Shown: in pieces, positions 1-64,000 of the stretch
Position numbering within the stretch: the stretch's first letter is position 1
Layout of the letters: every line of letters begins with the position of its first letter
From: Candidatus Latescibacterota bacterium
GTDB taxonomy: Bacteria > Latescibacterota > UBA2968 > UBA8231
Length of the DNA: 64,000 bases
Assembly (NCBI GenBank): GCA_965215195.1
Contig: CBDCDC010000002.1
Location: 1,504,001 to 1,568,000 of the forward strand
Direction of reading: 5' to 3'
Program-made: the position numbers and the translations under genes
Notes under the pieces: generated by a model
What the model was told of the DNA's origin: nothing
The model's database searches: none
The model's input: only the letters and a program-made list of their open reading frames with translations

Positions 1-947
1 GCTGGCTCTACTGGGAGGCGGATACCAAGCTACTCAACGAAAAGCGCCCAGGCTACCGACCGCACGTATTCGACGGAAATATATGGCTGTCTGCCGTTCC
101 GCATCTCAGGAAAGATGCGACGGAGCCGCAGGCATGTATCACGCAACAGATGGCATGTTTGCATCTGATTGAGCGCGGTGCCAACATGTTCCCCGCTTAC
201 CTCCGCGACGACGGCCTCGGAACCGGCAGCAACAAAATACAACGCCGCCCCAACCTGTCCCCTGCCGCACAACGCTATCTCCATCATCTCGGCGCGGACG
301 TAGAGGACCTCTTCCACCACGTCCTCGCCACCCTCCACGACCCCGCCTACCGCCAGGCCAACGCCGGAGCACTCAAGATGGAATGGCCGCGCATCCCGCT
401 GCCGGGCTGGCCCGACGGCAAAGCCGACAGCGCGGCAGAGACGCTCGCTGCATCGGCGGCGCGGGGCCGCGAACTAGCCCGCCTACTCGACCCCGAAGCA
501 CCAGTACCGGGCGTCACCCAAGGCCTGTTGCGCCCGGAGATCGCCGCCCTCGCCGTGCCCGCCACCACCGACAGCCGCAACATGACCGGCGACGATTTCG
601 CGCTCACCGCCGGATGGGGCCACTACGGAACGGGCGACGCCGTAATGCCGGGCCAAGGCCGCATCGTCGAGCGCGAGTACACCCCGGAAGAACGCGCCGC
701 GCTGGGTGCGGCCATACCCACGCTGGGCGAAAAGACGCTGGACGTGTATCTGAACGACCGCGCCTTCTGGCGCAACGTCCCCGCCGCAGTTTGGGACTAC
801 AAGCTCGGCGGCTATCAGGTGCTCAAGAAATGGCTATCCTACCGCGAGAGTGATGTTTTAGGGCGGGTGCTGACGCCGGAAGAAGTGCTGTACTTTGCGG
901 AGACGACGAGGAGGGTTGGGAGGATGTTGCAGGTGACCTATATGTAG
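1..947 (+). CDS. Type ISP restriction-modification enzyme, C-terminal specificity region (5' part outside window)
   Basis: Motifs 'YRQANAGALKMEWPRIPLP' and 'WRNVPAAVWDYKLGGYQVLKKWLSYRE' are typical of the Type ISP (LlaGI/LlaBIII-like) C-terminal domain. The frame is open from the window start. Confidence 0.85.
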   Translation, partial: WLYWEADTKLLNEKRPGYRPHVFDGNIWLSAVPHLRKDATEPQACITQQMACLHLIERGANMFPAYLRDDGLGTGSNKIQRRPNLSPAAQRYLHHLGADVEDLFHHVLATLHDPAYRQANAGALKMEWPRIPLPGWPDGKADSAAETLAASAARGRELARLLDPEAPVPGVTQGLLRPEIAALAVPATTDSRNMTGDDFALTAGWGHYGTGDAVMPGQGRIVEREYTPEERAALGAAIPTLGEKTLDVYLNDRAFWRNVPAAVWDYKLGGYQVLKKWLSYRESDVLGRVLTPEEVLYFAETTRRVGRMLQVTYM

Positions 948-2455
948 TGTCTAAACGGTAAGGGTGGCAGATCGGGAACAGGTGCAGCAGTAAGAATTTC
1001 GCCTACAGCATCAGCAAACTTGAGTGTAACAGGCTGTCCGTCTGCAAACTGGCAGGTATTGAAGTTGATCTTGGTTAGGCCCATCACATCCGTCATAACC
1101 CTGAGCAGATCGGCATGGCCTCTGTGGATTTCGATTAGCAGAGGGTTAGGCACCTCCCAACCAGGATAGGTATCGAGCCGAGGTATAAAACCCTTGGTCC
1201 AAAGATATCCTCTCCGTTTTGTTGAAAGGTATGCAGTACCACGCAACACGGGCATTTTACCCGGTCTATAGAGCTTCAGTTCACTAGTTGGGCGAATACG
1301 CACCCCGACTAGGTTGGTTTCGTTTGAGACGACGCCTCTGAAGCCATCCCACTCATCGTCATTAAATCGCGTTTTGCCATGAATAAAAAGCTCAGTAGGA
1401 GGCTTTCCGTGGAGGTCTCGATATGACTTCACCACTAGACTCATCAACTCAGAGGCTTTCTCTTTGCTAAGGTGAAATTCGTGTGTATCCTTCGAGTACC
1501 AAGGGCCGACGGCACCTCGAAAAACAACGCCATCTCCCGAGTCCAAAAACATTTGAGCACCGCAACAAGCATTGCCGGCGGCTAGGTCGGTACCATCCAT
1601 CTTGTAAACCAATCCTACGTAGCAGACCCCTGGTCGGACCGACGCTAGTTTCCACGGTTTGCCACTGGCCTTAAAGAACGCTGTTGTGCAGAGGTTCCAA
1701 GCAACTGTAGCGGGGTCTTCAGGTTCCCGGATGAAGTGGCCATCTTGAGTGAATCGGTGAGGCGTAAGTGTCGTGTCGCGTACAATCTGAACGACAGCCC
1801 TCATATCTAGAAGGCGAGCTTTCATCTGGTGGTGGAAATTAAGCTCGTAGCGATAAATTTCTGCGGCTTCCCGGTCTTCGGAAAAAAGCGAACCTTCGCG
1901 GAGAATCCGCTTTCCGGTCTCGGGTTTGAAAGGCTGGCTTCCCGTAATGCGTTCTTCCTTGGGTACAACCGACTTAGGTCTGCCATAGGAGTGAACCTCT
2001 TCCGGTATGACAACGAACCACATGGCAGGCGGCGCTTCGTCTTGGCGCAGATACTTGCGTATAGGCTCCTCAAAAAGAGCGACAGTCTTGTATATTGCTT
2101 CGTGCCGGTCAGTGATCCGGATCGAAGTACGGACGGCATTTTCCGAGACTGTTAGTTCGACGAGAGGCTCTTCTGGCCACCGAGTACCAAAAACGGCTTG
2201 GAAGCCAGGCCAACCAGCGTGGTGAGGTTCATTCGGATCCTTGGGCGGAATATAACGTCGAATGGTTTTTGCCCATTCGCGAAAGCAAATCAGACCCTTC
2301 GGCGTCCCAATGACGCCGATACGCATTTCGGCAGGGTTGGCTTTGTCATCTAGGGGACCGAACAAAAAAAGTCCGTCCTTCGGATGCTCCAACGCTTGGC
2401 CGTAGCGGAAGCCTAATCGTGGCTCTTCGATGTGTTGAAGTAACGGATCTGTCAT
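938..2455 (-). CDS. Short prokaryotic Argonaute (MID-PIWI, catalytically inactive), SPARTA clade
   Basis: N-terminal 'IEEPRL.F..GQ...PKDGLFLFGP'; MID motif 'FHHQMKARLL'; 'WNLCTTAFFKASGKPWKL..VRPGVCYVGLVY'; 'CCGAQMFLDSGDGVVFRG'; C-terminal 'PPLPFRHYI'. These closely resemble the Maribacter/Crenotalea SPARTA pAgo as recalled. The RNase H aspartates are replaced (GLVY, IHGK). Confidence 0.95.
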   Translation of the reverse strand: MTDPLLQHIEEPRLGFRYGQALEHPKDGLFLFGPLDDKANPAEMRIGVIGTPKGLICFREWAKTIRRYIPPKDPNEPHHAGWPGFQAVFGTRWPEEPLVELTVSENAVRTSIRITDRHEAIYKTVALFEEPIRKYLRQDEAPPAMWFVVIPEEVHSYGRPKSVVPKEERITGSQPFKPETGKRILREGSLFSEDREAAEIYRYELNFHHQMKARLLDMRAVVQIVRDTTLTPHRFTQDGHFIREPEDPATVAWNLCTTAFFKASGKPWKLASVRPGVCYVGLVYKMDGTDLAAGNACCGAQMFLDSGDGVVFRGAVGPWYSKDTHEFHLSKEKASELMSLVVKSYRDLHGKPPTELFIHGKTRFNDDEWDGFRGVVSNETNLVGVRIRPTSELKLYRPGKMPVLRGTAYLSTKRRGYLWTKGFIPRLDTYPGWEVPNPLLIEIHRGHADLLRVMTDVMGLTKINFNTCQFADGQPVTLKFADAVGEILTAAPVPDLPPLPFRHYI

Positions 2456-4146
2456 ACCCCCTCTTTGTATTCGTTGTCTTTATGGTCGAGAAGATCGTCA
2501 AAATCTGTTTCATCCAAGTCACTGTCGAAATCATCCAGAGCGTCAGCCTCTGTTTCGTCTTCTACATGGTCCTCTTCGGCTGTGGACACTGAGCCATTCT
2601 CAGTAATAGATAGAGGAGCCTCAAAGCCCATCGGAGAAGCGGATATTGTCGCCACGGCGTCGCCGCCAAGGGACAGGTAGAATTCCTCTTTGCCATTTGC
2701 TAGGGCAGCTACGAAAGCGCGAAGCAGGTCGCGCCAACGATCATTCCACCAATTCTTGCAGAAACTCTTTCGTAGGCGACCAGCACGAGATTGGCTATCG
2801 AGCGGCGTTTTGCCATCTTGGGTAAAGACGACGTGAGTACGCAATAGAAGGTGCTGTGGATCTGCAATACTAACCTTTCCCGATACCGCAAAGTGCCAAT
2901 AGACGCCTCTTTTCTCGCTTCGGCCAACCAACCGGCGTCGCCGTTTCTTGCCGTTCTCACCTTGAAAAGTGGCAATGTTTCCTTCGATCAGATCTAGGGG
3001 GACGAACCACGCGCTTCCGTGTGCAAGTTCATAAAGCAATAGACCCTGATTCCGGGCGAATTGTTCCCATGATTGGCGTAGAAGTCCGGTTACTATGTTT
3101 CGAGCATCCAACCACGAGACTTGTGGCCTGTTGGTCTTATGACCATCGAGAAATTGTGCCAATGGAACACGATAAGCGTGCTCAAGTGGAACGTCGGGAG
3201 TCTCCATTTGAAGCGTAGCCGCATCAGCAAAGCTGACGGCCAGCCTCAGATACTGGGTCACGGGACTTTGAAATTCATCAAACGCACGCTTCATAGCCTC
3301 TTGTGACGCATCGAAACGAGAAAAATTGATGTGAGATGGTAGAGAGCTAATTTGAAACCAGTTAGAGAATACTGACTCCGGTGTATCAGAAATGGAGGTG
3401 CTTTGCCGCAGCTTAAAATTTTGCCAAGAAGCCAAGGCTTCTCCGAAATCGCTAGTCAATTGCGGAACCTGGGTGTCTTTGAAAGTCTTCAGAAGTGTGC
3501 TGAATCCGTCCGCCCAGTTAGGAGAGAAGGCGATGGCGTTTAGACGGATCAACTGTTCGGGAAAGTCCGAGAACGGAATATCATCAAGGCGGATAGGTAT
3601 GACGAATTGTTGTTTGTTGAGTTGCCGACCTGTGTTTACAGCAAGAGCAATTTCGTCGAGAACGCCGTCTTTCTGATAAGACGCACGGGATAAGGCAACG
3701 ATGACGACGGCGGCTTCTTTCTTAATCGCATCCCCAATATCTCGCCAGAATGTCTCGCCGCCGAGCAGAGTGAGCACATCTGCCCATACTTCATAGCCAG
3801 CGGCGGTCAATCGTGTGCCTAACCAAGAAGCAAACTCGTTGTCTTCGGGGTTGGCATGGCTGATGAAGACAAGATGTCGTTCGGCTTCCTGGGGCCGGTG
3901 AGGCTTATAGTTATCCTCAATGCCGAGCCAGATGTTTGCGTCAACGCCTAGTACCTTCTCGAACTGTCGTGCCGTCTCCGGCTCAAGAGGGGCTTTTCCA
4001 GAGACGATTTCACTAATCAGCTTGGGAGAGCACCCGCAGAGCCGAGCAAACTCGGCCTGAGAGATACCTTGTACCTCGAGACGCTCCTCCAAAATCCAAC
4101 CCGGCGGGACAGCGTAGTCCGGCCGGTACTGATTGGTCGCCGCCAT
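2452..4146 (-). CDS. HigA-type HTH antitoxin fused to TIR-APAZ (SPARTA NADase effector)
   Basis: aa ~1-81 is a HigA HTH ('PDYAVPPGWILEERLE..GISQAEFA...SPKLISEIVSGKA.LEPETA..FEKVLG'). aa ~90-225 is a TIR domain ('VFISHA.PED.EF..WL...L...GYEVW.D', catalytic Glu in 'GVLDEIALA'). An APAZ domain follows ('KNWWNDRWRDLL') with an acidic C-terminal tail. ATGA overlap with the pAgo start. Confidence 0.92.
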   Translation of the reverse strand: MAATNQYRPDYAVPPGWILEERLEVQGISQAEFARLCGCSPKLISEIVSGKAPLEPETARQFEKVLGVDANIWLGIEDNYKPHRPQEAERHLVFISHANPEDNEFASWLGTRLTAAGYEVWADVLTLLGGETFWRDIGDAIKKEAAVVIVALSRASYQKDGVLDEIALAVNTGRQLNKQQFVIPIRLDDIPFSDFPEQLIRLNAIAFSPNWADGFSTLLKTFKDTQVPQLTSDFGEALASWQNFKLRQSTSISDTPESVFSNWFQISSLPSHINFSRFDASQEAMKRAFDEFQSPVTQYLRLAVSFADAATLQMETPDVPLEHAYRVPLAQFLDGHKTNRPQVSWLDARNIVTGLLRQSWEQFARNQGLLLYELAHGSAWFVPLDLIEGNIATFQGENGKKRRRRLVGRSEKRGVYWHFAVSGKVSIADPQHLLLRTHVVFTQDGKTPLDSQSRAGRLRKSFCKNWWNDRWRDLLRAFVAALANGKEEFYLSLGGDAVATISASPMGFEAPLSITENGSVSTAEEDHVEDETEADALDDFDSDLDETDFDDLLDHKDNEYKEGV

Positions 4147-4160
4147 ACCTCTCTCCTAAG

Positions 4161-4496
4161 TCAGTGATAGTCGATCACATCAACGATCGTAATTGCAGTT
4201 ATCTTTTCCGTGTCAATCCCTCCGTCAGCTTTGCGTGGGAGCGGATCGTGATTGGCTCTGAAAACCAGCCTATAAGGGTGGACGAGATCAACGGCATATT
4301 GCTCGTCGCGATCACCTCGAAGTTGGTGCCTCCGATCTGGTGGGGTCGTAGGCACCAGAGCTAACGTCCGGGCAGCCCTCAGCACGGCGAGACGAATCTT
4401 GATCGTCCTCGCCATGCGGGGACCATACGCCCTCTCAAGTGCGCTAGCTGAGTTGAATTGTTTCTCGATTTTACGGTTCCGAAAGGCGATATCCAA
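4161..4496 (-). CDS. higB: HigB/RelE-family toxin (killer-suppression type)
   Basis: 'MDIAFRNRKIEK...YGPRMA..IK.RL..L.AA..L......P.R.HQL.GDR..QYAVDLVHPYRLVF...IVDVIDYH' is the HigB-like family that precedes HigA. Confidence 0.88.
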   Translation of the reverse strand: MDIAFRNRKIEKQFNSASALERAYGPRMARTIKIRLAVLRAARTLALVPTTPPDRRHQLRGDRDEQYAVDLVHPYRLVFRANHDPLPRKADGGIDTEKITAITIVDVIDYH

Positions 4497-4518
4497 TGCT
4501 CTGTCTCAGCTTGGCGAG

Positions 4519-4549
4519 TTATTCTTAATTATGTTAAGGAATTAATCAA
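4519..4549 (-). promoter_or_regulatory. Candidate promoter and palindromic operator of the higB-higA/TIR-APAZ-pAgo operon
   Basis: AT-rich patch. The minus strand reads TTGATT-N17-AAGAAT and contains the inverted repeat CTTAA-N5-TTAAG (4524-4538). Confidence 0.45.
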
Positions 4550-4594
4550 GGGAAGCAAATGCCGCCATTGGACCCAAGCCTTACACCCTCTCGG

Positions 4595-4633
4595 CTGGTG
4601 GCAAAAATCGACCAGAGAGGACGAGCGTATTGA
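4595..4633 (+). pseudogene. C-terminal remnant of a RelE/ParE-type toxin
   Basis: Reads LVAKIDQRGRAY*, resembling the RelE C-terminal 'V.kIg.R..vY' end. Its TGA overlaps the ATG of the downstream antitoxin-like gene (TGATG). Confidence 0.45.
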
Positions 4634-5019
4634 TGAACGAACAGGATGTGCAGATCGTTGAGAAGGACGGCGAGCCAGAATACGCCGTCGTCCCAATTGA
4701 GGCGTACCGTCGCATGGTTGCCACACTCGAAGACGCGGCCGATGCTGCGGCTATCGCACGGGCATGGGCCGAGGACGCGGCCGGCGAGACGGTCCCGAGC
4801 GAAGTCGTAAAGGCCATTCTCGCGGGCGAATCGCCCTTGCGCGTGTGGCGGAAGCACCGCGAATTCACGTTGGATATGCTGGCCGCGCGAGTAGGGGTCT
4901 CAAAAGGGTATCTGTCGCAGATTGAGAACGGACAGAAGCCCGGGACGCTCGGCCTGTTCCGCCGATTCGCGGGTGTGCTCAATGTGACGCTGGACGAATT
5001 TGCACACCCAACGAACTAA
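4633..5019 (+). CDS. Antitoxin-like XRE HTH regulator with a Phd-like N-terminus
   Basis: 'VQIVEKDGEPEYAVVPIEAY' N-terminus, then 'SPLRVWRKHREFTLDMLAARVGVSKGYLSQIENG' HTH. Confidence 0.8.
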   Translation: MNEQDVQIVEKDGEPEYAVVPIEAYRRMVATLEDAADAAAIARAWAEDAAGETVPSEVVKAILAGESPLRVWRKHREFTLDMLAARVGVSKGYLSQIENGQKPGTLGLFRRFAGVLNVTLDEFAHPTN

Positions 5020-5031
5020 TGGAACCCAACC

Positions 5032-5226
5032 ATGAAAACGTCCCAGCCTGACCCGATCATCGCCGAAGTCCGGGCCGTACGCGACCAACACGCGGCCCGA
5101 TTTGGTTACGACGTCAAAGCAATTTTCAGAGACATTCAAGCCAGACAAGAGGCTTCTGGCCGCCAGTACGTCCGCTATCCTGCCCGCCGCACAGCCCCTG
5201 AGTCCGAGGTTCAGGCGACCCGGTGA
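5032..5226 (+). CDS. Small hypothetical protein (TA-associated type)
   Basis: 'DPIIAEVRAVRDQHAARFGYDV.AI' is a small-protein pattern often found beside PIN toxins. Confidence 0.55.
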   Translation: MKTSQPDPIIAEVRAVRDQHAARFGYDVKAIFRDIQARQEASGRQYVRYPARRTAPESEVQATR

Positions 5227-5227
5227 G

Positions 5228-5351
5228 GCCGGGTCAAGGTCGCATCGTCGAGCGCGGGTACAGTCCAGACGAACGCACCCCGCTGGGCGGAAATATGCTA
5301 TCTCGGCGGCTACCAAGTCCTCAAGAAATGGCTACCCTACCGCGAATGTGA
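5228..5351 (+). repeat. Degenerate direct copy of the Type ISP 3' end (matches 647-706 and 804-853)
   Basis: gccgggtcaaggtcgcatcgtcgagcgcgggtac matches 647 onward. ctcggcggctaccaagtcctcaagaaatggctaccctaccgcgaatgtga matches 804-853. Confidence 0.85.
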
Positions 5352-5393
5352 ATCGGCTACGTATTGACGCCGATATTTGCAAACGCCGTTAGA

Positions 5394-5611
5394 TCAATTG
5401 CCGAGTAGATCAATAAATGCCTCTCGGTCAATCCCGACATCTCTCTGAATCTTGGACATAAGGCCAACGCCGTTCGTTTCACCGCCATGAATGGGCACAA
5501 CCGTGCTCCGCCCATCGGGGTGCTTCATAATCGTTGCCTCACAAGCTCGAAACCGACTTTCGGCAGAGATCGGACCACATGGGCTCCCGTCACGCACGGC
5601 ATTCTGTTCAT
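5394..5611 (-). pseudogene. hicA: HicA toxin, frameshifted
   Basis: Frame 1 reads MNRMPCVTGAHVVRSLPKVGFELVRQR then stops. Frame 2 continues IMKHPDGRSTVVPIHGGE...IQRDVGI. The GSH motif is missing at the junction. Confidence 0.8.
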
Positions 5612-5820
5612 ACGGATATTCTTTGAATGCCCACCAGTTCAAGCGGATTCGGAGCCTCTTCGCCCTCAACTTCAAGCCAGAGTGCGATCACCTCCTGCAT
5701 CCGTTCGAATAACTGGTCAATTGACTTTCCTTGAGTATGACAGCCCGGAAGGCCGGGGACACTCCCAACGTAATAACCGTCTTCATCTTTCTCGATGACG
5801 ATAGTGTATTCAGTACTCAT
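5608..5820 (-). CDS. hicB: HicB-family antitoxin
   Basis: 'YTIVIEKDEDGYYVGSVPGLPGCHTQGKSIDQL..RMQEVI.LWLE'. Confidence 0.88.
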   Translation of the reverse strand: MSTEYTIVIEKDEDGYYVGSVPGLPGCHTQGKSIDQLFERMQEVIALWLEVEGEEAPNPLELVGIQRISV

Positions 5821-5836
5821 TGGATTCATCTGCCAC

Positions 5837-6070
5837 CTATACAAACTCAAGCACTGTTTTGCCGTGAATTTTGCAGGGAAGAGAGGCGGTTGTGTCGTCT
5901 GCAACGCCGTTCAGACGCAGCAATTCCGGCACCATACTACGCGCCTCCTCAATTATACCGTCGAGAGTGTCCGCTTCGAGGACTAGACCCGGCACCTCGT
6001 CACTGGTGGCAACCCACACGTTTGCTTGGGGATCCCACGCCGAATCAATAATGATTTCCCTAACGGCCAT
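5837..6070 (-). CDS. DUF1902 (HicB-like) protein
   Basis: 'AWDPQANVWVATSDEVPGLVLEADTLD.......MVPELL'. Confidence 0.8.
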   Translation of the reverse strand: MAVREIIIDSAWDPQANVWVATSDEVPGLVLEADTLDGIIEEARSMVPELLRLNGVADDTTASLPCKIHGKTVLEFV

Positions 6071-6141
6071 ATTGCGCCTTCTTTTTTGCTAGTCGCAAGA
6101 TAACATCCTCCCAATTCGCATCGCTATACTCAATCCCCTTC

Positions 6142-7653
6142 TCACCGGACCTCCGAGCGCAAAACCTCCATCTCCAGCACCATATCCGGGTCCAGCGGAA
6201 AAAAGGGCCGCGCCCGCCGCACAAAGGGCAGGTGCCGCACGGTCGCCGGCGTCGGTCCCAGGGTGTCGAGCACAAAAACGGCTTGGGCCATAGCTCCGTA
6301 AGCGAGGCGGTAGTTCATGGGATTCTTGGCGACGATAAAGCGCGCACGCGCCGCGTCCATTCCGAGGGCCGCAAACTGCTCGCCATCCCATTCGTACGTA
6401 GGATGCGACGCCAACAGCACCTGTATCGGTCCCAGCGCGAGCACGGCCGCCGGCCCCATCTGCCCTTCGACCCCCTCCCAGATACCGCCCCGATAGCGGA
6501 AGCGACCATCGCTCAACCGCAGCACCCGACCGCGCACGGCGATTGGCTGTCCCCAACGCGGGTCGTGCCCGTGTCCCAGCACCAACTCCACCTCGGCCCC
6601 GACACCGGCCTGATGGCAGGCCGCGGCCGCACGGGCATCGACCAAGGGCACCAGCGCCGGGCCGTCCAACTCGGCCTGCAACAGAGCCGCTAGCCCCGCC
6701 ACGCTATCGCCAGCCGCGCCGCCACCGCAGCAGTCCGCAGCCTCCACCAGCACCACCGGGCCGCCCTCGACGGCCAAGCCGGTGCGCACGGCCTCTGCGG
6801 GTGCGTACAGCTCTGGCTCTAAGGCAAAGCGCCGCTCCCAGTACGCCGCAGCCAGCTCGCGGGCGAGTGCTTCGGCCTTGGCAAAGTCGCCGTCGGCAAT
6901 CGCCAGCCCGCCGCTGCCCATGCCGGCAAAATCGAGGTAGGGATGCACCAAGATCGCACTCGTCGAGAGGATGCCGTCGCGCTGCTCAGCGGCCTTGGCC
7001 AAGGCCATCACTTGCGCGAAAGGGTCGTCGTCCTCGGTCGAGCCGTGAATGGCCCCGGTGAGCACCGGCACCTTGGCCATGGCCATCGCGGGCTTGCACG
7101 CGCCAGCGAGCGCGTCGCACAGCAGGCGCGCCCCGCGCACACCCGTGGAAAAAGCATCGCGATGCGGATAGGTTTCCCAAGCTACCAAGCCATCGGCAGC
7201 GCGCATCATTTGCGCGGAAATATGGGCGTGTAAATCGAGCGTGGCGACGATGGGCACGGCCTCGCCGACGACCGCTCGCACCGAGGCCAGCAAATCCCCC
7301 TCCAAATCGACGCCGCCCTCTACGGCCGCCGCCCCGTGCAGCGGCATGAGGACTCCATCTACCGGGAGCACCGCGTTGAGCCGCGCCAAAAGCTCTTCCT
7401 TGAGCTGGTTGTAACAAGCCCGCGTCAGCGGACCGCCGGGGCAGGTGCTGGCAAACAACAGGGGCGCAACTTGCGCACCGCGCGCCGCCAGCACCCTGAG
7501 CATACCCCCAACCACCCCGTCTTCGGCTGCGAGCACCTCGCACCCGCGCCGCAGCTCATAGCGCTCAAACCACGACAGATCAATCGGCTCGCCGCCGAAT
7601 TGATTGCATTCGGTAAAAATCGCACCCAAGGCTACGCGCTGTTTGGCAACCAT
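6142..7653 (-). CDS. M81/MlrC-family metallopeptidase
   Basis: 'ECNQF', 'LHGAA', 'LDLHAH', 'YPHRD' and 'ADCCGGG' motifs. Confidence 0.88.
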   Translation of the reverse strand: MVAKQRVALGAIFTECNQFGGEPIDLSWFERYELRRGCEVLAAEDGVVGGMLRVLAARGAQVAPLLFASTCPGGPLTRACYNQLKEELLARLNAVLPVDGVLMPLHGAAAVEGGVDLEGDLLASVRAVVGEAVPIVATLDLHAHISAQMMRAADGLVAWETYPHRDAFSTGVRGARLLCDALAGACKPAMAMAKVPVLTGAIHGSTEDDDPFAQVMALAKAAEQRDGILSTSAILVHPYLDFAGMGSGGLAIADGDFAKAEALARELAAAYWERRFALEPELYAPAEAVRTGLAVEGGPVVLVEAADCCGGGAAGDSVAGLAALLQAELDGPALVPLVDARAAAACHQAGVGAEVELVLGHGHDPRWGQPIAVRGRVLRLSDGRFRYRGGIWEGVEGQMGPAAVLALGPIQVLLASHPTYEWDGEQFAALGMDAARARFIVAKNPMNYRLAYGAMAQAVFVLDTLGPTPATVRHLPFVRRARPFFPLDPDMVLEMEVLRSEVR

Positions 7654-7684
7654 GTAAACTCACTCCATCGGCTAGCTTTTTAAC

Positions 7685-7713
7685 AAAAAAGAGGGCAGCT
7701 AAAAAGCTGCCCT
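7685..7713 (-). terminator. Rho-independent terminator
   Basis: Minus strand AGGGCAGCT-TTTT-AGCTGCCCT followed by CTTTTTT. Confidence 0.7.
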
Positions 7714-7750
7714 AAAGAAGCGTCGATTAAGATAGGAACCGGCCCGCCGC

Positions 7751-8827
7751 CTACCAAGCCAGCGGCTCGAATCCCATGTGCTGCGTCAGCTTGCGCGCCG
7801 CTTGCGCCACCTGTGGATGCGGGTCGTAGAGCGCGACCTCAAAGCTGTCGCGATGTGTGCGCGGATCGAGGCGGTCGAGGAACTTGGCCGCGCTCAGTCG
7901 CACGTGTGGCACCGGATCGGTCAGGCCGCGCCAAAACCACTTTGGGGCCTCCTCCCCGCTGCGCAAAACGAGCACCTCAATGGCCGCGCCGCGCACCGCC
8001 TTGTGCTCGCTCGCCGCGTACGGGGCCAGCACCTCCGGCTGAATGTCCTCGCAACGCCGCATCACCTTGAGGATGCCGACCGCGCTTTGCCGATGGCCCT
8101 CGCCGAGCAGCAATACGCACCACTCGAACAGGTCCGGGTCGCCTAGGTCGGCCAAGAGCTGTAAGCCGCGCACCTGCCGCTGCGGCTTGTCCGACTCCAA
8201 GCAAACAATGGCCTCTTCCTCGCGGTGATCGACGGGCGGCGCGATTGCGGCTATGGCCTGCTGGGCCTCGGCTTCGCGCACGACCTTGGGCCAGACCCGC
8301 AAGTGCTCAAAGTCGATCTCCACCCCGGCAAAGCACTCGGGGATCCACTGGGCGGCGCGGGCGAGCAATTCCTTCTCGCCGATCCGCGCATGGGGATGGG
8401 TCGCCAGCCGGTTATCGATCCAGCGGGCCAAGCGCAAGACGCCGTCGTGGCGGGCGCTGACGCCTTTGTGCGCCTTGACGCCCAAGACGGCGTTGATCCA
8501 GCGGGCTATTTCCTCGGCACTTTCCGGGATGCCCAGCCCGTAGTGGCTGCGCAACGAGGACGCGGGAATGGCTCCGTTGATCGAGATGACCCCGCCGCTT
8601 TCGCGCACTTGCTTACTACCGTAGCGCTGGCGCAAGGTTTTCAAGTCAACGTCAACGGCCAGCACGATGGGGCGATCCCGCGTGCGCCGCGACTTGGCGC
8701 GTGCCCGCTGCTTGGCGTAACTCTTGCTCCGCGAAAGCCACACCCGCCGCGAGGGCGACCGCGGCTGAAAGCCGTCGCGGGCGATCTGGCGCGCGGCGCG
8801 GCGCGTCGTGCCGTGATAGACGATCAT
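7751..8827 (-). CDS. Hypothetical protein: N-terminal ADP-ribosyltransferase/KptA-like domain plus C-terminal HEAT repeats
   Basis: N-terminal 'VYHGT.......I..DGF......VWLS'. C-terminal HEAT-like units ('LTDPVPHVRLSAA', 'ALYDPHPQVAQAA'). Confidence 0.6.
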   Translation of the reverse strand: MIVYHGTTRRAARQIARDGFQPRSPSRRVWLSRSKSYAKQRARAKSRRTRDRPIVLAVDVDLKTLRQRYGSKQVRESGGVISINGAIPASSLRSHYGLGIPESAEEIARWINAVLGVKAHKGVSARHDGVLRLARWIDNRLATHPHARIGEKELLARAAQWIPECFAGVEIDFEHLRVWPKVVREAEAQQAIAAIAPPVDHREEEAIVCLESDKPQRQVRGLQLLADLGDPDLFEWCVLLLGEGHRQSAVGILKVMRRCEDIQPEVLAPYAASEHKAVRGAAIEVLVLRSGEEAPKWFWRGLTDPVPHVRLSAAKFLDRLDPRTHRDSFEVALYDPHPQVAQAARKLTQHMGFEPLAW

Positions 8828-8883
8828 AATGGACCTCCTCGCAATCGCGCCCTACTCGGACGCCTGCGGCCAGAATCGCTTGC

Positions 8884-9789
8884 TCACTTCACAATGTCAA
8901 GTCTTTCGTCCGCTTCTCGCGTGCAGCGCACTAAGCAGCGCAATTCGGTGAGCGGATCAGTTGGACAGTTCCTTTGATAGTCCCGCACCTGCTCCAGCCA
9001 CACAGCCTCCCAGTCGCCGCCCTGATAGCGGTGCAACGTCGCCAAGGCCCCTACGGCTGCGGCTTGGATGGCCCCGGGCTTCTCCGCGCTCCAAACGCCG
9101 ACCCTGTACGCGCTGCGGATGCCGCCGGCGACCGGGTCCCAAGCGGCCTCTACGTGTTGGCGCAGATAGCGACCTGTCAAGGCGATGAGGCGCGTCTCGC
9201 CACGGCGGCCGGCCTCGTCCAACATCGCAGTCAGCGCGGCGAGGGCCGCTGCGCTGTGGACGCAGGTTCCCCAGTGATCGTCAAAGCGGAAGAAGTCGCG
9301 GCGGACGGCAAAGAGCAACAGCCCCAAGTCTGGGTGGTAGTGGTAGTTCAAGATGGCGGCTACGGCGCGGGCGGCCGCTATGTGCAGTTCGCGGTCGGCG
9401 CGGGTGTGCAAAAGGCGCGTACCCGCGCTCAGCACCTGCGCCCAGTCCCCGAGGCAGCGCGCCCCCTTGGGCGTGGACTCGCCGACGTAATCCGCTGCGT
9501 CGCAACGCGCCAGGCTTTGCAGCGCAAGCGTCCGCGCCCGTGCCCAATAGCCACAGGCCGCCAGCCCCTCGGCCAACGCGAGAGAGCCGCGGACCCCAGC
9601 CCCGCTGCACTCATCGCTTCTACAGCCCTCGGCCACCTGCTCGGCCAGCATCCGGTAGCGCGGCTGATCTTGCAAATGGGCCAGCGACCACAACAATTGA
9701 CCGTCCCGCAGCGCACTTTTTCGGCTGCGCTCAAGGCGAAGCAGCGCCTCAACGGACTTGGCGGCCGCCTCGGCGATCCGCACGGCCAT
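8884..9789 (-). CDS. Hypothetical protein, weakly AGE-epimerase-like alpha/alpha barrel
   Basis: Helical protein with 'AWDPVAGG' and 'H.......MLDEA.RRG' segments, in operon with the upstream epimerase. Confidence 0.45.
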   Translation of the reverse strand: MAVRIAEAAAKSVEALLRLERSRKSALRDGQLLWSLAHLQDQPRYRMLAEQVAEGCRSDECSGAGVRGSLALAEGLAACGYWARARTLALQSLARCDAADYVGESTPKGARCLGDWAQVLSAGTRLLHTRADRELHIAAARAVAAILNYHYHPDLGLLLFAVRRDFFRFDDHWGTCVHSAAALAALTAMLDEAGRRGETRLIALTGRYLRQHVEAAWDPVAGGIRSAYRVGVWSAEKPGAIQAAAVGALATLHRYQGGDWEAVWLEQVRDYQRNCPTDPLTELRCLVRCTREADERLDIVK

Positions 9790-9791
9790 GG

Positions 9792-10793
9792 CTAAAACTG
9801 CCCACTGCGGGATTCGTATCGCGTCGGCTTGCCCAAGCTCGGGCCGCCGGCCATGACCCACTCGGCCACGGTGTGCAGCATCTGCTGCGGGCCGACGCGC
9901 GGGCGGCCAAATTCCGCGCACAAGCGCCGGCTGTCCCCCAAGAGGGCGTCCGGGGCCTCCGCGCCCGTGAAGCGGGGCGTCTTGCCCATGATTTTCCCTA
10001 GCTGTTCGGCTAGCTCGCGCACGGATAAGGCCTCCGGGCCAGTCAGGTTGATGATGTCGGCCGGGCTGTGGCACAGGGGAAAGAAGCGGCACAGATAGGC
10101 GTTGGCGTCGCCCTGCCAGATTTGGTTGACGTACCCCATAGTCAGGTCAATCGGCTCTTGCTGCCACACCTTATCGGCGAGATCGCGGATGATGCCGTAG
10201 CGCGGCTCGGTGGCGTAAAACAGCCGCGCAATCAGCAAGGGCGTCCCCCGCACCCGCGACGCGTACTGGGCGACCCGCTCTCCGCCCAAGCGCGATTGGG
10301 CGTATTCGCCCACTGGCCCCAAAGCCCCGTCTTCGTCTGCCCCCGGCCCCGGGGCCTTGGCATACGCATACACGTTGCCCGAACTCACATAGACGATCCG
10401 CGACTGTGCGTAGCGCGCCATCACCGCGCCGGGCAACGCAGTATTCACCGCCCAAGTCGCGTCTTCGTTGCCCGTGGCCCCAAACTTAAACCCGGCGAGC
10501 AAGACGACGTTGGGCGCATCGGGTAGCTGCTTCAGTGCCTCGCTGGCGAGCAGGTCGCAGGCAATGGTTTGCACGCCGACGCTGTCCAAGTAGCACCGCT
10601 TTTCCGCATCCGCAAAGCGCGCCACCCCCACCACCTGCTGGGCCCCAGCCCGCACCAACAGCTCGGCCAAAGTCGGCCCCATCTTGCCGCTGACCCCCAG
10701 CAGCAGGACCGGCCCGTCCAACTGGCGCACGGCCTCCACGACTGCGGGCGTCGGGGTCGTCATGTCGTCTATAAGCGCGGCTTCGCTGACCAT
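9792..10793 (-). CDS. NAD-dependent epimerase/dehydratase
   Basis: 'GVSGKMG', 'SSGNVY', 'GEYAQS'. Confidence 0.85.
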   Translation of the reverse strand: MVSEAALIDDMTTPTPAVVEAVRQLDGPVLLLGVSGKMGPTLAELLVRAGAQQVVGVARFADAEKRCYLDSVGVQTIACDLLASEALKQLPDAPNVVLLAGFKFGATGNEDATWAVNTALPGAVMARYAQSRIVYVSSGNVYAYAKAPGPGADEDGALGPVGEYAQSRLGGERVAQYASRVRGTPLLIARLFYATEPRYGIIRDLADKVWQQEPIDLTMGYVNQIWQGDANAYLCRFFPLCHSPADIINLTGPEALSVRELAEQLGKIMGKTPRFTGAEAPDALLGDSRRLCAEFGRPRVGPQQMLHTVAEWVMAGGPSLGKPTRYESRSGQF

Positions 10794-10795
10794 AT

Positions 10796-11719
10796 TTACC
10801 TCTCTTTCACGCATTGCACACCCTCGGCGGCGAGGCTGAGAACCAAGGTTTGCGCGGCAATCCCCTCTTTGGCCCACGCCTTTTGCATGGCCCCGGCTAC
10901 CTCCGCACCCCGGTCGCTGACCAGCGCCAATACAGTCGGCCCGGCTCCGCTCAAGGCCGCACCCAACGCCCCGGCCGCTGTGGCCGCGGCCAACACCGCC
11001 TCTATCCCTCGGACTAGCGCCGTGCGATAGGGCTGGTGCAACCGATCTTGCATCCCGGTCCGCAGCAGTTTGTAGTCCCCCTGTTGCAGCGCGGCCACCA
11101 ACAAGCCGACGCGCCCGGCGTTAAATACCGCGTCCCGCCGCGCAACCTGTTCGGGCAGCACGCTCCGCGACTCGGGCGTAGGCAGGGGAAAATCCGGGAT
11201 GGCCACGACCGCGGCCAAACCCTTTGGCGGCTCGATCCGCGCCCACGCAACCTGATCGCCGTCCAAAGCCGCGACGACGATCCCTCCCAACGCACAGGGC
11301 GCGACATTGTCTAGGTGCCCCTCCACGGCCGCGCCCTGCCGCAAGACCTCCTCCCGATCCAGCCCCAGCCCGCACAGCTTGGCTCCGGCAGCCAAGCCGG
11401 CGATCAGGGCGGCCGCGCTGCTGCCCAGCCCACTGGCCAGCGGGATTTGGTTGTCGATCGCCAAGCGCAGCCGCCCGGGCGTCTTGCCGGCCCGCGCATA
11501 GGCGCGCACCACCCCCTGATACACGGCGTTGCGCTCGTCCAAGGGCACGCTCGCGCTCCCCTCGCCCGTGGCCGCGATCTCCAAGCCCTCGCCCTCGCCT
11601 TCTTCCACTGCCAAATCCATGTACAATGCCAACGCCAAGCCCAAGCAGTCAAAGCCCGCTCCGAGATTCGCCGACGTGGCCGGTGTGCGCACCCTCACCT
11701 GTTTTACTTTCTCATTCAT
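10796..11719 (-). CDS. thrB: Homoserine kinase
   Basis: 'PATSANLGAGFD.LGLAL', GHMP 'IPLASGLGSSAA', 'EGHLDNV', 'LHQPYR', 'SGAGPT'. Confidence 0.95.
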   Translation of the reverse strand: MNEKVKQVRVRTPATSANLGAGFDCLGLALALYMDLAVEEGEGEGLEIAATGEGSASVPLDERNAVYQGVVRAYARAGKTPGRLRLAIDNQIPLASGLGSSAAALIAGLAAGAKLCGLGLDREEVLRQGAAVEGHLDNVAPCALGGIVVAALDGDQVAWARIEPPKGLAAVVAIPDFPLPTPESRSVLPEQVARRDAVFNAGRVGLLVAALQQGDYKLLRTGMQDRLHQPYRTALVRGIEAVLAAATAAGALGAALSGAGPTVLALVSDRGAEVAGAMQKAWAKEGIAAQTLVLSLAAEGVQCVKER

Positions 11720-11752
11720 TGGGGCCTATTTGACTTCGGGCGGGGATGGGGA

Positions 11753-11941
11753 TTAGCCCAGTTTCAACAGGATCGTCACCAGCAAGCCGGTGATGCCGAT
11801 GCCGATAAGCCAGCGCATCCAGCGGGCCACTTCCTGCCGGAGTGTGGCCATGTCCTCGCGCTGGTGGGTCTCAATGCGCTTGGATAGCTCGGCGACGACG
11901 ACTTGCAGCGGGTCGGGGTTTAGTTCAGGGGGGGTAGTCAT
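11753..11941 (-). CDS. Small protein with a C-terminal transmembrane helix
   Basis: Short coiled segment followed by 'WLIGIGITGLLVTILL'. Confidence 0.5.
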   Translation of the reverse strand: MTTPPELNPDPLQVVVAELSKRIETHQREDMATLRQEVARWMRWLIGIGITGLLVTILLKLG

Positions 11942-11961
11942 GGGCTGCGGCTCCTCTCCTA

Positions 11962-13077
11962 TTGTTGATAGACAAATTATGTTACCATATGTATAAGATA
12001 GTTTCCAGACAAATTTTCCACTGCGATCGCGCATTCTTTTCTTCCGTGCAATATCTCTTCCTCATTGGATGGGCCGCTGTCCTATTCGGGAACCAGCCGG
12101 CCAACGCCCAGCCACACATCTACACCATCGGCTTAGTCTTTACCGATCGCGTCGAGCAAGAAGTCCTGCCCGTCCACCTCGCCGAGCAACATCCCCTCTT
12201 GATGCGGAAAATCGACCGTGCGCTCCGGGACCTATTTGCCGGCTTGGGCCGCCTGCGCGCCGTGCGCTTGCCGAGCGTCGGCGAGGCCCACGATCCCGTT
12301 TATCAAGGGGAAGAATCCGTCGATTACATCGCCCACTTCATTCTCAACAAGGCTTATAAAACATACCACAACAAGGTCATTCACTACGAGGATTTGGGCC
12401 TATTCGACGACGGAAGGCCGAGCGAAGACCGTTCTTACGAGGTGATTTCCCTGCCCGCCATCGTCGGCCAACTCGAAGTCAAGCTGGTGGATCCGCGCCG
12501 GGGCAAAATTTTCTGGTCCGACTTGCGCGACTCCTCGGCCGTGATACCTTATGACAAACACCTATACCTTTATAATACTTGGAAGTATCCGGGCGCGTCA
12601 CATCCCGGTTTGACGCGGGCTTTCCTAGCCGACCTTCTCCGCTTGCAAATGGCCGATCCTGCCACAGAACGCGCACTGAACGTTGCCGAGCGTTGGTTCG
12701 TCTCCAAGCCCAGTAGCGACCTCGCCGTTGCCCGAGGGCTGTTAAAGGGGCTGGCGGACAATCTAGCGCCCGACCTAGATGCGAATTTGCCGCTAGAGGG
12801 GCGCATAGCCGCCCTATTGCCCGAGCAGAAAGGCAAACCCCATGTCCGGCTAAACATGGGTGCTCGGCACGGGCTAACCAAGCGAATGCGGTTCGATGTG
12901 TGGCGGCCTAGGCCATCGCAGCAGAAAGTGGGGCAAATAGAGATAGTTGACGTGGATTCCACCACGGCCATCGCTCGGCTGCGAAAACTAGAGAAGGAAC
13001 TCAAGAAACGCGGGGTTGGCCTACAGCTCCAAGACCGGGTCGTTTCCCCAAAACGCCCTTTGAGAAGATCGTTATGA
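11962..13077 (+). CDS. Secreted hypothetical protein with a FlgT-C-like beta domain (start uncertain)
   Basis: Signal-like segment; C-terminal 'LNMGARHGL....RFDV......KVGQIEIVDV'. Confidence 0.55.
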   Translation: MLIDKLCYHMYKIVSRQIFHCDRAFFSSVQYLFLIGWAAVLFGNQPANAQPHIYTIGLVFTDRVEQEVLPVHLAEQHPLLMRKIDRALRDLFAGLGRLRAVRLPSVGEAHDPVYQGEESVDYIAHFILNKAYKTYHNKVIHYEDLGLFDDGRPSEDRSYEVISLPAIVGQLEVKLVDPRRGKIFWSDLRDSSAVIPYDKHLYLYNTWKYPGASHPGLTRAFLADLLRLQMADPATERALNVAERWFVSKPSSDLAVARGLLKGLADNLAPDLDANLPLEGRIAALLPEQKGKPHVRLNMGARHGLTKRMRFDVWRPRPSQQKVGQIEIVDVDSTTAIARLRKLEKELKKRGVGLQLQDRVVSPKRPLRRSL

Positions 13078-13226
13078 CCGAACATCCGCATCCGCAGCTT
13101 GAACGCGAGCAAGGCGGCATCATCGGCATTTTGGAGCAGATGAACGAGCAGCTAACCCGAACCCCTTGACGCCCTATTAGCAGCCCGCCGCGCTAGTAGG
13201 GCATTACCACCGAGGAGAAATCCGCA

Positions 13227-14450
13227 ATGAATAAGAAATGGGTCTCCACGCGCTTTGCTTCGCCCACTCAGGACTTCGATCTCAACACGCTGGTCCGCCG
13301 CCTGCGCCGTGGCTTTGTCATCGCCCTAGCCTCTGCTGCGGCCCTCCTGCTCATCGTCGTTGCGCTCAACCCCTTTCGAGAGGCCGAGAAGAAGACGCCC
13401 CGACCTCTGACGACCAAGTTCATCAAACGCGAGCCGCGGCTGACCAAGCCGCTGGAGTTGCGCAAAATCCCCCAGCCCAAGCGCCAGCTCGCGCGCCGCG
13501 AAGTCCAGCTCGCGCAAGCGCGCATGGACCAAGTCCAAGCCACGGCCTCGTTCAACACCCGCAGCCTCATCGCCGGCGTTAGCGGCTCGGGGATTCGCCT
13601 GTCCGGGCAATCTGCCTTCAGCCCGACGAGCACCATGACCCTAGAGCCTAAGCTGGCGGCAGCGGCCGTGACCAGCACCCGCACCTCTGAGCACAAAATC
13701 GACATGGGGCTAGAGATGCTCGACGTCAACAACATGGACACCGGTCGCTACCGCGCCATTATCGTCCAAGACGCCACGGACAAGCAGGCCATCAAGGGCT
13801 TTGTCAAGCTGGCGCAGGTCATGTCCTCGCGGGCACTGGCCGGCGGCACCTCCGGCTACGGTTCGGTCACGCTCCGCATCCAAACCATCGACCGGCTGCG
13901 CGACGTGCTCAACGAGTACACCGGCCTCAAGGCCGAATTCCTCGGCTTTATCACGTTCGACGATCCTCGCCTGATGGAAATACCCGTCATCGTCGAGCCC
14001 CAAGGTTCCCCCAGCGAGACCGAAATGGACAACTTGGCTCATTACCTGACGTCGGGGGGGTTTATATTCGCGCATATCAGTGGAAAATACGCAGAAGCCC
14101 TCGAAAAGTACGGCGGCCTAGTCCGCGGCAAGGACTTCTGGTCCGAGCGCCTGCCGGAGGATCACCCTATCTATACTGCCTTCTTCGACCTGAGTGGGGG
14201 CATGCCTTTCGGCTATAGTCCCTCGCTGGGTCAGGGCAAGTCGGGCGTCAGGCCCTGGAACTATCTGCGTGCCTATTACATCAATGGACGGATAGCGAGC
14301 ATCATGCCCGGCGACGGCGGCTGGGGCTGGGAAAACGATGTCCGCGGCGGGGACTCAACTCGCCAGCTACAAATGGCGGTCAACATCATCATCTACGCCC
14401 TGACGCAGGAAGGGTCGATTACCCAACGCCTCATGCAGATGGTCAACTAA
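13227..14450 (+). CDS. DUF4159-domain membrane-anchored protein
   Basis: N-terminal TM; 'NLAHYLTSGGFIFA', 'LPEDHPIY..FFD', 'MAVNIIIYALT'. Confidence 0.75.
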   Translation: MNKKWVSTRFASPTQDFDLNTLVRRLRRGFVIALASAAALLLIVVALNPFREAEKKTPRPLTTKFIKREPRLTKPLELRKIPQPKRQLARREVQLAQARMDQVQATASFNTRSLIAGVSGSGIRLSGQSAFSPTSTMTLEPKLAAAAVTSTRTSEHKIDMGLEMLDVNNMDTGRYRAIIVQDATDKQAIKGFVKLAQVMSSRALAGGTSGYGSVTLRIQTIDRLRDVLNEYTGLKAEFLGFITFDDPRLMEIPVIVEPQGSPSETEMDNLAHYLTSGGFIFAHISGKYAEALEKYGGLVRGKDFWSERLPEDHPIYTAFFDLSGGMPFGYSPSLGQGKSGVRPWNYLRAYYINGRIASIMPGDGGWGWENDVRGGDSTRQLQMAVNIIIYALTQEGSITQRLMQMVN

Positions 14451-14487
14451 CCACTGGTACTAGTGGGTTGACCGGTCGGCGCACCTT

Positions 14488-14529
14488 AAACGCACACCGT
14501 GCTTTTCTATACGCACGGTGTGCGTTTTT
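14488..14529 (+). terminator. Hairpin/terminator
   Basis: AAACGCACACCGTGC-N10-GCACGGTGTGCGTTT, a 15-bp stem ending in a T-run. Confidence 0.6.
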
Positions 14530-14543
14530 ATGCGTTCCGCTTG

Positions 14544-14660
14544 GTACACGACAGTAGGGCCTTACCCTCGGATCGAGGGCATCTTGCCCTCGTCGAGGGC
14601 GGGACGCCCTCGATCCCGGACGCATCGCCCATCAACGACAAGTTATTGGTGTCGTGTAGT
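14544..14660. mobile_element. MITE-like element family A, copy 1
   Basis: Ends GTACACGAC...GTCGTGTAGT, internal GAGGGC/GCCCTC hairpins, and a near-identical inverted copy at 45384-45500. Confidence 0.8.
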
Positions 14661-14809
14661 TAGGCGTTCCGCTATCTTGACATGGCAATTTGAACATGGT
14701 ACGATGAGAGTACCGCTTGAGAAGGAGCTTACCCACGATTGAACCCGCGTCCTCCCAGCCTCAGACCGCCTCGCTCCCCTGCGAACCGAAAGCATAGGGG
14801 CACCTACCC

Positions 14810-15628
14810 ATGTTCAAGCTCGCCCTAGCAAGCCTCTGCGCCGGCCTATTGAGCTGCGCCGCACAACAGGCCGAGTACTACATCGACCAACTCGCCGATC
14901 CGCGAAGTCGAGTCCGCCGCGACGCCAGCCACGCCTTGGTACAACTAGGCGACGCGGCCATTGAGCCTTTGCTGAACCGCGCGGCCACCGGCAGCGATAC
15001 CCTGCGCTTTATTGCCGCCCAAATCCTCGGCCAAATCGGCGACCGGCGCGCCACCCCTTTCCTCAAAGCACTCCTCCGCGACGAAAACCTCCACGTCCGC
15101 GAAAAGGCCGTCCGCGCCCTCGGCCAGCTCGACGATCTTCACCTCCACGCCCCCTTAGCCAGCGTCCTCTCCGGCGACCCAGTTCCAGACGTGCGCGGCG
15201 CGGCCGCTTGGAGCTTGGGCAACCTCCGCGACACCACGGCCGTGCCCTCTTTGGTGCGCGCCTTGGCCGACACCGTTCCCTCAGTGCGCCGACAGGCCCT
15301 TGCCGCGCTTCAGTTTCTGTGGACGCCGGCGGCCGAAGCAGCAGCCCTCGACGCGCTCCGCGACCGCGACGACAACGTGCGCTACATCGCCGCGCAACTG
15401 TTGGGGCACCACCGGACGCACCGCGCCCTCGACGCGCTGTGCCTCGCCTTGGCCGACGACAATATCTGGGTCCGCACGGAGAGTGCCCGCACCTTGGGCC
15501 GCATCGGCGACACCACGGCCGTGGGGCCCCTAGAGCGCCTGTTCGCCGAGCGCGAAGGCCCGGACCACGAGGCCGCAAAAGAGGCATTGCAACTGCTCAC
15601 GGGCCTGAACTACGCGGTCGCCCCCTAA
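14810..15628 (+). CDS. HEAT-repeat lipoprotein
   Basis: Lipobox-like 'LLSC' and repeated 'L.D....VR..A..ALG'. Confidence 0.85.
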   Translation: MFKLALASLCAGLLSCAAQQAEYYIDQLADPRSRVRRDASHALVQLGDAAIEPLLNRAATGSDTLRFIAAQILGQIGDRRATPFLKALLRDENLHVREKAVRALGQLDDLHLHAPLASVLSGDPVPDVRGAAAWSLGNLRDTTAVPSLVRALADTVPSVRRQALAALQFLWTPAAEAAALDALRDRDDNVRYIAAQLLGHHRTHRALDALCLALADDNIWVRTESARTLGRIGDTTAVGPLERLFAEREGPDHEAAKEALQLLTGLNYAVAP

Positions 15629-15629
15629 T

Positions 15630-17303
15630 TTGCGCGTCTTTCCGCTGTTTTTCGCCGCGCTTCTATGCGCCCCCCCCCTGCGCGCCCAGCCCCAATTTAG
15701 CGACCAAACCGCGGCCGCTGGCATCACCTACCGCAATGTATTCGGCGGGAAAGAGAAGCACTACATCCTAGAGTCTCACGGCAGCGGCGCGGCCTTCTTC
15801 GACCACGACTCCGACGGCGACCTCGACCTCTACATAGTCAACGGGGCCACCTTTGCCACGTACCGCGACCGCTCGGGGCCGGGCAACGCGCTCTACCGCA
15901 ATCGCGGCGACCGGACTTTTGTGGAGATCACGCGAGAAGCCGGGGTCGGCGACGCCGGCTGGGGCAGTGGCGTGGCCGTGGGCGACATCGACAACGACGG
16001 CCGCCCAGACCTCTATGCGACCAACTACGGAGCCAATGTGCTCTACCACAACCGCGGCGGCGACCGCTTTGCCGATGCGACCCGAGAAGCGGGCGTTGGC
16101 GGCGATCAATACAGCGCCAGTGCGGCCTTCTTCGACTACGATCGCGACGGCGACCTCGATCTCTACGTGGCCAACTACGTGGTCTTCGACGCCGAGCGCC
16201 TACCGCCCGAGCCCCAGCTCTGCACCTTTTTCGGCGGCCTCCGCGTCTATTGCGGTCCCAAAGGCTTAGTCGGCGCACCGGATGTGCTCTACCGCAACGA
16301 GGGCGACGGCGCGTTTACCGACGTCACCCAAGCGTCGGGCGTGGCGGCCGCCAATCGCTACTACGGCTTGGGCGTGGTGCCAGCCGATTACGATTCCGAT
16401 GGCGACAGCGACCTCTTCGTGGCCAACGACGAGACCCCCAACGTGCTCTTCCAAAACGAGGGCGACGGCACCTTCCAAGACGTCGCCCTCATCGCCGGCG
16501 TGGCGTACAACGGCGATGGCGATGTCGAAGCCGGCATGGGCGCGGACTTTGGCGACTACGATCGAGACGGCGACCCAGATCTGTACGTGACCCACTTTTT
16601 TACCGAGACGAACACGCTCTACCGCAACGAAGGCGGCGCGCGTTTCTCCGACGTCACGACCACGGCCGGCCTCGCCGCGCCCACAGTAGAGCTGTTGGGG
16701 TGGGGAACGCGCTTTTTCGACTACGACAACGACGGTCGCCTCGACCTCTTCGTGGCCAACGGCCATGTATATCCGCAGGTCGACCAAGCCACAACCGGCA
16801 CCACCTACCGCCAGCCCAATCAGCTCTTCCGCAACGGGGGCGACGGCCGCTTTGCCTTGGCGTCAGCCGGCCCCGGGTTGGCCAAAGTCAGCCGCGGCAC
16901 CAGCTTTGGCGACTACGACGACGACGGCGATATCGACCTCTTCGTGGTCGAGCTCGACGACGCGCCGACTCTGTTGCGCAACGATGGGGGGAATGCGGGA
17001 AACTATCTCGTGGTGCAGGTCTTTGGTCGCGAGGACAACCGCGATGGGGTCGGCACGCGCATCGGCCTGCAAGCGGCCGGCCAGCGCCAGTGGCGCACGG
17101 TCAACGGCGCGGGCAGCTACCTCTCGCACAGCGACTTGCGCGTCCATTTTGGATTGGGCGCGGCGCAGGCCAGCGACCGCGTCGAAATCACCTATCCCAA
17201 CGGCAGCACCTACGCGGTCGAGAACGTGCCCGCCAACAAGCTCTTAGTCGTCCGCCAAGGGCAGGGGCACGCCCTCCTCGAACTAGGTGCGAATCCTTTT
17301 TAA
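15630..17303 (+). CDS. CRTAC1/ASPIC-UnbV FG-GAP repeat protein
   Basis: Multiple 'D.D.DGD.DLYV.N' repeats and a C-terminal 'SYLS.SD.RVHFGLG'. Confidence 0.9.
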   Translation: MRVFPLFFAALLCAPPLRAQPQFSDQTAAAGITYRNVFGGKEKHYILESHGSGAAFFDHDSDGDLDLYIVNGATFATYRDRSGPGNALYRNRGDRTFVEITREAGVGDAGWGSGVAVGDIDNDGRPDLYATNYGANVLYHNRGGDRFADATREAGVGGDQYSASAAFFDYDRDGDLDLYVANYVVFDAERLPPEPQLCTFFGGLRVYCGPKGLVGAPDVLYRNEGDGAFTDVTQASGVAAANRYYGLGVVPADYDSDGDSDLFVANDETPNVLFQNEGDGTFQDVALIAGVAYNGDGDVEAGMGADFGDYDRDGDPDLYVTHFFTETNTLYRNEGGARFSDVTTTAGLAAPTVELLGWGTRFFDYDNDGRLDLFVANGHVYPQVDQATTGTTYRQPNQLFRNGGDGRFALASAGPGLAKVSRGTSFGDYDDDGDIDLFVVELDDAPTLLRNDGGNAGNYLVVQVFGREDNRDGVGTRIGLQAAGQRQWRTVNGAGSYLSHSDLRVHFGLGAAQASDRVEITYPNGSTYAVENVPANKLLVVRQGQGHALLELGANPF

Positions 17304-17606
17304 TGAATAGCCATTCAGGCGTTGGTGCTCCTTGCGCGTCTAGCAAAGTAGGGCATAACGATCGTTATGCCCTACCGTCCTGCTACTTCACGTTTCAGCG
17401 GCCCTCAACGTCGAAGCCGGCTTGTCCGGCCAAGCGCGGCTGACACCCGACCGGCGGCCGCAAGCCGCAGACGCTGCATAAGAGCCTGCCCCTGCCAAGG
17501 CAGGGGATGCGGAACATCCATTTGTGTTCGTCGATCACCCGCTGGGCTTCTCAGCGGAATCGTCCACAGACATGAAACACCCCTACTACAAGAATGAAGG
17601 TTTTCA

Positions 17607-19184
17607 TTATCGCTGGACCGTAACGCCTTTTGCTTCGAGGGCGGGGATGTGTGTGTTGATTGACTCGTCACTGAGGGTGGTAACGCCAGTCAGAAACAGA
17701 AAGTCCAAGTTGGTCAGGCTGAGCAACGGACTCACATCCGTAATAGACGTGTTACTCAGATTCAGCTCTTGCAAGTTGGTCAGGCTCGTCAACGAAGCCA
17801 CCCCCGCATCCGTAATGGACGTGCCACTCAGACCCAGATCTGTCAACTTGGTCAGGCTCGTCAACGAAGCCACCCCCGCATCCGTAATGGACGTGCCACT
17901 CAGAAGCAGAAATGTCAGGTTGGTCAGGCTCGCCAACGGACTCACATCCGTAATGGACGTGTTACCCAGCTGCAGCGTGCCCAAGTTGGTCAGGCTCGCC
18001 AACGGACTCACATTCGTAATGGACGTGTTGTTACTCAGACGCAGCGTGCTCAAGTTGGTCAGGCTCGCCAACGGACTCACATCCGCAATCTGGTTGTCCT
18101 CCAGGTCCAGCCAAGTCAGCGCCGTCGCGTGTTCGAGGCCGGCCAAGCTCTGAATACTTGCAGCTACTGCTTCAAGCCGCGTTAGGGACGCCAGATCCTC
18201 GGGTGTAAGTTCGCCTGTCGGTTTACTCAGCGCCTGCCGCACCGCACCCTCTAAGTTGGCGTCGGCGAACGAGACTCCCGGGTCCGGAGGTGGATCCGGT
18301 GGCGGAGGTGGATCCGGTGGCGGAGGTGGATCCGGAGTCGAGGGTGGATCCGGAGCCGAGGGTGGAGTCGGGGCCGGGGCTGCTGCCGGGGCCGGTGGTT
18401 GCGGGTTCGGCAGGACGACGGAGACCTTGACGTCCCCTTCTATCAAGGTAGGCACCTGTGCGGCGAGGTCCGGTTGGCGAATGGGATTGTCCACCAAGCC
18501 CAACCAGTCGAGCCGGGTCAGGCCGTCCAACGGACGCACGTCCGCCACCGCGTTGTGCCCCAAGTCCAGCGAGGTCAGCTTCGTCAACCCTGCCAACGCA
18601 CTCACCGCTTCAATCGCGTTGCCCCACAGGTTCAGGTAGGTCAGCTTCGTCAACCCTGCCAACGCACTCACGTCCGCCACTTCGTTGCCCCACAGACTCA
18701 GCCATTTCAAATTGGTCAACCCCGCCAACGCACCCACATCCGCCACCTGATTGTGCCCTAAGTTCAGGTGGGTCAACTGGGTCAACCCTGCCAACGGACT
18801 CAAATCCACAATCTGGTTGCCCCACAGGTTCAGCGTGTCCAGCGCCGTCGCGTGTTCGAGGCCGGCCAAGCTCTCAATGCCTGAGACGTCTTGCTGTTCT
18901 ACGTCGAGCTTCGTCAGGGACGCCAGATCGTCGGCGGTCAGCGGGCCTTCGGGCTTGTTCAGCGTCCGCCGCACCGCAAGCTCCAAATTGGCGTCGGCAA
19001 ACGAGCCGATGGCGGGTGCGGGGCTGTCGGTTGCAGCGTCCGACGGCGTACTATCGGCCTCGGCCTGCCCGAGGGCTTTGCCCGCTGGCTCCGGCGCGAC
19101 CGGCGGATCGGAACAGGCCATCCAAGTAACCACTACGCCTAAAACGACGACACCGAGGGCGTTTATTCGCTTCCATAAAGGCAT
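17607..19184 (-). CDS. Internalin-like LRR lipoprotein, copy 1
   Basis: Lipobox 'WMAC'; two 'FADANLE.AVR..L.KP' caps, each followed by 22-24 aa LRRs; proline-rich linker. Confidence 0.9.
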   Translation of the reverse strand: MPLWKRINALGVVVLGVVVTWMACSDPPVAPEPAGKALGQAEADSTPSDAATDSPAPAIGSFADANLELAVRRTLNKPEGPLTADDLASLTKLDVEQQDVSGIESLAGLEHATALDTLNLWGNQIVDLSPLAGLTQLTHLNLGHNQVADVGALAGLTNLKWLSLWGNEVADVSALAGLTKLTYLNLWGNAIEAVSALAGLTKLTSLDLGHNAVADVRPLDGLTRLDWLGLVDNPIRQPDLAAQVPTLIEGDVKVSVVLPNPQPPAPAAAPAPTPPSAPDPPSTPDPPPPPDPPPPPDPPPDPGVSFADANLEGAVRQALSKPTGELTPEDLASLTRLEAVAASIQSLAGLEHATALTWLDLEDNQIADVSPLASLTNLSTLRLSNNTSITNVSPLASLTNLGTLQLGNTSITDVSPLASLTNLTFLLLSGTSITDAGVASLTSLTKLTDLGLSGTSITDAGVASLTSLTNLQELNLSNTSITDVSPLLSLTNLDFLFLTGVTTLSDESINTHIPALEAKGVTVQR

Positions 19185-19804
19185 TGTTTGCCTCCTTTTA
19201 CGAAATAAAGGGGTGGATAGAAAGGAACAGGAACCGGCCGCCATGGCAGACGACGGCCACGACGTACAGACGAAGGCCGCACGGGCAACATGCGGCGAGG
19301 GGTGGGACGGATCGCCAAACGGCCGCTTGGGATCCGTCGCCAGTGCTTGAGCAGTAGAGAATCTAGCGCTTTAGTGCTTGAGCAGAATTTCGAGGGGGGG
19401 GGGGGGGTAAATCATTGTTTTTTAATGACTTACGTAACATTTTTAGCAGGTCGAAAATCGGTGGTGTATTCGGTGCGCCACGCGCTGTAAAAGACAAACA
19501 CAACATCTCACGGCCTTGTATTCTATGGTCGCTACGTGAACAAAGCAAGGGATATTTGAAGTTGCAGTCCCCGGATAAAGAGACAGAACGTCCCCAAAAA
19601 ATTAAAGGGACCCACGACCCCTTATTCGGTAGTGGATTACACGGGCGGCGGGGACGGACCGGCGGGGGGCGCGTCGGACCAAGCCAACAGACCCCGACCC
19701 ACCGACCCGCCCAGCCGCCGCAAGAGGGGTGTCAATTGAGCCCATTCCTTTTACCGATATGAACCATCCATTCTGATGGTACGCACGGTGCGTAACGTCA
19801 GTTA

Positions 19805-21064
19805 TTAACCCGCGCGGTGTGCGGCCCGCACCCGCTCGATTTCGGCGAGCCGCTCCTGCGCAGCCGAGAATTCGGGATGGAGCTTGAGGAGCTTTTCAAA
19901 GACCGCGGCCGCCTTGTTGACGTACCCGAACTCTAGGTGGAGTAGCCCCAAGTTGTAGGTGGCCTCTGGGGAGCGCGGCGATCGGCTTGCGGCCCGTTTG
20001 AGGCTGGCTAGCCGGCCCTCGTATTCCTTGAGCTTGGCAAAGACCTGCATTAGCTCGCGGCCCTCGGCACTGCGGCCCTGCTTGAGGTAGAGCTGGGCCA
20101 AGCTGTAGTGGGCACCCGCGTGGCCGGGATCGCGCTTTATGGCCTCCAAATAGTAAGTGGCCGCCTGTTCCTCGTGCCCTAACTTGGCCGTCACCGCGCC
20201 CAAGCGGTAATAGGAATCGGCGTGGGCCGCGTCCTCGAGCAAGCTCTGGTGAAAGTAACTCCGCGCCGCTTCGAGCTTGCCTTCTTGCTCGCTGATAACG
20301 CCGAGGTCGTAAAACGCATTGGCCGTCTCGACGCCGAGTTCCACGGCTCGCCGATAGGCCGCCCTAGCTTCTGCGTATTGGCTCAAGGCCATGTAGCTCT
20401 CGCCCAATTGCGCGTACACTCGCCCTTCGTCCGGGTGGTCAGCGAGGGCGCGCTGGTACTCGGCAATGGCTTCGCCCGGGCGGTGCTGCAAGTGATAGAC
20501 CCGCCCCAAATTGGCCCGGGCTTGCAGGAAGGTCGGCAGCAAGCGCACGGCTTCCTCGTACTGAGCCGCGGCCTCTGCGTAGAGGCCCTGTTGCTGGTAG
20601 AGATAGCCGAGATTGTAGTAGATCGCCCCAAAGTCGGGCCGGAGCGCGAGCGCCTGCTTATAGCTTTCCTCTGCTGCTAAAAAGCGGCCCAATCCGTCGA
20701 GCGCAACGGCGAGGCCGATCCGCGCCTCAAAGTGCTCGGGGGCCAACTCCAGTGCCTGTTCAAAGTGGGGGATCGCCGCGTCAAAGCGCTCTACAGCGGC
20801 ATGCGTCACGCCTAGATTGCTATGGGCTTGGGCGAGGTCTGGGTCCAGCTCAATGGCCTGCTGATAGTAGCGGGCCGCTTCGTCCATCTGGCTTTGGGCG
20901 CGCAAGCGGTCGCCTTGCGCGACGGCTTTTTGCGCGGCATTGGCCCGGTACTGCGAGTACCAGTACGAGCCGCCCAAGCCGAGGGCCAGCACCAGCGCGA
21001 CAGCTCCTATATACAAGAAGCGACGGCGCGGCACTTGCTCGCGGTTCTTTTTTTTGCGGGCCAT
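19805..21064 (-). CDS. TPR-repeat membrane-anchored protein
   Basis: N-terminal TM and many TPRs. Confidence 0.88.
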   Translation of the reverse strand: MARKKKNREQVPRRRFLYIGAVALVLALGLGGSYWYSQYRANAAQKAVAQGDRLRAQSQMDEAARYYQQAIELDPDLAQAHSNLGVTHAAVERFDAAIPHFEQALELAPEHFEARIGLAVALDGLGRFLAAEESYKQALALRPDFGAIYYNLGYLYQQQGLYAEAAAQYEEAVRLLPTFLQARANLGRVYHLQHRPGEAIAEYQRALADHPDEGRVYAQLGESYMALSQYAEARAAYRRAVELGVETANAFYDLGVISEQEGKLEAARSYFHQSLLEDAAHADSYYRLGAVTAKLGHEEQAATYYLEAIKRDPGHAGAHYSLAQLYLKQGRSAEGRELMQVFAKLKEYEGRLASLKRAASRSPRSPEATYNLGLLHLEFGYVNKAAAVFEKLLKLHPEFSAAQERLAEIERVRAAHRAG

Positions 21065-21186
21065 CCGTGCGTTGCGTTTACTAGTCGGGGGAATACTTGG
21101 GCATGGGATCAGGTGCGCCGAGCGCGTCTAGCGCACCATTGCGAATGTATAGGCGGTCGCCTCAAATCCTGTACATCCCACAGGTC

Positions 21187-21639
21187 CTACTGCCGGACGA
21201 CCTCTAGCGCGGTCATGATCTGATCTTGGCCCCAAGTTCCTCCGAGCCGGAGCGAACTCGTCGCGATGGAGCCGGTGATGGTGTCTTCTTCTTTGGCGAA
21301 GGCATAGACCGTCTTGGCATTGAGGTAGCGCAGCTCCAAGGTAATCTGGTCGGGATCGTCTGGCTGGATAATGTCGATTGCCTGGATGAAATCGTTGCGG
21401 CCCTCGCCATAAACCAACCTCGCAGACACGGTGACTTTCTTAGGGGAAATCCGCACAATGCTCATTGAAACCGGGCGGTCTTGCCCGCTGACGCCATTGG
21501 ATAGGGCGAAATCCCCGGTGCCCTCGTATTCGCCGATCCAAGCATCGGCGTGATCGGACGTCGGCTGAACGGCTTCCTCCGAACCGCAGCTCAGGGTGGT
21601 CAACAGGCCCGCGAGGGCCAACCAAGTCCATTGCTTCAT
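21187..21639 (-). CDS. Hypothetical lipoprotein
   Basis: 'MKQWTWLALAGLLTTLSC' lipobox; GGAGG RBS. Confidence 0.65.
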   Translation of the reverse strand: MKQWTWLALAGLLTTLSCGSEEAVQPTSDHADAWIGEYEGTGDFALSNGVSGQDRPVSMSIVRISPKKVTVSARLVYGEGRNDFIQAIDIIQPDDPDQITLELRYLNAKTVYAFAKEEDTITGSIATSSLRLGGTWGQDQIMTALEVVRQ

Positions 21640-21763
21640 CGCACGTACCTCCGCAGAGTTTTTATTCGGCAAAAGTATAGGGCACAACTCAGCGCGCATC
21701 AACCGCCTCGCGCCGCCGCCACTCGCCAATTCTGCCCTCAGTTCGTACACTATGCGTACTAAA

Positions 21764-24031
21764 ATGTATCCACTGCCAAAGACGCCAACGCGCCTAGGTA
21801 TCGCGCTCGCCGCTTTCTTGGGCTGCGCCTCTGAGCCGCCCCTTCCCGCGCAGAGCGCGCAGCACTACGAACAGGCCCGCCAACACCTAGCGGCCGGCCG
21901 TTTGGACACGGCCGCCCACGTGCTCGAAGCACTCGTCCAGCGCGATACCCTGCACTACGAGGCCGCGCTCGCGCTCGGGGAAATCTACTTGCGGCAAAGG
22001 CGCTACCAACAAGCCTTGTCTCCGCTCGCCCGGGCACAAAGGCTCGCGCCCGAGCGCATCGAGGCCCGGCTGCAGTTGGCCCAAACCCTGAATAAACTCG
22101 GGCGTCAAGCCGAGGCCCGCGCCCTTTTTGACGCCCTCGTGGCGGCCTTTCCCGGCAACGCGGTCGCCTGCATGGCCTACGCCGACCTCCTGATGACGCA
22201 AGACCAACCCGACGCCGCAGGGGCCCTCGCCCAGTACGAAGCCATCCTCGCGGTCGATCCCCGGCACTACCGAGCGCGCTCCGGCAAGGCCGCCTCGCTT
22301 TTGCGCTTGGGCGATTTTGCCGGCGCAGCCGCCCGCCTCGACAGCTTGCTCGCCGAGCGGCCGACCGACGTATATCTATCCTTCCTATTGGGCGCGGCCC
22401 ACCACCACTTGCGCCAGTATCCCGCGGCCGTCGCCGCGTACAAGCGCGCCATTGACGTCCTGCCCCCGGCCTCGCCGCAGCGCACGGTGCGCCAGTGGAA
22501 CCTGCGGCTGGCCTATATCGAGGCGTATGGCACCTACCCGGGCGACCTCGAACCGGCCTATCAGATCGGCTTGGCCCCACTGGCCGAGCCATCGCCAGTG
22601 CGCTTCACCGATGTGGCCGCAGCAGCCGGCGTTGGCAAGCGCGATCGGGGGCGCGGCGTGGCGTGGCTCGACTACGACAGCGACGGCGACCCGGACCTCT
22701 TCGCCGCCGGCATCCAAGCCCCGCACGCGCTCTATCGCAACGACGGCGACGGCCGCTTTGCCGATGTATCTGCCGCCGCCGACCTCGCAGACCCGCGCGG
22801 CGGCTGGGCGGCCATTGCCGCAGACTACGATGGCGACGGCCACCCAGACCTCTTTGCCACCCGCGAGGCTTGGGAGGGGCTCGCGCCCAACTCGCTCTAC
22901 CGCAATCAGGGCGATGGAACCTTTCGCGAGGCCGCACCCCAAGCCGGCGTCGCCGGCACCGACGACAGCTTCATGGCCGTCTGGACCGACTACGACAACG
23001 ACGGCCTGCCAGATCTGTACGTGGCCTCGGGCATCACCGGCAGCGGGCGGCCCAACCGCCTCTACCACAACCAAGGGGACGGCACCTTTGCCGACCGCGG
23101 CGCACAGGCTGGCGTGGCCTACCGCGGCAAAACCCTCGGCGTGACCTGTGGCGACTACGACGGCGACGGCGACAGCGACCTCTACGCCATTGACGTGGCC
23201 GCCCCCAATCGCCTCTACCGCAACGACGGGCACCACTTCAGCGACGTCACGGCCGCGGCCGGCGTGGCCAAACCGAGCGAGGGCAGCTACGTGGGATTTT
23301 TCATCGACGGCGACGGCGATGGGGACGGCGATCTCTTCGTCTCGGCCATGAACTTCTACGAAGACATCGTGCAGTCGCAGGTCACCGGATTGGCCTTGCG
23401 GCCGACCCGCGCCTATCTGTACCGCAACGACGGGGCCACCTTCCGCGACATTGCCCCCCAGCAGGGGCTGGCCCGCTCCTTTGGCTCAATGGGCGCGGGC
23501 TATGGCGACGTGGATTACGACGGTCTAATCGACATCTACCTGACCAACGGCGGCCCCTTAATGGCGCGCTTTGAACCCAACACCCTGTTCCACAACCGCG
23601 GCGACCGCTTCGCCGACATCACGGCCGCGGCCGGCGTTGGCAACCCGGGCAAGGGGCACGGCGTGGGTTTTGCCGACTACGACCTCGACGGCGATCTCGA
23701 CCTCTATACCGCGGTCGGCGGCCACTACCCGGGCGACTTGTGGGCCAACAGCTTGTACCGCAACGAGGGCCACCACAACCACTTCCTCGGCGTGGATTTA
23801 GGGCCGCGGGCCATTGGTGCGCGGTTGCGCCTGCGCGCCCAAGACTTGCTCGGGGTCGTGGAAATCAGCAGCGGTCCGGGGTTTGGGTCGTCCAACAGCT
23901 TGTCCCCGGCCCTCGGCTTGGGAGCGCGCACCCGCGTCGATACCCTCGAAATCCGCTGGCCCACCGGCGCACAGCACGTGTACGCGGATCTAGAAATCGA
24001 CCGCTTCCACCGCTTTGCCGAGCAGCCCTGA
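21764..24031 (+). CDS. TPR plus FG-GAP/ASPIC-UnbV lipoprotein
   Basis: 'FLGC' lipobox, N-terminal TPRs, and 'DYD.DG..DL' repeats. Confidence 0.88.
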   Translation: MYPLPKTPTRLGIALAAFLGCASEPPLPAQSAQHYEQARQHLAAGRLDTAAHVLEALVQRDTLHYEAALALGEIYLRQRRYQQALSPLARAQRLAPERIEARLQLAQTLNKLGRQAEARALFDALVAAFPGNAVACMAYADLLMTQDQPDAAGALAQYEAILAVDPRHYRARSGKAASLLRLGDFAGAAARLDSLLAERPTDVYLSFLLGAAHHHLRQYPAAVAAYKRAIDVLPPASPQRTVRQWNLRLAYIEAYGTYPGDLEPAYQIGLAPLAEPSPVRFTDVAAAAGVGKRDRGRGVAWLDYDSDGDPDLFAAGIQAPHALYRNDGDGRFADVSAAADLADPRGGWAAIAADYDGDGHPDLFATREAWEGLAPNSLYRNQGDGTFREAAPQAGVAGTDDSFMAVWTDYDNDGLPDLYVASGITGSGRPNRLYHNQGDGTFADRGAQAGVAYRGKTLGVTCGDYDGDGDSDLYAIDVAAPNRLYRNDGHHFSDVTAAAGVAKPSEGSYVGFFIDGDGDGDGDLFVSAMNFYEDIVQSQVTGLALRPTRAYLYRNDGATFRDIAPQQGLARSFGSMGAGYGDVDYDGLIDIYLTNGGPLMARFEPNTLFHNRGDRFADITAAAGVGNPGKGHGVGFADYDLDGDLDLYTAVGGHYPGDLWANSLYRNEGHHNHFLGVDLGPRAIGARLRLRAQDLLGVVEISSGPGFGSSNSLSPALGLGARTRVDTLEIRWPTGAQHVYADLEIDRFHRFAEQP

Positions 24032-25231
24032 ATGGCGCGGCCCCTGCTCTGCGCGGCATTCGCGCTCGCCTCCTGCGCCTCCGAGCCAACGCCGGCACCG
24101 GATGCAGCCGAGCACCGCGCCCTTGCCCGCGCTCACTTTGCGGCGACCCGCTTTGAAGAAGCGGCCGCAGCCGCCCGCGCCGGGCTAGCCCTCGACTCAA
24201 CGGACGCAGACCTCCACAATGTGCTGGCCTCGTCCCACGCGGCTCAGGGCCGCTACGCGCTGGCCATAGAATCCCTCGAAACAACCGTCCGCCTCAAGCC
24301 CGATTACGCCATGGGCTTTGTCAACCTCGGCGGGATCTACACCAAGTTAGGTCAGTACGATCGCGCCGATACCTATCTCCAGCGCGCCGTCCAGCTCAAC
24401 CCGGACAACTCGCCGGTGCGCCGGCGCTTGGGCGAGCTGTACTTGGCCACGGGTCGCTACGCCGAGGCCACCCGCGAACTGCTCGAAGCCCTGCGCCTCT
24501 TTCCCAACGACGCCACGCTCTACTACTACCTCGGCCAAAGCCTTGCGGCCGAGGATCGACAGGCCGATGCCTTGGAGGCCTTGCAGCGCGCCACCTTGCT
24601 CGACATCGGCTTTGCCGACGCCTTCTATCGCCTCGCCACCCTCGCCCGCAAGGCCGGCCGCGACACCTTGGCGCAGCAGGCCCTAACGAGCTTTGAACAC
24701 CTACAAGCGCTCGGCGGCAAAGAGGTCAAGCGGCTGCGCGCCGCCATCCTCAACGCACCCGAAGAAGCCGCCCATCACTACAACCTCGGCCTGTTCTTCG
24801 TCCGGCACGGGTACTTTGCCCAAGCCGAGAACAAATTCGATCGGGCCGTCGCCCTGCGCCCCGGAGACCTCGTCCTGCTCAACCGCCTCGCTGGCGACCT
24901 CCTGAAGCTGCAACAGCCCGAAGCCGCGCTCCGCTACGTACAGGCTGCCCTCGATCAAGACCCGGGGTATTTTCCCGCCTTGCTCAAGGCCGGCCACATC
25001 GCCGGCCAACTCGGCCGCTACGACGAGGCCGTTGCCTACTGCCGCCGAGCGGTGGCAGTTCGTCCAGACGACGCCGAGGGCTGGTATCTCCTCGGCTTGG
25101 GCCTGTTCAGCAAGGGGGAACGCGCCGCGGCCGAACAGGCCTTGCAGCGCAGTCTAGCACTGAGCGCGGACGCTGAGACGCTGCACGCTAAGGCCCAGCA
25201 ACTTCTCAACACCCTGCAACAAACGCCGTGA
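24032..25231 (+). CDS. TPR lipoprotein
   Basis: 'LASC' lipobox and TPRs. Confidence 0.85.
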   Translation: MARPLLCAAFALASCASEPTPAPDAAEHRALARAHFAATRFEEAAAAARAGLALDSTDADLHNVLASSHAAQGRYALAIESLETTVRLKPDYAMGFVNLGGIYTKLGQYDRADTYLQRAVQLNPDNSPVRRRLGELYLATGRYAEATRELLEALRLFPNDATLYYYLGQSLAAEDRQADALEALQRATLLDIGFADAFYRLATLARKAGRDTLAQQALTSFEHLQALGGKEVKRLRAAILNAPEEAAHHYNLGLFFVRHGYFAQAENKFDRAVALRPGDLVLLNRLAGDLLKLQQPEAALRYVQAALDQDPGYFPALLKAGHIAGQLGRYDEAVAYCRRAVAVRPDDAEGWYLLGLGLFSKGERAAAEQALQRSLALSADAETLHAKAQQLLNTLQQTP

Positions 25232-26034
25232 CCGCGCTGCTTTCGCTCCTTTTTCCCCTCGCCCTCCATCTCGCTTGTAGCGGGCCAGACCCCCGCGCCG
25301 AGGATTGGTCCCAACACTATCAAGCCGGGCGCACCGCCCTCGGCCAAAGCCGCTTCGCCGAGGCCGAACAAGCCCTATCCCACGCTCTGACGCTAGCCGA
25401 AGCGTTTGCCCCCGACGACCCGCGCTACGGCCGCACCGCCCACCAACTCGCCCAGCTCCACGTGGTGCGCGGCGAACTCGCGCGGGCCGAAAGCCTCTAC
25501 CAGCACTTGCGCGAGCGGCAAGCGGCCCTCCCAGACGATCATCCCGACAAGATGTTGACCCTCGACAAACTGGGCGACACCTACCGACTCCAGCAACGGC
25601 CGGCCGCGGCTGCCGCGCTCTACGGCCGCGTCCTCGCCTTTGAGCAGGCGCACCGCGGGGATGAGGAAGTTGCGGCGACCATGCAGAAGTTATCCGACCT
25701 CTACCGAGCACAAGGCGACCGCGCCGCGGCCGATTCCCTCGCGCAACGCGCCCAAGCCCTAACCCTCCGCGCCCGCGCCCATGCCCTGTTCCTCCAAGGC
25801 CACTACCAACGGGCCGCGCCCCTGTATCACAGCGCACTGTCCCTGCAAGCGGGCGATCATCCCGACATGGCCCGCACTTGTTACTACCTAGGCCGCCTGT
25901 ACGACGCACAGGATCGCTACCGGCAGGCCGAGCACTTCTACCGGCGCGCCCTCGCCGCGTCTCCCGCCAGCGATCCCGACCAAGTCGGCGCAGCACTCGC
26001 CGACCTGCTCGCCCGCAAGGCCACCCATCCCTAA
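25228..26034 (+). CDS. TPR (kinesin-light-chain type) lipoprotein
   Basis: 'HLAC'; 'DHPD...TL..LG..Y' repeats. Confidence 0.8.
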   Translation: MTALLSLLFPLALHLACSGPDPRAEDWSQHYQAGRTALGQSRFAEAEQALSHALTLAEAFAPDDPRYGRTAHQLAQLHVVRGELARAESLYQHLRERQAALPDDHPDKMLTLDKLGDTYRLQQRPAAAAALYGRVLAFEQAHRGDEEVAATMQKLSDLYRAQGDRAAADSLAQRAQALTLRARAHALFLQGHYQRAAPLYHSALSLQAGDHPDMARTCYYLGRLYDAQDRYRQAEHFYRRALAASPASDPDQVGAALADLLARKATHP

Positions 26035-26054
26035 CGCCCACAGGAGTCGCATTT

Positions 26055-27055
26055 ATGAACCGCCCCCCCACAGCATTCAAACGCATTGCCGCCGCCGACC
26101 TCAGAGCCTTTGGCACGGCCTGCCTCCGCGCCGCGGGCATGTCCGCCGCACACGCCGCCCAGTTGGCCGACCTGCTGACCAATTCGGACTTGCGCGGTGT
26201 GCGCTCGCACGGCACCCGCGCCCTGTACGGGTATTGCTGCACACTCCGCGACAAAAAGGCCAATCCCGACCCAGACATCCGCGTCCTGCGCGAAAGCGAC
26301 ACCCACGTCTTTGTCGATGGCGATGGCAGCCTCGGTACGCGCCGACCATGCTGGCCACAGAACGCGCCATCGCCAAGGCCAAGGAAAAGGGCCTCGCCGT
26401 CGGCGCGGCCTGCCACATCGGGCACTACGGCTCGGCCGGGCACTACGTGCGCCGCGCCATGGCGGAAAACTGCGTGGGCTTCTCAGTGCAAGCGTCCTAT
26501 CCCCAGTACTACCCCAGCAACGACGGCAAGCGCGCCGCCCACTACGGCAACCCGCCCTTGTGCTTTGGCCTGCCCGGGCAAGACGGGCCACCAGTGGTGC
26601 TCGACGTGGCCACCTGCATCCTCGCCGACTACCAGCACGGCGAGCCGATCGAAGCCATTGAAGAGCTAATCCCGGCGGCCTTCTTCAAGTCCATGGGCTA
26701 CACCGCAGTCGCCACCCTGCTCGGCGGAGCTTTTGTCGGTCAAGGAGATGACCGCGCCGGCGAGGTTGCCGCGCAATGGCCGGCCGCGCGCATGGGCAGC
26801 TTAATCCTCGTCCTCGACTTGGGCCTCTTCGCGCCCGCTCCGCAAGTGCGCCACGGCGTCGATGAGCTGGTGCGTCTAGCGAGCAAGCAGATGATTCCGC
26901 TGCGCGGGTACCGCGAAGTCACCCTGCCCGGCACGCCCGAACACCGCAACGAGGAAGCGTACGCACGCGATGGCGTACCCGTCGGCTTAGAGGATGCTGA
27001 GCGCCTAGCCGAGTGCGGCCGGGCCTTTGGCGTCGCGCCCCCGTGGCTGGACTAA
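26055..27055 (+). pseudogene. Ldh2/malate-L-lactate dehydrogenase family oxidoreductase, frameshifted at ~26335
   Basis: 'SDLRGVRSHG' and 'DGDGSLG' in one frame continue as 'YAPTMLA...HIGHYGSAGHY...GNPP...VLDVAT' in another. One base is missing in ctcggtacgcg. Confidence 0.8.
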
Positions 27056-27101
27056 GGCCGCGCCGGTTTCTACCTTAACGAACCGCAAAAAGGAGATTTC
27101 C

Positions 27102-27968
27102 ATGAGCCTGACGCCCGCGCGCCACGCCCAGCTCAAGCGCTATGCCATCCAGCTGCGCCGCCTCGTCGTCGAGTCGGTACACCGCGCTGGGGCCGGCCAC
27201 TTGGGCGGCCCCATGTCCGCAGCCGAGTTGCTCATCGCCCTGTACTTCGCCGAACTGAACATCGACCCGGCCCGGCCCCGCGACGAAGGCCGCGATCGCT
27301 TCATCCTGTCCAAGGGGCACTCCTCGATCGGCCTGTACGCGGCCTTGGCCCTGCGCGGCTATTTGCCCATTGAGGAGCTCGCCACCTTTGACGCCATTGA
27401 CTCTCGCCTACAGGGGCACCCGGACATGAGCGTTCTCCCCGGCCTCGACATGTCCACTGGCTCGCTGGGCCAGGGCCTGTCGCCCGGCCTCGGCATGGCC
27501 CTCGCCGCCCGTTTGAAGGGGCAGGACTTTCGCACTTGGGTGATGATCGGCGATGGCGACTCGCAGGAGGGGCAGATCTGGGAGGCGGCCTTTGTCGCGG
27601 CGCGCTACGGGCTCGACAATCTCACCGCCATCCTCGACTGGAACGGCCTCCAGCAATACGGCTGGGCCACTGAAAAGGGCTACGGCGCGCTCGACCGCTT
27701 GGCAGCGCAGGAAAATCCACTCAGCCGCTGGCGCGCCTTTGGCTGGAACGCCATCGAGACCGATGGACACGACTTCCCCGCCATTTTCGCGGCCTTTGCC
27801 TCAGCCAAAGCGCACCGCGGCCAACCCACCATCATCGTCGCCCGCACGGTCAAGGGCAAGGGGATCTCCTACATGGAAAACGACTTCAACTGGCACTCCA
27901 AACCAGTGACCGACCAAGACCTCAAACAAGCGCAAATCGAGCTCGCCGCGCAGGAGGCTGCCCTGTGA
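27102..27968 (+). CDS. Transketolase, N-terminal subunit
   Basis: 'GHLGG', 'RDRFILSKGH', 'STGSLGQG', 'GDGDSQEGQIWEA'. Confidence 0.93.
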   Translation: MSLTPARHAQLKRYAIQLRRLVVESVHRAGAGHLGGPMSAAELLIALYFAELNIDPARPRDEGRDRFILSKGHSSIGLYAALALRGYLPIEELATFDAIDSRLQGHPDMSVLPGLDMSTGSLGQGLSPGLGMALAARLKGQDFRTWVMIGDGDSQEGQIWEAAFVAARYGLDNLTAILDWNGLQQYGWATEKGYGALDRLAAQENPLSRWRAFGWNAIETDGHDFPAIFAAFASAKAHRGQPTIIVARTVKGKGISYMENDFNWHSKPVTDQDLKQAQIELAAQEAAL

Positions 27969-28912
27969 ACCTGTCCACCACCGGCGAGATGCTGGCCCAG
28001 CGCGACGCTTTTGGCGACGCGCTCATCGAGCTCATCGACCGCGACCCGCGCGTGTACGTGCTCGACGGCGACTTGGCCAACTCGACCAAGGCCGACAAAG
28101 TCTCCCGCGAGCGGCCCGACCGCTTCCTCGAAATGGGCATTGCCGAGCAAAACATGATGGGCGTTGCCGCCGGCATGGCCACCTGCGGGCTCGTGCCGTG
28201 GCTGAGCAGCTTCGCCTGCTTCCTCGTCAACCGCGACCTCGATCAGCTCCGCGTCGTCGTGGCCCAGCCCAACCTGCCGGTCAAGCTCTGCGGCGCCTAC
28301 TCGGGCCTGTTGACCGGCAAAACCGGCAAAACCCATCAAGAAGTCGCCGACATCTCGGTCATGCGGGCCATGCCGAATATGACCGTTTTGGCCCCGGCCG
28401 ACGCCGTAGAGGTCCGCGCCTGTATGCTGGCGGCCAACGACCTGCCCGGCCCGGTGTACGTGCGCATGACGCGCGACCCGGAGCCGGTCATCTTTCCGGC
28501 CGACTACGAGTTTGCGCTGGGCCGCGCCTTTGTCGTGCGCGAGGGCGCGGACGTCGCCCTCATATCCACCGGGGCCCAAACCCCGCGCTGCCTCGCCGCG
28601 GCCGACGAATTGGCGCACGACGGGATCTCGGCGCTCGTCCTGCACGTGCCCACCCTCAAGCCGCTCGACGCAGACGCCATTGTCGCCGCGGCCGCGCAGA
28701 CCGGCCGCGTAGTAACGGCCGAAGACCACACGATCATCGGCGGCTTGGGCGGCGCAGTCGCCGAAGTGCTGGGCGAGCGACGTCCCACGCCCATGCAGCG
28801 CGTCGGCATCCGCGACGTATTCGGCGAATCCGCACCCAACGAGGATCTGCTGCAAAAATACGGCCTGACCCCCGGGCACGTCGCCCAAGCGGCGCGGGCG
28901 CTGCTCTCTTGA
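27965..28912 (+). CDS. Transketolase, C-terminal subunit
   Basis: 'GIAEQNM', 'GKTHQ', 'EDHTIIGGLG'. Confidence 0.93.
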   Translation: MNLSTTGEMLAQRDAFGDALIELIDRDPRVYVLDGDLANSTKADKVSRERPDRFLEMGIAEQNMMGVAAGMATCGLVPWLSSFACFLVNRDLDQLRVVVAQPNLPVKLCGAYSGLLTGKTGKTHQEVADISVMRAMPNMTVLAPADAVEVRACMLAANDLPGPVYVRMTRDPEPVIFPADYEFALGRAFVVREGADVALISTGAQTPRCLAAADELAHDGISALVLHVPTLKPLDADAIVAAAAQTGRVVTAEDHTIIGGLGGAVAEVLGERRPTPMQRVGIRDVFGESAPNEDLLQKYGLTPGHVAQAARALLS

Positions 28913-29107
28913 CCGTCGCATCCAAATATCCGTAATTACATGAGACTCATTTACCGCAACCGATAACCACGAGCTGCTGATGACGCGACATACTGGGTTT
29001 ACTTCAGGGTGTTTGTTCGCCAGCACAAGCTCATGCGATTCACTAGAGTGCATCATCTCAGATGCACTCTTTTTCTTTGGCCGATGCCACGGGAAACGAG
29101 AGGCCGT

Positions 29108-29827
29108 ATGAAAGAGGGTTTGCTGCAACTGTTGAAGCTCCAAGAAGTCGATAAAAAGCTCTTCGCGCTCAAAGAGGCGAAAAAAAAATATCCCGCTGAA
29201 ATCGACCTGTGCCGCAGGACGATAGCAGAAGCGCGGTCCGCCTTGACCGAGCTAGAGGCCGAGATCGCGGAGTTGGAAAAGCAGCAGCGGCATTGCGCAC
29301 GCGAGATCGAAAGCGGCCAGGCCACCCTGCGCGAGCGCGAAGGGCGCTTTGCCGTGGTGACCACCAACAAGGAGTACGATTCTCTCCAGCTCGAGATCGA
29401 GATTTGCAAAAAGGCCATTGCCGAGCACGAGGATCAGTTGCTCAAAGCCATTGAGGGCCTAGAGAAAAAGCAGGAGCAGATCGCCGAAGAACGAGGCACT
29501 TTTGAGGAGGTCCGCGAGGTTGAGCAAGAGCGCATCAACGAGCTCGAAGGCCAACTCGGCACCACGCAGGAGCAAATCGCCGAAGTCGCAACGAGTCGGC
29601 AGGTGGTTGCCAAAGGCATTGCGGACATCGACGCCCAACTGCTGCGTACGTACGATCGCAAGAAGGGGCGGCGCGGGATTCGCGTCGCGGCCGTGCGCAA
29701 GGAGGCTTGCGGCGCTTGCTACCACCAGATGCCCGCCCAAGTCCGCAACGAGGTCCGCATCGGCGACCGCGTCATCTACTGCGAAAGCTGCGGCACCATC
29801 ATGGTCTGGGACGAGCAGTCGGTTTGA
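29108..29827 (+). CDS. C4-type zinc-ribbon coiled-coil protein (DUF164/CT398-like)
   Basis: Long coiled coil with 'CGAC...CESCG'. Confidence 0.88.
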   Translation: MKEGLLQLLKLQEVDKKLFALKEAKKKYPAEIDLCRRTIAEARSALTELEAEIAELEKQQRHCAREIESGQATLREREGRFAVVTTNKEYDSLQLEIEICKKAIAEHEDQLLKAIEGLEKKQEQIAEERGTFEEVREVEQERINELEGQLGTTQEQIAEVATSRQVVAKGIADIDAQLLRTYDRKKGRRGIRVAAVRKEACGACYHQMPAQVRNEVRIGDRVIYCESCGTIMVWDEQSV

Positions 29828-29831
29828 CTTT

Positions 29832-30207
29832 GGGAGGAGTAAGTCGGGCGGGCGCGCCAGCGGTCCCTAGCGGCCGCTGGTGAGGAAAGTCCGAGCTCCA
29901 CAGGACAGGATGCTGGGTAACGCCCAGGGGGGGCGACCCCACAGACAGTGCCACAGAAAACACACCGCCCAGTTTGCTGGGTAAGGTTGAAAAGGCGAGG
30001 TAAGAGCTCACCGCACCTGTGGCGACGCAGGTGGCAGGGTAAACCTCATTCGGAGCAAGGCTAAGTAGGGGAAAAGAGGTGGTCCGCCTCGCTATATTCC
30101 CGGGTAAGCCGCACCGAGGCGGTCGGGCAACCGCCGCCCCAGATGAATGCCCGCACAGCGCGCTTTGGGCGCGTAGACAGAACTCGGCTTATAGACTCAC
30201 TCCTCCC
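29832..30207 (+). ncRNA. rnpB: RNase P RNA (type A)
   Basis: GAGGAAAGTCCGAGCTCC, AGTGCCACAGAAAA, GGTAAACC and ACAGAACTCGGCTTA motifs; P1 stem GGGAGGAGT/ACTCCTCCC. Confidence 0.97.
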
Positions 30208-30258
30208 ACACCCGGGGCCCAGCGGCTCCGGGTGATTTTTCTTTCTTTGGAGAGCTAC

Positions 30259-31359
30259 ATGTTCCCTCTGATCGCCGCGCTGGTGTTGATTGCCGCGCCG
30301 CTTTCGCCCCAGCAGCCCGAGCACTATGCAATTGAGCCGCTCGCCTCGCCGCTAGCCGAAGGCTATATCGACTGGACGCAACACGCGCTCTTTGCCTATG
30401 GCGACGGCACTGCGCCCGCGGCGATCTCCGACCCGGTGCAGCAACGGCTCCACGGGTTGCGCAATGCCCGGGACGCGGCGTTCCGCAACATGCGCGAACT
30501 AATCGGTCGGGTACGCCTCAACGCCGATACCCAACTGCAAGACGCTGGATTCGAGCGCGATTTTCAAGAACTCGCCCGCGTGGCCATTGGCTCGCAAAGC
30601 GAGGACCAAGGGCACTACCGCATCGCCGTGCGGCTGCTTCTGCTGGGCGATTTCGCGGCGGCGGTGCTGCCCCAAGTTGAGCCTATAGACCCAAGAACAC
30701 ACGACCTGAGCCCCTTCGACAACTCCCCCGCACCACCAGCCATCCCCGATTCGCTTGAGCTGCCAAGCGTCGCCGATTCCCTCGCGCCGCCAGCCACCGC
30801 CGATTCCCCCGCACCACCAGCCACCCCCGATTCGCTAACGACGCCAGCTATCACTGACTCCCTCGCGGCAGACGAACTCGTGTTTTTCGTGCCCGAGGCC
30901 CCCTACACCGGCCTGCTCATCGACGTTCGCGGACTCGGGCTGCAACCGAGCATAGCACCGCGCGTGCTCAGTACAGAAGGGTACGCGATTCACGGCGCGG
31001 CCACCGTGGAGCGCAGCCTCGCCACGGCCTACGGAGTCGTCGGCTACGACGACGACATCGACCGAGCCTACAAAAGCGAACGGCTCGGCGGGAAGGAGGC
31101 CAACCCTTTCGTCGTCCGGGCCACGGGCACGGCCGGCCGCTACTCGGGCGACGCCATCCTCGACAACTTCGATGCCGCACAGGTGTTACAGGCCGACGAG
31201 GTCGGCGACTTTTTGCGCCAAGGCCGGGTGACCTTCCTCCTCGGCCCCGCGCCAGCAGCCTTTGATTCCACCTATACCGATTCTATTTTCATATTAGAAG
31301 GAATGAAAGATGAGTTTGAGCTTTACCGAGAAATGGAACCAAGCGACGCGTCGGAATAA
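30259..31359 (+). CDS. Secreted hypothetical protein (LPP20-like N-terminus) with internal DS.APPA repeats
   Basis: Signal peptide; 'YTGLLIDVRGLGLQPS.APRV'; tandem repeats at ~30720-30865. Confidence 0.65.
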   Translation: MFPLIAALVLIAAPLSPQQPEHYAIEPLASPLAEGYIDWTQHALFAYGDGTAPAAISDPVQQRLHGLRNARDAAFRNMRELIGRVRLNADTQLQDAGFERDFQELARVAIGSQSEDQGHYRIAVRLLLLGDFAAAVLPQVEPIDPRTHDLSPFDNSPAPPAIPDSLELPSVADSLAPPATADSPAPPATPDSLTTPAITDSLAADELVFFVPEAPYTGLLIDVRGLGLQPSIAPRVLSTEGYAIHGAATVERSLATAYGVVGYDDDIDRAYKSERLGGKEANPFVVRATGTAGRYSGDAILDNFDAAQVLQADEVGDFLRQGRVTFLLGPAPAAFDSTYTDSIFILEGMKDEFELYREMEPSDASE

Positions 31360-32125
31360 CTCGCTGGTCTGCGTCGGGCTAGATACCGATCCCGTGCAGT
31401 TACCCGCCAGCGTCCGCGCCAAAGCCGATCCCGTTCTCTACTTCAACCAGCAAATCATCGACGCCACCTGCGACCTCATCTGCTGTTACAAGCCCAATTT
31501 CGCTTTCTACAGCGCCCTCGGCGCGGGCGGTTTTGCCACGCTCAAACGCACCCTCGACCACATCCCCGCCGACATCCCGGTGATCATCGACGCCAAGGTC
31601 GGCGACATGGGCAACACCGCCGAGCAATACGCCCGCGCCTTCTACGAGGTCCTCGGCTGCGACGCGCTGACGGTGACTCCCTATTTGGGCCACGACTGCG
31701 TCGCGCCCTTCACCGAATACGCAGACTGCACCACCTTTCTCGTCTGCCTGACCTCCAACCGAGGGGCCGACGACTTTCAGAAGGACCCGCTAGGCGACCG
31801 GCCCCTGTACGAGCGGGTCGTCGCCAAGGCACGCGCTTGGAACGCGGCCAACAACATCGGACTCGTCGTCGGGGCGACCCAACCAGCCGGCTTGGCCCGC
31901 GTCCGCACCCTTGCCCCAGATATGCCCTTGCTCATCCCCGGCATCGGCGCCCAAAGCGGCTGTGTGGAGCTAGCGGTCAAAAACGGCTGCAACGCTCGCG
32001 GCGCGGGCATCCTCATCAATTCCTCGCGCGGCATCCTCTACGCCTCCCAAGGCAGCGATTTTGCGGCCGCGGCCCGGCAGGCGACCCTAACCCTGCGCGA
32101 CGCCATCAACGCCCACCGCCCCTGA
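31310..32125 (+). CDS. pyrF: Orotidine-5'-phosphate decarboxylase
   Basis: 'CVGLD', 'YKPNFAFY', 'DAKVGDMGNT', 'PGIGAQ', 'NSSRGI'. Confidence 0.95.
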   Translation: MSLSFTEKWNQATRRNNSLVCVGLDTDPVQLPASVRAKADPVLYFNQQIIDATCDLICCYKPNFAFYSALGAGGFATLKRTLDHIPADIPVIIDAKVGDMGNTAEQYARAFYEVLGCDALTVTPYLGHDCVAPFTEYADCTTFLVCLTSNRGADDFQKDPLGDRPLYERVVAKARAWNAANNIGLVVGATQPAGLARVRTLAPDMPLLIPGIGAQSGCVELAVKNGCNARGAGILINSSRGILYASQGSDFAAAARQATLTLRDAINAHRP

Positions 32126-32171
32126 GCCGTTGTTGCCATCGTCCATAGCTATCTCTATTTTTCTAACGAGT

Positions 32172-32249
32172 CGGGGTGTGGCGCAGTCCGGTTAGCGCAC
32201 CTGCTTTGGGAGCAGGATGTCGTCGGTTCGAATCCGACCACCCCGACCA
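32172..32249 (+). tRNA. tRNA-Pro(TGG)
   Basis: Acceptor stem CGGGGTG/CACCCCG, anticodon arm CCTGC-TTTGGGA-GCAGG, GGTTCGAATCC T-loop, encoded CCA. Confidence 0.97.
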
Positions 32250-32323
32250 CAACTTTCCTTCCAGCACCCCTCCCCTCGCACAGCCCAATTCGCGGCACTA
32301 GATTGCTCAACTGGAGGCTCGCC

Positions 32324-32525
32324 ATGTCCAAAACAGTTACCCTGCGCCTCAATAGCGCTTTCGCATCATGGCCGAACGCGACAATCGCCCCTTGGCCAAC
32401 TTTATTGAAACTGCGCTCCTCCGCTATTTGGAGAGCGAGGAGTACGTGGATGAGTTCGAGATGACAGAGATCCGCGCCAACCGCAGCCTGAATGCCAGCA
32501 TTGAGCGGGGCTTGGCCGATCGACA
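32324..32525 (+). pseudogene. CopG/RHH antitoxin remnant, frameshifted
   Basis: GGAGG RBS, MSKTVTLRLN, then a shifted frame RFRIMAERDNRPLANFIETALLRYLESEEYVDEFEMTEI...SIERGLAD. Confidence 0.6.
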
Positions 32526-32573
32526 ATAATCGCTACGATCGACTAGGAACCAACTTCACCGCGAGGATCAACT

Positions 32574-33911
32574 ATGGCACGAGAAATCAAGGCTTTGCTC
32601 GACGAAGAAATCGCTGCTTACGCAGCGCGCAACCCCCGCTCGCAGGCGATGTTTGCGCGGGCCAAGCAATCGCTGCCGGGCGGCAACACTCGCACCGGCG
32701 TCCACATCGACCCTTTTCCCCTATACGCCGACCGCGGCGAGGGCGCCTATCTCTACGACATCGACAGCCACCGCCTGATCGACTTCGTCAACAACAACAC
32801 GGCCCTGCCCTTGGGCCACGCCCATCCCGCCATCGTCGCTGCCTTGCGGGAACAAATCGCCCGCGGCACCGGGTTTTCGCGGCCCCTCGCCCTCGAAGTG
32901 GAGGTGGTCGAACTGCTCCGCGCGCGCATGCCCGCGCTGGAGAAAGTGCGCTTTTGCTCCTCGGGCACCGAAGCCGTACTCAACGCCCTGCGCGCAGCGC
33001 GGGCGCATACCGGGCGCACCAAGATCGCCAAGTTCGAGGGGGCTTATCACGGCATAGACGACAGCGCACTAGTGAGCTACTTGCCGCCGCTGGGGCCTGA
33101 ACTGGGGCCGGCTGGCAAGCCGCAGGGCGTGGCCTCGTCGGCCGGGCTGATGGCCCACACCCTCGACGAGGTGGTCGTGCTGCCGTTCAACGACCCGGCG
33201 GCCTGCGCCGAGATCATCGGCGACAACGCCCAAGACCTAGCCGCCGTGATCGTGGATCCGCTCTCCACAGCCGCTGGGCTGGCCCTGCCAAAGGCCGGTT
33301 TTTTGTCGAGCCTGCGCGACGCGACCACCCGCGCCAATGCCCTGCTGATCTTCGACGAAATCGTCAGCTTCCGCTTCGGCCCGGGCGGGACGCACACGGC
33401 CTATCAAGTGCGGCCCGATCTGGTCTGTTTGGGCAAGGTAATCGCCGGTGGGACGCCCGGCGCGGCCTTCGGCGGTCGCGCCGACGCCATGAGCCTATAC
33501 GACCCAGCCGACGGGCCGCAGATCCAACAGTCCGGGACCTTCAACGCCAACCCCATCGCTCTAGTCGCCGGCTTGCAGACCCTCCAAGCACTGACCGCAG
33601 AGGCTTACGAGCAGATGGAAGGGCTGGCGCGTCGGGCGGCTGAGGGATTGCAGGCCGCGTTTGGCGAGGCCGGGGTCGCCGTGCAGGTGGTCGTGGCCGG
33701 GTCCATATTCCGGCTGTATTTCCTCGAACAGCCGCCGCGCAATTTCCGCGAAGCAGCGCAAGACGACGCGCAGATGCACCGCTGGTTGTTTTTCGCCCTG
33801 CTCAACAGGGGGCTGTACACGCGGATGGGCGGCAATGTGTCGCTGGCAACCGAGACTCACCACATCGACGCACTGGTGCAGGGGGTGCGCGAGGTGGTGC
33901 AAGTGCTGTAA
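32574..33911 (+). CDS. Class-III aminotransferase (glutamate-1-semialdehyde aminomutase-like)
   Basis: 'SSGTEA', 'FEGAYHG', 'LIFDEI', 'LGKVIAGG', 'SGTFNANP'. Confidence 0.88.
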   Translation: MAREIKALLDEEIAAYAARNPRSQAMFARAKQSLPGGNTRTGVHIDPFPLYADRGEGAYLYDIDSHRLIDFVNNNTALPLGHAHPAIVAALREQIARGTGFSRPLALEVEVVELLRARMPALEKVRFCSSGTEAVLNALRAARAHTGRTKIAKFEGAYHGIDDSALVSYLPPLGPELGPAGKPQGVASSAGLMAHTLDEVVVLPFNDPAACAEIIGDNAQDLAAVIVDPLSTAAGLALPKAGFLSSLRDATTRANALLIFDEIVSFRFGPGGTHTAYQVRPDLVCLGKVIAGGTPGAAFGGRADAMSLYDPADGPQIQQSGTFNANPIALVAGLQTLQALTAEAYEQMEGLARRAAEGLQAAFGEAGVAVQVVVAGSIFRLYFLEQPPRNFREAAQDDAQMHRWLFFALLNRGLYTRMGGNVSLATETHHIDALVQGVREVVQVL

Positions 33912-33983
33912 CGCGGGCGCATGGCGGCGCACACTCCTGTGGGTACGCTAGTGCTTGATGGTAGGACACTGATCGATGCTTCG

Positions 33984-34021
33984 CTTCACCTCGGCTGTTC
34001 ACGCCTGAAGGCGCGGTGAAC
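33984..34021. repeat. REP-like palindrome family B
   Basis: gcttcacctcggctgttcacgcctgaaggcgcggtgaa; related copies at 49879-49901 and 55932-55971. Confidence 0.7.
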
Positions 34022-34068
34022 TCGCGCCTAGCGCGCAGGCCCTGACGATATAGGAGAACGGAGAGCGA

Positions 34069-35055
34069 ATGAGTACCACGAAAAAATGGCTGCTGTGCGC
34101 TCTGTTGACCGCTTGCGGGCAGCCGGATGACGCGCCCGATACACTCAAGATCGGCTACGTCATTAACTTCATGTCGCACGAGTGGTATCAAAACATCAGC
34201 AAATCGGCGACAGCGCGGGCAGCCGAGTTGGGCGTCGAGCTGATCGTCGCGGATGCCAACCTCGACGTGGCGGCGCAAATTTCCAAGGCCGAAAACTTGC
34301 TCGCCCAAGGGGTAAAGGTGCTGATTTTGTCGCCGGTTGACGCCAAGGCCATGGGGCCAGTGGTGCGGCAGGCCAAGGCCGCGGGTGCTAAAGTGATTAC
34401 CGAATCCAACCCCGTGCCCGAGGCCGACAGCTACGTGGGGATCGACAACTACGCCGGTGGGGTCAAGGCCGGCGAGTGGTTTGCCGGCTACGCAGCGGAA
34501 AAGGGCCTCAACCCCAAGATCCTCATCGTCGGCTTCCCCAACTTCGAGGACTGCCGGCAGCGGGTCGCCGGCTTCAAAGACGCACTCGCCGCTTCGGGCT
34601 TGCCCTACCAGATCGTCCAAGAAGTCGATGGGCAGGGCCTCAAGGAAAAGGCGTTCAAAGTGGCGCAGGACGCGCTAACGGCCAACCCGCACATCAACGC
34701 GATCTACGGCATCAACGACGATTCGACGACCGGCGGCATGGCGGCCTACAAAGCTGCGGGCCTCGACGAAGCGGCCCTGACCGCAATCGGCTTCGGCTTC
34801 GAGGGCACCGTGGGCCAGACGGCCCTCACCGGCGACACGCCTTACGCAGCGGCCCTAGCGATGTTTCCCAACTTCGTGGGCGCGGCCCTGATTGACGCGG
34901 CCCTGCAGTTGAGCAAGGGGAAGCCGCTACCCGCCCACTACGAGACGCCGACCATCGTCGTCACCCGCGACAATCTCAGCCGCTTCTACGACGTGAGCAC
35001 CGAGCCGCCCTTCGCCCTCAAGGTAGATGCAGTGCGGGCCTTGATGCCGCAATGA
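34069..35055 (+). CDS. Sugar ABC transporter substrate-binding lipoprotein (RbsB-like)
   Basis: 'LTAC' lipobox and a Peripla_BP_4 pattern. Confidence 0.9.
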   Translation: MSTTKKWLLCALLTACGQPDDAPDTLKIGYVINFMSHEWYQNISKSATARAAELGVELIVADANLDVAAQISKAENLLAQGVKVLILSPVDAKAMGPVVRQAKAAGAKVITESNPVPEADSYVGIDNYAGGVKAGEWFAGYAAEKGLNPKILIVGFPNFEDCRQRVAGFKDALAASGLPYQIVQEVDGQGLKEKAFKVAQDALTANPHINAIYGINDDSTTGGMAAYKAAGLDEAALTAIGFGFEGTVGQTALTGDTPYAAALAMFPNFVGAALIDAALQLSKGKPLPAHYETPTIVVTRDNLSRFYDVSTEPPFALKVDAVRALMPQ

Positions 35056-36023
35056 GCCGCTTGCTCGCACGGGTGCTCCACAGCGAGCAGGCCGGGCTGT
35101 TGCTGGCGCTGGTCTTGCTCTGCGTGGGGATTTCGCTGCTGACGCCGGTCTTCTTTACGGCCGTCAATATCAAGAACGTGCTGCGCGACGCCTCGCTGGT
35201 GGCCATCGCCGGGATCGGCATGGTGATGATCATCCTGCTCGGCGAGATCGACCTCAGCGTCGGCTCAACCCAAGCGGTGGCCGGGATCATGGCGGTGGCC
35301 GTGCTCAATCAGTTTGAGAGCGTGGCGCTGGCGCTGGGAGCCGCGCTAGCAGCCGGGGCGCTCGTCGGCCTGTGCAACGGACTGTTGGTCACCAAGGCCG
35401 GCATCAACTCCCTGATCGCGACCTTGGGCATGATGGCGATTTTGCGCGGCGCGGCCATGGTCAGCACCCAAGCGGTATCGATCCAGGGCAAAGTACAAGG
35501 CTTCGTCGAAGTGGGAACCGGATACTTGGGGCCGATCCCCATCCCGGTGCTGGTGACTTTTATCCTCTTCGGGCTGTTTTACTACGTGCTGCACCACACC
35601 ATCCTCGGCCGCTACATCTACGCCATCGGCGGCAATATCCAAGCGGCGCGGCTCGCGGGCTTGGCCGTCGATCGCACGCGCGTCTTGGTCTTTGTGCTCG
35701 GCGGGGTGCTGGCGGCACTGAGTGCCTTTATCTTGGCCTCGCGCCTCAACTCCGGGCAGCCGAATGCCGGCTTGGGGTTTGAGTTGCAGGTGATCGCCGC
35801 GGTGATCTTGGGCGGCATCAGCCTGACGGGCGGGGTGGGTACGCTCGGCGGTGCCTTTATCGGCATCCTGATTCTGACGGTGCTCTCCAACGGCTTGGTG
35901 CTTTTGAACGTGTCGTCCTTTTACCACGATATTGCGCGCGGTGCGGTGATTATCCTCGCCGTGTATCTGGACACCCGGCGCAAGCAAAGCCTCCTGCGGC
36001 GGCTACTCGCCCCCCCAACATGA
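35052..36023 (+). CDS. Sugar ABC transporter permease (RbsC-like)
   Basis: 'EIDLSVGS', 'GRYIYAIGGN', 'ELQVIAAVILGG.SL.GG.G'. Confidence 0.92.
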   Translation: MSRLLARVLHSEQAGLLLALVLLCVGISLLTPVFFTAVNIKNVLRDASLVAIAGIGMVMIILLGEIDLSVGSTQAVAGIMAVAVLNQFESVALALGAALAAGALVGLCNGLLVTKAGINSLIATLGMMAILRGAAMVSTQAVSIQGKVQGFVEVGTGYLGPIPIPVLVTFILFGLFYYVLHHTILGRYIYAIGGNIQAARLAGLAVDRTRVLVFVLGGVLAALSAFILASRLNSGQPNAGLGFELQVIAAVILGGISLTGGVGTLGGAFIGILILTVLSNGLVLLNVSSFYHDIARGAVIILAVYLDTRRKQSLLRRLLAPPT

Positions 36024-37510
36024 CGCCGCTGCTCTCCTTAGAGGATATCCACAAGCGCTTCCCGGGCGTCTATGCGCTCAGAGGCGTTGACTTTGCGGTG
36101 CGGCCGGGGGAAGTCCACGCGCTGGTCGGCGAAAACGGCGCGGGCAAGAGCACCTTGATCAAAATTGCGGCCGGCGTGTACCGCCGCGACCGGGGCCGCT
36201 ACCACATCGCCGGCCGTCCCGCAGACATCCGCCATCCGCGCCAAGCCCTAGACCACGGGCTTGCGGTCGTTTACCAAGAGCTAGAGCTAGTCCCTTCCCT
36301 GTCGGTGGCCGAGAATTTGTTCTTCGGTCGCCTGCCGCACGGACGCGGTGGGCGCGTCCAGTGGAACGCGCTCTACGCCGCTTCGGCAATGCTACTGGCC
36401 GAGGTCGGGCTAGCGGTCAATCCCCAGACCAAGGTCGGCCACCTCGGCGTAGCCGCACAGCAATTGGTCGAGATCGCACGGGCCCTGGCGTGCGACGCCC
36501 AAGTAATCGTCATGGACGAGCCAACCTCGGCCCTGAGTACGCGCGAGATCGACAAGCTCTTTGCGCTCATCGCCCGGCTCAAGGCGCGGGGCGTGGGCGT
36601 GATCTACGTATCGCACAAGCTCGCCGAGGTCATGGCGCTGGCCGACCGAGTGACGGTCCTGCGCGACGGAGCGCGCGTCGCCTGCGAACAGGCCGCCGAC
36701 CTCAACGAGGAGCAGCTCATCGCGCTGATGGTTGGGCGGGCGTTGGGCCAGGGTTTTCCCGCGGCCGGGCGCACGCCGGGGCCGGGTGCGCTGGAAGTGG
36801 AGGGGCTGACCACGGACCGGGTGCGGGATATTTCCTTCCGGGTGTGCGCTGGAGAAATTGTCGGGTTTTCCGGGCTGATGGGCGCGGGGCGGACGGAACT
36901 AGCGCGGGCCGTGATGGGCGCGGATCGCCGCCGCGCTGGAACGGTCACCATCGGCGGGGTCGCTGTGCCAGCAAACGCACCGCCGCGGGCGCGCACCTTG
37001 GGGCTGGGACTGGTGCCGGAGGATCGCCGGGCCGACGGCCTCTTCGCCCAGCAGAGCGTGCGCGCAAACGCGAGTATTGCGGCCTTAGAGCAGTTCTGCC
37101 GCGCTGGCCACGTGCAAGTAGGAGCAGAGCGGCAGCAGGTCGGCGCACTCGTGGCGCGCCTGCGCGTGCGTCCCCCCGACCAAGAGCAGACCATCGCCCG
37201 GCTCAGTGGCGGCAATCAGCAAAAGGCACTGCTGGCCCGCTGGCTGCTCAAGGAAAACTTGCAGGTGCTGCTCGTCGATGAGCCGACTCGAGGGATCGAT
37301 GTTGGGGCCAAGGCCGAGATTTATCAATTGCTAAACGAGCTGGCGCACCAAGGGCTGGCAATCGCGGTCTTCTCCTCGGAAATGCCCGAAATTTTGGGAC
37401 TGTGCGACCGGGTGTACGTGATGCGCGAGGGGCGAATTGCCGCCGAATACGCACGGGCCGAGGCCACGCCGGAAAAACTCTTGGCCAGCGCCCTGCCCAG
37501 CGCCAGCTAA
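36020..37510 (+). CDS. Sugar ABC transporter ATPase (RbsA-like)
   Basis: 'GENGAGKST', 'LSGGNQQK', 'DEPTRGIDVGAK'. Confidence 0.93.
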   Translation: MTPLLSLEDIHKRFPGVYALRGVDFAVRPGEVHALVGENGAGKSTLIKIAAGVYRRDRGRYHIAGRPADIRHPRQALDHGLAVVYQELELVPSLSVAENLFFGRLPHGRGGRVQWNALYAASAMLLAEVGLAVNPQTKVGHLGVAAQQLVEIARALACDAQVIVMDEPTSALSTREIDKLFALIARLKARGVGVIYVSHKLAEVMALADRVTVLRDGARVACEQAADLNEEQLIALMVGRALGQGFPAAGRTPGPGALEVEGLTTDRVRDISFRVCAGEIVGFSGLMGAGRTELARAVMGADRRRAGTVTIGGVAVPANAPPRARTLGLGLVPEDRRADGLFAQQSVRANASIAALEQFCRAGHVQVGAERQQVGALVARLRVRPPDQEQTIARLSGGNQQKALLARWLLKENLQVLLVDEPTRGIDVGAKAEIYQLLNELAHQGLAIAVFSSEMPEILGLCDRVYVMREGRIAAEYARAEATPEKLLASALPSAS

Positions 37511-37541
37511 ACCCTTCATCCCCAGCAAAGAGAGGTGCAAC

Positions 37542-38582
37542 GTGAAAATCCTAATCACCGGCGGCACCGGCCGCGTCGGAGCCAATTTGGCGAAAGCCCT
37601 GCTCGACAAAGGGCACGCTATCCGCTCGTTTGTCTATCCCGGCGACCAAAGCCGCGCCCACAAGCTCGACGGCTTTGAGCGCGTCGAGACCATCGAAGGC
37701 GATTTGCGCAATCTCGCCGACGTGCGCCGTGCGGTCGAAGGAGTCGATGCAGTGTACCACATTGCCGCAGCCTTTGGCGGCCCCTTCGACAACCGCGAAT
37801 ACCTCGAAATCAACGGCATGGGCACCATCAACCTGCTGGAGTCCATCCGCGAGCTGACGCCCGACCTACATCGGCTGGTGTACGCCTGTACCGAGGCGAT
37901 TTACTGGAGCAATCCCTACAACGGCCGCTGCTTTGAAGAGCCGATCCGCGAAGATCAGGTCGCCCGCTACCAGACGATGCCTTACTTCCTGACCAAGTGG
38001 ATCGGCGAGGAACTGGTGATGAGCTATCACTTGCAGTTCGGGCTGCCGTCGGTGACCACGCGCTTTGCCACGATTATTGAGCCGGGGGAATTTCTCGACG
38101 AAAATGGCTTGCCGCATCTGTTCTTGTTGGGGCCGGTTTACGAGCGGTGCAAGGACCAAGAGGGGGCCTTTGCCGAGGCGATCAGGGCACTGTGGACAGG
38201 CGAGGACCAGTTCTTGCTGGCGCGGAATCCAGACGGGCGGCCCTATAAGCAGCAATTTGCCGACGTGCGCGACATCGTCCAAGGGCTGGTGTTGGCACTG
38301 GAGCGGGACGAGGCCGTGGGCGAGGTGTTCAATCTGGGCGGGGCCGCCCTGTTCGATTGGGGCGCAGCCGTGCCCTATCTCGCCGATCGTTTCGGGCTGG
38401 GCTACGTTGAGGCGCGGCGACCGGATTGGAACTACTTTGAGTTGGATTTGACCAACATCGAGGAAAAGTTGGGGTTTGCACCCAAGCACGACTTGGCGAG
38501 CATACTCGATGCGGCTGAGGCCATGCGGCGCGGGGAGGACGTGGGAATCATTCCAACGGGAGTGCGGTTCGGGAGGGCGTAG
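37542..38582 (+). CDS. NAD-dependent epimerase/dehydratase
   Basis: 'ITGGTGRVG' and YxxxK ('YFLTK'). Confidence 0.88.
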   Translation: MKILITGGTGRVGANLAKALLDKGHAIRSFVYPGDQSRAHKLDGFERVETIEGDLRNLADVRRAVEGVDAVYHIAAAFGGPFDNREYLEINGMGTINLLESIRELTPDLHRLVYACTEAIYWSNPYNGRCFEEPIREDQVARYQTMPYFLTKWIGEELVMSYHLQFGLPSVTTRFATIIEPGEFLDENGLPHLFLLGPVYERCKDQEGAFAEAIRALWTGEDQFLLARNPDGRPYKQQFADVRDIVQGLVLALERDEAVGEVFNLGGAALFDWGAAVPYLADRFGLGYVEARRPDWNYFELDLTNIEEKLGFAPKHDLASILDAAEAMRRGEDVGIIPTGVRFGRA

Positions 38583-38656
38583 ACGACCCTTGTCGCTTAG
38601 ACAACCACAGAGGGGGGAATGGCTTCTACGGAATTTCCCTTTGTGAGGAGAGCGAG

Positions 38657-40273
38657 ATGATCGAAGGACACCAAGTACTAGCCAGCCGCGGCGCTGTGGC
38701 CGCCCAGCAGCCGACCGCGGCGCGCATTGGCGCGCACATATTGGCCCAAGGCGGCAACGCCATGGATGCGGCCGCGGCCACCAGTTTGGCCTGCTGCATG
38801 TTGGCCCCCCAATCCAACGGCATCGGCGGCTATATGTCGGCCGCGGTGGTTTTGCAAGGTTCCACCGGCCGCATCTGGTCGCTTGACGCCAATGCCGTAG
38901 CTCCGGCTGCCGCTCACGAGCACATGTACGACATCCTGCCGGCTCGCCGCGCCAGCAAGGACCTAAACGAAAGGGAATACGCCTGCAGTGTGCGCGACGA
39001 TGCCAATGTGTACGGCCCCCAGTCCGTGGCCGTTCCCGGCCAAATGGCTGGCATGGGGTTTTTGCACGAGCGCTGGGGACAATTGCCTTGGGCCGCGATT
39101 GTCGCTCCGGCCCAAGGACTGCTCGCCGATGGCTTTCCCTACGGCCCGGCCCTTGCCCGTACCATTCGCGACCAAGCGGCCATCCTGCGCCGCTTTCCCG
39201 CAACGTTTAGCCACCTCGCGCCGCAAGGCGAGTTGCCCAGCCCGGACGACATTTGGCATCGCCCCGACATGGAGCGCACCCTAGCGCGTTTGGCCCAAGC
39301 TGGCTGGCGCGAATTTTACTGCGGCGAATTGGGCCGCACCATCGGCGATTATGTCCAAGTTAGCGGCGGCGCTCTCACCCGTCGGGATATGGCCAACTTT
39401 GCGCCGCGCCTGACCGAGCCGTACCAAATCACCTACCGCGACGTGCCAGTGTACGGGCCGATTTTGCCCAACGGCTGCCTCTCCGCCCTCCAGATTCTGC
39501 ACATGCTGGAATGCCTACCCGTGCTGCCCGACAGCCAAGCCCTGTATTGGCATCAGCTCGCCGAAGTCGTCAAACAGGCTTGGCGCGACCGTCTGCGCTA
39601 CATCGGCGACCCCGATTTCGTGGATGTGCCGGTGGAGCGTCTGCTGAGCAAGGACTACGCGGCCGGTCGCGTTGAGGCCCTGCGGCAATTCCCCGAGCAG
39701 GTCAATCAGCAGGTGTACGAAGCCTCGGGTCCGGCTGTGTCCGAAACTTTGCACGTATCGGCTGCGGACGCCGAGGGCAATCTGGTCGGCATCACCATCA
39801 CCCAAGGCGGGGCCTTTGGCTCCTGTTTTACCGTGCCGAGCACGGGCATTATCCTGGGCCACGGCATGTGCCGTTTGGACCCCCGCCCCGGCCGGGCCAA
39901 TTCCGTGGCTCCGCACAAGCGTCCGCTCAACAACGTAGTCCCCATGATCTTGCGCCTGCCCCAGCGCGACGTGGCCATCGGCCTACCCGGCGGTCGCCGC
40001 ATCATCAGCGTCGGGGCCCAACTCGGACAGCGCATTATCGACTTCAACGCCACCGCCTTGGGAGCAGCCACGGCCCCCCGACTCAACGCCGAAGCGCAAG
40101 AGCCACTCGAACTCAAGCGCGGCATCGATCCGGCGATTGTGCAGGCCCTGCGAGAAATGGGGCACCGGGTGCAGGTGCGAGAAGAGGTGGCCGGCGGCGC
40201 ACACGGGGCCGAGATCCTCAAAAGCGAAGGCAAAGTGCGCGCCGGAGGCAATGGCTGGGCCGCGGGCGCGTAA
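38657..40273 (+). CDS. Gamma-glutamyltransferase family protein
   Basis: 'GGNAMDAA', 'SNGIGG', 'ETLHVSAAD.EGN', 'PGGRRI'. Confidence 0.9.
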   Translation: MIEGHQVLASRGAVAAQQPTAARIGAHILAQGGNAMDAAAATSLACCMLAPQSNGIGGYMSAAVVLQGSTGRIWSLDANAVAPAAAHEHMYDILPARRASKDLNEREYACSVRDDANVYGPQSVAVPGQMAGMGFLHERWGQLPWAAIVAPAQGLLADGFPYGPALARTIRDQAAILRRFPATFSHLAPQGELPSPDDIWHRPDMERTLARLAQAGWREFYCGELGRTIGDYVQVSGGALTRRDMANFAPRLTEPYQITYRDVPVYGPILPNGCLSALQILHMLECLPVLPDSQALYWHQLAEVVKQAWRDRLRYIGDPDFVDVPVERLLSKDYAAGRVEALRQFPEQVNQQVYEASGPAVSETLHVSAADAEGNLVGITITQGGAFGSCFTVPSTGIILGHGMCRLDPRPGRANSVAPHKRPLNNVVPMILRLPQRDVAIGLPGGRRIISVGAQLGQRIIDFNATALGAATAPRLNAEAQEPLELKRGIDPAIVQALREMGHRVQVREEVAGGAHGAEILKSEGKVRAGGNGWAAGA

Positions 40274-40314
40274 TCACCCTTGCCGTGGGTGATTTTCACC
40301 CATATCATGGGTAT

Positions 40315-41544
40315 ATGAACGCGAATCAACTGCTGCCTCGATTTGCTTCTGCGAGCGTGGAGCGAGCGCTGCGGGTCATGCCCGTGGCCGTTCTTACCGG
40401 CGCAAGGCAGACCGGCAAGAGCACCCTCGCCCGCATGCATCCCATCGGGGCAGACCGGTCTTACTTCACCTTGGACGATTACGGCGTCCTCGAGCAGGCC
40501 CAACGCGAACCGGCCGCTCTGGCCGCTCGGGCCGCGAAGATCACGCTTGACGAGATACAGCGGGTGCCACATCTGCTGCTCGCCATCAAGCGCCTCGTCG
40601 ACGAAAATCGAGTTGCTGGCCGTTTCCTCCTGACTGGATCGGCGAATCTGCTGCTTATGAAGGAGGTGGGCGAAACACTAGCTGGCCGCGCTAGCTACTT
40701 GACGCTCTGGCCCATGACCCGTCGCGAGCAACGCGGGTTGGCTAGGCCTGGTCTGTGGACGGAGCTCGTAGATGCGCCCCCTAGCGCATGGCGGGATGTG
40801 CTGCTCGCCGAGCCAGCCGAAGCAGAGCCGTGGCAGGCCCTTGCTCGACGCGGAGGGTATCCCGTCCCGGCCTATGAGTTAATAGATGATGACGACCGGC
40901 GGCTGTGGTTCGAAGGCTACGCGGCTACCTACTTGGAGCGGGACATCCCGCGTCTGTCCTCCATCGCAAGCATAATCGACCTGCGGAGGTTGATGACGGC
41001 AGCCTGTCTGCGCGTTGGGGGGCTATTAAACCAAGCAGACCTAGCCCGGGACGTGCATCTTGCACCCTCCACAGTGCAGCGCTATCTCAACTTGCTAGCG
41101 GTGTCGTTCCAGCTAGTGCGATTGCCAGCCTATGCTGTCAACAGGACGAAACGGCTAGTCAAGTCATCCAAACTCTACTGGAGCGACACCGGGCTGGCTT
41201 TGCACTTAGCGGGCGATATACATCCTCGCGGCGCACACCTAGAGAACATAGTGCTCTGCGATCTGCTCGCTTGGGCTTCTACTCGCGTCGCAAGAACGGA
41301 GATTCTCTTTTGGCGGACGACCAAAGGAGCCGAGGTCGATTTCGTCCTCGAAACGGGCCGGCGTCTGCTGCCCGTAGAAGTGAAAGCCGCCGCGAGCGTC
41401 CATCCCGGGGACGTGCGACATCTGCATACGTTCCTAGATGAATACTCCGATATGGCGCAGGGTGGGATCGTTCTCTACGATGGCGAGGAAACGTTCTGGC
41501 TCACCGAGCGCGTTCTCGCCGCGCCGTGGTGGCGCGTGGTTTGA
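40315..41544 (+). CDS. AAA_14 ATPase with DUF4143
   Basis: 'GARQTGKST', 'LDEIQ', 'LTGS', 'KLYWSDTGL', 'EVDF...PVEVK'. Confidence 0.9.
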   Translation: MNANQLLPRFASASVERALRVMPVAVLTGARQTGKSTLARMHPIGADRSYFTLDDYGVLEQAQREPAALAARAAKITLDEIQRVPHLLLAIKRLVDENRVAGRFLLTGSANLLLMKEVGETLAGRASYLTLWPMTRREQRGLARPGLWTELVDAPPSAWRDVLLAEPAEAEPWQALARRGGYPVPAYELIDDDDRRLWFEGYAATYLERDIPRLSSIASIIDLRRLMTAACLRVGGLLNQADLARDVHLAPSTVQRYLNLLAVSFQLVRLPAYAVNRTKRLVKSSKLYWSDTGLALHLAGDIHPRGAHLENIVLCDLLAWASTRVARTEILFWRTTKGAEVDFVLETGRRLLPVEVKAAASVHPGDVRHLHTFLDEYSDMAQGGIVLYDGEETFWLTERVLAAPWWRVV

Positions 41545-41608
41545 AGGGAATAACGATCGTTATTCCCTACTGCGTAACGTCAGTGAGGAAGTACAACGGA
41601 GAACAAAA

Positions 41609-42739
41609 ATGAAAATTACTGATCTGCAGGTGATGCGAATGGGGTCGGAAGGAACCAACAATTGGATGTTCGTGAAAATCGAGACCGACGCCGGCATTCA
41701 TGGCTGGGGCGAGGCGAGTTTGCAGTACAAAGACGACGCCTTGCTCGGCGAATTTGCGGCCTTCAAGCGCTTTCTGCTGGGCAAAAATCCGTTTGAGATC
41801 GAGCGGATCTGGACCTCGCTGTACCGGCGCGTGACGTGGTCGGGTGGCCCGGTGACCACGAGTGCGATCAGTGCGATTGATCTAGCGCTGTGGGACATTA
41901 AAGGCAAAGCCTTGGGCGTCCCGGTGTACGAATTATTGGGCGGCAAATCGCACGACAAAATTCGCATGTACGCCAATGGCTGGCCGCGCAAGGACAACAC
42001 GCCTGAAGGGATTGCCGAGGGTGTAAAACGGGTAGTCGATCAGGGCTATGAGGCGTTGAAGTTCTATCCTTTTAGAGGCGCACAGGTGGCCACCATCGAG
42101 CGCATTCAGCACGGCGTCGCCTTGGTGGAAGCGGTGCGCGAAGCGGCCGGGTCGCAAATCGAAATAGGAATAGACATTCGCGCACGCTTAAATATATGGA
42201 GCGCACGACGGGTGGCGCAGGAATTAGAACCCTACAACATTGCGTGGATGGAAGAGCCGATTTTGTGGGACAATCCAGCAGCACTGGCGCAATTTGCCCG
42301 CGAAGTAAATGTGCCAATTGCAACGGGTGAGCAGCTATACACTCGCTGGGACTTCCGCGCACTGTTGGAACTGAATGCAGTCGGGATTATTCAGCCGGAT
42401 ATTTGTCATGCCGGCGGCATCACCGAATTGAAGAAAATCGCCGCCATGGCCGAAACGTATTACGTGACAGTCGCCCCACACAATTCCAATGGGCCGATTT
42501 CAACAGTCGCCAGCCTGCATTTGGATCTGTGCATTCACAACAGTTTGATGCAGGAAATTTTTGTGTCGTCGATCGAGCGATACAACAAGGTGCTTACGCA
42601 ACCTATTAAAGTAATCGATGGCCACTGTGTGCCACCAGAAGGGCCGGGTTGGGGCGTAGAGTTGCGAGAGGATATTGTGGAACAACATCCGCCAAAGTCG
42701 TTTACGCCGATTGAGTCTGAACCGTATGTGGAATTTTAA
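41609..42739 (+). CDS. Mandelate racemase/galactonate dehydratase-like enolase
   Basis: 'SAIDLALWDIKGKALGVPVYELLGG', 'WMEEP', 'ATGE', 'QPDICHAGGI', 'APHN'. Confidence 0.9.
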   Translation: MKITDLQVMRMGSEGTNNWMFVKIETDAGIHGWGEASLQYKDDALLGEFAAFKRFLLGKNPFEIERIWTSLYRRVTWSGGPVTTSAISAIDLALWDIKGKALGVPVYELLGGKSHDKIRMYANGWPRKDNTPEGIAEGVKRVVDQGYEALKFYPFRGAQVATIERIQHGVALVEAVREAAGSQIEIGIDIRARLNIWSARRVAQELEPYNIAWMEEPILWDNPAALAQFAREVNVPIATGEQLYTRWDFRALLELNAVGIIQPDICHAGGITELKKIAAMAETYYVTVAPHNSNGPISTVASLHLDLCIHNSLMQEIFVSSIERYNKVLTQPIKVIDGHCVPPEGPGWGVELREDIVEQHPPKSFTPIESEPYVEF

Positions 42740-43180
42740 TTAGAGCAACTCAACCTTTTGTACACTGCATATATGGCCGAAGTCCCTGCTGTTGAATGTG
42801 AGCATTGCGTCTATACGGACGTTGGGGTCAGCAAGGATAGCGCAGAGAACGGCATCTACGAGACTCATAGCATTGCGTTGGCGTTGAGTTTTGGCCTGTG
42901 CAAGCACCTCTTCATACGCATCGAGGCGATAGGGGGAATCATCTAGCAACACGGTGTCACGAGCGCGAAGAACACTCTCGAACCGCACAATCGTCTCTGG
43001 CCTTCTAACAAACCGCGTGTTAATAGTCTCGTACAGGATTGGCCACGGGACGACAACCGAAAGGGCTTCCAGCAAGTCTTGTTTTTTGCAGGCATCGCCG
43101 TGATGCTGATCACGCGGGTTAAAAAGCGCAAAGAAGAAGCCTGAGTCCACTAAAAGCGTGTTATTAGAAGGCCCGATCAT
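42740..43180 (-). CDS. PIN-domain (VapC-like) nuclease
   Basis: 'LLVDSGFFFAL..PRDQHH', 'ILYET', 'SLVDA', 'LTFN.RDF'. Confidence 0.8.
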   Translation of the reverse strand: MIGPSNNTLLVDSGFFFALFNPRDQHHGDACKKQDLLEALSVVVPWPILYETINTRFVRRPETIVRFESVLRARDTVLLDDSPYRLDAYEEVLAQAKTQRQRNAMSLVDAVLCAILADPNVRIDAMLTFNSRDFGHICSVQKVELL

Positions 43181-43484
43181 CGCTGTCGGCCTCGTGCATT
43201 CCGAAACCATCCCAAGGGGGGCTTTTGCGTCGGCCAATTATGAATCGGCCCTTCGTTTCCCCGTTGTCTCTATAAATAACATATATCCGCGCGCGTCTGT
43301 TCAGCGGGACCGCTTTCTCTATCTCGGCCTTGAGAGACGCAAGCACATCCCCTGCGTGGGAAAACGAGAACCACGCGACGCTATTACCGCATTCCTTTGC
43401 ATTGTGCTCATCGAGCCAAGCGTACAGGCTTTCGTAATCGCCTGTCACACCGAGGTCGTAAGACATCCAAACAATACTCTCCAT
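43164..43484 (-). CDS. Small hypothetical protein, possibly Cas2/VapD-like ferredoxin fold
   Basis: 'VWMSYDLG..GDY..LY.WL'; GGAG RBS; overlaps the PIN gene. Confidence 0.6.
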   Translation of the reverse strand: MESIVWMSYDLGVTGDYESLYAWLDEHNAKECGNSVAWFSFSHAGDVLASLKAEIEKAVPLNRRARIYVIYRDNGETKGRFIIGRRKSPPWDGFGMHEADSDDRAF

Positions 43485-43509
43485 TCGCTCACTCCTTTCG
43501 CATGGGGGC

Positions 43510-44475
43510 TTACGTTCTCGTCGCCATAATCTCGGCCGCTTCAATCTGATCCACTAGCGCAACCGAGTGAATCACGTCGCGGATGTCGGTAATCGGCTGC
43601 CGGTTTTCAACCACGCAATCGACGAAGTGCTCGTGCATGGTCAAGACCCCTTCGTAGCGGGGCACGTCGTCTTGGGGCACCCCGTCGATTTCCCAGCCGC
43701 CGAGGGTGCGGACTTGGTTGTCCTCGTGGATTTCGATTTCACTCGGAATTTTCACGTAGCAGCCAATGCCCACGCCGTGCAGCTCTGAGCGCAGCACCCG
43801 CCCGCCAGAGGCGCGGTTGCCGAGCATCACGCCGGTAGCGCGGTTGTCAAAGCGCACCAACGCGGTGTAGTGGTCGAAGCCGGTGCCGCCGAACTTGTCT
43901 TGATAGGCCGTAACTTCCACTGGCTCGCCGCCGGCCATGTAGCGCAGCAGATCGACGATGTGGATCAGGTCGTTCCACAAGGTCGTGGAGAACTCGTCTC
44001 CGCGCTGTGGAAGCTGTTTGTTGAAGGTCGTCGTCGCCAGCGACACCGGGCCTTTGGCCGCCACGATGCGCATGGCCTCGCGGGTGACGGCCGCGTAGCG
44101 GCGCTGGAGACCGACCATCACCCAGACGCCGTGGCGCTCGGCAGCCTCTAAAATCGCCCGGGTCTCGTCGCTGTTAGCCCCAGGCGGTTTTTCGATAAAC
44201 AGGTGCTTGCCGGCGGCGATGCAGTCGAGGGCCGGCCGTAGGAGCCACTGCTCGTTCATCACGCAATAGACGATGTCCGGGTCGATCTCGTCGAGCATGG
44301 CGCGGTGGTCTTGGTACGTGCGCGTAAAGCCGTACTTTGCGACCACTTGCCTGAGACGCTCCTCGTCCAATTCGCAAACCGCGGCCATTTCCACGCGGTC
44401 GGCGAGGCGATGGACCGATGGGTAGTGGGCGCTCTGACCGCGGCCCCCCGCGCCGATAAATCCCGCTTTAAGCAT
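43510..44475 (-). CDS. Gfo/Idh/MocA oxidoreductase
   Basis: 'GFIGAG', 'GKHLFIEKP', 'IHIVD'. Confidence 0.9.
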   Translation of the reverse strand: MLKAGFIGAGGRGQSAHYPSVHRLADRVEMAAVCELDEERLRQVVAKYGFTRTYQDHRAMLDEIDPDIVYCVMNEQWLLRPALDCIAAGKHLFIEKPPGANSDETRAILEAAERHGVWVMVGLQRRYAAVTREAMRIVAAKGPVSLATTTFNKQLPQRGDEFSTTLWNDLIHIVDLLRYMAGGEPVEVTAYQDKFGGTGFDHYTALVRFDNRATGVMLGNRASGGRVLRSELHGVGIGCYVKIPSEIEIHEDNQVRTLGGWEIDGVPQDDVPRYEGVLTMHEHFVDCVVENRQPITDIRDVIHSVALVDQIEAAEIMATRT

Positions 44476-45307
44476 GATCTTCTCCTTTTTGGCACAAAGC
44501 CGTAAAAAAGCGCACGTCAATCCGCGCCAAGTCGATGACGCTTTCCACTGGCTCGCCGCTGTACTCGCTGTGGAAGCTGACCGGGCCGGCAAAGTCCAGC
44601 CGCTGCAAGGTCGCGATCACGGCCGGCCAATCGACAAAGCCCTGCCCCATCCGCACGACGCCGGTGGCGGGCTCACCCTGCTTGGTAATGCTCAAAGAGC
44701 GCTGGCGGGCCAGATCCTTAAAAGCGACCACACACAAGTGCGAACGCACGATGTCGAGGGCCATGGCGATCGGCTCGCCGCACAGGGCCAAGTGCCCAGG
44801 GTCGGCGAAGACGCCCACGTATTGCGGGTCGCAGTCGCGGACGATGTTCATGGCGGCGCAGGCATTGAGGCCCATGGACGCGCCCGAATGATTGTGGATA
44901 GCGGTTTTGACGCCGTACTTTTCCGACAGCCCTTGAAACCCCTGCACAAAGCCGCGCACCTCGTCTAACTGCGTCCAGTAGGGCACGTCCGGCCGCCAGT
45001 GCCAGTAGCCTAACTTGACGTGAGCCACGCCGGCCGCGCCCAAAGCCGCGTAATACCTTTCCGCGTAGTCCATGTCCGGCCGGTTGAAGTCGCCCGGGGC
45101 CGTGACCAAGGGGATACAGAGGCCGGCGCTGGCAAAGCGGCACTCAGCCTCTGGCAGGGCCGTGGCTACATTGGCCGGGTTGACCGGGTAGCCGTCGCGT
45201 ACGCACAGGTCGGCCCCCTGCACGCCAATGGCCTGCAAGGCGTCGATGAGTTGCGGAACACTAAGGCCCTCTAAGTGCTTGGTAAATGCGATATACGTCA
45301 GGTTCAC
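44468..45307 (-). CDS. Sugar phosphate isomerase/epimerase (xylose isomerase-like TIM barrel)
   Basis: 'HNHSG', 'DPGH', 'KD', 'G.G.VDW', 'HSEY'. Confidence 0.85.
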   Translation of the reverse strand: MNLTYIAFTKHLEGLSVPQLIDALQAIGVQGADLCVRDGYPVNPANVATALPEAECRFASAGLCIPLVTAPGDFNRPDMDYAERYYAALGAAGVAHVKLGYWHWRPDVPYWTQLDEVRGFVQGFQGLSEKYGVKTAIHNHSGASMGLNACAAMNIVRDCDPQYVGVFADPGHLALCGEPIAMALDIVRSHLCVVAFKDLARQRSLSITKQGEPATGVVRMGQGFVDWPAVIATLQRLDFAGPVSFHSEYSGEPVESVIDLARIDVRFFTALCQKGEDHA

Positions 45308-45383
45308 AATGTGCGCTCCTTTTTCATTTAGTTGACAAAGCGTGGTAAGGGTATCAAAATACCGGCCAAGTGCCAACGACTTA

Positions 45384-45500
45384 ACTACACGACACCAATA
45401 CCTTGTCGTTGATGGGCGATGAGTCCGGGATCGAGGGCGGGACGCCCTCGACGAGGGCAAGATGCCCTCGATCCGAGGGTAAGGCCCTACTATCGTGTAC
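45384..45500. mobile_element. MITE-like element family A, copy 2 (inverted relative to 14544-14660)
   Basis: Its reverse complement is nearly identical to copy 1. Flanked by TTA on both sides. Confidence 0.8.
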
Positions 45501-45534
45501 TTAGGCCAACGACTTAAACGGAGCCAGTCGAATT

Positions 45535-46464
45535 ATGGAAGCAGTCAAAATGGAACCCAGCCCCCCAATTGAGGTCCCCAAGCTACTCGCGCCGGCCCAA
45601 GTGCAGTCCTTTATCGACGACGGCTATCTCGTCGTGCCGGGCCTGATGGAAGAAGCCGAGCTCGGCGAACTCAAACGCGACCTCGTCAATGTGGCGCGCG
45701 GCCGCTACGAGTGCGATAACATTGAGCCGGTCGATCCCGCCCTCAGCGAGCAAGCGGTGCTGGAAAGCATCCTCTGCATCCACCAGCCACACTACGTCAG
45801 TCCGGTCATCGAAAAGTACGTCCGCCACCCCAAGATATGCGGCGTCCTGAGCCAGATCACGGCCGCGCACCTGCCCTTTTGGGACGGCAGCGTCAAGTGC
45901 ATGCAGTCCATGTACTTTGTCAAGCCGCCCAACTTCCAAGGGCAGGCTTGGCACCAAGACGAGATCTACATCCCCACGCGGGATCGCTCGCTTATTGGCG
46001 CGTGGATCGCCGTGGACGACGCCACCGTAGCCAACGGCTGCCTGTACGTCATTCCGGGGTCACACCGGCCCGGCTACCTCTACCCGCAGCGGCCCCACGA
46101 AAACCCGGACGAGTTCGACTTCGCGCCCGAGAGCTACGGCTTTGACGAGCGCGTTGAGACCCCGGTTGAAGTGGAGGCCGGTACTCTCGTGTTCTTCAAC
46201 GGCTATCTCCTCCACCGCTCGTACAAAAACCGCGGCCACACCTATCGCCGCGTCTTGGTCAACCACTACTGCAATGCTTGGAGCCTGTTGCCTTGGAGCC
46301 TTGAAGAGGGCGAGTCGCCCGCCCGCGCCGACCGGCGCAACATCGTGCCGGTGGCCGGCATCGACCCCTACGCCTGGAAGGGCTATCAAACGCCGGCCAA
46401 GTCCGTGGGGCTGCGGCACTGCAAGGCCATCGACGAGGTCCGCGCCGGCCGCGACAAGCCCTAA
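45535..46464 (+). CDS. Phytanoyl-CoA dioxygenase (PhyH) family protein
   Basis: 'WHQD', 'NGCL.VIPGSH', 'LLHRS..N....RR'. Confidence 0.9.
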   Translation: MEAVKMEPSPPIEVPKLLAPAQVQSFIDDGYLVVPGLMEEAELGELKRDLVNVARGRYECDNIEPVDPALSEQAVLESILCIHQPHYVSPVIEKYVRHPKICGVLSQITAAHLPFWDGSVKCMQSMYFVKPPNFQGQAWHQDEIYIPTRDRSLIGAWIAVDDATVANGCLYVIPGSHRPGYLYPQRPHENPDEFDFAPESYGFDERVETPVEVEAGTLVFFNGYLLHRSYKNRGHTYRRVLVNHYCNAWSLLPWSLEEGESPARADRRNIVPVAGIDPYAWKGYQTPAKSVGLRHCKAIDEVRAGRDKP

Positions 46465-46591
46465 CCATTGACCGCAGCGACCTTTGGATAATGGGCACGT
46501 TGGTGACCATCGCCGTCATCAAACTCTGACCGCGCACCCCACCCGCAGCCCCCGGACCATGGCTTACTGCTGCGTTCATCTGCGGATACAT

Positions 46592-47761
46592 CTAATGCGG
46601 CTCGGCCGGCAGACAAGCTCTAACCTCGTCAAAGAACGTCTTAAAGGAGCCTGTGGCGGCGCGTTCCCAACGGTCGAAGGTCGCTTGCAGCACTTCTAGC
46701 CAACGCTCTTGTGGCAGGCTTTGCACCGCTAGGCAGACGTAATAGGCATCGGTCAAGGCCAAGCCGCGCCGTCCATGCACGAGGGCTTGCTCCATGCGCT
46801 CGACCCATGGCGCCATCGCGGGCAAGGCTTCGACGCACTTGGCCTTGTGCTGGACAAAGTTGGCCAAGTGCTTGACCAAGCTCCGGCTAACGTCGTGCCG
46901 CTTGGCCGTGCCGGATACGTCGCCGAGGTCCAACTCCCCCCGGCGATACAATTCCAACAACTGTTGGGTGAGCGTGGGTTGCTTCACAGCAACGGTCGCT
47001 TGCCGAGCGTGGCGCAAGCCGCTGGTGAGGGCCGACATCTCGTGGCAGCAGTTGAGCCAGCGCACACCTTGGGCGACCACGCGGCGCATGGACGCGCCCG
47101 GGCCGACGGCCGTGCCCATGGCCTTGCCGCTGGCAGCGCAAGCGGCACCCACGCGGCTGAAGGCCGCCTGCACGCGCTCGTGGTCTATGTGGGGGACGCC
47201 GGCGCGCTCGACGCCGTAGCTGTGCGCCAAGTCGCTCGGCCCCACGAAGAGCAGGTCGATCCCTTCGACTGCGGCAATCGCTTCCACCTCCTCCACGCCC
47301 TCGGCGTCTTCGATCATCACGCCGAGCAGGGTCTCGGCATCGGCCCTTGCCATGTACTCGGCGGGGTCCAGCGTACCGTAGTGCGAATCCCGGCCACAGC
47401 CCATGCCGCGCAAGCCCAGCGGCCGGAACTTGGCCATCCGCACGAAAGCCCGCGCTTCGTCGGCGCTCTTGCAATGGGGCCAAACCAGTCCCCCGGCCCC
47501 CAACTCCAGCGGCTTAATCACTTGGTTGTACGGCCCCTTGGGGATGCGGATCACTGAATCGACCCCGGTGGCCCGCGCCGCCAAAATCAGGTGCGACAGT
47601 GCGTTCAGCCCGAGATGGGAATGCTCCATGTCGATCCAGACGCAGCCAAAGCCGGCTTGCGCCGCGAGCTCAACTACAACTGGGTCGAAGAGCCGGTTGA
47701 TTTCGACTGCCTCCACGGTCGCTCCTCCGAGCAGGGCGGCCTTGGTCTGGTTGGTTTTCAC
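46592..47761 (-). CDS. HpcH/HpaI aldolase with an extra ~130-aa C-terminal domain
   Basis: 'WIDMEH', 'MIED..GV', 'FVGPSDL', followed by an unrelated helical tail. Confidence 0.82.
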   Translation of the reverse strand: MKTNQTKAALLGGATVEAVEINRLFDPVVVELAAQAGFGCVWIDMEHSHLGLNALSHLILAARATGVDSVIRIPKGPYNQVIKPLELGAGGLVWPHCKSADEARAFVRMAKFRPLGLRGMGCGRDSHYGTLDPAEYMARADAETLLGVMIEDAEGVEEVEAIAAVEGIDLLFVGPSDLAHSYGVERAGVPHIDHERVQAAFSRVGAACAASGKAMGTAVGPGASMRRVVAQGVRWLNCCHEMSALTSGLRHARQATVAVKQPTLTQQLLELYRRGELDLGDVSGTAKRHDVSRSLVKHLANFVQHKAKCVEALPAMAPWVERMEQALVHGRRGLALTDAYYVCLAVQSLPQERWLEVLQATFDRWERAATGSFKTFFDEVRACLPAEPH

Positions 47762-47963
47762 GATGCCTCCTCAAATTGTGGCAACACGTCGCGGCCAAAC
47801 TACGCGATGGTTTGCCGGATCGCCGCCGGTGGGATGCCCAGCGCCCCAGTGCCCATAGTGCCCGCCGTAAAAGTAGTAGAATCTCACGGATCGCTTTCGC
47901 AGTGCGTTTTTTCTATATTCGCCCACCTGTCAACGCCCATTGTAAAACCACAGGAGACCTGTT

Positions 47964-48695
47964 ATGGCAGCAAGTGGACCCGTTCCCACCGCCCGCGCCC
48001 AAGGCCGCGGCCCAACCATCTGGCTGGCTGGCTCGCCCGACGAACTAAAGGAGTGGATGCCCCTCGGGATCGCCGGAATCGTCACCAACACGGTGGTGCT
48101 CAACCAATACGCCAAACAATGCGGCTCGGTCATCGGCCTGATAGAGCAATACGTCGCGCTCACCGACAAGCCCATAGTGGTGGAAATCGACGGCCATTGC
48201 GTTGAAGAGCTTCTAGAAGTCGGGCGAGTTTTCACCAACTTGTCCGAGCAAATCATCCTCAAGATCCCCTGCAACGTCAACGGACTCAAGGCGTTTAGCA
48301 TCCTCAAGGACCAAGGCGTCGAGACCTTCTGCACCACGGTGTTCTCACTGACGCAAGCCGCGGCCGTCGCCCAAGCCGGGGTTGATCACATCTTGCCGTT
48401 TTGCGAGCCGGTCAAGGAAGTGGGCGGCGACCCGACCAAGCTGATTCGCGAGTGCGCCCAGATGTTCAGCGACTGGGGCCAGCGCCCCTTCATTATGGCC
48501 GCCCTCATCCGCTCGGTGGAGACCGCGCACGCGGCCTTCCGCGACGGGGCCGACGAGCTGGTCACCATGTGGACGGTGTACCGCGACATGATGGATCACC
48601 CGCTGACCGCGCAGTGGAACAAGACCTTTATGGACGAGTGGATCGACATGCACCAGAGCGGATTGTTGGCGGGAGTGCCGGTCCGCGCCCATTGA
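47964..48695 (+). CDS. Transaldolase/fructose-6-phosphate aldolase family protein
   Basis: 'GIVTN', 'LKIP....GLKA', 'T.VFS..QA..AAQAG'. Confidence 0.85.
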   Translation: MAASGPVPTARAQGRGPTIWLAGSPDELKEWMPLGIAGIVTNTVVLNQYAKQCGSVIGLIEQYVALTDKPIVVEIDGHCVEELLEVGRVFTNLSEQIILKIPCNVNGLKAFSILKDQGVETFCTTVFSLTQAAAVAQAGVDHILPFCEPVKEVGGDPTKLIRECAQMFSDWGQRPFIMAALIRSVETAHAAFRDGADELVTMWTVYRDMMDHPLTAQWNKTFMDEWIDMHQSGLLAGVPVRAH

Positions 48696-48708
48696 CCGCG
48701 ACGCGCCT

Positions 48709-49494
48709 TCACCCGCGCTCAGCCGGGATCTGGCGCAGCAGTTCGCTCCAAGCCGCGCCCAGATCCATCACGTCCCCGCCGCAAATTACCAAGTCGCAAC
48801 CCGCGTCCATGGCGGCCGTAAGCAGTGGCCCCGGCAAGGTGAAGATGCCGCTCAGCTTGCCGGCGGCCCGCGCCTTGGCCAAACACGAGAGCACGGCCTC
48901 GCGCAGACCGGGATCGCCCATCTGGCCGGTGCAGCCCATGCTGACGGCCAAATCGCTCGGCCCCATGAAGATCCCAGCGAGGCCCTCCACAGCCACTATT
49001 TCATCGACATTCGCCACGGCCTCCACAGTCTCAATCTGCACAAAGAGATGGGTGCGCGCATTGGCGCGGGCTAGGGCCTCGTGCAGGTTTTCCAGCCCAA
49101 AACCCATGCCGCGCGTGCGCACGTTGAAGCCGCGCCGACCCAACGGCGGGTACTTGCCCACCTCGACGATGCGGCGCGCGTACTCCGCATCGTCCACCAT
49201 CGGGACGAGCACGATCCGCGCCCCGATTTCGAGTGCCCGCAGCACGTGGTGGCGCTCGCCATCGGGCAGGCGAATGAGGGGGAAAATGCCGCCGGCCTCC
49301 GCAGCCAAGCACAAGGTCTCGGCCCGCTCAAAGCCGACCGGGCCGTGTTCGCTTTCGATCCACACCGCTTCAAAACCGACCTGCGCCGCCAGCGAGACGA
49401 GCAGGGGCGAGGCGCTGTTGACGGTGACGCCGCGGACCCGGCGCGGGCGACCGGCCCGATCTAAGAATACGTCGTCGGTGATTTTTAAGGTCAT
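48709..49494 (-). CDS. HpcH/HpaI aldolase
   Basis: 'WIESEH', 'YPPLGRRG', 'QIET', 'MGPSDL'. Confidence 0.88.
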   Translation of the reverse strand: MTLKITDDVFLDRAGRPRRVRGVTVNSASPLLVSLAAQVGFEAVWIESEHGPVGFERAETLCLAAEAGGIFPLIRLPDGERHHVLRALEIGARIVLVPMVDDAEYARRIVEVGKYPPLGRRGFNVRTRGMGFGLENLHEALARANARTHLFVQIETVEAVANVDEIVAVEGLAGIFMGPSDLAVSMGCTGQMGDPGLREAVLSCLAKARAAGKLSGIFTLPGPLLTAAMDAGCDLVICGGDVMDLGAAWSELLRQIPAERG

Positions 49495-49604
49495 AAGAGC
49501 CGTTTCTCTTGTTTGAAGTCGCCTCAATATAGGGCTATTTTCCCGGCCTCCCAATGCGAATAGCTAAAGCGACCTGTCCCCGCGCCGTTCCACGGATGAG
49601 TACT

Positions 49605-50138
49605 AACCAATGGTGCTAGTGGGCTACAAGCTCAAGCCCAGCTTGCCGACGACGATCCAGCGGGGATTGGACCGCCCTTTTCGACCCACCTGCTTCGGCG
49701 GACGCCCCTCCCAGAGCGGATGGATCAACTCGATGCCATAGCTATCGATCACGCCTAAGGAGGTGGGGTCCGCTCGAAAGCGATCGGTCCAGTCTGCATG
49801 GGCGGCAAACAGGCGAAACAAGCGGGTGCGGTCAGGCAGGCGCGGAAAAAAGGCGAGCCAATCGCGCGCTAACCAGCGCTTCACCGCGCCTTTAGGCGTG
49901 ACTAAAACGCCCGTTTGCCGCCGCCTTTGAGCGCATACAGAACCGTTAGGGCCACCGTTTCGCTAGGATATAAGGCGGCTTGGGGGGTTGGGGCACATCG
50001 CCCATCGGGTTGTCGATCCGAGAGAACAGGGCTATTATAAACTCGGCCGGGGTCATGGGACGCTCCTTCGCTGGAAGGTGGGCAAACCTCAGCGTAGGAA
50101 CTACCTTGACCACGGTCAACTCACTAGCACCATTGGTT
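49605..50138 (-). mobile_element. Internally deleted IS (IS982-like DDE transposase remnant) with perfect 17-bp TIRs
   Basis: AACCAATGGTGCTAGTG at 49605-49621 and its reverse complement at 50122-50138. Transposase fragments MTPAEFIIALFSRID... and 'WLARDW..FFPRLPDRTRLFRL...VIDSYGIELIHP'. Confidence 0.82.
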
Positions 50139-50528
50139 GAAATTTCAAATATCCCTTGATTTGTTCACTCAGCGACCATAGGATACAAGGCCGTGAGATG
50201 TTGTGTCTGTCTGTTGCGCTCATCGTAAAGCGCGTGGCGCACCGAATACACCACCGATTCTCGACCTGCTAAAAAATGTTACGTAAGTCATTAAAAAAAC
50301 AATAACTTACCCCCCCCCCTCGAAATTCTGCTCAAGTGCTCAAGCGCTAGATTCCCTACTGCTCAAGCACTGGCGACGGTTCCCAAGCGGCCGTTTGGCG
50401 ATCCGTCCCACCCCGCGCCGCATGTTGCCCATGCGGCCTTCGTCTGTACGCCGTGACCGTCGTCCGCCATGGCGGCCGGTTCCGGTTCCTCTCTATCCAC
50501 CCCTTTATTTCGTAGAAGGAGGCAAACA

Positions 50529-52043
50529 ATGCCTTTATGGAAGCGAGTAAACGCTTGGCTAGTCCTCGTTTTAGGCGTAGTGGCCTGTTCCGATCCGCCG
50601 GTCGCGCCGGTGCCGGCGGGCAAAGCCCTCGGGCAGGCCGAAGCCGATAGCACACAGTCGGACGCTGCGACCGGTAGCCCCGCGCTAGAAGTCGGCTCGT
50701 TTGCCGATGCCAACCTAGAGCTTGCGGTGCGGCGGACGCTGAACAAGCCCGAAGGCCCGCTGACCGCCGACGATTTGGCGTCCCTGACGAAGCTCGACGT
50801 AGAATGGCAAGACGTCTCAGGTATTGAGAGCTTGGCCGGCCTCGAACACGCGACGGCGCTGGACACGCTGAACCTGTGGGGCAACCAGATTGTGGATTTG
50901 AGTCCATTGTCGGGGTTGACCAGCCTGACCCACCTGAACTTAGGGCACAATCAGGTGGTGGATGTGGGTGCGTTGGCGGGCTTGACCAATTTGAAATGGC
51001 TGAGTCTGTGGGGCAATGAGGTGGCGGACGTGAGTCCGTTGGCCGGCTTGACGAAGCTGACGTACCTGAACCTGTGGGGCAACCAGATTGAAGCGGTGAG
51101 TGCGTTGGCGGGGTTGACGAAGCTGATCTCGCTGGACTTGGGGCACAACGCGGTGGCAGATGTGCGGCCGTTGGATGACCTGACCCGGCTGGACTAGCTG
51201 GGCTTGGTGGACAATCTCATTCGCCAACCGGACCTCGCCGCACAGGTGCCCACCTTGATAGAAGGAGACGTCACGGTCTCCGTCGTCCTGCCGAACCCGC
51301 AACCACCGGCTCCACCCCCGGCTCCACCCCCGACTCCGGCTCCACCCCCGGCCCCGGTAGTCGTCTCGTTCGCCAACGCCCACTTAGAGCATGAGGTGCG
51401 GCTGAGACTGAGTAAACCGACAGGCGAACTTACATCCGCGGATCTGGCGTCCCTAACGCGGCTTGACCTAACCGGTCTAAGCATTCAGAGCTTGGCCGGC
51501 TTCGAACACATGACGGCGCTGACTTGGCTGGACCTGTCCGGCAACGCGGCTCTTGCGGATGTGAGTCCGTTGTTGAGCCTGACCAAGTTGAAAACGCTGA
51601 GTCTGAGTGAAACGGCCATTACGGATGCGGAGGTGGCTTCGCTGGCGAGCCTGACCAACCTGACATCTCTGACTCTGGCTGTCACGGCCATTACGGATGC
51701 GGGGGTGGCTTCGCTGTTGAGCCTGACCAAGTTGAAAACGCTGAATCTGGGTGTCACGGCCATTACAGATGCGGGGGTGGCTTCGCTGGCGAGCCTGACC
51801 AATCTGCAAACGCTGCGTCTGCATAACACGGCCATTACAGATGCGGGGGTGGCTTCGCTGGCGAGCCTGACCAACCTGCAAGATCTGTATCTGAATAGCA
51901 CGTCCATTACGGATGTGAGTCCGTTGCTCAGTCTGACCAAGTTGAAAACGCTGTGGCTGTTTAGCGTTACCACCCTCAGTGCCGAGTCAATCAACACACA
52001 CATCCCCGCCCTCGAAGCAAAAGGCGTTACGGTCCACCGATAA
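50529..52043 (+). pseudogene. Internalin-like LRR lipoprotein, copy 2, with an in-frame TAG at 51195-51197
   Basis: Near-identical to copy 1 over the N-terminal half. TGG(W) in 'RLDWLGL' has become TAG, and the same frame continues to 52043. Confidence 0.85.
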
Positions 52044-52054
52044 TGAAAACCCTC

Positions 52055-52182
52055 AGAAGCTGTTGAGTTAAAACGAATATCGGTAACATCAGGCGATTTT
52101 ACGGGGATTTCAGCACCCTGGGGCTTATACGGCTGAAATCAGCCCTTTTCCGTAGATTATTCCGAATAACTCAACAGCTTCT
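52055..52182. mobile_element. MITE-like element family C
   Basis: Perfect 16-bp TIRs AGAAGCTGTTGAGTTA / TAACTCAACAGCTTCT. A related end, CAGACAGCTTCT, lies at ~53061-53072. Confidence 0.7.
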
Positions 52183-52199
52183 TACTCAGGAGTCCTATC

Positions 52200-52904
52200 G
52201 TGATACCACTAGACTACGGGCGCTCGTTTGTAATCGGCAACGGCCCGGAAAACGAGGTGCGGTTCTGGGTTGAGTCGCGGACGCGCATCCTCGACGAAGC
52301 CTCCGGCCGCAGCGAGGACTACGTGCAAGTGGGATCGTGCAAGAGCGAGCACACCTTTGCCAAAGAAAATCTCCTGCACGAGGACAACTACGACTTCCTG
52401 CCGGTCTTTGGCCCGGAGTGGTCGGTCGTCTATCGGCGTCACGCCTATCTGCGAGACAGCTATCGAGAAATCCGCCGCTCCGAGGAGTGGTGGAACGGGC
52501 AGCAGTACCATTTGATAGCTGGGAGCGATGTGGAGGAACTGACCAGCAATGCGGCCGTGCGCGAGGCAACCTACGACTCGGTGCCAATCGCGGCGCAAAC
52601 CCAAGTGCGCAACGAGGACACTGGGTTGCAGGCAATCGTGGAGTACCCAGTCAAGACCATGAACACCAATCGCGCCAACGATATGTACCAAGTTGACAGC
52701 GGCCCGCTGGCCTTCCCGGACCTGAGCCAGCGCCACGCCCGCCACGTCGATGCCCTATCCCTCGCCTTTGTGGTCTTTAATGCGCCGCACTTTGCCGACT
52801 TCGTCCTCGAAGCACCGACCCGCGTAGGCGACGAGCAGGTATATCACTATTCAAAGTTAGTGTCCCTGCCGGCGGTAAACAGGCTCTACGCGGTGCGCGG
52901 ATAA
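52200..52904 (+). CDS. Conserved hypothetical protein
   Basis: AGGAG RBS and host-like codon usage; 'DYGRSF...NEVRFWVESR', 'SCKSE.TF'. Confidence 0.7.
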   Translation: MIPLDYGRSFVIGNGPENEVRFWVESRTRILDEASGRSEDYVQVGSCKSEHTFAKENLLHEDNYDFLPVFGPEWSVVYRRHAYLRDSYREIRRSEEWWNGQQYHLIAGSDVEELTSNAAVREATYDSVPIAAQTQVRNEDTGLQAIVEYPVKTMNTNRANDMYQVDSGPLAFPDLSQRHARHVDALSLAFVVFNAPHFADFVLEAPTRVGDEQVYHYSKLVSLPAVNRLYAVRG

Positions 52905-53202
52905 CACGATGGCAGCACCCAAAGCCCCTCGGAAAAGAGACGCAACAAGCGACTTGATGAGGGTTGGTTTAGCTTAGTACACGACACTAAAGTTTCCGCG
53001 AGCGTTTTTCACAGGGTGAGACGCTCTTGATCTCCGCACAAGGGTCGGTGCCGGAGTTTTCAGACAGCTTCTTAGAGCGTTGACGAGGACGCCCTCAATG
53101 AAGCGGCAGTCCTTGCCAAGACCACTCACTCCATTACTTTATATGCTTTCTTTTGCGCCATTGGAGGCGCAAAATTCACTCATTTTTAATTGGGAGAGAT
53201 CC

Positions 53203-55920
<2,718 letters not shown>

Positions 55921-55931
55921 GCGCATTACGT

Positions 55932-55971
55932 CTTCACCGCGCCTAAAGGCGTGAACAAGGCGCGGTGAAGC
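55932..55971. repeat. REP-like palindrome family B (possible terminator of the TBDR gene)
   Basis: cttcaccgcgcctaaaggcgtgaacaaggcgcggtgaagc. Confidence 0.7.
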
Positions 55972-56083
55972 TAACATTCCTCGTGCTGGCTTAGTGATTG
56001 GTGGTCCGTTCCCTGGGGCTGGCCACTAATCACTAATACCAGTACCCGACCTAGCATCGGCGACCCAGTCGCAAGGAGGCACC

Positions 56084-57070
56084 ATGTACAGAGTAGGAGT
56101 CATAGGCTGCCGGGGCATTGGCAATCGGCACGCCCGCGGGGCCGAGAGCCTAGAAAACGCCGAGGTCGTGGCCGGTTGCGACCTCGTGCCGGCGCAACGC
56201 GACGAATTTGCAGCCCAGTTCGAAGCGACCAATTCCAAACTAAAAATGTACGCCGACTACCGGGAGATGCTGGAAAAAGCCCAGCTCGACATCGTCACGG
56301 TGGCCACCGGCGACAACCGGCACACCGACTTGGTGGTGGCCGCGGCCGAAGCCGGTGTCAAGGGGATTTTCTGCGAAAAGCCACTGGCCACCAGCGTGGA
56401 GGACGCCGACCGCATGGTGGCGGCCGCGGAACGCCACAACGCCTTGCTGTCCGTCGATCACACGCGCCGCTGGATGCCCGTCTGGCATCGCTGCCGCGAA
56501 CTGGTGGCCGCGGGCGAGATTGGCGACGTGAGAGCGGTCTTGTGCGAGCACTACGGCACGCGCTCAATGCTGTTCCGCAACGGCACCCACCTGCTCGACG
56601 CCATCATGTGGTTCGCCGGCAGTAGCCCCGAGTGGCTCGTCGCCGAGCTAGAGGACGGATACGCAGACTACAACGAGTACCGCGGCGACGGCGGACACGA
56701 CCCAGCCACCGAGCCGAGCGCCAATGCCTACATCCATTTCGCCAACGGCGTACGCGGGATCTACCTCGGAGAAAAACAGACCCCCAACCGACTCGACTTC
56801 ACTGTGTCGGGCACCACGGGGAGCATTTTCATCGAGCGGGAAGGCGACGCGTACATCGAGCGAGCCGGAGAGCGGGAGCCGGTTGAACCGCGCCAGTGGA
56901 AAGTGGATGGAATCGAAGCGGGCGTACATGAACTTGTGCACACGCTCGACGGCGAAGGTGAGCTGTCGTGTACTGGCCGAGACGGTCTGACCGTGGTGGA
57001 GATGATGATCGCCTGCCTGCAATCGCAGCAGCAGAACAACGCAAAAGTCGCGCTGCCGCTGCCTAGATAG
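56084..57070 (+). CDS. Gfo/Idh/MocA oxidoreductase
   Basis: 'GVIGC.GIG', 'FCEKP', 'GTHLLD'. Confidence 0.9.
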   Translation: MYRVGVIGCRGIGNRHARGAESLENAEVVAGCDLVPAQRDEFAAQFEATNSKLKMYADYREMLEKAQLDIVTVATGDNRHTDLVVAAAEAGVKGIFCEKPLATSVEDADRMVAAAERHNALLSVDHTRRWMPVWHRCRELVAAGEIGDVRAVLCEHYGTRSMLFRNGTHLLDAIMWFAGSSPEWLVAELEDGYADYNEYRGDGGHDPATEPSANAYIHFANGVRGIYLGEKQTPNRLDFTVSGTTGSIFIEREGDAYIERAGEREPVEPRQWKVDGIEAGVHELVHTLDGEGELSCTGRDGLTVVEMMIACLQSQQQNNAKVALPLPR

Positions 57071-57207
57071 GCACTCGCGGACGAGCGGCCGCGACCGCTG
57101 GGAAGCGCAAGCGCCGGTGCCTACCGAACGCGAAATTGGCGATTTGCACGAATTCGCGCCCTGACCGTACACTGCCCCGCCACGCCGCATTGAGGCGTCC
57201 TCACTGT

Positions 57208-59199
57208 ATGCGCACTTTCTTTTTTCTCGCCCTAACTGCGCCTCTGTTGGTCCCAAGCTCTGGCTGGAGTCTAACCATCTATCGCATCGGTGGATCCGCT
57301 AAGGCCCCACCCCCGGAAGCAGAGCTAGCAGGAGTGGAATTCGCGCCGCTGACTTGGGCGGCGGCCGCCCAGGGGTTCGACGGAAAGATGCAAGGGCTGG
57401 CACTGGGGGAAGTGAGAATCGCGCCCGTACTGGTTTCCCCGAATGACAACCTCATCCTCACCGCCTCGGCTAGAGGAGGTGGCCCGGCCGGCTTTGCCAT
57501 CAAACGCGGGCAGAACCTGTACGGAGTGCTCGTGGCGGATCAATTGGTCGACAAAATTGCCGACGGAGACCCAACCACTGCTTTTCGCCTCGTCGATGAC
57601 CAAGGGCTGGCGAGGTTCTCTTCCGCTTCACCTGGAACCTTCCTGCTCGATTTGGGATGGCACTTTCCCATAAACAGGATTCGCTTCTATCCCACGCCCC
57701 AGTATACAGGACGCAATGTCGAGGAATTTGTCGTCCAAGTCGTAGAGGGCAGCTCCACCGGAGCCGTTGGATCGAGGACGGCCAACTGGCAGAAAATATT
57801 CAATGCTCTCTTCCCCGACGGCACCCGCAGCCAGAGCGTGGCGGGTGCGCCGCGAGACGAGTGGACAGTTGATGTCGTAGGCGCGGTGTCGCCCAATCGG
57901 CAGCAGCTCGTCGATTTTCTCTTTCCCACCCGCACGGTCGAGTACGTGGCGCTGACCGTTGCCGGGCAAGAAATGTGGGAAGTCGCCGAATTGGAAGTCT
58001 ATGGCGAGGGCTACGTGCCTCGGGCACTCTACCAATCCAAGGTGCTGGATTTGGGCGCGACCTCAACCTTGGGGACGCTCCGCTGGACCGGCTGCAAAGA
58101 CGGCGATGCCCACGTCGAAATCCGCACCCGCAGCGGCTCGGACCCGGACCCCAACCGCTACTGGCGCTTCACTGGCCGCGACGATGAGAAGACCTTCCTC
58201 GACGATGAAGGCCAGCCCCTAACCCACACCGCCCACCAAAGCCTGTCCTTTGGCCAAGGCCCCATCACCCCAGATCTGGACCACTGGAGCGACTGGTCGG
58301 GAGGCTACTCCTTCGCCGACAGCTTGGGAACTCCCATGACCTCGCCCGGGCCGCAGCGCTTCGTGCAACTACAAGTCGCTTTCGCCACCAAGGACGGGCA
58401 GGCCGGGGAGCTCGAGCTAGTGGAGTTGCTCATCTCCCGGCCGCCGGTGAGCGGTCCAGTGGTCGCCGAGGTCTGGCCGGTGGCAGTGGAGCCGGCCGCG
58501 GTGACGAGCTTTGTCTATGCCTTGCGGCCGGAACTGGGGCGGGCGACCAGCGGCTTCGATCAGCTCGTGCTGGAGACCTCGGGTCGGTTTGTCGGGGTGG
58601 ATTCGGTGCGGATCAATCAGGAGCGGCAGGCTCTTGTGCTGGCGGAGCCGCTCCAGGACCAGCGGCTGGTGGTGGCCCTGCCGCGGCTGGGGCCGGCCGA
58701 CAACCAGAAAGTGGTGGAGCTGTTCTTTCAAGCCCAGAGCTTCCACTTTGGCACTTGGTTCCACGGGGCGGTGTTCGACTCGGAGCGGCCCCTAGCGGTG
58801 GGGCAGCGGGTGGAGGCGGGCGATGCGCTTTTTCAGCTAGAGGGCAATCAAGTGTGGGTGGGCATCCAGCTAGACCGTGGGCTGCTGCAGCAAGTGGGGG
58901 TGGCAACGCCGCTACTCACGCCCAATGGGGACGGGGTCAACGACGCAGTGGCCATCGAATACACCGTGCTCAAGTTGGCCCGAGCTGGGGCGGTGGAGGT
59001 GACCGTTTTCGATATAGCGGGGCACCGGGTGCGACAGCTCTACGAGGGCCGCGATCGCAGCGGCCGGTACGGTCGGTGGTGGGACGGCCGAGGCGCGGAC
59101 GGTCGGGTGGTGGGGCCGGGTTTGTATGTATATCGAGTGCGCGTTGCCGCCGATCAGGGCTGGGAACAGCGCAGCGGCCTCATTCCCGTCGCGTATTAG
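57208..59199 (+). CDS. Secreted protein with a C-terminal FlgD-Ig/'PNGDGVND' domain, paralogue 1
   Basis: Signal peptide; 'TPNGDGVND....Y....V.V.VFD.AG..VR......WDG......PG.Y.Y.V'. Confidence 0.82.
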   Translation: MRTFFFLALTAPLLVPSSGWSLTIYRIGGSAKAPPPEAELAGVEFAPLTWAAAAQGFDGKMQGLALGEVRIAPVLVSPNDNLILTASARGGGPAGFAIKRGQNLYGVLVADQLVDKIADGDPTTAFRLVDDQGLARFSSASPGTFLLDLGWHFPINRIRFYPTPQYTGRNVEEFVVQVVEGSSTGAVGSRTANWQKIFNALFPDGTRSQSVAGAPRDEWTVDVVGAVSPNRQQLVDFLFPTRTVEYVALTVAGQEMWEVAELEVYGEGYVPRALYQSKVLDLGATSTLGTLRWTGCKDGDAHVEIRTRSGSDPDPNRYWRFTGRDDEKTFLDDEGQPLTHTAHQSLSFGQGPITPDLDHWSDWSGGYSFADSLGTPMTSPGPQRFVQLQVAFATKDGQAGELELVELLISRPPVSGPVVAEVWPVAVEPAAVTSFVYALRPELGRATSGFDQLVLETSGRFVGVDSVRINQERQALVLAEPLQDQRLVVALPRLGPADNQKVVELFFQAQSFHFGTWFHGAVFDSERPLAVGQRVEAGDALFQLEGNQVWVGIQLDRGLLQQVGVATPLLTPNGDGVNDAVAIEYTVLKLARAGAVEVTVFDIAGHRVRQLYEGRDRSGRYGRWWDGRGADGRVVGPGLYVYRVRVAADQGWEQRSGLIPVAY

Positions 59200-59445
59200 C
59201 CGCTTGAGAAAACTGGCCCGGCCAACCCACTACCTATTATTCTATTGATTTGCTACTTAAATTTCTTTATAACAACACATAGTTCGCCCGTCGTTTAGAA
59301 TCTATTATTCCCACGGAAAGCGTGAAGTCACAAAAGAAAGGAGGGAATGAGCAAAGAAGTTGCGAATTTAGCTCAAACTCCATGGATGAAAAGAGGTGGG
59401 GTGGTTGTTTATGTCTCCTATCCATCATTGAGAAAGGAAAAAACA

Positions 59446-60333
59446 ATGGCACGTCGCATCATGGTCGCTGCTCTAGCGTTCACTCTGATCGCAGGAGGTA
59501 GCGCATCCGCACATTCCCCCGAAGGCGAAATTTTTAGCGCCTTCCAGTGGCCCCCAGGTCTCGAGCCCGTACTAGACGGAGTTGGCAGTGAGTACGGTAT
59601 CATTCCCGAGCCCTACTGGCAGACCACGGAACAATTCCCTGACACCCAAGGCGGCCGGGATATCGATCCGTCGAATTTCGACGCCAAGGCCACGATAACC
59701 TACAGTCTCGGCACCAACTTGATCTACGCGTACAGCGAGGTGTTCGACGACATCAGCATACCGCCCGACACTTGGCAGTTCATGATTGATGCCGACCACA
59801 GCGGGGGCGATTGCTATCCCGACACCGACGACAATGCGCGCTGGCACGCCTCGGCCTGCCAGCAGTACGAGGTGTACAACCACATTCCCGGGGAGGAGGG
59901 AGACGACCCCGTCCACTTCTTCTGGGGGACCGCTACTTGGCTGCCCGAGGAGGGCTGGTACAACATAACATGCACCTTTGACGGCGAGAAAGACGGTCCG
60001 GGCACGGTCTATCGGGAAGTGCAGTTTATGCCCCTCAACGACCTCAACTCCCCGGCTGGAGCAGCAGAGTCCGTCACCCACACCCTGGCCGAGGGCGAGA
60101 TCATAGGGCTCGGGTACAACTGGATGGACTACGACGAAGTGGGCCGCGAGGTTCAGGGGGGCGGCTGGCAGGCCTTCTACAACCTGAGCCAGCACGACCG
60201 GATGTACCGCAGTGGCGACGGTGCCTGCGACTTTTTCCTAGCCCCCGTGGATGAGACGGTCGATTTCAGCGCGATTCCCTCCGCGGTCGAGGCCACGACC
60301 TGGGGCCGGATAAAGACCGGATTCGTCCACTAG
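59446..60333 (+). CDS. Secreted acidic protein with a C-terminal 'AVEATTWGRIK' motif
   Basis: Signal peptide 'ASA-H'; CBM9/DOMON-like acidic body; TWGxIK tail. Confidence 0.72.
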   Translation: MARRIMVAALAFTLIAGGSASAHSPEGEIFSAFQWPPGLEPVLDGVGSEYGIIPEPYWQTTEQFPDTQGGRDIDPSNFDAKATITYSLGTNLIYAYSEVFDDISIPPDTWQFMIDADHSGGDCYPDTDDNARWHASACQQYEVYNHIPGEEGDDPVHFFWGTATWLPEEGWYNITCTFDGEKDGPGTVYREVQFMPLNDLNSPAGAAESVTHTLAEGEIIGLGYNWMDYDEVGREVQGGGWQAFYNLSQHDRMYRSGDGACDFFLAPVDETVDFSAIPSAVEATTWGRIKTGFVH

Positions 60334-60371
60334 CCATCCCTCACGCCCGAGGAGATAGCCTGCTATCTTCC

Positions 60372-60406
60372 GCCGCCTGGCACATGGTTCCAGTGTGCCA
60401 GGCGGC
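60372..60406. terminator. Intergenic hairpin
   Basis: GCCGCCTGGCACA-N9-TGTGCCAGGCGGC; no T-tail. Confidence 0.45.
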
Positions 60407-60432
60407 ATCCTAGAAGCCGAAGAGTTTCGCGG

Positions 60433-62376
60433 ATGCGGCTCTCAATCCTCCTATCGACACTGATCCCAACCCTCGCTTGGGGACTCACCATATATCGCAT
60501 CGGCGGCACTCCAGATTACGCCCACCCGCTGGCGGACAGTACAGGAGTCGAGATCGTCGAGCTGACTTGGGAGGAGTTCGCCCAAGACCCCAAGCTGGAG
60601 GCACGGGGAGTGCGCACCAGTGAGGCGGGGAGTCTCGTGCCTGTATTCGTCAGTCCAGACGAGAATCTGTCCTTGGGCGCTATCGAGCGGGGCGAGGGCA
60701 AAAAATTCTATCCCGAACAGCGATTTGGGTCGTCCGATGGCGCTGGTCCCCGGGGCCACAAGTACGGCACCATTGCCAAAAACGATTTCACCGACTGGAC
60801 CGTGGACGGCGATCCAACCACCTACATGTGGCCGTCTGATCTGCTCACCGACCGACTGAACCCCAAGCTCGTCCTGTTCTTGGGCGCTACTTTTCCAGTG
60901 AATCGGGTCGTGGTCTATCCCCGTCGGGATCACCCCGAGCGCTACGTCGAGGACTATACCCTGTACGCGTGGCGCGAGGGCCAAGTCATGGGGCTGCACC
61001 GCAATTCGGGCGACGGACAAATAGTGGCGCGGGGCCGCGAAAATCGGGATCCAGTCATTGACATGCGGTTTCCCACCGCGGTCGTCGATCGGCTCATGTT
61101 CAATATCGACAACTTCGACGAGCCGTACATGGCGAACCGAATGTGGGAAATAGCCGAGTTCGAAATATACGGCGAGGGGTACGTGCCCAAAGGGTTGTAC
61201 ACTTCCAAGGCCCTTGAACTGGACGCCGCGTCCAGTCTGGGCGAAATCCGCTTTTGCGGCTTCAAGGACCGCGACGCCAAATTGCGGATTCGCACCCGCA
61301 GCGGCAGCGACGAAGACCCCGAGCGCTACTGGCGTCTCACCGGTCGCGGCGACGAAAGAAGTTTTCTCAAGGACAACGGTCAGCCCCTGACGCGCTCGGA
61401 TTACAACAACCTGCAGGGCGGCAAGGGCGGGATTACCACGGACTTAGACAACTGGAGCTTCTGGTCGGGGCCCTACGACTTGGCCGACAGTCTGGGGACC
61501 CCAATCACCTCCCCGAGTCCGCGGCAGTTTTTCCAGCTCCAGCTCGAGTTCTTGCCCGAGGGTTTGGACGGAGCCGGCGTGGATTTTATCGAGTTTCACA
61601 TCACGCAACCGCCGGTGGCCGGGCGCGTGATCGGAGAAATTTGGCCCACCGAAGTGGCCCCGGGCCAAGAGACTCCCTTCGTCTATGCCATGCTGCCGAC
61701 CTTTTTCGGGGGCGAGGGCGGGTTTGACCAGATCGTGCTGGAGACGACCGGGCAGTTTACCGGCGTGGATTCAGTTCGCATCAACGAGGAGCGGCTCCAA
61801 GATCGAGAATGGGAATTACTCGCACCGCTCCAAGACCAGCGGCTCGTGCTGTCCCTGCCGCGGATAGACCGCACCAAGAGCGGCAGACTGGTGGAGGTCT
61901 TCTTTCAGGGACGGGCATTCCGCTTTGGCACCGTATTCTCCGGGCAGGTTTTCGACGGCCAACGGCCTCTCGAAGTAGGGCAGTTCGTGGAGGACGGAGA
62001 TGCGACCTTCCGACTCGACAGCAACCAACGCTCCGTGGGCATCGCCCTGAACGGCCATATCGTCAGCAAGGTGGCGGCGAATCCGCGGGTGGTGACGCCC
62101 AACGACGACGGGGTCAACGACGAGGTGCGCATCGAGTACACCTTGCTGGAACTAGCCGGCGTCGGACAGGTGAAAGTGAGTATATTCGATCTGGCCGGCC
62201 ACCAAGTGCGCCAAGTGTACGCGGGAGAGGACAGCAGCGGCCAACACGCGCAACTGTGGGACGGTCTGGGCGCAGGCGAGCAGGTAGTGGCGCCGGGGGT
62301 CTATCTGTATCGGGTGCAAGTGGATACGGATGCCGGACGGGAAGAGCGCAATGGTCTGGTTGCGGTAGTTTTTTAG
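60433..62376 (+). CDS. Secreted protein with a C-terminal FlgD-Ig domain, paralogue 2
   Basis: Same architecture as 57208-59199 ('LTIYRIGG', 'RTRSGSD.DP.RYWR', 'TPNDDGVND'). Confidence 0.82.
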   Translation: MRLSILLSTLIPTLAWGLTIYRIGGTPDYAHPLADSTGVEIVELTWEEFAQDPKLEARGVRTSEAGSLVPVFVSPDENLSLGAIERGEGKKFYPEQRFGSSDGAGPRGHKYGTIAKNDFTDWTVDGDPTTYMWPSDLLTDRLNPKLVLFLGATFPVNRVVVYPRRDHPERYVEDYTLYAWREGQVMGLHRNSGDGQIVARGRENRDPVIDMRFPTAVVDRLMFNIDNFDEPYMANRMWEIAEFEIYGEGYVPKGLYTSKALELDAASSLGEIRFCGFKDRDAKLRIRTRSGSDEDPERYWRLTGRGDERSFLKDNGQPLTRSDYNNLQGGKGGITTDLDNWSFWSGPYDLADSLGTPITSPSPRQFFQLQLEFLPEGLDGAGVDFIEFHITQPPVAGRVIGEIWPTEVAPGQETPFVYAMLPTFFGGEGGFDQIVLETTGQFTGVDSVRINEERLQDREWELLAPLQDQRLVLSLPRIDRTKSGRLVEVFFQGRAFRFGTVFSGQVFDGQRPLEVGQFVEDGDATFRLDSNQRSVGIALNGHIVSKVAANPRVVTPNDDGVNDEVRIEYTLLELAGVGQVKVSIFDLAGHQVRQVYAGEDSSGQHAQLWDGLGAGEQVVAPGVYLYRVQVDTDAGREERNGLVAVVF

Positions 62377-62397
62377 GGGCCTCTACCGCTGGTCTTC

Positions 62398-62522
62398 GTA
62401 CACGACCCCTAAAGTAGGCGACACTTACTTTGAGTACGCCTTTTCTGCGGTTTCCGCTGGGTCCAGGATCGAGGGCGTCTCGCCCTCGATCCTTGGCAGG
62501 CTGAGGGCTGGTGTCGGGTAGT
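62398..62522. mobile_element. MITE-like element family A, divergent copy 3
   Basis: GTACACGAC...GGTGTCGGGTAGT ends and an internal GATCGAGGGCG...CGCCCTCGATC hairpin. Confidence 0.65.
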
Positions 62523-62637
62523 AAGACCTCTGGTACACTTTTGCTTTGTTGCCCAGCTCTGCTACCGGCTATCCACTCCCTCTGCTGTCTGACCGGCCAC
62601 GTAACGCTATGCAGATTTCTTCTGAGGGAGGGTACAA

Positions 62638-63501
62638 ATGGACAATTTTCATCTCAGATGGTGGGGCTGCGGTGCGTTCGACGTCCTCCTCGACGACGTC
62701 AACATCGCCTTCGATCCCTATCTATTCGGCGAAAATCTCGCCAAGGCCGAAGCCGTTTACGACTATATCTTCATAAGTCACGAGCACTTCGACCACTGCC
62801 ATCCCCAAACCCTGCGCAAGCTCTGCCAAGGCGATCGCTTTAAGAAGCTCTTCGTTCCCATTGGCTGCTTGACCCCCAACGAGCCCATTGACGAGCAGTA
62901 CGGCGATGCGGCCTTCGCCCGGGATCTGCCCATCACCAAGCACATCCCGGCGGACCTAGTACAAGTGGCCTATCCCCATCCCAAGTACATGGCCGACGAC
63001 AAGCGCAGCTTTCCCGGTCCCTTTGAATTCGACTTGGGGCCGATCCACGTGGAGGTGATCGAAAGCGGAGAAAGCGCCCGACCCGACCTCCCGACCTGCG
63101 GTTATTTAGTCGCGCACGCAGAAAAGGATCTCTCCTTCTACCACACCGGCGATTTGGGCGCTGTATTCCCGGCGCTAAAAAAACTAAAGGGACGGGTGGA
63201 CTACCTCATCCACATGAAGACGCCCCTCGGCGAGCTGGTCGATTACGTCGAACCTCAATTCGTCGTTCCCACGCACTACCGCACCGACCGCGAGACCGAG
63301 CCCATTCCCGCCGGCCACTGGCCGCCCAATCTGACGGATGTCAACGCCTTTCTCGAAGACTTGCGAGAGCAAGTCGAAGGCCGGGCCCAGCTCCTTCCCT
63401 TCACCGCCCCCATTCTATACGAAGTAGAAATGCCGCAAAAAAAGGTGAAGTGGGAGTGGGAATGGTTCAATTCTTGGACCGTTCCCCTGTGGAGGGACTG
63501 A
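62638..63501 (+). CDS. MBL-fold metallo-hydrolase (UlaG-like)
   Basis: 'ISHEHFDH', 'YHTGD', 'VPTHY'. Confidence 0.85.
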   Translation: MDNFHLRWWGCGAFDVLLDDVNIAFDPYLFGENLAKAEAVYDYIFISHEHFDHCHPQTLRKLCQGDRFKKLFVPIGCLTPNEPIDEQYGDAAFARDLPITKHIPADLVQVAYPHPKYMADDKRSFPGPFEFDLGPIHVEVIESGESARPDLPTCGYLVAHAEKDLSFYHTGDLGAVFPALKKLKGRVDYLIHMKTPLGELVDYVEPQFVVPTHYRTDRETEPIPAGHWPPNLTDVNAFLEDLREQVEGRAQLLPFTAPILYEVEMPQKKVKWEWEWFNSWTVPLWRD

Positions 63502-64000
63502 ATGAAAATTTGCTGCTTTTTGGCGGTCGCGCTTTCGTGGTCCGCTGCCCTCGCACAGACCATCACCGTTGGCCAAGGTCCGCGGCAGTGGCAGGACGGA
63601 GGCGGAGGGATCAACCCGCAGTTCCCAGTATCGACCACCGAACTCGCCACCGGCAACACCCCGGGCGGCGTCATTGATTTCGATTCCGAACCTGGGTGGA
63701 TCTTCCTGCAGCAGATTGATCCCGGCAGGAATCTGGCCCTCGGTGCGGAGGACAGAGGTGGGGGCATGAGCTCGCCCCTGCCCTCGATCTCCGATCTAGC
63801 GCTAGAGTCCATGATAGACGGCAAGTCGGAAACCGCTTTTCGCCGCAAGGCTACGACGGCCGGAGCGTTAGTCATCGCCCGCGGCATCATTATGGATTTG
63901 GACCTGGGGGCGCGCTTTGGCGTCAACCGGATCCGGTTCTTTCCGCGCAACACCGTGCGCGAGGCCCCGGACTTCAAGTTTGAAAACGACTTCATGCGGG
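63502..64000 (+). CDS. Secreted protein related to the FlgD-Ig paralogues (truncated by window end)
   Basis: Signal peptide MKICCFLAVALSWSAALA; 'DLDLGARFGVNRIRFFPR' matches 'DLGWHFPINRIRFYP' in paralogue 1. Confidence 0.7.
   Translation, partial: MKICCFLAVALSWSAALAQTITVGQGPRQWQDGGGGINPQFPVSTTELATGNTPGGVIDFDSEPGWIFLQQIDPGRNLALGAEDRGGGMSSPLPSISDLALESMIDGKSETAFRRKATTAGALVIARGIIMDLDLGARFGVNRIRFFPRNTVREAPDFKFENDFMR

Follow-up and report, generated by a model that had tools for sequence, protein, structure and literature searches.

A predicted HigB-family toxin gene, a HigA-type helix-turn-helix (HTH) domain and the TIR-APAZ and short Argonaute (pAgo) proteins of a SPARTA system were found tied together in one compact locus of a Candidatus Latescibacterota bacterium, in which the HTH domain forms the head of the TIR-APAZ protein. 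Within the 64,000-nt stretch that was analyzed (the window), all three genes lie on the reverse strand. The higB-like gene (4161..4496; TTG start), which encodes a 111-aa protein predicted to be an RNase-type toxin of the RelE/HigB fold, is separated by a 14-nt spacer (4147..4160), with an AGGAG ribosome-binding site in CTTAGGAGAGAGGT ahead of the next ATG, from the HigA-type HTH::TIR-APAZ fusion gene (2452..4146; 564 aa), whose stop codon overlaps the start codon of the short pAgo gene (938..2455; 505 aa) in a 4-nt ATGA. These open reading frames are exactly those claimed in the preliminary description, which had reported three co-oriented, tightly packed genes. We give about an even chance to the reading that SPARTA is functional here and that its TIR-APAZ protein has gained a HigB-binding head, so that the fusion would serve both as the antitoxin partner of HigB and as the NADase subunit.

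The fusion was confirmed to be real and in frame, with a single common junction at A88|E89 (3880..3885, reverse strand). The head (3883..4146, reverse strand; fusion codons 1-88) matched HTH_3 (residues 21-70, E 3e-8), TIGR02607 of HigA (residues 13-80, E 7e-11; its 41.8 bits lie below the cut-off of 47.7) and the HigA structure PDB 2icp (E 4e-7). Like an antitoxin gene it lies directly 3' of higB, at the 14-nt spacing, but it is encoded as part of a longer protein and not as a free one. The TIR NADase domain (3490..3882, reverse strand; residues 89-219, catalytic E165) matched TIR_2 (residues 93-219, E 1e-20), and the PADLOC model Aga_TIR-PNTD1-PNTD2 covered residues 89-536 (E 9e-145). Just the first two codons of TIR-APAZ have been lost, the N-terminus of unfused relatives being MK/Q-ERRLVF, and the linker between HTH and TIR is predicted to be flexible (pLDDT <50 at residues 78-88, about 11 residues), which speaks against a functional coupling through a rigid link. 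In-frame ATG, GTG and TTG codons are absent between fusion codons 19 and 110, which makes SPARTA function dependent on the fused protein, in line with the earlier view that the fusion is obligatory because TIR-APAZ has no start codon of its own. That two genes were wrongly joined in assembly or annotation, or that a frameshift is hidden at the junction, has a practically negligible probability, since position 3882 is spanned, with 0 differences, by contigs from three studies (runs X1, X5 and X6), the junction '...PQEA|ERHLVFISHAN' is identical in all 12 fused protein clusters from several sources (P0001-P0012; 83-100% identical), and three other genomes carry the fusion in an open frame of 567-572 aa without stops; the misassembly, stop or frameshift at the HTH-TIR junction that the preliminary description had named as a refutation is thereby excluded for practical purposes. 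Unfused alleles are represented by contigs that agree with the window as far as 3882 and part from it there (loose ends in X1 and X12).

The remainder of the fusion and its neighbour have the features of SPARTA. The TIR-APAZ part aligned with PDB 8qlo_A (E 5e-67) from residue 2-4 of the solved chain to its end, with E165 at the position of the catalytic E77 of the SPARTA TIR, and the APAZ domain (2590..3489, reverse strand; residues 220-519) is followed by an acidic C-terminal tail (2452..2589 with the stop codon, reverse strand) that has 21 D/E among its last 45 residues. The adjacent short pAgo, composed of MID and PIWI only, matched PADLOC pAgo_I (E 2e-212) and PDB 8ifk_B (E 7e-132, residues 7-505). 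Its H208, K212, Q223 and K262 correspond to H207, K211, Q222 and K263 of MapSPARTA by counting along the alignment with 8ifk_B, and R226 and T229 are also present; the roles and numbering of the MID 5'-phosphate pocket and the catalytic residue are those described in PMC10355822. The TIR glutamate, the MID H...K pair (H208/K212) and the acidic tail are therefore all retained, as had been proposed. In SPARTA, this tail is described as an auto-inhibitor, and TIR-APAZ alone as hydrolysing NAD+ (bioRxiv 10.1101/2023.07.12.548734).

The locus resembles SPARTA of clade S2A (Koopal et al. 2022, PMC9097488) in the gene pair, its order and the overlapping stop and start codons as well as in the catalytic glutamate, the 5'-phosphate pocket and the acidic tail, but differs from it in that TIR-APAZ has an 88-residue HigA-type HTH in place of its first two codons and that a HigB-family gene precedes it in the operon, giving three genes and a TIR-APAZ protein that does not start at TIR. 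The nearest unfused TIR-APAZ (P0013) is 90% identical. N-terminal additions to TIR-APAZ occur naturally, as exemplified by Mrr-TIR-APAZ (PMC9097488), where the addition is an Mrr nuclease domain and not an antitoxin domain, and by the Aga_REase-TIR-PNTD model included in PADLOC. In operons of long-B pAgos, PF01381 HTH and PF04326 domains also recur, some of them fused to pAgos (Ryazansky et al. 2018, bioRxiv 10.1101/366930); there the fusion partner is the pAgo itself, whereas here it is the TIR-APAZ of a short-pAgo system accompanied by higB, and the sections covered of that preprint make no mention of an HTH fused to TIR-APAZ with a HigB gene. Literature searches returned no description of the arrangement of HigB, HigA-head::TIR-APAZ and pAgo.

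The HigB-like protein is placed in the HigB family by profile comparison, fold modelling and fold search. By sequence alone its match to Pfam HigB-like_toxin is weak (E 0.0096, 16.8 bits vs a cut-off of 27); 38 of its 61 relatives match PF05015 (E up to 0.01), and a profile built from the 61 matched GraT (6f8s, E 2.4e-8) and Proteus vulgaris HigB (4mct, E 5.8e-6), both alignments taking in the C-terminal DYH. The best Foldseek matches to its AF2 model (pLDDT 96.4) were again P. vulgaris HigB (target-normalised TM 0.74-0.79). Four residues conserved across the HigB-like family (H57, R76, D109 and H111) are kept here, and the TTG start is invariant in six loci. When HigB and the head were modelled together from alignments of our own making, the median ipSAE of three runs was 0.86 vs 0.07 for the best of three controls; the ipSAE mark is attained by 58 of 80 solved complexes and by 2 of 110 mismatched pairs. 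The runs share at least 95% of contacts, with a partner pLDDT of at least 91, and the predicted HigB contacts fall on head residues 4-26 and 67-79. As HigB-HigA complexes have already been solved (4mct, 6f8s), the ipSAE may reflect likeness to them; that HigB sits on the HTH head is a prediction from modelling. The pair resembles the canonical HigBA modules of P. vulgaris (HigBA) and P. putida (GraTA) in its toxin-first order, HigB fold and C-terminal D-Y-H, and may also resemble them in an HTH of the HigA type (by the match to 2icp) and in the predicted toxin-head complex; unlike them, the putative antitoxin forms the N-terminus of a 564-aa enzyme subunit instead of a small free protein, and HigB is longer by an insert of some 20 residues (111 aa vs 92-98).

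Comparison of its relatives suggests that the head derives from a widespread module of HigB and an HTH-ImmA/IrrE peptidase protein that is related to the defence system PD-lambda-2. Peptidase_M78 was present in 103 of the 104 listed head relatives other than SPARTA and AlbA_2 proteins, and all 11 intact HTH-peptidase loci examined had a HigB-like gene immediately upstream, which agrees with the earlier statement that HigA of this type is usually joined to an ImmA/IrrE peptidase. In these modules the head is 73-85% and the HigB-like protein 37-78% identical to those here. The preliminary description had further assumed that the peptidase was swapped for the SPARTA effector; the three-gene architecture stands, but the swap is not proven, because stand-alone HigA proteins (81-110 aa; 70-85% identity) resemble the head about as strongly as the peptidase fusions do. 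The head is also fused in frame to an unrelated Schlafen/AlbA_2 protein, which the preliminary description had not noticed, and altogether it was found on at least three different tails.

The sole tested relative of these HigB and HTH-peptidase modules is PD-lambda-2 of Escherichia coli. Its component C is P4 antitoxin-like and required for defence. Modules of the PD-lambda-2 type share with the present locus a TTG-start HigB-like gene directly upstream of the head-bearing gene, and differ from it in that TIR-APAZ and a pAgo gene here take the place of the peptidase. Relatives of the head match PADLOC PD-Lambda-2_B (P0125, E 4e-37), whereas the fusion matches this model in its HTH part only (residues 21-87, E 0.0012) and Pfam found no Peptidase_M78 in it, so it is not a component B of PD-lambda-2. 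Likewise, the HigB-like proteins here and in L009 and L011 had no match to PADLOC PD-Lambda-2_A at E values up to 10.

The region upstream of higB (4497..4629, reverse strand), which is also that of the divergent HTH gene starting at 4630 and probably holds the promoter, is conserved among the four fused loci. RNA-library contigs at the locus came from an unfused relative only. No sigma-70-like site was called in 4497-4629 and no inverted repeat was found in 4480-4660; the perfect palindrome TTACCTAT(C/T)AGGTAA, which lies upstream of higB in peptidase-type loci, is absent from the fused loci, and two consensus arginines beside the HTH recognition helix are replaced (R36L and R39C). With the palindrome lost, an inverted repeat absent and both arginines changed, transcriptional autoregulation by the head, one of the four logics offered in the preliminary description, appears doubtful.

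The source genome is a metagenome-type assembly with an estimated contamination of 8.5%. A search for the HTH-TIR-APAZ architecture elsewhere, as had been suggested, was successful: in addition to the 12 protein clusters, the fusion was present in 4 of 61 genomes searched, all belonging to one Latescibacterota genus (4 of its 31 genomes), and absent from the phylum's remaining 137 genomes. Among 29 related SPARTA loci it was found in three and absent from 26. The fusion is not a fixed state: a quick tree nests at least one unfused protein (P0018) among the fused ones and joins P0002 to the unfused P0014, which requires at least two changes between the fused and unfused states. As judged from dN/dS, all three genes are shown to be under purifying selection, with values of 0.10-0.23 for the head, 0.17-0.23 for TIR-APAZ, 0.15-0.17 for pAgo and 0.08-0.20 for higB in 7 of 9 pairs, all between more distant genomes, the figures for higB and the head resting on small counts (Nd 1-8, Sd 0-17). 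In the closest pair, L014-L015, higB gave 0.51 over the full gene (5 non-synonymous and 3 synonymous changes), and its codons 1-73 had a dS of 0 and hence no dN/dS value. Purifying selection on the head would also be expected from HigB toxicity alone. One of the four fused genomes (L013) has a 1-nt deletion within a C run of higB, possibly through an error of assembly.

The locus is a slot in which cassettes are swapped, a feature that the preliminary description had not noticed. What lies between the toxin-antitoxin genes and a Type_ISP_C gene differs among genomes, being SPARTA with the fusion, SPARTA without it or an AlbA_2 gene, and the same flanking genes surround these alternative cassettes. 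In the window, the right-hand anchor is the convergent gene with the Type_ISP_C domain (3..947, forward strand; Pfam E 1.8e-29), whose 3' end overlaps that of pAgo, and the left-hand anchor is the divergent gene of a 129-aa HTH_3 protein (4630..5019, forward strand), followed by HicA/HicB and an M81 peptidase. In two other genomes (L019 and L034) this SPARTA cassette cuts vapC short, at about residue 89-93 of its 168, so junctions in the slot need not be adaptive, and the swapping of cassettes makes a tolerated accident a serious rival.

According to the reading that we prefer, one recombination event at A88|E89 would have created the fusion, and the matching higB would have come along with it. 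HigB would be a translation-dependent RNase held in check by the head, which the flexible linker of about 11 residues would connect to TIR, and the tail and pAgo would act as they do in canonical SPARTA, detecting RNA-guided DNA targets, tetramerising and consuming NAD(P)+. Since antitoxin and NADase are one polypeptide from one operon, the cassette would become addictive at a site where cassettes are often exchanged, and the removal, degradation or remodelling of the fusion would free HigB as a second, RNA-directed effector.

It is possible, although on the unlikely side, that the fusion is a tolerated by-product, formed when recombination in the hyper-variable slot brought a SPARTA cassette into the 3' portion of a higA-type gene; the in-frame junction would just supply TIR-APAZ with promoter, ribosome-binding site and start codon, and the toxin-antitoxin part would be useless for defence, either decaying or kept solely as a selfish addiction element. 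The exchange of fused SPARTA, unfused SPARTA and AlbA_2 cassettes and the destructive junctions in vapC agree with such an origin, as do the narrow distribution and recent age of the event (dS of higB and head about 0.2), the return of P0018, a member of the fused clade, to an unfused state and the presence of unfused alleles in run X1 together with the fused one (loose ends at 3882). The L013 frameshift and the loss of the palindrome and two HTH arginines would point to decay or turnover. However, higB has kept all family-conserved residues, its dN/dS is low in seven of nine pairs (the L014-L015 pair excepted), it is intact in three of the four genomes, and in L013 the sequence past the frameshift is conserved to the DYH-stop, so that the lesion looks recent or artefactual; moreover, the head has been re-used in frame on a second, unrelated protein.

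An inversion of roles relative to the preliminary description, which took HigB to be the toxin, seems unlikely. The HigB-like protein would then be a safety catch that binds the HTH as a handle and keeps the peptidase, TIR-APAZ or AlbA_2 effector inactive until a trigger removes it. The precedent is PD-lambda-2, whose HTH-peptidase protein is described as toxic alone and rescued by the HigB-like protein (Vassallo et al. 2022, PMC9519451), so the roles of HigB and head may be inverted here as well; the match of head relatives to PD-Lambda-2_B, the occurrence of the same head on several tails, the predicted HigB site no more than about 11 residues away from the first TIR strand and the NAD+ hydrolysis by TIR-APAZ alone (bioRxiv 10.1101/2023.07.12.548734) would fit. 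On the other hand, SPARTA is described as already having two brakes, pAgo and the acidic tail, the linker is predicted to be flexible, the HigB-like protein here has no PD-Lambda-2_A match, and it has kept the catalytic-type residues of the HigB family, for which an inert inhibitor would have no use.

A broader and rather improbable idea is that HigB and the head of about 88 residues are a portable control module, a handle on unrelated toxic effectors that acts as a two-way lock, with HigB restraining the effector and the head restraining HigB. Its carriers would be the ImmA/IrrE peptidase, TIR-APAZ with pAgo and Schlafen/AlbA_2 proteins, and perhaps a membrane Sel1-repeat protein. If this were true, the firing of SPARTA (TIR tetramerisation upon target recognition), or a phage that destroys the fusion, would release an mRNA-cleaving toxin, which, together with NAD+ depletion, would give a two-pronged abortive response through one polypeptide.

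SPARTA is usually viewed as a self-contained sensor and effector of two proteins, and toxin-antitoxin modules as separate abortive-infection devices. Here, a predicted toxin-antitoxin pair is physically tied to an Argonaute immune system in one polypeptide, and the join appears to be under selection in several species. Even if it is merely tolerated, it demonstrates that the exchange of defence cassettes takes place at a fixed site of the chromosome, that antitoxin domains can turn into N-terminal tags of defence enzymes and that TIR-APAZ can bear an additional N-terminal domain, a property of use in the engineering of SPARTA-based detection tools. A functional coupling, if it exists, would show a guide-directed sensor controlling a second, RNA-directed effector and would offer a concrete handle on the HigB/HTH-peptidase (PD-lambda-2-type) family.

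The module is encoded on the minus strand by three consecutive reading frames, namely a higB-like gene with a TTG start (111 aa, 4496..4161), the fusion gene (564 aa, 4146..2452) and a short pAgo gene (505 aa, 2455..938). The 14-nt spacer between the first two contains AGGAG, and the last two are joined by an ATGA overlap. Residues 21-70 of the fusion match HTH_3 (E 3e-8), and residues 13-80 match the HigA equivalog TIGR02607 (E 7e-11) with 41.8 bits, below the 47.7 cut-off; this head also matches the HigA structure 2icp (E 4e-7). It is followed by a TIR_2 domain (residues 93-219, E 1e-20), the PADLOC TIR-APAZ model spans residues 89-536 (E 9e-145), and the TIR-APAZ chains of solved SPARTA complexes align, from their residue 2-4, with fusion residue 90 onwards (8qlo_A, E 5e-67; 8fex_A, E 2e-63). 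The third gene product (505 aa) belongs to the class I short pAgos (E 2e-212) and matches structure 8ifk_B (E 7e-132). As the preliminary description had stated, the TIR glutamate, the guide-binding motif and the acidic tail are retained: E165 of the fusion is the equivalent of catalytic E77; H208, K212, Q223 and K262 of the pAgo are counterparts of the 5'-phosphate pocket residues H207, K211, Q222 and K263 (roles described in excerpts of PMC10355822); and 21 of the last 45 fusion residues are D or E, resembling the acidic auto-inhibitory C-tail of CrtSPARTA known from part of bioRxiv 10.1101/2023.07.12.548734. Its claim of an obligatory fusion is also borne out, because no in-frame ATG, GTG or TTG occurs between fusion codons 19 and 110 and TIR-APAZ is thus made only as fusion; an internal start giving a separate TIR-APAZ was accordingly rejected.

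The fusion had been considered vulnerable to a misassembly or stop at the junction, and to being a one-off. The junction is crossed with no differences by contigs of three sequencing runs from three studies, X1 record 8 (3820-4650; X1 is possibly the sample behind the window's own assembly), X5 record 20 (3770-4107) and X6 record 28 (3778-3987), and the same junction is carried by 12 protein clusters and four genomes, so that misassembly was rejected and an artefact of assembly or annotation is excluded in practice. The clusters (P0001-P0012, among the best 120 proteins listed) are 557-569 aa long and 83-100% identical, and comprise 40 member sequences (ENA, Logan, JGI and NCBI); the remaining 108 listed proteins have no head, the nearest being 90% identical. 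The full fusion was detected in four of the 61 genomes searched (G000, G007, G020 and G028), all belonging to the window's 31-genome genus, in which two more genomes carry a close unfused form and one carries that form split by an insertion. This insertion (L007 / L034, 4663-5507) is about 840 bp long, encodes transposase-like ORFs and splits the TIR-APAZ gene. Among related loci from genome_contigs, 3 of 29 have higB and the head, all titled 'Candidatus Latescibacterota bacterium'.

Contigs of unfused alleles match the window as far as 3882 and then diverge, the gene strand reading ATG-CAA and then GAA-CG..., which places the breakpoint at A88|E89 and leaves TIR-APAZ minus only its first two codons; the N-termini of unfused relatives read MK/Q-ERRLVFISHAN. 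The fusion has a single origin. Contigs of the RNA-library run X12 are 90-95% alike over pAgo and TIR-APAZ (900-3882), and no X12 contig lies on 3924-4650. Because their agreement with the window's sequence ends precisely at 3882, they are assigned to an unfused relative and are uninformative on the expression of the fused operon; that relative may be transcribed, with DNA carry-over as the alternative source.

A search with the head (residues 1-90) among proteins 310-987 aa long gave 864 matches at E <= 0.001, the best 120 of which comprise the 12 SPARTA fusions, four AlbA_2 clusters and 104 proteins of 318-374 aa with heads 73-85% identical. Peptidase_M78 (ImmA/IrrE) is present in 103 of these 104, in line with the earlier remark that a peptidase is usual on this HigB/HigA type. 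Sixteen loci fetched from genomes of the phylum include 11 intact HTH-peptidase loci, one decayed locus and four with weakly similar stand-alone HTH genes; a HigB-like gene, 37-78% identical to that of the window, lies directly upstream on the same strand in 11/11 of the intact loci and is missing in the other five. One HTH-peptidase relative (P0125) matches the PADLOC PD-Lambda-2_B model (E 4e-37). According to excerpts of PMC9519451, PD-lambda-2 has three components (HigB-like protein, HigA-HTH-peptidase fusion and a third protein), and its HTH-peptidase is toxic alone and rescued by the HigB-like protein. Among proteins shorter than 310 aa, stand-alone HigA of 81-110 aa are about as near to the head (70-85%), and the direct ancestor of the fusion may have had a peptidase or not, both being compatible with the head identities. 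In proteins P0402, P0425 and P0447 (254-275 aa), a head 77-81% identical to that of the window is joined to a predicted membrane or hydrophobic segment and a Sel1-repeat. The occurrence of the head on several tail types indicates a promiscuous N-terminal module. No separate higBA pair, which would represent a precursor state, was found before the nearest unfused SPARTA loci, and this idea was set aside; the position is taken by an oxidoreductase-like gene or by an intact or truncated vapC.

The AlbA_2 clusters (P0121-P0124, 538-542 aa, 28 member sequences) carry a head 91-93% identical, fused in frame to a Schlafen/AlbA_2 protein of about 450 aa. Their junctions read ...QEAERH-FDY-M, ...ERP-LDY-M, ...ERHL-AF-M and ...ERHL-DY-M, and the native AlbA_2 start comes after each of them, unfused forms beginning MASREDL. 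Since E-R-H(-L) represents TIR-APAZ codons 3-6 kept behind A88|E89, the SPARTA genes were replaced downstream of that point, and the AlbA_2 fusions evidently arose out of the SPARTA fusion by tail replacement. The AlbA_2-fused heads are each nearest to different SPARTA-fused heads, P0122 differing from P0003 and P0012 by one of 88 residues and P0121 from P0006 by two. Genes encoding these four clusters were detected in none of the 31 genus genomes or 168 phylum genomes, and a metagenome scan for HTH::AlbA_2 fusions returned four loci, all unfused distant relatives.

The fused locus is a cassette slot. One flank, in related genomes and in the window (4630-7653), contains an M81 peptidase, HicB and HicA remnants, a 129-aa HTH protein and vapC, and the other (window 3-947) is a convergent stand-alone Type_ISP_C gene abutting or overlapping the cassette end. 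The slot holds higB, fusion and pAgo in the window and L013-L015, unfused SPARTA in L017, L018, L019 and L034, and an AlbA_2 gene in L043 and L045 (both flanks) and in L042, L044 and L046 (one flank covered by the fetched sequence). Genome G020 carries two islands of this kind that differ in their cassette. In two genomes, vapC breaks off near residue 89-93 of its 168, and unfused SPARTA starts a few bases later (L019 3718-3996, L034 3720-3954; also L006 1221-1490); the L019 and L034 cassettes truncate this PIN toxin gene, and slot junctions can therefore be destructive. The G+C content is 0.50-0.58 in the module compared to 0.618 in the window and 0.64-0.67 in flanking genes. MAGs with Entotheonella, Binatia and Rhodothermales in their titles also contain SPARTA cassettes (L018, L020, L024 and L031; TIR-APAZ 71-79% and pAgo 82-86% identical), the Entotheonella-titled one again with vapC and Type_ISP_C flanks, which indicates exchange between lineages and suggests island transfer between phyla, or mis-binning. 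Beside the slot, HicA-like, HicB-like and DUF1902 ORFs overlap one another at 5394-6070, and HicB fragments recur by the cassettes in related genomes, suggesting repeated rearrangement of TA genes.

The small first gene encodes a HigB. Its product alone matches Pfam HigB-like_toxin at E 0.0096, under the cut-off, and has no match in PADLOC or NCBIfam. A search of the whole protein library with it gave 1464 matching representatives at E <= 0.001 and 501 at E <= 1e-10. In a 61-row alignment (58 full-length representatives, of 150 listed, and the window, L009 and L011 copies), the C-terminal H111 is invariant and H57, R76 and D109 are near-invariant; 38 of the 61 members match PF05015 at E <= 0.01. 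The family profile matches GraT 6f8s (E 2.4e-8) and P. vulgaris HigB 4mct (E 5.8e-6), and its terminal D-Y-H is aligned in both. In P. vulgaris HigB, D-Y-H and the central His are catalytic. The AlphaFold model (pLDDT 96.4) has ribosome-bound and free P. vulgaris HigB as best Foldseek matches (TM 0.74-0.79, target-normalised), followed by YoeB, RelE and YafQ; in contrast to canonical HigB, the family carries an insertion of about 20 residues.

HigB modelled in complex with fusion residues 1-92 gave a median ipSAE of 0.86 in three runs versus 0.07 for the best of three controls. In calibration, 58 of 80 solved complexes attain the ipSAE mark, as do 2 of 110 mismatched pairs; this calibration holds only roughly because custom alignments were used. 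At least 95% of contacts agree between runs and partner pLDDT is at least 91, and, as HigB-HigA complexes are already solved, the model possibly passes from likeness to them and not from this pair. The modelled interface is formed by residues 4-26 and 67-79 of the head and by residues 2-17 and 30-53 of HigB, and excludes the conserved H57, R76 and D109-H111. The model of fusion residues 1-230 has two folded domains (mean pLDDT 73.9); confidence is low for residues 1-15 and for the linker (78-88). Some 11 flexible residues would thus tether the head, whose N-terminal segment probably becomes ordered only when HigB is bound. Rigid coupling of head and TIR finds no support, since this model has no confident inter-domain arrangement, and no steric argument is drawn. 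The fusion may well be a bifunctional protein, with the head holding HigB while the tail and pAgo form an ordinary SPARTA, a reading to which we give an even chance. One operon would make both HigB and the fusion, translation of the toxin beginning at a weak TTG and that of the fusion being served by a good ribosome-binding site.

Autoregulation by HigA, one of the roles proposed in the preliminary description, is doubtful. A perfect palindrome, TTACCTAT(C/T)AGGTAA, lies just upstream of higB in the peptidase-type loci L009 and L011 (2140-2160 each) and is a likely operator of the HTH-peptidase family. It is missing before higB in the fused loci, no inverted repeats occur in window 4480-4660, and L36 and C39 of the head replace two consensus arginines beside the recognition helix. 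A sigma-70 scan gave a single site, within higB, and fewer than in shuffles.

Alternatively, the fusion might be a tolerated by-product of recombination, which is possible although we consider it rather unlikely. The sloppy junctions in the slot, the narrow and young distribution of the fusion and the loss of the upstream palindrome would all fit, and so would the reversal seen in a quick tree of TIR-APAZ parts (65 rows, P0001-P0066 minus P0051, which is shorter than 440 aa). One clade unites 11 of the 12 fused rows, with unfused P0018 nested inside, fused P0002 pairs with unfused P0014, and well-supported branches require at least two changes; the placement of P0018 and P0002 implies that head and tail alleles recombine, or that the head was lost at least once. 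The higB lesion of L013 points the same way, a 1-nt deletion in a C run (2361-2364); the sequence is otherwise kept to DYH-stop, so that the deletion either happened very recently or is an assembly error. The last residues of the L013 fusion also differ (…YEEGIYDRFVTPTH), and both changes could be short-read MAG errors or recent lesions. On the other hand, HigB family residues are conserved and higB is under purifying selection in most pairs. By pairwise Nei-Gojobori estimates among the four fused genomes, dN/dS is 0.08-0.20 for higB in 7 of 9 pairs (all between more distant genomes) and 0.10-0.23 for the head, both resting on small counts (Nd 1-8, Sd 0-17), and 0.17-0.23 for TIR-APAZ and 0.15-0.17 for pAgo. 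The closest pair, L014-L015, gives 0.51 for full-length higB (5 non-synonymous vs 3 synonymous differences) and no value for codons 1-73, where dS = 0. At synonymous sites, higB and head have diverged less (dS about 0.2 between more distant genomes) than TIR-APAZ (0.31-0.55).

An inverted PD-lambda-2 logic, with HigB as the safety catch of an HTH-tagged effector, appears improbable. The rescue of the toxic HTH-peptidase by its HigB-like partner (PMC9519451), the NADase activity of TIR-APAZ alone (bioRxiv 10.1101/2023.07.12.548734) and the recurrence of the head on other tails speak for it; however, SPARTA already has two brakes of its own, and the RNase-type residues of HigB are conserved.

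SPARTA and Mrr-TIR-APAZ are known (PMC9097488), as are HTH_3 and AlbA_2 proteins that neighbour long-B pAgos or are fused to them (bioRxiv 10.1101/366930) and the HigB plus HTH-peptidase module (PMC9519451). No TIR-APAZ with a HigA-type head and an accompanying HigB gene was found described in the literature searched, and supplementary tables (e.g., the Koopal 2022 TIR-APAZ lists) may hold some. The combination of a HigA-head TIR-APAZ with higB is relevant to the defence-systems field. If the protein is bifunctional, the cassette, residing in a fast-swapping slot, would be addictive, and the RNase would be released whenever the fusion is lost or remodelled.
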